From contig NW_021832986.1 in assembly GCF_006345805.1 (NCBI RefSeq), forward strand, positions 5,054 through 69,053: 64,000 bases of DNA, in the 5' to 3' direction. Below are positions 1 to 64,000 of the stretch, piece after piece. The notes below the pieces were generated by a model. It had not been told where the DNA came from. It searched no databases and was given only the letters and a program-made list of their open reading frames with translations. This DNA is from Octopus sinensis (taxonomy: Eukaryota). Within the stretch, counting starts at the first letter, position 1; each line of letters opens with the position of its first letter. Made by a program: the position numbers and the translations under genes.

Positions 1-338
1 ATAATAATACCCATCCAGAAACCGGGCAAACGACGGGGACCCTGTGGAGCCTGAGACCGGTTGTATTAGTCACCTCTCTAAGGAAAACTTAATCGACTAT
101 TGTTCAAAGTCGAATATCAAGATCAGTTGATCGTTATCTCTCTTGCAGTCAGAGTGGCTTCAGGCCTGGAAGATCCACGGCCGATATTGTTTGGACCCAT
201 CGCTGGATCAATGCAATATGTCAGAAGTATAAACGATCCTTTCATGTCCTGGGAATCGACATGAGCAAAGCTTTTGATAGCATCAACAGGAGTAAACTTC
301 TTATCATGTTAAAGAACATTGTAGATGAAAACAGTCTA
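1..338 (+). mobile_element. Degenerate RTE-type non-LTR retrotransposon RT fragment
   Basis: Translates with a frameshift and stop to PIQKPGK...LRPVVL...SQSGFRPGRSTADIVWTHRW...LGIDMSKAFDSINR, closely matching the RT at 42933-44180. Confidence 0.9.
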
Positions 339-1042
339 CTGTAACACTAATTAAATCAAAAAAATTGAAACAAAAATACAAAAAATTAAAAAAACATATA
401 AAACCAAAACAAAAAACTCAGATATTATTAGGAATATGTACACCGATTTTAAAACACAAAATATAGATCTCTTCAACTTGGTTATCACACTATTGATCCA
501 TTCATAATAAAACCTTCCACATTTTAAATCGAAATACAAGCAAGAAGGGACATTTTATTTATTTAAATTCTCAAGAGCACAAACATCCATATTTTACTAA
601 AATAAATTGCAAATATAAAAATAAACAATAAAATACTAAAAAATCGAAATAAACAAAAAATACTAGAAACAAATAAATTTAATTTAAAAATTCACATGAA
701 TGAAGATTAATTAATAAAATCAATACAAATTCACTTGCAAAATAAACTTTATCAATGATATTTTACCAGTAGTCAATTTAATTAATCTTCAAACAAATAA
801 AAAAAACAAAATATTTTTAAAATAAACCATTAATAGCGAAAAAGTATAAAATAAAAATTAGCAACAAGAAGCACAGCACAGAAAAAAAAATAACGTTCTT
901 AAAACGTGATAATTTATTGTAATTAATTCGATAAATTTAGAACTTTTAAAAAATTAAATAAATAACATTTAATATTGTCAGTCCTTAGGTGCCACCGACG
1001 TCGCGGAATCGATCCGATCCGACAGTTTCTAGTTTTGAGGAC

Positions 1043-1113
1043 AAACTCGATTCCTTTCATCGTAAACAACTCCGACTGTTGCTTGGCATCAATTAACTAA
1101 AGAAAATAACAAA
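1043..1113 (+). mobile_element. RTE C-terminal fragment
   Basis: KLDSFHRKQLRLLLGIN*LKKIT matches SLDAFHRRQLRILIGINWPKKIK of the RTE at 42933-44180. Confidence 0.7.
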
Positions 1114-1147
1114 CAAGAATCCATACAAACATTATTAATAATCTTTC

Positions 1148-1501
1148 ATGGATCGTGATCTTCGAAAGAAAAAAACCAAAATTCTGTTTGTTGTGGATCA
1201 ATGCTCTTTACATCAAATTTATTCGAATTTAATATCAATCGAAGTGCTATACTTTCCAGCAAAAACGACTACAATCCTACAACCAATGGATCAGGGAATT
1301 ATCCTCTCATTTAAATCAAACTGTAACAAATTTAAATTTGAGGCGATGTTAGACAAAATTCACAATGAAACTGATCCTGTTTATTCACATAAGAAGCTGA
1401 ATTTAAAAAAAACGGATTTCTGTTTTCGCATTTTGGATGGAACAATGTTACTCAAAAAACAATTGCAAATTGTTTCAACCATGCCAAAAGATTATATGTG
1501 A
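1148..1501 (+). mobile_element. Tigger/pogo DDE_1 transposase fragment
   Basis: KILFVVDQCSLH...YFPAKTTTILQPMDQGIILSFK, the DDE_1 motif pattern. Confidence 0.85.
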
Positions 1502-2350
1502 AGATAAAAAGCCAGAAACAGATTTAAGAATCTAAAAATACAATAAAATGATCACGACGCTTAAAATTCTTGATCCAATAGAACAAACTGAATTTATTGC
1601 AAATCAAATTTTGATTTTTTAAAACAGAGATCAAAAATTCCGATTTAATTTTTGAGATTAAGTCGGGTTTGTAGTTGTTATCATGCCTAATAACGACATT
1701 CCCATATGTTTGCTGCTATCGTAATAAAAATATCTTATTATCTGCAGTCGTAGCTTAAAAAATAAATCTAATTTTTTATTTTAGATAACTTAAAAATACG
1801 GCATCATTCAGCATTCGGACGTAAATGAATTAGTACCAGAGTACAATTTAAGAATTCTAAAGGCACCCTTGAGAAGATTGTAAACGAGAGCAAATAATGA
1901 AGACCCACAGAAGCAATAAAGTGTAGAACATTTTTATCTACTGTTCCACCTACGTCATCAAGGGGAATTCATAAGAGATTGCATTTATGGACTTTTTCTC
2001 CAATGTGATTTTCTAAGATTTTTACTTTTTAAAAGGGGACATCGCTTTTTTATTTTTCTGATGAATATTATATTAGTTTTAGATTGTATATCTTATATAT
2101 TGTTTTATATTTTTTACTTATATGGGAATAACCAACTCCAAAACTGTCACATTGGTGGCCAGACTATAGGGTCCCACACAGTAGTGGTCAAACGTAATTC
2201 ACAGACCAATCCGAAACAAATAATTTCATTTAAAAAACACTCATCTACGTCTAGCAAGATATACAAGACAACTTTGGGATATCCCTACAGGTGGGCTACA
2301 CATAGAAAGAGAAGTCTGTTCATACAAATTGGAATAAAACACAATAAAAA

Positions 2351-2845
2351 CTATTTCCTATTCAGTTGACATACCCTCTTAGACAAATTGAGTCCTCTCT
2401 CAGAATTCTCGATGGGATTCCTCTTTCCTTCGTTAAAAGAGCTCATAAAGGGGTGCTCGGTGAACACCATGCAAAACCTGTTGAAAATATATTCAAATAA
2501 CAACCGTCCAAGACATTGAATGGTGCCGCTTTTCGGTACATAGAGAGTGAGGCAATTCCGGTAGAGAGTCACATATCTGCCATCTCACTGCATATACCAA
2601 CCCTCGGTTGATGCGGAGAATATCGGAGGGGTGGATGTATTTTCCTATCTCTCCAAACACGCACATGTTGATAGATCCTCCACGATCGGCCACTTGCATT
2701 ATTCGCAGTTGTCCCCCTTCTTTGGTAGGAACCGCTCGCTCTGCAGTAAGACAAGTCTGGAACCTATTCTTAGAACTATGATGGAGAGGGATAGATTTTT
2801 CATTCCATCTTTGATGTCTCTGATAGTTAAATTGCCGTTATTCAT
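2351..2845 (-). CDS. NABP: SOSS complex subunit B (hSSB1/NABP-like OB-fold ssDNA-binding protein)
   Basis: Removing introns 2741-2763 (23 nt), 2577-2601 (25 nt) and 2478-2504 (27 nt) gives MNNGNLTIRDIKDGMKNLSLSIIVL...VADRGGSINMCVFGEIGKYIHPSDILRINRGYVTLYRNCLTLY...FCMVFTEHP. The 3' end is uncertain. Confidence 0.9.
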
Positions 2846-4122
2846 ATCGCCATCACAACAACACTGTCTAACTTGCTAATAATATATTTCATTAAATGAA
2901 TCCACATTTAATTTATTAATTTACAGATCCTCCCTGTGAACTCCCTGATCGAAATATTCAATTACTTGCAACTGTCGAACTTGATCTCTTTCCAACGCAT
3001 ATGGCGATACTTCAACCTATTGTTGCAACAGTAATCGTTTACTAGTTATCTTAGCCATTTTTAGGGCTTGTTATTTTTTTGGGCATTTATGCGAGGGAAA
3101 TTATACCAAACACCTCCACCATCAAACAATCTTTGTCCGGTTGTGCTATGGAGTTGATCTTTTCCAAAAAACCAACGCTGTACATGCCTCTTACTGTTTC
3201 AGGGACTCGACTCCCTGTTTTCCCGGGACCTACTGACCGATGACGTCAAGAGCATTGCTCGCTTCCTTCTCAAGTCGTCCATTCGTAGCTTCGCCAAACT
3301 GTTGTTACTCGTCGGAAGGTTTCCTTAAAGTGGCCCGTCTTTAGGTTTGACGTGTTAGAATGCTTTATGACGCAACTTGATCTATCAGGCCAGCTCCTCC
3401 CAGTGCCATGAGGGACTTTTTCTCAAGTCTTCAATTCTCTGTTGAATGCAATGGCTGGGTCAATGACTTTATTTTTAAATTGCCTGACGTTTCTGCAGTT
3501 TTAACCTGGCTGGATTTATTGCTGTTTATTAACCATCCTCCTGTCAATCTGGCGACGTCCACATCAGTGCTTTTCAGGCACTGGTATAGAATGGTTTCTT
3601 CTCAAATTTCTCTAGCAGGTGTACAAATTGAATCTCTTTCAGTTCCTTAAATGTCAATCCCATCGCTTTGGCAATTTTGTACTTTAAAAAAACGAAATTC
3701 ACATTTGTATTCATATGTGTTGTTCTTTTTTGTATGGCCCTTCGTATTTCTGCTCTTCTTAAGTTGTTGGCTTTGTGTTCAATGTTTTCAAAAAAACTGT
3801 AGCAGCATTTGTTTAATTTTATTGCACATAGAGAATAAGACCCCGACCAGTTTATCTTTTGTGAAATATGATTTTTGCTAATGTTTTTTGATTGTCCGTT
3901 AGGATTTGCATATAAATTACTTTTAGAAAGATTACAAATCGAACTTTAAAATTCGAAAATATATAGCGTAGTCACAAAACAGAAAAACAATTATCTGAAA
4001 TAAATAGACTATCCAAGAAAATAAAAAATAGTTAATTTTATACTTATAAAGAAAAATTTCGAATCACATCCTAAAAATTTGACGACAAAACTTTAGACAA
4101 AAATATCATTTACCACCGCCAA

Positions 4123-4209
4123 ATCGGCTGGCTGTACCAGAGGATATCGATCGCAATCTTGCGAGGTAACTCGCTTGCAATCCGAGGTGCAGCCACTGCT
4201 GACACTTAA
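4123..4209 (+). mobile_element. CRE-like retrotransposon extreme 3' fragment
   Basis: IGWLYQRISIAILRGNSLAIRGAATADT*, the C-terminus of the restriction-like endonuclease (RLE). Confidence 0.75.
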
Positions 4210-5273
4210 TTAGTTATTTTGAAGAACTCTTTTTCGATTATAACAAATTTTGTATTAAAAAAAAATATATCATTTAAATCTAAAAAAATCGGAAGTAAAA
4301 TTAAATGGGTCTAATGAGGGTTCTTCGTGCAAATAAAAATCAACAAACCAACCTGTTTAACGAAAGAGAGAGTTACGAAAATTTCAATGACTATCGGCTG
4401 GAAGATAAAGTCTTCGCTGAGTTCTGGTATTTTGTTAGCTCTGTTTTTTTGTATGCTTTTGCTGCTAACTTTGGATCAGAAGCCGAGTTAGCGAGATTGA
4501 ATTTCGAGAATGCGTTCCATTTTCACAGAAGAGCATAGGGGATTCCAATTAAGCTGGAATGTACTCGGAATCAAAGGCGTGATTTTGTTGAGTGATTTTG
4601 TTGAGTGCTTTATGTCTCGGAAAATTCCCTGTACTGCGCCTACAAGAGAACATATCTGCCCAGTTCATTTAGAGTCGATCCACATTTGCATCCGCATGGA
4701 GAGCATATTTTAAAAAATAGATGTAGGCATATACCAACACGTAAACTCTCGTTATCAAGCTTGCAACCAATCAAAGAAAGTAAGCAGGCTTATAAAAAAA
4801 CTTCAACTCGCAAAAGATATGGAAACACAAAGTGACCACCTGTTGCTTGCAAGAGATAAAAATAGCAGAAAAAGGAAGCTCTAAGATGGCAGATTACACG
4901 CTTATTATTCTTCCAAAGATCTGTCGTCACTACGGGATTTGTAATCAATTGAAATTTAAACAAAAACGTATCCAGGGTGTGGTCCGTCTTGAATAAAATT
5001 TCATTGCTTCAAATTATAATATGTACGCGCAAATAACAGGGGGGCATTGAAACGCCTATGTGGAAAGATATTAATTCTATCGCTAGAAAAACTTAATTAA
5101 TAGCTAAATATAAAAGAATAAAAGTAATGTAAATTTTCTTATAGTTTTATAAGATAAATATAATTAATAAGTATAAAAATTAAATCTATTATATTTGTTA
5201 CTATGCATACAAATAAACAACCCTGTTTTTAACTGATAGAATAATTGTTGCCCTCCGAAAATCATTTTTGTAT

Positions 5274-5462
5274 GTCGCTTCTCGGCCTTTTGGCTAAGAT
5301 CAAAGTGTAGTATCTGTTCTTTCCAGCTTTATATCTGGGACGCCCTTACACGGGGCAAGATATAATGCTTATTTTTGTGCCTTGGTATGTGCTGCGAAGC
5401 TTGCTTCCTCCATACCGCGCGTCCTCCCGGTATTGCAGTACTTCCGGGTTGGGCGCATTCCC
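5274..5462 (+). ncRNA. RNU2: U2 spliceosomal snRNA
   Basis: Starts GTCGCTTCTCGGCCTTTTGGCTAAGATCAAAGTGTAGTATCTGTTC, with the branch-site recognition sequence GTGTAGTA, an Sm site ATTTTTG and the stem IV loop ATTGCAGTAC. Confidence 0.97.
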
Positions 5463-5679
5463 TTTTGGGAGTTTTTATTATTTAAATCTACTTATGCAAA
5501 CTAAATGGGTTGTTTAACTCTCGTTGTTGTGGTGTTGTAATTTACACAATGGGGAAAGACCTGGCACCCTACCCCGTTTCTTCTTGTTGCTTTGCAAATT
5601 TTTCTGACAAATCCTTCACGGATCCTTCTGCCCAAATTGTCAATAACGTTAACCCTTTTCCTACTAATCTGCGCGAATC

Positions 5680-6012
5680 TTGAACACTGTCCAAAGCTCA
5701 CAGCAAAAGAGTAGACTCACTGGAATTATAGTGCTGGCGCAAACTTTTGAACATAAATTGGTAGAACCTACACTGTCGCTTGTGGCGAAAGTTTGGAAGC
5801 AACAATTATCATATTTGGGGCACGTACTTCGGGGGAATGGTATAGGAAAAGAAATCCTGCTGTCTTCGTTCGCTGGAAAAAGGAAGTGAAACTTACCGGA
5901 CATCATTTGTCGGAATTAGCAGAGCTGGTGGGGGATAGAGTTTCGTGGAGGGACTTGTCTTACAGAATCGCCAATGGCCGGAATCGGCTGATTATGGCTT
6001 AACTTAACTTTT
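5680..6012 (+). mobile_element. RTE-clade LINE 3' end
   Basis: KQQLSYLGHVLRG...FAGKR...RWKKEV...DRVSWR, followed by a short (TTAAC)n tail. Confidence 0.75.
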
Positions 6013-6022
6013 CAAGTTAAAG

Positions 6023-6433
6023 TTAAAGAATTTTTTGAGGTACAGCTAGACCATCTGTGAGCTGCCGTCTTTTTACGACACTGTCACCACGCAGGATAGC
6101 TAAGTGTTTAGTACGCGGTATGAAATGTTTCTCTTCCATGCCTGTGTCTTCATTGCGGATAAAAACGATGCATTTATTCTTCTGAACGCCCTTGAAATCA
6201 ACAATACTATCAATCTTAGCAATTTCAGCATCTTCTCCCTGTCGACACGCTTTCAAAAAGCTTGGCAACTTGAGGAATACCACCGGTAATATCCTTTGTT
6301 CTACTCGCACCACGAGGCAAACGTGCCAAAATTTCACCAGCGCTAGCGCTCTGTCCATCACCGACAGAAATAAAAGCCCTTGAAGGAATGGCATAGTTAC
6401 CAATCAGTTGTTTCTCTCTGCATCATCTGCAAC
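6023..6433 (-). pseudogene. rpoC: Decayed fragment of a bacterial RNA polymerase beta' subunit, Chlamydiae-like
   Basis: With two frameshifts it reads [135 protein letters not shown]. This includes the rpoC motif KDITGG(L)P. Confidence 0.9.
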
Positions 6434-7108
6434 GTGGTTAACAAAAAGAAGAGGGGCCGATCTTTCTCTTCTTGTACGCAGTTCTTTCACCTTTCACGCG
6501 TTTCTCTAGCTCGCCTCACGTCAGAACGCCTTCCAACCTGGGTCTGTCGCGCCTGTCTTTCTGGCGCCTCATCATTGCCATCCCCTCTTGCCATTTCTTG
6601 TTCTTGCCATTCTCCTGACCACTTCCCTTTTCCCGACTCCATCCCCATTTCTGAGACCTGTTCTATCTCTTTCGTTCTCAAATCTATCAAACTTTTCCGC
6701 CGTCTCCGGCCAATCCTAAGGCTCCTCGTACCCTGGCAACTTCCTCCTTGTCCTTAGCTTCTGATGGGCAATCCGATTGGCTTAAATTGTTTGGTTTTGC
6801 TTCTTTTGGCCTCGGGTTTCTTTCAGCCCGAGACCGTAATAAAACCTCCTCTCCTTCGCTATCCACGATTGTTAAACAAGAACTGGGTTTGTACGATCTG
6901 AATTGTTTTTCTCTTCGCTGGCTTGAGGACTATCTCGCTAAATCAGAGCCGTCCACTAGCCACTTCAACAACAGAAAAAGTTAAAATAAAAATTTTCCTA
7001 CTTGACAGAAATAAATAAATTCATTAAAACCTAAATGAAAAATGACCATCTAGCACCCCATTTTATTTTAAGAACTTCAAAATTAATAACGGATATCAAA
7101 AAACAATT

Positions 7109-7532
7109 GGGAAAAGACCCGATGGAATGACCACTTTTCCCTACTCCTGTGGAAAATCGTTGGTTTGGGATTCAACGTGTGTTGACACCCATTCCAAAAC
7201 TAATATGATCTCTTCTGCTGTTTCTCCAGGTTCTGCAGCAGATGCTGCAGAGCAGAGAAAAATTGCCAAATACGCAAATCTTGGACAACGGTACCGCTTC
7301 GTACCTATCGCTGTGGAGACTTCTGGGGTAACCGGCCCTCTTACGACTTCTTTCATCAGAGAAGTCGGAGAAAAAGTTGCTAGGCGACGTGGGGAGCCTC
7401 GAGAAGTGTCATGGTTATTCCAACAAATTGGAATAGCTGTCGTTCGCGGCAATGCACACTCCATCATGCGTGCAACTGAAGTGCCTTTTAATCATTGACT
7501 AACTTAATAAAATAAAACAATAAAGTAAAAAA
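7109..7532 (+). mobile_element. 5'-truncated CRE-like retrotransposon (RLE domain plus A-tail)
   Basis: GKRPDGMTTFPYSCGKSLVWDSTCVDT...FVPIAVETSG...IAVVRGNA. Has an A-rich tail and a candidate TSD AAAAAACAATT at 7098-7108 and 7533-7543. Confidence 0.9.
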
Positions 7533-7734
7533 AAAAAACAATTAGTAAAATAATCAAAAAATTCACTAATTTAGTAAATCAATAATCGATTAAAATTATT
7601 TTTATCAAGGGTCAAATTGATAATAAAAAGTTCTTTTGATGAATTAATTTATGTTATTAAGAAAATAGTATAAAGAGTAATAAGAAAAAAATGAAAATTA
7701 TTTTAGCACCTGATTCTATCTATTTGGTATCTAT

Positions 7735-8000
7735 CATTTTGTCTAAACTAAAAGTCAATTTTCAACACGATATGCGTAAAAGTTGAATTAGATGTTCATC
7801 AGTCAATCGGTTTCGATTTTTTATTTCCATAAGTTTGCTTAAGATAACATTACACGCATACGTTGATCCGAAAACTGATGTACTTTTTATGGGACAGAGT
7901 TTGGATATTTCCACTGTGAGATTCGACTCCAAAATTTTAATAACTCATCTTACATAAATACCGCAGTAAGTTGTAAATCTGACTGTATTTCAGGTAGCTT
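7735..8000 (-). mobile_element. Degenerate hAT transposase C-terminal (dimerisation) fragment
   Basis: Across frames: LLKFWSRISQWKYPN...VFGSTYAC...KNRNRLTDEHLIQLLRI. Confidence 0.75.
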
Positions 8001-8334
8001 CAGATACGTATGGGGTGGTTGCAGCGTTTGTTTTGAAAAAAATATTTTCATAATAGGTATAGAAAGAATTTATGAATAGCTGGCAGATATGCTCTTAACT
8101 CTCCGACAAATATATCATTACTTACCTTTAGTCTTGGAATTGTTTTTAATTTCTGAAAAACAATTTGTAGATGCTTCATAAATTATCCTTCTAAATAAGT
8201 TGTTGTAAAACATCACAAAGAATATTAATTAAAATTTACTGCAAAAAATATTTTATGTAGAAACAATAGTTGAAATATGTTTCACCAAAATGATTTGTAT
8301 ATTTTTTATAATTTTAAGCGGGCCAGATTTATTA

Positions 8335-8942
8335 TGTCGCGAGCGCAGCGAGCGACCGAGCGCAGCGAGCGACCACTCAATTTCTAGATCCGATCAATCA
8401 AAAAATCTATAAATTGACAAATACCCAGGCTTGTATTTGGGATTAAATATATTCGATAACAAAAATTAAAATCGATGCCAAAGCAGAATGAGCTTTAAAA
8501 CCGATTTCATAAATAAAAATAATATTTTAAAATTTATAATTGATATTTTACAATAATGAGAAAAAATCTAAATGCTTCATAATTTATAAAAATGTCAAAA
8601 CAAGAATCTTCTGAAGGAGCAAGCCTGTCTGCACAGTTCATTTTTGATTAGAAGACCTAATTTTAGAGATTAAAACGAAAAAATAGCAATGAGATCTGTC
8701 AAATTATTACCCCCCTCACAACCTAAACCAAATTAGCGTTCAGTATTCATTGATTTTACTTTTTCTATTAAGGTCTACTTATAAATTATTTTATGGGATT
8801 CAATGGAAAACTTAAGTTATTTCAATTTTAATTTTAAATCATGTTAAAATTTTAAATAATTTAATAAATATATTTGTTGATGATAGGCTTGTTAGGTGTC
8901 AAAGTCGCGTCTAGCGCTCGGTCGCGCGCTGCGCTCGCGACA
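8335..8942. mobile_element. Non-autonomous Ginger-like TIR element
   Basis: About 30-bp TIRs starting TGTCGCGAGCGCAGC and ending GCTGCGCTCGCGACA, with the 5-bp TSD TATTA at 8330-8334 and 8943-8947. Confidence 0.85.
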
Positions 8943-9029
8943 TATTATAACAACTGATCACGCGGCAATAAGAACAAAAATAAATGATTCCATAATATTA
9001 AGTAGTGTTAATCTATAGAACTTAATTAG

Positions 9030-9330
9030 TTAATGGCCTAAAGAGACGCTCGGCCACCCCCGCGAATAGCAAAACCATTCCCACGGATCACAGCAATCTA
9101 CAGACGTTCCAAGAGCCAAGATAACTCTCTCGAATCGTGTCTTATCCTTGATATCCGTCGATCGAACGAACAAAAGAAGCGGAGCGTCGTGGCGTTGAAG
9201 ATCCCCGAAAAATCCAACGCAATTGGAGTAAAAAAAGTGAGTATGAGAGATGGCCATACTTTAGAATCTTGCGATTCTCGGCCAGCCTCGACGCGTACCC
9301 AGGATCAACAGCGGACAAGGCAAGATTTCT
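9030..9330 (-). mobile_element. CRE-like retrotransposon 3' fragment
   Basis: LALSAVDPGYASRLAENRKILKY...ELSWLLERL*IAVIRGNGFAIRGG. Its DNA is close to the copy at 45711-45808. Confidence 0.85.
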
Positions 9331-9699
9331 GCGCAAAGAGAAGAGAAGAAGCGCTTTACGCGGGGCGAATAGGCAAACAATTCCAGCGAATAATTGACAA
9401 AGAAACACGCAAAAACAACCAGCTAGTTTTTTGGGTGTTGCATGTTTTGCATGCTCTTTTGAGAAAGCCCACCAAGAAAATAAATTCGCGTTCGTTCACT
9501 CTAAGAATACATCTGGTTTTGATAGCAATAGGAGTCAGCATAAAGTCTTTGCTGATAGTTAAGTATAAATATTATTTGGTCAAATTTTGATATCAATTTG
9601 TAGTTCTATATGAGATGGACAAAATATGTTATTAGTTAGTGTTGGTAGGCAATTGCAAACTATTATTAAATAAACAGTTTTTACTGTAGGATTCTTGAG

Positions 9700-10290
9700 T
9701 CTGTATAGTTGAATTAGACAGCATAACAAAATTTTTTTAAAAGTATCCTTGTGTGGTTTAAAAATTGGAAGCTAAAACGAAATAATAAATTAAAACAAAC
9801 CTAAATGGTTGTCAGTATTTTCAAAGAAACAGAGATGTTGATCAGAAAACATAAGGATACTTAAATGATTTCTTAAATACTTTATCTTACATAGCTTATT
9901 ACTCCTTAAATTGAACGGAATAAAAACTGATCCTCTCGGCATAACTCTAGAAATCGAATTAATTATATTTGTGAAACATGTAAGTAACTGGAACACCAGA
10001 AAAAGTATTGATATTGATGTAATTAAGCAATCTCATTCAAACAGACGGCAATAAAATATAAATAATATACATGTTCGATAACGATTTTAGTCTTTCAAAC
10101 GAATCTTCAACTAGTTTATACAGAGAGTGACTAACGCATCGACTATATATAATTTCCAAAATGTACAATATTTTAAGAGAAATCAATTTTTAATTCGTTG
10201 ATTTTCTGTAAATGTGACGCCATCAAAAATGTTGATCACCTTCAAATCATCATCTTTAATTGTTTCACTCTGTAAATTTACTTAATCTTT
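9700..10290 (-). CDS. Multi-exon LRR-like protein, paralogue A (one apparent frameshift)
   Basis: GVTFTENQR...SHSLYKLVEDSFERLKSLSN...INTFSGVP. Exon sequence and mini-intron positions are shared with the gene at 54016-54730. Boundaries approximate. Confidence 0.55.
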
Positions 10291-10609
10291 CTAAAAATAG
10301 AATATGAGCATGTCGACTTTAATTAACAAGTTTAGTAAACAATCTACTTTTAATGACTTGATTGATTTTGCAATTTTTAACAGGAATTAATTTCAATTAC
10401 TATAAATTGATGTTTGTACTATAAAAGAGAAAAATTGTTGAATAATTTTCATAGTCATTATAAAATTTCGTATAAAAATGTGACTATAAAAAATTACATT
10501 TATATTTTAATTTGTTTATATTCAATAAAATTTTCGTTAATAACACAATAATAAATACATTATTAAAAATCATTCTCTAGTGTTATTTTCTATTTAATCA
10601 TTATCTGAG

Positions 10610-12522
10610 ATGGAATCAAAAGATAATTACTACAAATTTGATGGTAAATAGCCTGTATTCACTAATAAACTAGCAGAAATCATTTCTCCAAACTACAATA
10701 CTGACCACAACATGCTCTTGGGCTCTGACATTTCATTGTAGGCTTGCCATTTTATAGTTATTTAGAATCACTGATGAGAATACTACCCAAATCTCTAAGG
10801 AACCAGGAGAGGAAGTTATTAATAAAACTGGCTTTGACAACTCTTTTAACAATTGTTTGTTGCTGTCTAACATTATGACTTAGATGACGACTTTTTCGAA
10901 AATATTTCGGTGAACGAAAACACGAGTTTTGAGTTAGTGAATATTCGTTTATTGTTTTTAGAAATAACGAACAAGATGAATTTCAGCCCAAATTAGCAAG
11001 AAAAAATCAAATTATAAGGTAATGTAGAGTATTTATCAAAGTAGCGATGACGAACTAAATGAAACTGATTGCTTTCTGCCTTCAGGTTAATTAAAATGCA
11101 TTATTCCAGACGTCAGTGACGTGGAATTAAATTTGGCTGACGAAACCACCAAAACTGACGATCAGAAAAACCCAAAAATTCTCAAAAATGAGAAGTTGCA
11201 AATTTTAGTGTTATTTTAGTAATACATTAATTGACGAAATATTTGGAGACGATGATGTGGACGAATTTGAGGTATGCATGTTGTTTTAAAACTAAATAAA
11301 AACATATATAAATTATTTATTATGAATTTTTAGGGATTTAATCGTGTGGATAATGCAAAAGAATCCCAAAAGGTAGAATCGGACAATTCACAGGAAATGT
11401 ATTCTGAAATCTTCTATTCCTTAGAGCCGAGGAAATATCAGATTTTGATAAAATGATGAAACGTGTCAAGTCTGAGAGAAAGCGTTTTCTGAGCAGACGA
11501 CGTAAAAGAAATGACATTAATTTACTAAACGACAATGACGATGTTATTGCTGTGATCGTAAAAGACATGAGGAACGCTTCTGAGGTAGCTGTCTCTATCA
11601 TATTCTAGTCCGATCGTGAGGCTAATAAAGCAAGAAGACCTGGAATTAGTAAACTCCAAATGCTTTCATATCTAGTCTCCCAATTACAAAAGTACATAAT
11701 ATTCTATTAAATATATTTGATTAAAAATATACAATTTAGAAAACACGTTCAGGCGGCCTTCATTGAAGGAGGATTTCTCGGTGCTCTTGCAGTAAACAAT
11801 TTTTTGTTTGAAAATAGGATTGGTTCTCCCCATTGCCTGACAATTCACTTCCGACAATGAAAATAAGAAATCAACTTTTACCAATTCTTGAAGGAGTAAA
11901 TAAATATGAAATATTTATTCTTTTAGTTTCCAGTACCAGACCCGGAATTACTCAAATTAAGTGGGATTGGGAAAGCCATAATGTACCTGTATAAAAGCAC
12001 TAAAGAAACGAAGGAGAACAAAATTATTTGTAAACGAATATTAGGTATGATATTTTCCTTTGATTTAAAGATGCCTGGTCGCGCCCTTTATTCAATCTCT
12101 CGACAGATTATAAAACTATGGATCGCGAAGAGAGAAAGCATCTCGACCAATTGCATGCACGTAAGCAGAAGAAAAGGTTTTGTTTTTTAATACTATCGAA
12201 TATACTGAAATTAATCCTATGTCAGATATAATTCCAGCCCACGTGACCAGCCAAGGTCAAAAATAGCAGCCAAGACGGATGATCTTTTTTATAGTCGTGC
12301 ACGAGCTCCTACGCTTTCGACTCAAGATTACGTTAACAGACCGGTTTCGGAGTTATCTCTTGATAAAATTGGCAAGAAAAGGGTATTTTTAATCATAATT
12401 GATATTTTAAGGCAATTAATAGCAATCAAAGGCTTAACAAAATGCGACAGATTAAAGATAGAAAGCGAGGTACAGGATCCGAGAAAGTACTCTCTATTAC
12501 TAAGTACTCTGGAATAATTTAA
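10610..12522 (+). CDS. IWS1: IWS1 (Spn1) transcription elongation factor, many mini-introns
   Basis: Spliced core [21 protein letters not shown]...[21 protein letters not shown]...WSRPLF...SRARAP...DYVNRP. The N-terminal exon structure is approximate. Confidence 0.92.
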
Positions 12523-12782
12523 CTTTTTGATTTATTAATTAAAATTTCTTTTCAAATGTCTATAAAATTTACTTATTTTAAAAAAAATTCGTAGAATACT
12601 AATGTTTAAATTTAACGATAATCTCTTATCAGATGTTTGTGAGCTCAATACTCAGTTTGATAATTCAACAAAATTAAATATAGACAAAAATTACTATTTT
12701 CTAAACTTTATATAGAGTTAAATATGATTTAACCTTACTATATTTTTAATCAATCAAAAAAATAATTATAAGTTTTATGACA

Positions 12783-14115
12783 CCGTATTTTCTCGATTAT
12801 AACACGTAGTTTTTTGTTATATAATTAATTCCAATAGATAAGGTGCGTGTTAATTTATAATAGCATTTTTTAAGCATCTATAGGACAATCTTCGTCTCTT
12901 ATGCCCAACTATCATAGTCGGTACATAGAGGTTCTCGTCCACTCGTATTCCTGATTCAGAAGAATCCTTCGGTTGACACTCAATCACTGCTTGCTCCTCT
13001 TCGGGAACCGATATTCCATGTCTTGTCTCCACCTGCATACTCTCCAATGTTTTTCTTGAAACGAGTGTTTGGATATATGCCTTCACTCTGTCTTCCACTG
13101 CGATAGAATCCAGATGACTTTTGAAGAATCTTGAGACAATTCTATCCCAAGTAAGTACAACAGGGATTATCTTCACTTTAGCCCGATGAATCGCCCTAAT
13201 TCATTTGCCAAAAGGTCATATTTGTGGAACTTTTCCATTTCAACTTGCTTTATGCAATTTTATGAGATATATCAACTTCAATAAGTGTAATTGTATTCCT
13301 CATCTTATCATGGACAAAAATATCTGGTTTATTGTTTGAAACAGCAGTATCCGTAGAAATAGTTGTGTCCACTCGAATTTGCACAACTTAATTAGGTACG
13401 TGTTATAATCAATAACTAAAATAAATTACAAATTTTTGATCAAAAAACATTTTCAAACCCCTTTACTCACGTACATTTTGCAATTTCCAACTTTGAATTC
13501 AAAATACACCTATATTATAGATCTTTAAGCCTCACAAACATCACAATCGTGCATTAATAAGCTGGAAAGTAGAATGGCGATGAAGACACCAATATTTTTG
13601 TCGTAACAGCATAAAAACACCACAAACATATTTGAGTAGTGCAAAATAGAAGCGGCCATTTTTAATGCCTTCTAGCTTGCTGATTGGCTGATTTTCGAGG
13701 CCTGTCGAACTCGTTACAATTATAAATTTTCGGATTTACGTCATCTCGTAAAGCCGATCAAAAATCAAAAAGCCGAGATCATCCCTGCCCCCCTAACCTT
13801 GCACTTGTCTCAGTTCACCCTCTCTCAGTTCAGTTTTGGACATTGTACAAGTAACATGCATCAAACAAGCAAGTTATACCGCAGCGTTCCAACGAAAGGT
13901 CATCAAAGTGGCAGAGGAATTGGGTAACGATAAGCTGGAAGAAACGTCGATATTAGTGAAACTAACATCCATGGTTGGAGGATGAAGAAAGACTCATTAT
14001 TGAAAGAAAATTTTTGGTGCGCACTGTATTCGATTACTGCGTTTTTCCAGATGTTTTTGGCCCAAAATGACCAGCGTGTTATTTTCGATTGCGCGTTAAA
14101 ATCGAGAATGTACGG
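12783..14115 (+). mobile_element. pogo-family TIR element with a Brinker-type DNA-binding domain remnant
   Basis: TIRs CCGTATTTTCTCGATTATAACACG and CGCGTTAAAATCGAGAATGTACGG|TA. Remnant SYTAAFQRKVIKVAEELGN...IHGWR at about 13870-14000. Confidence 0.75.
12853..13393 (-). mobile_element. R4/Dong-like retrotransposon RLE fragment inserted in the pogo element
   Basis: RVDTTISTD...NNKPDIFVHDK...IEV...EKFHKYDLLANEL...KIIPVVLTWD...AYIQTLVSRKTLES. Flanked by near-duplicate AGGT(G/A)CGTGTTA. Confidence 0.8.
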
Positions 14116-14893
14116 TATGTAAAAACCAGAAATCTAAATGTAACTAGAAGTGTGTTGGTTTTTTACTTTTATTTAAGAAAATAATAATGGAGGGTTGCTA
14201 GTTTAGTAACTTTTAATAATTAATTTTCTGTGATTCTGAAATTTGATTGAAAACCAAACTAAAATCGAAATCTTATTGATTTCACTTGAAATTTCTTAAA
14301 GAAGTATAAAAATAGTTTATTTAAACCCTAACGACTTTTATTCGAAAGTATTTTTATATAAATTGATTTGACAAACGGCCCTGAGTAAAATGCGCTTTAA
14401 AAAATTCGAGAATTAAATAAAAAAGAGTACTCGTTACATTGTCAAGTTATGAAGTAACGTACATTAATTGAACTTGACTATGTTATTGAAAGGTAAGTAG
14501 TGGGACGATAGAAGATGATATGAAAAGAAAGTCACTAATGTCAAGTCTAACACAGGAGATAAACAATAATAAAGTGTTGGTTTATCACAATGTTCATGGT
14601 TAAGAACGAAAATGCTCGGAGAAAAACTTAAAATTTTTTTTAATTGTAAGGTCTGATATACATTGTGAAAAATAGATAACCTGAGAAAATATAGATTTTT
14701 TTTCCAGATTAGTTGGGATAATAAAAATAAATTAACAAATCGGAGTATCACAATTTTTACATTCGATCATATATTCTAACTATGAATAGACGTTCTTCTA
14801 ATAAAGCTCCGGCATCACTTTGGTGTCTATTTTATTTACTTAATTTTTCTACTTTTTAATATAAATTATAATTTAACAGCATTATTTTAATAT

Positions 14894-16942
14894 ATGTTCA
14901 AGTTGTGTTTAATTATGTTTTTTCAATTTTATATTTAATTTATAATTTTTACTAACATTAATTAGCGAGATTATTGAACTACAATATCCCCTTGTCTACC
15001 CCTACGAACCAACACCTGTTTCACTCCCACTTATTTCCCCAATAGTTATTGATAACGGTTTCTTGATTTTTTAATTTAAATAAATTAGGAAGTTATTTTT
15101 GTAAGGCTGGATGGAGCTCATCGTCTAAACCGGAAATGATCTTCAGGCCTAACGTCATTCGTAACCGCTTTCCAAACGTAAGGGTAATTTTTTGTTCGTA
15201 AATATTCCATAGGATGAAATTTTTGTGGGAAATGAAATTTCTTACAATGACATGTTCAAATATCAACTTCGGTCTCCATTTGAGGGAGGAATTGTCTGCA
15301 ACATTTCGTATCAGGTAATTGTGATAATTAAACTTATTTTAAAAAAGGAATTGATTTTTGATCATATTTTTGATAAATTTGGACTTTCTGAAATTGTAAA
15401 AAATATTCCTGTTCCTTTAGTAATAACGGAAGTTCTGGGGAATCCAACAATTCCACGACAACGTAAACTGATTTTTAATATTTTTAGAAATGTCGGAACT
15501 TTTATTTGAATGTTATGACGTTCCTTCTGTATGCTATGGGATAGATCAACTATTTTCCGTTTATTCTGTAATGTCTAATAAAATGGTCAATGCCGACTGT
15601 CTAAGCATTAACATTGGCTATAACAATTGTCATATCATTCCATATCTTAACGGAAAACCTTCATATGCAAATTGTCGGAGAATTTCTATCGGAGGCAAAA
15701 CTCTCATCGAAAGTTTACGAAAATCCATTCTTATTGAACACCCTAAATTAGTTAATAGCTTATGTTTCGGCCGAGTCGATGTATTTTTAAAATTATACAC
15801 CAATTTAGAGGCTTTTTGAGAAATATTGTACTGTCTCACTTGACTATCAAAAAGATTCTCGTGAATGGGCAACTGATTTATTCTATTCAAAGAATGTTGT
15901 TGGACTTAGAGCTGATATTATAATTACGAATAATATAACCAATGGGTTAAAACACTTTGATGATCAAACACCCGTGGTGACAATTAATATAACAGTTTTA
16001 ATAATAGCCAATGAAAAACGAAGATAAACTCCGAGAATTACAAAGTATTCAAGAAATGGTTGACAGTAACAACATTGAAAATTCATTTGTTAGAAAAAAA
16101 CATTTTTAACCACTTTTTAGAAAAAGATGAAAATTTTCGGAATCTATTCTACTACCGAGTTGCAAAATACCATCAAGTCCTTACGAAGCCTTGTGTATGG
16201 AACAAGACGTAGAAATGCTGCTGTTATAAATCCCAATCTTATTCTGACTGAAAATGAAACTGTTATTTATTTATTTTAATTTTTATAGGATGACATGTTT
16301 TTAGAACGAATAAATGAAGAAAGCACTTCACCAAATAAACGAAATGGGTCCAATTCAAATTCTCATTCACCTAAAATTCAAGCAACTAGCGCAACTGCTC
16401 AAAATCGAAACAAATTTCTCCCTGATGAATTTTTTGAATCAGACGTGATTCGCCTTGGGCCTCAAAAAATTCGGTGATTTATATTATTTTATTTTAAATA
16501 GAATTCCGGAAATACTATTCCAACCTGGTATTATTGGAATTTCTAAATCGGGGTTAATTGAAACTATAGAGACTCTACTCTCAGGTTTCACTGTCGATGA
16601 ACAAACCCGATTAACTTCGGTTAAATATTTTTGTTATTTAAAATATAGAATGTACTAATTTCTGGTGGAGTTGCAAATTTACCATTTTTAAGTGATCGTG
16701 TTAAACAAGAAATGATCCCAATTAGACCTTTTAACGAAGAAATTAATGTTGCCATCTGCCGTTAGTTTCTAGTTCGATATTTATTAGAAAATCCGTTTTT
16801 ATCTTCTTGGAAAGGAGCCTCCTTGTTTGCAGAATCATCTTTATTTGAATCTTCATTAATTAGCAAATGTGATTATTACGAACATGGTTCAGAGTTTATG
16901 AAAATGCATCTTGCGTCAAATTTTTCTGCATTTAAAATGTAA
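14894..16942 (+). CDS. ACTR5: Actin-related protein 5 (INO80 subunit)
   Basis: Spliced PIVIDNGSYFCKAGW...LRSPFEG...ELIFDHIF...MSELLFECYDVPSVCYGIDQLFS...PEILFQPGIIG...SWKGASLFA. The start codon is inferred. Confidence 0.92.
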
Positions 16943-17422
16943 TACTTTAAAAGTAATGTTTGTTAACTTTGCTTTTCAATTGTTTAGTAGCAGTTCTTTA
17001 ATTTTACAGTTTTAATTAATTTATCAGTAAATGTAATGTTTATTTCTAAAAGCATATAATTATGATAATTTTTGATTGGAATTTCAGAAAGTGAGTACAA
17101 AGAAAATATTTTTACAGCATGTCGGTAGTTACTTTTCTAGTTGCGCTACAACGATTTTAGTTGTTAAAATTTCTGACGATCATTTAGTCAAATATAATTT
17201 AATGATCAATTCTTTAGTTATTTGAACCGATTTCCTTTTAAAGCATTGAAAATGTCTTTATATTTCATCCACCAGAATTTAATTTTTCTTTTTTAGGTTA
17301 AACTTTCAAAAATAAAAATCAATTTTTTTATTAAAAGAAATGAAGAATCTGGTTTGTGTTTGAGCCTCTAAAAATCAAAGTTCTGACTGAAAATAAAACT
17401 GCTTGAAAATTCATAACTAATT

Positions 17423-17957
17423 TTTTGCGGGATTCCATCGACCTGAACCTATTGGGCTCTGCCGCAGTGACGGAAAGCGTCCGACGGGATGACTATATTC
17501 CCCTTTAGAGGAGGAAGGTCTCTTGTTTGGATGTAACTTGCGTCGACTCCTTTCAGATACTGTGCTCACAGGAACAGCCAGTACACCAGGCTACGCATGT
17601 GCGCTGGCAGAAGAAAGGAAGTTGACGAAGTACGCTGTGCTTTCCCGAACGTCGTTGAGTTTGTCCCCCTAGCCTTTGAGACCTCAGGTGTGGTTGGAAA
17701 GAAGGTAGAAAATCTGTTACGGGTTGTGGGAGGAAGAATCTCACAGAATACAAATGACCGGAGGAGACGAGCTGGCTTTTCCAGCGCATCTCGGTTGCAA
17801 TTCTTCGCGGGAACTGCCTCTCTATCCGCAGTGCTTCGTCGTCGGACTAACCCTCAAGTTCACGACATTAATTCTCTATTAATTAATTTGACTTTAACAA
17901 AAAAATTTATAAAAAAAAAAAATTTATAAAATAAATATTTTTGAATACTAATCCAAG
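17423..17957 (+). mobile_element. 5'-truncated CRE-like retrotransposon, frameshifted
   Basis: EPIGLCRSDGKRP...FPFRGGRSLV.DVTCVDS...FVPLAFETSGVVG. Has an A-tail and a candidate TSD TTCATAACTAATT at 17410-17422 and 17958-17970. Confidence 0.85.
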
Positions 17958-18325
17958 TTCATAACTAATTCTTCGTTTGACTACTAATAAATTAGTTTTT
18001 AAATCTTTTTCAAAATAGAATAAAATGGTTTTTTATTGTTCAAGAAAAACCAAAACCCAAAAACAAGAAAAGATTATTAACGGGGAGATAAAAACAAGGC
18101 ACCGAAGTGTTTCTTTCCATGCTAACCCCAATTATAATTACTTAGCATAACTTTTCTCCAGGACCATCCGGATCGTGGTCACAGAGAATTTATGCGAGTC
18201 AAGTTTTATTTCATACGCCAGTTTCAATGCAGAACGTCTTGTCCTGGTTAGGCTTTTAAGGATCCCCACACTCCTTTTCCTATGATTTGCTACGTGGTCA
18301 GCGTACAGCCACGACAGTTGACAAT

Positions 18326-18450
18326 TACTTTTCGAGCGGATATCTCTTGCGATAGTACGCTCTAACTCTTTCTCGATCGCGTCGGCTTCCCGCCCTTGAA
18401 GCTTTTAATTAATTAACTTGTAGTTATTGGTTGGTTTGAAAAAAAAAGTT
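18326..18450 (+). mobile_element. CRE-like extreme 3' fragment
   Basis: LLFERISLAIVRSNSFSIASASRP*, followed by a short UTR and an A-run. Confidence 0.75.
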
Positions 18451-18496
18451 TATAATTTAAATATATTTAAAATATTATTAATTTTCTTTGTTTGTT

Positions 18497-21400
18497 ATGG
18501 AGTACTTTAACTTATATTTCAAACGTTTTGATTATTTCCAATCCCAGTCTGATATCGACTTCACAAAATTGATAAATCTTGTATATATAACTATATCCTT
18601 AAATATAGTGCGTGATGAAGTATGGCGAAAGTCCCGCTTCATTTAAGTCTGAAATAGAAAAATTCAATAATTTAAGAAACGTTGATTAAAAAAATGGTAT
18701 TTTAGATTGCTTGTGAATTGGATCTGTCCGACGTCAAAGATTTAAAAACATATTATTGCCAATTGCGATTTCTGAAAGCCCGTGTAACCGAAGAATTGGT
18801 TTCATCTTCGGATATTGACTTCTCATGGTTTTTTTAGTTTTTAAATTCTAGGTTGGATGGTTTCACAAATGAAAATTATGTATCCAGTTATATTGAATTA
18901 GAGGAAATGGCAATTCTTTATAACATAGCTTTAAAGCTTCCCCATTCTGTCGAAGTAAGCTCTTTTGATAACCAGGACTCTGTAACTCTTTATTGGTAAT
19001 ATTTAGTATTTGAGAGCACTGTGCATTGCTTTTCAGAAATCTGCAGGCTGTTTTAAAATGTTGTCCGATTGTTTGTTTGATTTTGGTGATAATTTAAATC
19101 CGACGGAATTACGGATTCATGAACGTATATTTTTGGTGTTGCTCACTTATTCGTTAAACATAGATATTCGCTCAGATCTGTGTATATCTTAAATGCAGCA
19201 ACGAGGCTTCTGGAAAGTCTGCAATTCCTTTTATTTCTCTCTTTATAATTGAATCTTTAGAAATATTAAAACGAGACGTAAGTAAATCTCGTTCTAAAAA
19301 GTCTTTTATTCAAGTTTTGATTATTTTGATATTTGATAGTTAAGAACCACGTGGGCTGATGGAATTCAGTGTTATTTCAAATTTATGCTTAACCGATATT
19401 ATGCGATCAAAGAGCTGGATTCTAAGGAATATGGACGTGGATTGCGTTTCTACCAGAATGCCCTCGATTCGCTCAAGATTTGTTTAAATAGTCGCTTCAA
19501 GGTGACATCTTTATCCAAATAATCAAAATTTAAAAAATTAACTTAAATATTTTTAATTAATGTTTTCAAGGATATCATCCCTGATTGGTCCGAACTCAAA
19601 AAAATAGAAGTAACGGTCAAAAATGAGTGATTTTTTATTTTACAATTATATTAGGTATCAATCCGCTAAAAAGACAAATGATATTGTTTATTACCAATCA
19701 GTCCCAGATTTGATAGATTTTCCAGTATCAGGTTTATAAATGAATTTATACACCTAGGAAAACAATTTGTTCAATCAATCACATTTAATATTTATGATTC
19801 CTCAGAATGTGGTTCTCAGGATTTATTTTCTCGCCTTGTTTCTCTTAAGAACTATGAAACGTCATCAATTTATAGGTTTTTTTATTTTGGTATTTATTGA
19901 TAATTTAGCGAACACAAAGCACAACTTTTAAGATCAATACAAGATGAAATATATACTAATGAACAAAAGATTGAGTTTTAATTTTCACAAATGATATTTA
20001 TTTTAGTAATGAAATGAAAGGATTTAAGTTTAAAATTGTTAAAGATATTATAAATGGCAATTTGGGCGATTTATCCGAACGTATAACAAAATGTATGCAT
20101 TTTGCAGACAATAATACCGATAAGTATGATAAACTGATTAGTCAGCATTCCGGTATGGTAAACCTATCCATTTTTTTGATTATTATTCATCTGTTTAAAA
20201 AATATTTATAATAACATTTTATAAGACTATTATAATTCTTTATTTTCTTAGAATTGTCGAATTTATTGGAACAAATTGAGGATAAAATTAAATCAGTACA
20301 GTTAAAGGTTGATGGCATGGTAAATTAAAATTTATTTTATTTTAGGATTCTTCACAGAAAGATGGAGAGAAAATGCGATTCGAAAAATTCAAAAATGACT
20401 ACAGTTCTTTATCCGCAGGTGACAGAGAGATTCTCGACGCAGTTGATCAATTAATATCAATATTGACATTGCTAAGAGACAGGAGAGCTCTTAGAAAACA
20501 TTTATCGGATCCCTTAGAATTTGTCGGTTTTTATAAAATACATACATATTTAGATGATGTGGTTATGAAAGATGCTTATATCTTCCAAGAAATGAACGAA
20601 AAGATTGTCAAGCTGAGAGATCAACTTGAAGATTTGGTGAATAGACTGAGAGAGGATATGCAGAATGATGATTTGACTCAAAAATTAGCTCAAAATCCAT
20701 CTCAACCGGACAAAGTTTTATTAGCTTTTGATACTGTTTTTCAGGATTTTTTTGAAAAAAGGCTAAATTTATTTGATCCCAATCTGAAGCTCATTCGTGA
20801 AAACATGGCCAAACAATCTGAATTATTTGAAGATTTGTCCAAACACCATTTGAAGATGTTTTATTCACTAAAACAAATTTATGAGGCAAAGGAATCGTGT
20901 TTGATTATCTTTTTTACCCTATAGCCGAGAGGACGACGAATCCGACTTTAAATTGCGGTTGGATTTGATTGACGAAGTTATTTTAAATGCTAATGAAGCA
21001 ATTGAATCACGTAAAAAAACCCTTCAACAATTTAATAATATTTTGTCTTCATTTCAGATGCAAAAGTCAGCTCCTAAAGTTCCTCCTCGCACAGCAAATG
21101 GTATAAACTATTTTGTGTTTAATATTCTCTAGTAAGCGATTTGGGGAAACTCGATTCGTATGTTCCATTAGGTCCTATAGGCTATAATGCTCCAAATAAC
21201 CTGCCAAACATTCTTCCTCTGAGTATGAATAATCCTCGAATGCCTCTGACGACTTCCTCTACTTTTGGCCAAAATCCTCACTTGAATCCATTAAATCCTC
21301 ACTGGGAACAAATTCCGAGTTATCATCCTAATCGTTTTCCAATACAAAATCAAGCTGATCCTACAATGAGACAAAAAACTCAGAATGTTTTTGAACAGCC

Positions 21401-21770
21401 CAATTCTTTTGAAATAACTAATTTCGATACGAAATCTAATCACCCGTTTGCTACTTTTGATCAAACTGCTCGTTTGAACCCATTAAATCCTCACTGGGAA
21501 CAAAATCCTAGCTATCTCCCGAATATTTATCAAATACAAAATACAGCCGATGTGAGACCAAGACCTTATAATATTTCTGAACAACCAAAGCCCTCGAATT
21601 ATTACGAAAACGACCCTCGTGCTTATTTAAATTATATTAACTCGTATGATCCACGGACTCAATTCCAGACTCGTTTTGGACCTTCGAATCAATTTTCAAA
21701 CATTTCTAAAAATCCATATTTCATAAAGGACATGGAAAAAAAATTAGCTGAACAGGAAAAAAATAAATAG
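18497..21770 (+). CDS. BRO1-domain ESCRT accessory protein (HD-PTP/ALIX family)
   Basis: Spliced KTYYCQLRFLKARV...FSWLDGFT...EEMAILYNI...IAFQKSAGCF...IFAQICVYLK, then a helical V-domain-like exon (20373-20924) and a Pro/Asn-rich tail. One apparent 1-bp frameshift near 18934. Confidence 0.8.
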
Positions 21771-21919
21771 TTTTTCTCTTAATCTATATAATCCTTTATA
21801 AAGTAAAAATATAATGTAATCTTGTTTCGAGATCAATTCAAATTATTATTTTCTAGAAGCAGAAAAACACAATATATAGCTAGTTCTATGTTGGAATTTC
21901 CAAGGAAAATAAAAGTGAT

Positions 21920-22135
21920 TAATGCTGATGATGTCGACCTAATCTTTTTAGCCTCTTACTAGGAGACAGTGAAGATATCATACAGAGAAAAACCTTGGGA
22001 AACGCGGTATCATACAGGCTGAAAAACCTATGGTTAAAACTTGGGACATCTCAAAAGAGGAACTAAAGAGTCTAGACTTGTTCCGCGGGAATCATCTAAG
22101 AAGCATAATTTGATTGTCCTGGCGATCCAGGATCT
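21920..22135 (+). mobile_element. Highly deleted RTE RT fragment
   Basis: NADDVDLI followed by TWDISKEELKSLDLFRGNHLRSII*LSW. Confidence 0.6.
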
Positions 22136-23049
22136 CCGGAGTAAAATGTAAAATAAAATAATCTGAAAATTGTAAAGAATATATTGGCATTTAGCGACGA
22201 CCTGTACTCTTTGAGGAACCTAGCTAGTTCTCTAATATTTTTTGCCGTACATGCGGGGTTATAAATATTATAGCTTTAGTGAAACTGTTAGGAATTTGAA
22301 TAAATTTAGATTATTCGATATTTTCAAAATAAACAAAGGACTTTAATTTGACCTTCGACCCAAGTTGTTTTTTCAGTGTAGAGAGCCTTGCCTTCTGTGT
22401 TTAGTTAATAATGGATATCTTACACATCATTTTAAAACTATTTATTTAACTTCCCACATACTATAACACACCATCATTCTCTTTTAACATCGGACCACAG
22501 CATCTCCAAAAACGACCAGTAATAACTGCATAGAGAACTTTTCATTAGCGAACAAAGAAGTTAATTATTCTAACTGGAGCCGTATCCGGAATTATTGAGT
22601 CTTTGTCTCATCAGTTTTCTGTAGTTGTTGGCGGCTGTGAAGACGCTAGGAAGCGCGTGACGTCCCATCCGGAAGTCCATATATGTTTGGACTCCGTGTG
22701 TGATGAGATTTCACGACGGCGTCACTCATCAAACCCAATCGGAGCTTCCAGAACAGGCAGTTGAACCCAAGGCCAAGGAGAATATTAGCAGATATCCAGG
22801 ACTAAAGAGAATATTTGCAGATACTAATCCACTCAGGATTAATAATTAGCTAAATTAAAAAAATCAACTTTTTTTTGTTCATCGCCCTCTTGTCCACATA
22901 TAATTAAAAAATTTTTCTGCATTGTCCCTTAATTGGTTGTTTTTTTGTATATAACCAAAAATCAAAATATAAAACAATAAATCAAATGTAAAAATTGAAT
23001 TTTTATTAGTGAAACCCTTGATATTTATGTTTACTCGATAAACATTCAA

Positions 23050-23905
23050 TTTCGGGTTTAATTCTGCTCAACTTTAGGCGTATATCCCATCTATAACAGA
23101 CTTCCAGCCTATTTCTTTCACATTGTGTGTTATGATTGACAAAATCTCATCTAAATAAGTTGTAGGGAATGTCAATAGTACATTTCTCATTTCCTTCCAT
23201 AAATTTAAAAATTTCATTTGTAGATCTTTTGATTGCCAAAATTTAGAAATAACACCCTGTTGAAATCTGTAAATATATTCTTTATTATATTTCAATTCAA
23301 TTACCTCTTACCTCTTCTTGGACAAATCTTTGAATTTAAGAGATATATCCGCTTCTAGTTCCATCAAATATTGTTTTGACTAAAATATTTACTTATCTCA
23401 GATAGTTGTAAATGTTTCCAAACTGATTTATAGAAAAATTATCTCGATAAAGCAATAATTTTCTTGCAAATGTTTTCTTTATTCTTTTGCAATCAATTTC
23501 CTTGAAGAAGAATAGTAATTTCATTTATCCGGGTGCTTGGGTTTTAAATGATCCTGTAATCGTGATGGCTTTATCGCCTCATTTGAGAAAGAACATTGAC
23601 AAATAAGACAATAAGGCTGTTTTGTATCTTCAGTATTTTGAATGAACCCATATTTTAAATATTCGTTTTGATAATGACGACTTTTCTTATTTGAGGGAGA
23701 AGACATCTTAGATATCAAACAAGAATGTAAAAACAGTGTGTTATTTTGAATATAAAATTTAAATCTGAAACATTATTAAAATTAACATGTATAAATACTT
23801 GTATTATATTTAAATTCGAATATTTTATTAAATATATTATCGCCCCCTTTTGACCTAATTATCGCCCCCCTTTACAAAATTATCGCCCCCGGTTTAGAAC
23901 ACCTG
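23050..23905 (-). mobile_element. Internally deleted hAT (Buster/ZBED5-like) element
   Basis: BED finger YQNEYLKYGF...CLICQCSFSNEAIKPSRLQDHLKPKH and C-terminal FW...LLTFPTTYL. The end CAGGTGTTCTAAACC is at 23905, with three ATTATCGCCCCC subterminal repeats. The other TIR was not found. Confidence 0.85.
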
Positions 23906-25949
23906 AGGTTGTTCTATTTTCCCTTCATCGATTATTCCGGTATTTTCAACACCCATAAATATGTAAAATGGGACTTTTTTATCGAAGAATGTATAATATT
24001 GTTATAATTATAAACAATGTCTTTTATCCATTCCCAATATTGTCAAAAACAATTTGAGAAGAACTTGCCGACAATATCCAGCGTTTTAGCTTTGATTAAA
24101 TTTACAAATCAAATTTTAATTATTCATCTTTAGACATTACTTTGTGTCCAAGGAGCATGAGACCTCCCACATAAATGTTTTATACCATATCCATTAGCAA
24201 ATTGCAAAATTCTTTTCTATTATCAGTGTGTAGAATAAGCGGAGGCCCGACGCAATAAAAAATGTTTTAAATTTTTAAAATGGAAATTCATTCCTAATTT
24301 CGTGAGGCTGTATCGTTCATGCCGCTTGATTGACGGTGTACCAAAGTTGGGGTCCTTCTTTTTTTGATTTTTTCTAATGTTTCCTTATACATTCCTCGAC
24401 ATTAAAATCCGGACAGTTAATAAATCGTCATTTTTATTATCAATTTTATTAAAATAAAAACTTAAGCATGCTAATATTATCTATATTTTTTAATTTTATA
24501 ATATTTATCCATAAATCTTTTTAAAATATTGAGAATAAAGCAAAAACCGATTTTTTTAAGACAAAAAATTCCGGACAAATGTCAAAAAATAAAATATCAG
24601 TAAGGAATATGCTTTCCTCTCGATTTAAATAACTCTAAACTACGAGTTTTCATCGAATTTATTAATTTTCGAATAAAATCAATTGGAATTTTATTCCAAA
24701 TTTCTAATATTTTATCCTTTTGTTGATGTTTATTTTTTGATCGATTTTCTGTATCATCCCTCGATAATTCATATTTAATTTTTGACCAAATATGTCCAAT
24801 GGATTCATATCGGGGGATTGTGCCGGCAAATCGAGTAAATTAATTTTGTTTGCAGAAAAATACTCCTTTGTTGCTTACAAAGTATGACATGGGGCATTGT
24901 CTTGCTGGAATATGAAGCTGTTTAATCCCATTTTAATGGCTGATTTTTCCAGATTGTTAGCAAGAATGTTTATATATTGTCCTGAGTTTATTTTTTCATC
25001 AATGAAACATAACGAACCCATTCCAAAATATGAAAAGCATCCCCAGACCATAATATTGCCGCCACCACATTTAACAGTTGGGTGATAATTTGAATTTTTG
25101 AATTCATTTCCCCTTTTTCAGTATATTATTTTTCTTTTTGGTGCATAATAAACTTCAAAAGTGCACTCGTCTGAAAAAAATGATTGATCTCCATCTTTCA
25201 TCATACATACCAACGAATATTTTCGATATTTCATATCTTTTGAGTATGTTTTTTTACTTAACAATTGTTTTTTCTTTGCTACTCTTCCAAATAAAACATT
25301 CTTGTTTAAATTGCGGGTAATTGTTCGTGGGGAAATTACTTTTTGAGTGATGGTTTCCATTTCTAGAGCGAGGTCTTTAGCAGATTTTTCACTATTGGCT
25401 TCAGAAAGTTCCACTAATATTTTGATTTCGTTTGTATTGAGTAATGTTGGTCTTCCAGACCAACTTTTTCTATAAATGGTTCATGAGTTCATGTATTTTC
25501 GAACAACATCGAAAACGGTCAATTTCGAAACTCCGAGGATATCAGAAATTCTCCTATAAGAAATAATTTGTCCTTTATAAAAAGAATCCATGGAATTTTA
25601 CGCCACTGAAAACACGTTTTATGCTTTTAAATATCGTTTTATAAAACTTTTGTAAATATATTTTTTTAAATATAAAAATATAGAAAAAAATATTGTGCTC
25701 AAAGGTTTTTTTTCTAAATTTGATAATAAAAATGACGATTTATTAATTGTCCGGATTTTAACGTCGAGGGGTGTATAGTCTTACTACAAGCATGTTTTCA
25801 CTCTTTTTTAATTAAAAAATAATAATGTGATTCTATAAAAATAAATAATAAATTATTTATTCTGTCACACTAATGTTTAAATTTCTATTTTATCGGTTAT
25901 TTGTGACAAGTGTTGATTATTTTACGTGTATTTTATTCGGGCTGTGACA
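23906..25949 (-). mobile_element. Degenerate copy of the 26058-28956 Ginger family, interrupted by Tc1
   Basis: 23906-24270 matches the integrase DNA at 26860-26930 and 28050-28340 in reverse complement. 25863-25949 is an inverted copy of that element's left end. Confidence 0.75.
24390..25773 (-). mobile_element. Tc1-family DNA transposon, degenerate
   Basis: About 55-bp TIRs flanked by TA. The transposase has FSDECTF, TVKCGGGNIMVWGCFS, FQQDNAPCH and PAQSPDMNP. Confidence 0.93.
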
Positions 25950-26945
25950 AAATTTGACCAAGTCAGCTAAATAAATAATTAAATCATTTAAAAATAGTTA
26001 GTGAACACAGGACATAGAATGAAAATAGGTTCGACTTTAATTAAAGCCGATAAATTATGTGACAGTCCGAATAAAATACACGCCGAATAATCTACACTTG
26101 TCACAAATGGCTGAAAAAATTAGAAATCTAAAAATTAGTATGAAAAAAATCAATAATTGATTATTTATTTTAGTAGAATCACATTATTATTTTGTATTTA
26201 AAAAAGCGTGAAACATGCGTGTAGTGAGATTATTTAAGGAAACACTGGACAAAATCAAAGAAATGAAAGACTCCAACTTTGATACATCGTCAATCGAGCG
26301 GCATGAGCGATACAGGCTCACAAAATTGGGAAAGAATTTCCATTTTGAAAATGGAAAAACATATTTTCGAAAAAATGGGCTTAAATTGCGTTTTTTCTGT
26401 GAAGATGAAATCGAATTAAAGCTTAAGTGCGTTGAGGTCCAACTTAATAAATAAAATTTAGGCGGAACATAACTATAACCACTTTGGGAGAGACCGGCTT
26501 TTTTCGAAATTAAGAAATCTCTATTATGGATTGAATAGAGAAGAAATCTCTAAGGTGATTTCGAATTGTGCTTTCTGTCAGGTAATAACTCCTTTTAGTA
26601 AATATTCTTAGTCGAAAAAATTATTGTCTACGAAGCCTCCGATTACGCCAATCATTGCAAGGAGATGTAGGGACAGATACATTGCGGATTTAATTGACCT
26701 CAGAAGATATTCGGCGTTGAATGATGGCTTTAGCTGGGTATGAATTTAATGTTAATAAATAGATTTTGGTAATTGTGGATTCTTTTTCCAAATATGTAAT
26801 GCTTGAACTGTCGGTGACCAAATCTTCTGAAGAAATCGCAGATTTATTCCAAAGAATTTTTTATTATGTCGGGCCTCCGCTTATTCTACACACTGATAAT
26901 GGAAGGGAATTTTGCAATTCGCAAATGGATGCTCTATGTACGAAA

Positions 26946-28047
26946 TCTTAATAATAAAATGGTATGGTGTGTGTCTGTCTGTCTGTCTGTGTGTCTGTCT
27001 GTGTGTCTGTCTGTGTGTCTGTCTGTCTGTCTGTCTGTGTGTGCACACCAACTTCAAATTGGCAATACGATGTCCTCGACTTACATGATGAGGTCCTTAA
27101 AACCTTCCCCCCCAAAAAAAATTAAAAAAATTTTTTCTGCGTTTTGGTCAAAATGAACAACTACGATGTCCTCGACTTACATGATGAGGTCCTTAAAACC
27201 TTCCCCCCCAAAAAAAATTAAAAAAAAATTTTCTTTGATAGTTGAAACCACATTAGCACAATCATTAACACAATTTACCACCAATTGACGCACGACCTTG
27301 AATAGAGTGTGCAATTAACAGATTTTGAAATACACTTTGATAGTTGAAACCACATTAGCACAACCATTAACACAATTTACCACCAATTGACAGCGCAATC
27401 AGAAGAATTTGCGTAAAAATATTAACTATTTACTTGAGTTTTTCGTAAAGATAGAATTTATTTTCGGTATGCCTCTTTTCCTAAACTTTTTTATTATTCA
27501 AAAATAATTTTTTAAATAGATAACCGAAGGAGGAAAAACGAAGCTGAAGAAAAAACGGTCAGCTTAATAAGGTAATTAATTAAATCTTTTTTGTGTGTCG
27601 CTTTCTTGCCTGCCGCATTTCCGCCTGCCGCATCTCCCCCTGCCCCATTTCCGCCAGTAAAAAATAAAAAAAGAAAAAAAAGGAAATTACAAAGGAAAAT
27701 GAAAAAATTAAATATAAAAAAAATAAACCACAAAAAATGAAAAAAAAGTTTGCAATGACAATAAACAAGGCCCAGGGACAGTCATTAAAGGTAGTTGGGT
27801 TATTTTTAGAGAGTGAGTGTTTTTCACATGGACAGCTGTATGTGGGATGTTTGAGGGTAGGCAGAAGAGAAAATTTATTCATATATGCCAAGGAAGGACG
27901 GACGACAAGCATCGTTTATCAACAGGCGATAGAATAGGGTTACATTAAACCAGGTAGTTTTACATCTACATAAACTTATAGTTGTTTGATGAAACAGGCC
28001 CTCCGCAGGAGCTAGGTCGCGGTGAGCGAAGCGAGCTGCCGAGCTAG
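26946..28047 (+). mobile_element. Non-autonomous Helitron inserted into the Ginger integrase
   Basis: Starts TC, ends CTAG after a GC-rich subterminal segment, and sits between A and T with no TSD. Removal restores ALCTK|YGIKHVRGRP. Carries the PIF1 helicase C-terminus FAMTINKAQGQSL...FSHGQLYV (27737-27937). Confidence 0.93.
26968..27043 (+). repeat. (GTCT/GTGT)n microsatellite within the Helitron 5' part
   Basis: Directly visible mixed GTCT/GTGT tract. Confidence 0.95.
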
Positions 28048-29566
28048 TATGGTATAAAACATGTACGTGGGAGGCCTCGTGCTCCTTGGGTACAAGGGCA
28101 AGTCGAAAGGTTAATGATTTAAAATCGATTTGTAGATTTAATCAAAGCATAAAACGCTGGATATCGTCGGCAAGTTCTTCTCAAAATTGTTTTGGACGAT
28201 ATCGCGAATGCATAAAGGACATCGTGTATGATTACAATAACAGCATTCATTCTTCGACAAAAAAAATCCCTTTTTATATATTCATGGGTGTTGAAAATCC
28301 TGGAAGGATTGATGAAGGGGGAATGGAGCAACTTTTAGCCTATGATTCAACTGGATTATCAGAGGCACGAGAAAGTGCATTAGAAAACTTAATTATTGCT
28401 GGCGAAAAAATGATTGAAAAAAGAAAATGGAGATACGACGAAGAAAATATCAATGTCGGAACGACTGTGCTTTTAAGGTCTCAAGCGTCAAATTAATTTT
28501 TAGACAGGACAACGATGCCAATGTTCGGCAGTATCCGCTGTACGATGGACTTGATGTTAATAAGTATATTGTTGTCGAGCGAAGAAATGATCTCTATGTT
28601 ATCGAAAAGGAGGACGGTGAGCGGTTACACGGAATTCATATTTCTCGATTAGCTAAAATTGATTAATTTTCATAAATCCATAATAAAAATAATTTTTTAT
28701 TTAAATTAACGATAAATTTTATATGAAAATTTTATTAGGATAACCTAAAATGGAATAACAATATTCAACGTATAAGTTAACTGCGTAAATTGAGTGTGGT
28801 TGGTTTTGTTTATATAAATTAGTAAAAAAGGTTAATGAATTTTACATTAAAAATCATATTTTTAATAATAATTAAACATTTTGTTGTGTAAATTTTTAAT
28901 TTCAGTAAAATTAAAGAATGTAATTATTCGGCGTGTATTTTATTCGGACTGTGACAGAGTATATATTTTATCTTAGTCACCTTTTCCCTAAAAATGCATA
29001 TCCTGGAGACATGACGGAAAAGTCCAGAAATATTGAGCCAAAGTATCTGGATATGTTCCGAATCTTCTGAAAGATTAATTTTCGGGAATTTCGAAACCAG
29101 AAAGACCCATTAATAACAGACAACGTAAACATGGCTAATTCAGACTGTTTTGAAAATAATTATTTTCTTGAGAAATATAAACATGAATAGTCATGATAGA
29201 GAAAAAAATGTGATAAAATTTATTATTGATCTAACGACGGTCATGGTCCAATCTCAGAAAGAAGCGCACGTGCACACTCGCAGATGATATCACTGCTTTC
29301 AAAGGCATGGCGAAGAAAAAGAAAGACTCGAAAAAGCATATTTTTTCATTTCTGTGTCTTCTCTATGAAAAATACGTATCCGCAGTCACTGCTAAAAAGT
29401 ATAATAATTAATTTTCGAAATTACATACATATATTCTTTTTTGTTAGTTTTTTAATTATTTTAAATTTAAAAAATTATATAGCTATAGAAAATTCTAGAA
29501 ATTTAATTCAGGCTTGTTTCATTCTACGTGGTCTTGTTAATATTTCTATTTCTAAGATAGTTAAAG

Positions 29567-30795
29567 ATGAGCGACAGATTTTTCACTACATCTGATGACT
29601 GTAATGTCTTAATAACATCTCCATAGTTTTCGGAGACGGTTTTGGTGGAGGAATATTTGAGAATTTTTTTGGTCATGGAAATTCAAGAAGAAGCAGGTCA
29701 TCTCGTAAATCAGAAATGACATATATACCATTCGGGTAGTTTCCAAAAGCGCTTAATTTCCTAAGTCTATCTTTAGAGGATTGCTACAAAGGCAAAAAAA
29801 CAAAACTTATGATTAAAAAGAAGGTTACTTGTAAAAAATGCCGCGGGTAAGGATAATTAATACATTATTAAGTTCTGGGAGTAAATCTGGTCAAAGTTAT
29901 TCCTGCTCTACCTGTAGAGGAAAAGGCAGAGTCATTCGTGTCCAACAAATTGGTCCTGGACTAAGGACTCAAGTTCAAGCTCAATGCGATGACTGCGGAG
30001 GACAAGGTTTGATTTTATCATTTATTTAAAATTTAAATAATTTTTATTATTAATAATTTATTAAAGGGGAGTCGGTTGACTATTCTGATCGGTGTCCAGA
30101 ATGTGAGGGGAATAAAGTAATTTCATCCTGCAATACGGTGGAAGTGACCTTCCCACCTGGATCTTGTCAAGACTCGTGTATTACTTTGAGAGGAGAAGGC
30201 GACCAATTGGTTGATTTTGGGTTTGTATTTGTAGCCGGGAATGGAGGCTGGCGATATCGTAATTAAAGTGGATCAGAAGCCACATGATACATACAGATGT
30301 GAACGTGGTGATTTGATAATGAACAAAACCGTGACAATGTCGGAAGCCATCTGCGGAGCTAAATTTCCCGTCCAACGTTTGGATGGTACGTGCTTCTATT
30401 TGCATGTCAACAAAATAATAAAAAATGGTTTTGTCGGTATATATAGTATAGACGATATTCGGATTGTGAAGAATGAAGGAATGCCCCCTAATGACGGACC
30501 TCGGGGAAATCTTTATATTTCGTTCACAGTGGAATATCCTCCCGACAACTTCGCATCAGAATCGGACCTTTTAGTTTTATTTTGAGATGCTTATTATTAG
30601 ATTCTGAAAAAACATTTGAATAGAAACTTTAAGTCTGAAAAGGAATGTGATGAATCTGATGCAGTTCTCGTGCAAATGGATAGTTTTGTTCAACAAACTC
30701 GGTGTACTGGTGGAACTCAGTCTGATGATGAACAAGATGACGAAAGAGGTCGTTTTCATGGTCAGTCTCATACTACCCAATGCACATCTCAATGA
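29567..30795 (+). CDS. DNAJA: DNAJA-type (class A) Hsp40 with no visible J-domain
   Basis: Spliced G/F region, four Zn-finger motifs (CKKCRGSG, CSTCRGKG, CDDCGGQG, CPECEGNK), GEGDQLPGMEAGDIV, EGMP...GNLYISFTVEYP, and a CaaX end CTSQ*. Confidence 0.9.
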
Positions 30796-30998
30796 ACTTA
30801 CTATATTTACTAAATTTGGTTTTGTTTTTTAATCATTATTTGAAATTTATTACTGAATAAAATTCATTTGGATCTAATTTGATAGATTTATTATTATTTT
30901 TTCTATTTTTTAGGATTCGATGCTTTTAGGCTAGGGGTGTCTAAGATATGGCCCGTGAGCTAAGTTTAAAAATGTATGTAAAGTCTTGAATTATTATT

Positions 30999-32620
30999 TG
31001 TCACCGGCCTTAGGCTGGACGGCGCCGTTCGTTGGACACTTTCAAAATCTCATTTATTTCAATTTTGCTCATATAAAACAACCTTAATTTTTTCCAAGTC
31101 CCATTTTAAGCCTATTTTCGATGAATTTGGTGACTTTTGAGAAAATAAGAGAGCTAACAAAACCAACCACACCGTTTTTTATACGATTATTGATTAAAAA
31201 TCATAATGTTTATTATATTTCGAGGTTTACCATTTTAAAATAATACTTTTTAATAGTTATAAAATCGAATTTATTTGTAAAATTTATTAAATAAAATAGA
31301 CGTTGGTATCCTAACAGCAATTTTAGAGATGACCAGTACAGATTTCTAAAGGGAACCCTAACCAAACCTTAATTGCTGCACACGTATTACTTCTTATCCA
31401 GCCCTAGGCTTTCAGGTAGTAAGTCCAACCTAAACCAATTGGCCTACGGCCGGATTTTTTTGGAATCCAACTATTCCCCTATGCGGCCTTCGGCCGCGGT
31501 GTGTTTGCTTCTTCTTATTTTAAGTTTCCTATTATTCACATTTGCGTCTCTATCATGTCGGATAATAACAGAATCTCCGACATTTATATCCTCTTCGTCG
31601 AATTTCCATTTCCTTTTTTAGACATTTTCGCTCCTGCTTTTTCTAAATTTTCTACTACATTATTTCTCTGTTCTAATATTGCAACTGTATTTTCTTCTGT
31701 AATGTCTTCGTATAGTATTTCTTCATTTATATCGTCTGCAGTAAACATTTCGAGTGATTTAATTTTATTATGAATTGTTTGGTTTTTAGTAATTCTCATA
31801 AACACGTCAAATGGTTTGTGTTTCGTAGTATCATGTTTTGTTGTGTTATAGTCATACACAATTTTCTTTGAGCTGACCTCCAGGCTCTCTATTAATTCGT
31901 GTATAACTTATTCCCCATTTTACCTGTTTTTCCAATTAAAAAAAAAAAATTTTCTTAATAATATCCAAATATCTCCCAAATGTTCCATTCGTAGCACTTG
32001 TAGCCGATATTCATCTTTTATAGATTGATTGAATCTATATAATTAAATTTTTCTTAAGCGACCTTTCTACTTGGCCCTGAATCCAAGGTGCTCTTGGCCT
32101 GCCGAAAACTTGTTTAGTTCCAAACTCCTTGCATACATTCTCTAACCAGGAGTTTCTAAATTCCTTTCCATTGTCACTATGCAAAAGAATTGGATGTCCA
32201 ATGGTGTAAAAAATTGATTTTATTAATTTTGAAATTTCAATAGCATTTTTTGTCTTTGGAGGTTCAACGACTCCAATGAAGAATCTTAGTTTTTTACCAT
32301 TTTTCAGAATGAAAAGCACAGATTGCTCATCAATAAAATTTTTTGAGAGAGAACGTATTTTAAAACGTTCTTTCCTCTGTGTTTCATCTTCTATCAAGCC
32401 AGTTTCAATATAATTAATTAATTTTTCAACAAAGGATTGCAATAGATACAACAAAACCATTCTCACGCGATTCTTAATTTAAACAAAAATTAGGAATATT
32501 TAATAAATTATTTAAATAATTTTGCTTTTTTAATGGAGATTATTATTGTAAAAATATTTTTAATTAAAAATATTGCTTAGTGTCCACTCAACGGCGCCGT
32601 CCATCCTACGGCCGGTGACA
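30999..32620 (-). mobile_element. Internally deleted Ginger-like element, second family
   Basis: 42-bp TIRs TGTCACCGGCC...GGACACT and a 5-bp TSD TTATT. Integrase remnants LHSDNGKEF...GRPRAPWIQGQVER and YDYNTTKHDTTKHKPF. Confidence 0.9.
31869..31947 (+). mobile_element. About 80-bp CRE 3'UTR plus poly(A) insertion
   Basis: Matches the 3'UTR at 57553-57600. TSD AATTTTCTT at 31860-31868 and 31948-31956. Removal restores the integrase frame LDIIKKIVYDYN. Confidence 0.8.
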
Positions 32621-33937
32621 TTATTTAACACCAAATAAACCTAAAACAATCTAAATACAAATAAAAAGGATATTACTTAAAGAATATTTAATGGTTCACT
32701 CTAAATAGTATGAACAAAAAATTCTTGAAATGGTCATACTATTTGGATACAGTCCGACTTTGAAATAGAACACTAAGTGTTTCAAAAACCAAGGTGTTCC
32801 AGCCCCAAGGTTTGTTCCAAATCAAGTTCGAAGTGTATTAGAATAGTAGAATTAATTTTTTGGATATATTTCAATTTTGAAAAAACGAAACTTTCACTAA
32901 TCATATCAAAACATAAACGATTAATAAAATCCATTTATTCTCTAAACATAATTAACATAACATGTTATTCATTATTTGTCAACTACAAACACATTTTTCA
33001 AATGGCAAAGTGATCGCCAATTTTAAAGCGACTCTTATCGAGGTAAAAACTTTTATATTTTCAGATTAAACCTAACTTATAAGATATCTTCACAATTAAT
33101 GCGATAAAAGATGGCATTCTTCCAGCTTGTTTATATCTACAAGAGTGTGATCGAACCAGGACTTTTATATGGATGCGAAAGTTAAATATTCTTCAAAAAA
33201 AGCAACAGATTATTGACATTTTTGAACAAAACAAGAAGATTTGCTATGAAATTAGCCTTCAAGCGTAGAGTGAATACCCTGCTTAGAGACTTGGAGGCAA
33301 ACTCGACTGAAACGATTGGCGCTTTGGTTGAACAGAGAATAAAGACCTCCAACAATGACAAATAATTCGGGCTTTTTAGAAACGGTCAGCAATGCAAAGA
33401 AATTATGTTAAGTCTCATAACAAGACTGCTTCCTTAACCACGTAGCTTGTTTTCGTGCTCTTGGTTTCGCGTTAAATAAAAACATTCACATTCACACATA
33501 GTCTTTCTATCTTCTCAAAAAGTCTTTAAAAATGTCGACTTTTCTTTATCATAAATTTCAAATTTTACAAAAATAATATTTCATTTAACATGAGAAGATG
33601 GAGGAGACAAAAGGACAGCATTACTTTAGGTGCTCAATATGTGTATTCTTTCATGTTTCGGATAACAAACAATAATAATTGGATAACTGATCCGCACTTA
33701 TAGTTTGCAAAATGGTATGTTAAATTTTGCTAAATCTAAATACGACTATTTCCAAGAGAATTAGCTTAAAGCTAGCATTTGAATTTTCAAATAATCAGTC
33801 AGTTTACATTAAGAGATGCATACATGCCTCTCGACGTGGCAAATAACTGTAATAATACTGTATCAATGATCATAACACATTTTAAGGGTGGTTCTTAAAA
33901 TAAAAACAATTCCACAGAAACTCAGGTTTAATAAATA

Positions 33938-34500
33938 CAGTCAACCCTTGTTAATCCGAAAAATTCAAATCGACTTTCCCTTCGGATTTCGGATTATGAA
34001 GGAATCTAAAATTTATATGATGTTAGATAAATGACCAAATTAGTAATTAATTTACTAATCTGTTTATAAACACAATTATTTATTAAAAAATCGAATAAAG
34101 TTCTTTGTATAATGTTTTTTTAATTAATTTTATTAAATCATCCCGAAGACGAGTAGTTGAGTTCTTTGGAAGCTTTATAACTTTAATGTTTGGAAAATTG
34201 TTCTTCAAGAACTTTCAATTTCAAATTGAACCGATTTTTGAATCTATATAGCCATCCTTTGCTAAATTGCAGGTTTTCAATATTTAACTTTTATACCAAT
34301 TCCTTTGCTTTAGTAATAGTAATTTCATCAGTCATGTAACCGTTAATAGCATCCATTCGAGATATCCATTCTATCAATGAATTCTTAAGCAGATAATGAT
34401 TTTTGAAAGCCTGTCTATAGTAAGTGTTTGATCAACAGATCAATTGGCGAAAACAACTGGACACAAACCACGATCTTCTTAATAATGATGTAGTTATTAG
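33938..34500 (-). mobile_element. Deleted Tigger element
   Basis: TA-CAGTCAACCCTTG end, CENP-B HTH motif QFSKGWLYRFKNRF, and DDE_1 remnant FPNIKVIKLPKNSTTRL. Confidence 0.7.
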
Positions 34501-36033
34501 TTACTTTGTTTACTCTTTTTCCTTGTCAAAGATAGTTTCAATCAATATCAAAATATCACTATAGTACGATTCGGGTTTGGGCCAGACTCCAGGGTGGTCC
34601 ATCTTCGGTTTTTGGGGAACAACGCTTTTAGGAGAAGTTTTGAAAAAAGTCAATTTTTCATTATATTATTTATTTTTGATGGGTTTTTGTTTGGGCCGGT
34701 CCTGTACTGACTGTATTAACTCAATTCCATAGTATCAAAGTCACGGGATTCTGGCTTATCAACCAGTATTATCTGTTTAGATTTGTCAAGATGGCTGACT
34801 TCCCAAAACATGTGTGCATCTCAACTAAAGTGCTTATTTATACCGATGACATTATTATTACGGACGAAGCAGCCCTTCTGACAAGGTAGGAAATGAAACC
34901 AACAAATCTATTTAGAGCAAATAAAACAGCAAATAGCAGGAGAGTACTTGACTCTGACTCTGAGTATTCGCATTGATATTCGGAGGTCCCGATCGTTTTG
35001 TACCTGAGAGTCTAATTTTCTAAAAATGGGAGATGAGAGAAAGACATTATCCTAAGGAAAAAACGGTGTACACAAATGATCATGTGCCTGATCAAATTTT
35101 GTCTATCCCGGAGACTGTGCTATTTATTTTCAGACAGCTATTCTTCTCGTGCAGATTTATGAACTGAAGGGTGGAACTGGTTCCCCTTTAAAGCAAGAAT
35201 TAAAACTACTGGAGAAAAGGAGATGATTAGCGCTTAAGATGGCCTTTGGCGTGAATCTGAGAGAAAAAATATTGAGCAGGTACGATATATTTTTTATAAT
35301 TGACGACCTTGTCGAAAACCAGTTCCAAAAGTTCCTAGACGAGAGAAGATAATAACAATAAACGACTTACTGTGCAAGATCTACTACTGGCTCTTAATTT
35401 TATCTCCGCTATCTATTTGTGAAAATAAAACCATGTTATCTTATGATAAAAATGGTGCTTCAAACCGATGTCGTAGTATATGAAACAAATAATCTGTTAA
35501 ATCAAACAAAATCAAAACTTAATAGTCTGGCCCGCGAACATGGAACTATTTTTTCGATTTTTCTTTGTTTTTGTTATTGGATAAGAAGAAAGTATAACAT
35601 CATTTATTGAATTTAAAATTATATTTTTATTTATTTGGTCAAAATTATCATATTGGGTTCTTTTTTCTTTTTCAATATTTTTATACCTTCTCTACTATTT
35701 ATTTCTGTTCATAACTACAGTCCGACACCGGTTCGAGGCGCCAAAATTTTCAATTTGTCCCAAAATGCGGGGGTGCCCCAAAAATTCAGGGTATTTTAAA
35801 CATGCTTTTATTTTTTTGTTTATTTCACTTCTAACAAATGGTTCAGATCTGGAATCTGATTTTTTACTTTTAAGTAGATAAAAAACATTAATGTTGTAGT
35901 AAAACTGAATTATAAATGTTTAAAATAGTTAGTAATTGTTCCTCCAATTTTCTTTTTCCCTAACTGTTGGGTTAATTTTTTTCTAAATTCATAGTAAATT
36001 TGTAGATTTTCGGGACATTTTGCGTACATATTA

Positions 36034-36221
36034 TGTCACATGCCCCGCTCGTTACCATGCCCCGCTCGTTACCATTGCTCTAAACTTTTAAAAATTTCAA
36101 TTTAAATTATTTAGATGATCGAAATATATTTATTTATTAAATTAAAAATTAATAATATTATGGATTTTTATTTTTTCAATGCTTAACCATTATTATTAAA
36201 AAACAATAAATTAGGCATGCT

Positions 36222-36259
<38 letters not shown>

Positions 36260-61479: not shown

Positions 61480-61900
61480 AACGTTCTTCCAATCGATCCA
61501 TGGTACATAAAATATCCTCATTTGAAGCTATGATTTCATGTTTATGCTTTACGATAATACTTTCAATAGTTTTCTCGAGTACTAGCGATTTAATATATGT
61601 TCTAATTTAGACATCAATCACATGGTTCAGGATTTTGCACAATTTATCCTATGTTAGGAGCATTCTATTTTTACAGGAGCATTGTGTAAAATTTTCAATT
61701 CACTGGCTAACAAGTCTTACTTGTGTAGTTTTTCCACCTCAGTCTGTTTAAGTACGTGATTCTAACTTCTATAATCACCTATCTCAGTCTTCATTCTGTT
61801 AAATATAAAAATATCTGGTTTGTTGTTTGCATTTCAGCTTCAGCCATAATTAAAGTGCCCACTCTGATTTCTACTCTCTTTGTCGCAACAATTGACAGAA
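61480..61900 (-). mobile_element. Degenerate R4/Dong-like RLE fragment
   Basis: NNKPDIFIF...EVEKLHK*DLLASEL...LLT*D...TYIKSLVLEKTIES. Confidence 0.7.
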
Positions 61901-62328
61901 TTGAGTGTGTCTTGAAACGTGACTTTAATGAATTTGACTCTTCTAATTTGGCTTCTAATAGAATTTGACTTTAATGATTCGGAACATTAGAACAAGAAAT
62001 TGATAGTGAAGAACCCCTAGAGGAAAGTCAGAAAGCTGTAACTTTAACGAAGTTTTTAAGTTTTAAATAAATTCCACAATCAAGAAGAATTCTTAGATGT
62101 TGAAAATCTTGAATCCATTGAAAGCTTAGATTTTCGATGAACAGAACTCTAAAAAATCAAAAGTTCCTGAGTTTTTGTTATAAATAATTTTTTGCTTTAC
62201 ATTATGAATGGATGAAAATTTGCTTTTTGCATCCTGACACTTTCTTTTTGCTCCCATCAGACACAAGATCAAATTATCCCAAATAATAATTAAACTTGTA
62301 AGTAAATTATATAATATTGACATACATA

Positions 62329-63718
62329 CCTTTACTAATGTTTTGCATTTTAGCAATTTCACGTTTAGATAATAAATTTTTTGTCAAATCTGTAATAATT
62401 TTAGATTTTATATCTTTAGTGAGAAAGTGCATACTCATAAAAAATAAACTAACGTGGTAATAAAAATAAATTGACAAAAATGCTTTAAAATCAAAAAAAT
62501 TAATTAAAATTAAACTTAATTTTTTTGCCACAATTCGAGTTTTATAAAATTGTTGTGGACATAAAAAATCATTAATTACTGGCATGGACCAAAATACGAG
62601 GGTGCCCCAACAATTTCTCACAATGTGAGGGTGCTCCAAAAAGGGGGTCTGGCTGGGGTCGGACTGTATTAGTTTATTATCAAAATCGGCCGAAGCAGGG
62701 AACGAAGACAAATTTATATCAAACTTAATTGAGGACCTTCCTAATTAGAAGGTTTATTGGCGTGGAGCTGAATACTTTATTCATTCAAAAGCTAAACTTT
62801 TATCGAAAGTTCTTATTCCAACAGACCAGAATTATCATTAATGGTGTTAATCATTGACAAAGATAGTTTTATATATAAATTACATACCTAATCCAAATAA
62901 AATCGAGCTTTTCATGACACTGATGATTTTAGAGTAATTAAATGCATGCCAATTTTTAAATAAAATAGTTAAAATGGGTGTAAATGAAAAAATCGTTTTA
63001 TTCTGACATTTACGTTGGAGTATGGAACATTTAGTTGAACTGTCTGACTTAGAGAAGAATTCAAATAAATCAGCTACCACTTGTTATTTATTGAAAAATT
63101 CTTGAATAACACGATGGGCCATCTGGGAACTAGATTCAATAAACGCTCATTTCAGATTACATTAAAACATAATGAGATTGTGAGATGAATTTACATTAAA
63201 AACATTGATTTAGAATGAAACTAAAAGATTAAAAAACTACTCAATTTAGATTATTATGTCAAATAGTTTGTTTATTAATAAAAGGACTAGAGAAAAATGG
63301 TCATTGGCAGATAGCCAGAGTATTGCCTCTGACTATGGCTATAGATATTCGTTCGGTTAAATACCGGTACTCACACGGGTCGCCGGTAACCCTTTTTATT
63401 AGTGAGCCAATCCGCTGGAGTAGAGTCCGAGTAGAAACCTCCTTGTATTCCTGACGTCTCAGCAACCAAGGGGACAAACACTCTGTCATTCCCAATTCCA
63501 TTCCCAACTCACTCTTCCTCTTCTCAGCCCGTTCAGACGGGGCTCCCGGATTTTCGATACACAACTTGATATTCTGATGTTTATTTGAAAATATACATTG
63601 CAAAAAGAGCCGTAACTAAGATAAACATTATATAAAAACCTGATATGTATTCATTTAAGAAAAAAATGATAATCTAATGTGAATTATTGAAGTTGCTGCC
63701 ACCGCAATAGATAATCTA
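62329..63718 (+). repeat. Direct duplication, copy 2 (contains Tigger 5' end and CRE fragment 63299-63480)
   Basis: Matches 38706-40076 and retains a 16-bp segment that is deleted in copy 1. Confidence 0.95.
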
Positions 63719-63737
63719 TACCATTTCCTATACTAAA

Positions 63738-63853
63738 TGGGATTAACGTCAAACAAAGTGGGATTAAGGTCAAACTATGTGGGATTAACGTCAAACAAAG
63801 TGGGATTAAGGTCAAACTATGTGGGATTAACGTCAAACTAAATGGGATTAACA
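63738..63853 (+). repeat. 21-bp tandem repeat with 42-bp higher-order structure
   Basis: Alternating TGGGATTAACGTCAAACAAAG and TGGGATTAAGGTCAAACTATG, about 5.5 units. Confidence 0.9.
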
Positions 63854-64000
63854 CCAAAAAATTCTTTTTTTAAAATTTTATGTTAACCATATTTAGTGTG
63901 TCGGCAATATTTCCCTGTATTCCAGAAATAAAGCCTACACAATCTTTAGACGTAATTGTTTTCATGCTATCCACAATTATTTGTTCAAGTATCCGTGTTC

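What the first reader, a model, noticed from the sequence alone, without database searches (positions are those of the whole stretch)
6023..6433. Fossil Chlamydiae-type rpoC fragment inside an animal nuclear genome
Seen in the sequence: after two frameshift corrections (near 6411 and 6252), about 135 codons read [17 protein letters not shown]...[27 protein letters not shown]...[17 protein letters not shown]...[15 protein letters not shown]...[22 protein letters not shown]. From memory, this is collinear with Chlamydia RpoC (GTYAIPSGAIISVEEGQ...[29 protein letters not shown]...IAKIDGVVDFKGIQKNK...TGMEEEHLIPLTKHL...RGDSVIKGQQLTDGLVVPHEIL) and fits proteobacterial RpoC much less well. It is decayed and flanked by eukaryotic DNA (U2 gene, RTE end, CRE copy), which argues for an old integration rather than a live contaminant. 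Inference: horizontal transfer from an intracellular chlamydial symbiont or pathogen, possibly recording an unknown association.
Basis: partly seen in the sequence, partly recalled or inferred. Interest (0 to 1): 0.88.

Follow-up and report, generated by a model that had tools for sequence, protein, structure and literature searches.

The report
Dead chlamydial rpoC fragment in eukaryote
A 385-base, broken piece of a Chlamydiae-type RNA polymerase gene (rpoC) sits among retrotransposon debris in an AT-rich eukaryotic genome, so it is most likely a non-functional relic of bacterial DNA picked up from a past intracellular chlamydial infection.

Summary
On the minus strand, 6410..6026 reads 128 codons colinear, without gaps, with bacterial RpoC (beta') residues about 1099-1226, once one inserted base (6251) is skipped.

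- **Strength of the match:** phmmer against 1.84 billion proteins gives E = 2e-36.
- **Donor:** identity is 56-69% to Chlamydiae (Neochlamydia, Protochlamydia, Parachlamydiaceae, a Chlamydia psittaci fragment). It is at most 51% to other PVC bacteria, 48% to Akkermansia and 37% to E. coli. In NJ bootstraps the sister group is wholly chlamydial in 99.7% of replicates. The family within Chlamydiae is unresolved.
- **Pseudogene:** there is one frameshift, it is cut off at both ends, and 6 of 22 universally invariant residues are replaced. No other rpoC, rpoB or neighbouring gene is found in the 64 kb.
- **Host context:** both flanks are host-type DNA. These include a U2 snRNA gene, a non-LTR retrotransposon tail that abuts the fragment, and a retroelement domain with at least 9 diverged copies on both sides. 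An ALIX-like gene lies further along.

I read it as a genuine, old, functionless nuclear insertion of chlamydial DNA, a new member of a known kind.

Not supported or not tested: the second frameshift near 6411, that the host is an animal, and read-level proof of the junctions.

The parts
6026..6410 (-). Fossil of a Chlamydiae-type rpoC (RNA polymerase beta' subunit): 128 codons, equal to residues 1099-1226 of a Parachlamydiaceae-like RpoC and about 1098-1221 of E. coli beta'. It is truncated at both ends.
   Evidence: It aligns without gaps to chlamydial RpoC once base 6251 is skipped. tblastn with full-length RpoC hits only this stretch in the window.
6251..6251 (-). Single inserted base (A in GAAAG) that shifts the reading frame between ...KLFE and ACRQGED...
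   Evidence: Frame A ends at 6252 and frame B runs from 6250. With this base removed, all 128 codons are colinear with L002, L003 and L005 rpoC.
6014..6028 (+). (AAGTTA)2.5 short tandem repeat. It is the 3' tail of the plus-strand non-LTR retrotransposon remnant and directly abuts the fossil's truncated end. Its reverse complement supplies the apparent TAA stop.
   Evidence: Tandem Repeats Finder; sequence.
5680..6002 (+). Degenerate, frameshifted C-terminal coding remnant of a non-LTR retrotransposon (...LSYLGHVLRGNGIGKE.../...DRVSWRDLSYRIANGRNRLIMA*).
   Evidence: translations. No other copy in the window. Reading it as a non-LTR C-terminus rests on general knowledge of such elements.
5274..5463 (+). 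Full-length U2 spliceosomal snRNA gene.
   Evidence: Rfam RF00004, 155 bits (gathering score 46), model positions 1-192.
6411..7090 (.). Unassigned spacer, 45-49% GC and purine-rich on the minus strand. It has no detectable homology to rpoC or to anything else tested.
7091..7498 (+). Copy of a retroelement C-terminal domain (...WDSTCVDT...FVPIAVETSG...VRGNAHSI...).
   Evidence: at least 9 diverged paralogues in the window (for example 36705-36367, 51683-52024, 17474-17838, 48116-47913, 9333-9065, 63597-63310, 57472-57546, 4117-4191), on both sides of the fossil.

Best explanation
A short piece of chromosomal DNA from a bacterium of the phylum Chlamydiae became integrated into the nuclear genome of the eukaryote that owns this window. 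The piece covers codons about 1099-1226 of rpoC. It has since decayed neutrally and has no function: 128 codons out of about 1,400, without the catalytic centre, frameshifted, and with invariant residues replaced.

**Shown:**
- It is rpoC.
- Its nearest relatives are Chlamydiae.
- It is broken and isolated.
- It is embedded in host-type repeats on both sides.

**Inferred:**
- The DNA came from an intracellular chlamydia living in, or engulfed by, germline-accessible cells.
- It entered by end-joining repair of a chromosome break, as mitochondrial (NUMT) and Wolbachia fragments do. It may have entered together with, or later been cut by, the retrotransposon whose tail abuts it.
- The insertion is old. 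Neutral divergence since loss of constraint is up to about 0.13-0.16 substitutions per site, estimated from replaced invariant residues.
For: **Identity as rpoC.**

**Chlamydial affinity.**
- The best hits lie beside rpoB on 2.0 and 2.6 Mb metagenome contigs. Relatives of the L003 RpoC are named Neochlamydia, Protochlamydia, Parachlamydiaceae and Chlamydiales.
- A Chlamydia psittaci fragment is 66-67% identical.
- The identity distribution is bimodal, with Chlamydiae at 56-69% and everything else at or below 51%.
- NJ bootstraps agree, as do the signature columns.

**Pseudogene state.**
- One inserted base.
- 6 of 22 universally invariant residues changed: L45I, R47Q, E50K, P57G, G68S, G114R. 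Also 20 of 81 Chlamydiae-conserved columns changed, against a mean of 0.56 in real sequences.
- At sites where three chlamydial references agree, changes fall on all codon positions (18/102, 10/109, 11/30). They are biased GC>AT (26/132) over AT>GC (7/106).
- The lack of internal stops is expected in 18-25% of neutral simulations at that divergence.

**Isolation.** Full-length RpoC, profiles of the flanking RpoC segments, and 12 kb chlamydial rpoB-rpoC loci match nothing else in the window.

**Host context.** U2 snRNA; RVT_1, rve and ALIX V-domain; the same retroelement family on both sides; window GC 33% against 43% in the fragment.
Against: - No reads, coverage or second assembly could be examined, so the junctions at about 6026 and 6410 rest on the assembly alone.
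- The host species is unknown, and the locus could not be found in any public collection searched.
- The low GC3 (32%) and the GC>AT bias could partly reflect an AT-rich donor rather than change after transfer. A 38% GC chlamydial contig shows a milder form of the same bias.
- One indel in 385 bases is rather few for the estimated divergence, so part of the divergence probably predates the transfer.
- The mechanism of entry is inferred, not shown. No target-site duplication or microhomology was found.
Confidence: 0.8

Rival explanations
1. Artefact: a contaminating or symbiont chlamydial read was joined to host sequence by library chimerism or misassembly, so nothing is integrated.
For: Read-level evidence is unavailable. 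Chlamydiae are common in invertebrate and protist samples. Two short metagenome contigs (L005, L006) show that rpoC pieces joined to unrelated sequence do occur in assemblies.
Against: - It would need two misjoins only 385 bases apart.
- The piece carries a frameshift and replacements at 6 of 22 residues that are invariant across all sampled bacteria. A living bacterium's essential rpoC could not carry these.
- No other bacterial sequence is present in 64 kb.
- The same host repeat family lies on both sides.
Confidence: 0.05
2. The fragment is carried by a mobile element, through retrotransposon 3' transduction, template switching onto bacterial RNA, or capture by a transposon. It would then be one copy of a dispersed repeat rather than a primary insertion site.
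For: - The (AAGTTA)n tail of a non-LTR element abuts the fossil with no spacer.
- Two unrelated metagenome contigs carry rpoC pieces that stop within 2-5 codons of the same point (after ...EIL). One of them starts at the window's frameshift site.
Against: - The fossil is in the opposite orientation and lies downstream of the element's tail. That is not the geometry of template switching, and not that of same-strand transduction either.
- There is no second copy in the window.
- L005 and L006 are no closer to the window than other Chlamydiae (67% amino-acid, 71% nucleotide identity) and share no flanks with it.
Confidence: 0.08
3. The donor was not a member of Chlamydiae but another, unsampled PVC or related lineage with a convergently similar beta' segment.
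For: The exact clade WINDOW+Chlamydiae has only 53-81% NJ bootstrap support, depending on how one divergent sequence (P0008) is treated. Only 128 columns are available, and named references are mostly Parachlamydiaceae.
Against: - There is a 5-18 point identity gap between Chlamydiae and all 160 other sequences.
- 8 of 12 Chlamydiae-specific columns are shared.
- The sister group is wholly chlamydial in 99.7% of replicates.
Confidence: 0.04
4. The fragment has been co-opted by the host, as an exon, small protein or RNA.
For: A 126-codon ORF (6403..6023) remains open across the frameshift. No internal stop is present.
Against: - The upstream half of that ORF is in the wrong frame and encodes unrelated residues.
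- Open frames of this length are expected in about 20% of neutral simulations.
- Invariant residues are lost.
- No matching protein exists in 15 billion sequences.
- A 128-residue slice of beta' has no known autonomous activity.
Confidence: 0.03

Closest known systems
Nuclear insertions of endosymbiont DNA (for example Wolbachia fragments in insect and filarial nematode chromosomes; PMC2882956 and Nikoh et al. 2008 as cited in PMC13342648)
   Same: Short to long pieces of an intracellular bacterium's chromosome in the host nuclear genome. They are mostly pseudogenised, flanked by host repeats, without function, and useful as a record of past infection.
   Different: The donor phylum here is Chlamydiae, not Alphaproteobacteria. 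Only one 385-base piece is seen, and neither the host nor a current symbiont is known.
NUMTs and NUPTs (organelle DNA fragments captured in nuclear double-strand-break repair)
   Same: The inferred mode of entry (end-joining capture of stray DNA), the small size, neutral decay, and association with repeat-rich DNA.
   Different: The source is a foreign bacterium rather than an organelle. Entry by end joining is inferred here, not demonstrated.
Genes of chlamydial origin reported in eukaryotes (for example rsmE, cox3 and fkpA-trmH signals in the Trichoplax project, PMC3641634; chlamydial genes in plants and algae, from general knowledge)
   Same: A phylogenetic signal pointing to Chlamydiae in a eukaryotic genome assembly.
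   Different: Those are intact, often expressed genes, or unplaced contigs whose status as transfer or contaminant is debated. This is a dead fragment of an essential information-processing gene, physically embedded in host repeats.
Bacterial RNA polymerase beta' subunit (RpoC) of Chlamydiae
   Same: 128 codons colinear with residues 1099-1226, at 56-69% identity, with lineage signature residues.
   Different: About 9% of the gene, lacking the catalytic NADFDGD centre and both termini. It is frameshifted, and 6 universally invariant residues are replaced. It is not a working member of the family.

Membership tests
Bacterial RpoC (RNA polymerase beta') | Significant sequence homology to beta' over a colinear stretch | tested here: met
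   PDB phmmer 3e-20, NCBIfam rpoC models about 1e-15, 2e-36 against 1.84 billion proteins.
Bacterial RpoC (RNA polymerase beta') | Full-length gene with the catalytic centre and an intact reading frame | tested here: not met
   Only residues about 1099-1226 are present, and a full-length RpoC query finds nothing else in the window. There is one frameshift at 6251. It is therefore a fragment or pseudogene, not a functional member.
Chlamydiae-lineage RpoC | Closer to named Chlamydiae than to any other lineage | tested here: met
   56-69% identity to Chlamydiae against at most 51% to others, 48% to Akkermansia and 37% to E. coli. The named relatives appear.
Chlamydiae-lineage RpoC | Groups with Chlamydiae in a phylogeny | tested here: met
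   NJ with Kimura distance, 300 bootstraps: the sister group is wholly chlamydial in 99.7%, and the clade with all Chlamydiae-like sequences has 81% support. Only a distance method on 128 columns was used; ML was not available.
Chlamydiae-lineage RpoC | Assignment to a family within the phylum (Chlamydiaceae, Parachlamydiaceae, Simkaniaceae, Rhabdochlamydiaceae and so on) | tested here: inconclusive
   It is equidistant from a C. psittaci fragment (66.7%) and Parachlamydiaceae-like sequences (63-70%) on the same 84 columns. The sister taxon is unstable across bootstraps. No named Simkaniaceae, Rhabdochlamydiaceae or Waddliaceae sequences were on hand.
Nuclear insertion of bacterial DNA (fossil lateral transfer) | Bacterial sequence flanked on both sides by host sequence in one contig | tested here: met
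   On the left: U2 snRNA, a non-LTR remnant, and a copy of the repeated retroelement domain at 4117-4191. On the right: the same domain at 7091-7498 and many further copies.
Nuclear insertion of bacterial DNA (fossil lateral transfer) | Signs of residence without selection (pseudogenisation) | tested here: met
   Frameshift, truncation at both ends, and 6 of 22 universal invariants replaced, with changes on all codon positions.
Nuclear insertion of bacterial DNA (fossil lateral transfer) | Reads spanning the junctions at host depth; presence in independent individuals or at the orthologous site in relatives | not testable with these tools
   No reads or host genome are available. Exact-protein and pattern look-ups in public collections found no second instance.
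Functional horizontally acquired gene | Intact ORF, retained conserved residues, evidence of expression | tested here: not met
   The frame is broken and invariant residues are lost. Expression is not testable here.

The most novel reading that the evidence does not exclude
The fragment is the visible tip of a scattered set of chlamydial fossils in this genome. These would document a former germline-associated chlamydial symbiosis in a host lineage where none is known, and they could be dated through orthologous sites in related species. A still more speculative variant is that the same beta' sub-segment recurs as an isolated piece in unrelated assemblies (L005, L006) because some mobile or recombinogenic process picks it up.
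Probability: 0.15. Interest if true: 0.7.

Novelty: new member of a known kind. Interest (0 to 1): 0.42.

Why it matters
Dead pieces of endosymbiont DNA in host chromosomes are molecular fossils of past infections. They are abundant for Wolbachia. To my knowledge, and in the library searches run here, they are not described for Chlamydiae as pseudogene fragments embedded in host repeats.

If read evidence confirms it, this locus would show that chlamydial DNA reached the germline of this host lineage. It would give a datable marker of that association. It would also be a positive control for telling true integration apart from the chlamydial contamination that is common in invertebrate and protist assemblies.

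On its own, a single 385-base functionless fragment is a modest curiosity.

Tried and rejected
- **Word-index protein search with the 126-residue fragment** found nothing. With a small alignment it returned only short fragment proteins, so a full-length chlamydial RpoC rebuilt from L003 was needed to reach named relatives.
- **The single genome-contig scan** returned only an Akkermansia MAG by a chance word match. It gave a named PVC outgroup but no chlamydial genome.
- **The metagenome-contig scan** found no relative of the fossil.
- **Exact look-ups of four window ORFs** found no record, so the host species stays unidentified. PDB search with the ALIX-like exon gave nothing.
- **Upstream extension and second frameshift near 6411.** By eye one can align HVADDAE/KQLIGNY with IYADKEY/KELVGTY. 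However, a profile of the upstream 60 residues from 120 chlamydial RpoC gives no hit there. Rejected as unsupported.
- **Remainder of rpoC on the far side of the retrotransposon and U2.** Not found, so 'retrotransposon inserted into a longer fossil' is neither confirmed nor excluded.
- **U2-retrotransposon chimera by template switching.** Considered because U2 lies upstream on the same strand. No supporting junction or target-site duplication was found. Dropped.
- **L005 and L006 as sister fossils of the window.** Rejected. They are no closer than other Chlamydiae and share no flanks with it.
- **Cluster look-up for names** gave none.

Full report
**What is in the sequence.** The window is 33% G+C. 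On the minus strand, 6410..6252 reads [53 protein letters not shown]. After one extra base (A at 6251, in GAAAG), 6250..6026 reads [75 protein letters not shown], followed by TAA. With that one base skipped, the 128 codons align without a single gap to chlamydial RpoC.

**It is rpoC, far beyond chance.** phmmer against PDB chains gives beta' subunits only: best 3e-20, and E. coli beta' residues 1098-1221 at 1.7e-18. NCBIfam rpoC models score 4e-16 to 2e-15. HMMER against 1.84 billion representative proteins gives 1,290 hits, the best at 2.3e-36.

**Extent.**
- Near-full-length Akkermansia RpoC and a full-length chlamydial RpoC, used as tblastn queries against all 64 kb, match only 6026-6410.
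- Profiles of the 60 residues upstream and downstream of this segment, built from 120 chlamydial RpoC, find nothing anywhere in the window, including next to the fragment.
- tblastx against 12 kb rpoB-rpoC loci of two chlamydial genomes and one Akkermansia locus matches only 6019-6419.
- The region 5000-8000 has no DNA repeat elsewhere in the window.

So this is an isolated fragment of about 385 bases, roughly 9% of the gene, lacking the catalytic centre.

**Whose rpoC.** The best hits (62-70% identity) are short proteins from metagenomes.
- Two of them lie directly after rpoB on contigs of 2.03 and 2.64 Mb. The rpoC there is broken by frameshifts, which I take to be long-read assembly errors, so these are real bacterial genomes.
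- A full-length RpoC rebuilt from one of them (L003) retrieves 120 proteins at 81-96% identity. The named ones are Neochlamydia sp. TUME1, Candidatus Protochlamydia phocaeensis, Parachlamydiaceae bacterium, and Chlamydiales bacterium 38-26 and STE3.
- A 'Chlamydia psittaci, partial' fragment is also among the hits, at 66-67% identity.
- Over 272 distinct sequences the identity to the window is bimodal. 109 Chlamydiae-like sequences lie at 56-69%, and 160 others lie at 30-51%. That second group includes a 1,395-residue protein I take to be non-chlamydial PVC (51%), Akkermansia (48%) and E. coli (37%).
- The window keeps 8 of 12 columns that are at least 90% conserved in Chlamydiae and under 10% elsewhere.
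- In NJ trees (Kimura distance, 162 sequences, 300 bootstraps) the window's sister group is wholly Chlamydiae-like in 99.7% of replicates. The clade of the window plus all Chlamydiae-like sequences has 81% support, or 53% if the divergent P0008 is required to be outside.
- Within the phylum the position is unstable. The C. psittaci fragment and Parachlamydiaceae are equally distant on the same columns.

**It is dead.**
- Besides the frameshift and the double truncation, the window differs at 6 of 22 columns that are nearly invariant in every bacterium sampled. These include [13 protein letters not shown] read as [11 protein letters not shown], and KGQQLT read as KRRQLT.
- It also differs at 20 of 81 columns that are at least 97% conserved in the chlamydial set, which is mostly Parachlamydiaceae-like. 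Real chlamydial sequences differ there at 0.56 on average.
- At 241 nucleotide sites where three chlamydial references agree, the window differs at 18/102, 10/109 and 11/30 first, second and third codon positions. In the run of the same comparison (238 usable sites), the changes are biased G/C>A/T (26/132) over A/T>G/C (7/106).
- The loss of 27% of invariant residues corresponds in simulation to about 0.13-0.16 neutral substitutions per site. At that divergence 18-25% of simulated sequences still have no stop codon, so the open frames are not evidence of constraint.
- This figure is an upper bound on decay since transfer, because part of the divergence may belong to the donor lineage. One indel in 385 bases is on the low side.

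**Surroundings.**
- A full-length U2 snRNA (Rfam 155 bits) lies at 5274-5463.
- From about 5680 to 6002 the plus strand carries a frameshifted C-terminal remnant of a non-LTR retrotransposon. It ends ...RLIMA*, followed by a short 3' region and an (AAGTTA)2.5 tail at 6014-6028. This tail meets the fossil tail-to-tail with no spacer, and its complement supplies the TAA that seems to terminate the rpoC reading.
- On the other side, 6411-7090 is unassigned.
- 7091-7498 is a retroelement C-terminal domain with at least 9 diverged copies across the window, one of them (4117-4191) on the far side of the fossil.
- Elsewhere there are an RVT_1 reverse transcriptase, an rve integrase fragment, and an exon with an ALIX V-domain followed by a proline/asparagine-rich exon.

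The context is therefore a repeat-rich eukaryotic chromosome. I could not show that the host is an animal. A protist host would be natural for Parachlamydiaceae-like donors and is not excluded. The 'RTE' and 'CRE' labels were not tested.

**Most likely history.** A chlamydia was present in cells with access to the germline, or in the single cell of a protist. A fragment of its chromosome was captured in the nucleus and has since drifted. The most likely route is end-joining repair of a break, as for NUMTs and Wolbachia inserts. That route rests on established knowledge of those systems and is not shown here.

The abutting retrotransposon tail has two possible readings. Either the element later inserted at the fossil and removed the rest, though no remainder is found on its far side, or retrotransposon cDNA and bacterial DNA were captured together as filler. 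No target-site duplication or microhomology was found to decide between them.

**Artefact?** A contaminant joined by error would need two misjoins 385 bases apart, and it would carry an intact, conserved essential gene. The decay argues strongly against that. Only reads or PCR can close the question.

**Side observation.** Two short metagenome contigs carry chlamydial rpoC pieces that also cease to be rpoC just after ...EIL. L005 (1.1 kb, 38% GC) stops after EILDVC. L006 (1.45 kb, 37% GC, low coverage) stops after EILEICGV. The L006 piece begins at RPKD, which is the window's frameshift site, and it lies beside the last 45 residues of an ammonium transporter. They are about 71% identical to the window in DNA, no closer than other Chlamydiae, and share no flanks with it. 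They may be assembly chimeras. I leave the coincidence unexplained.

**Verdict.** It is a new member of a known kind (nuclear fossils of intracellular bacteria) with an unusual donor phylum. Interest is moderate.

Noticed in passing
L005:228-618 and L006:1177-1400 (metagenome contigs ERZ23488063 and ERZ840367): Two unrelated short contigs carry chlamydial rpoC pieces that stop being rpoC within 2-5 codons after the window fossil's end (...EIL). L006's piece starts at RPKD, the window's frameshift site, and sits next to an isolated 45-residue C-terminal fragment of an ammonium transporter. L005's rpoC has one in-frame stop and is followed by a convergent AlaDh_PNT_N-like ORF. These may be chimeric assemblies, or similar gene debris in other genomes.
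   Followed up: partly
window 5274-5463 (+): Full-length U2 snRNA (Rfam 155 bits) about 200 bases upstream of the non-LTR remnant on the same strand. A U2/retrotransposon template-switch chimera was considered, but no junction or target-site duplication supports it.
   Followed up: partly
window 7091-7498, 36367-36705, 51683-52024, 17474-17838, 47913-48116, 9065-9333, 63310-63597, 57472-57546, 4117-4191: At least nine diverged copies (27-64% amino-acid identity in tblastx) of one retroelement C-terminal domain (WD.TC.DT ... AVETSG ... RGN). It has no Pfam model and makes up a notable share of the window.
   Followed up: partly
window about 18850-21770 (+): A multi-exon host gene with short introns. 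One exon (20373-20924) matches the ALIX V-shaped domain (Pfam 4e-11), followed by a proline/asparagine/glutamine-rich exon. It is very divergent, with no PDB hit at E<0.01.
   Followed up: partly
window 5999-6028 (+): A near-perfect palindrome, TTAACTTAACTT-TTC-AAGTTAAAGTTAA, spans the retrotransposon 3' end and its (AAGTTA)n tail at the junction with the fossil. It may be a 3' stem-loop of the element or a by-product of the tail repeat.
   Followed up: no
window 6411-6800 (-): The spacer next to the fossil is unusually G+C-rich for this window (45-49%) and strongly purine-rich on the minus strand (GC skew down to -0.33 on the plus strand). Its origin is unknown.
   Followed up: no
L002 and L003 (ERZ25039458 contig_47407, 2.03 Mb; ERZ25039454 contig_3920, 2.64 Mb): Near-complete Parachlamydiaceae-like chromosomes in metagenome assemblies whose rpoB and rpoC are shattered by frameshifts, probably long-read errors. 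Such fragments surface as their own protein clusters and dominate searches made with short queries.
   Followed up: partly
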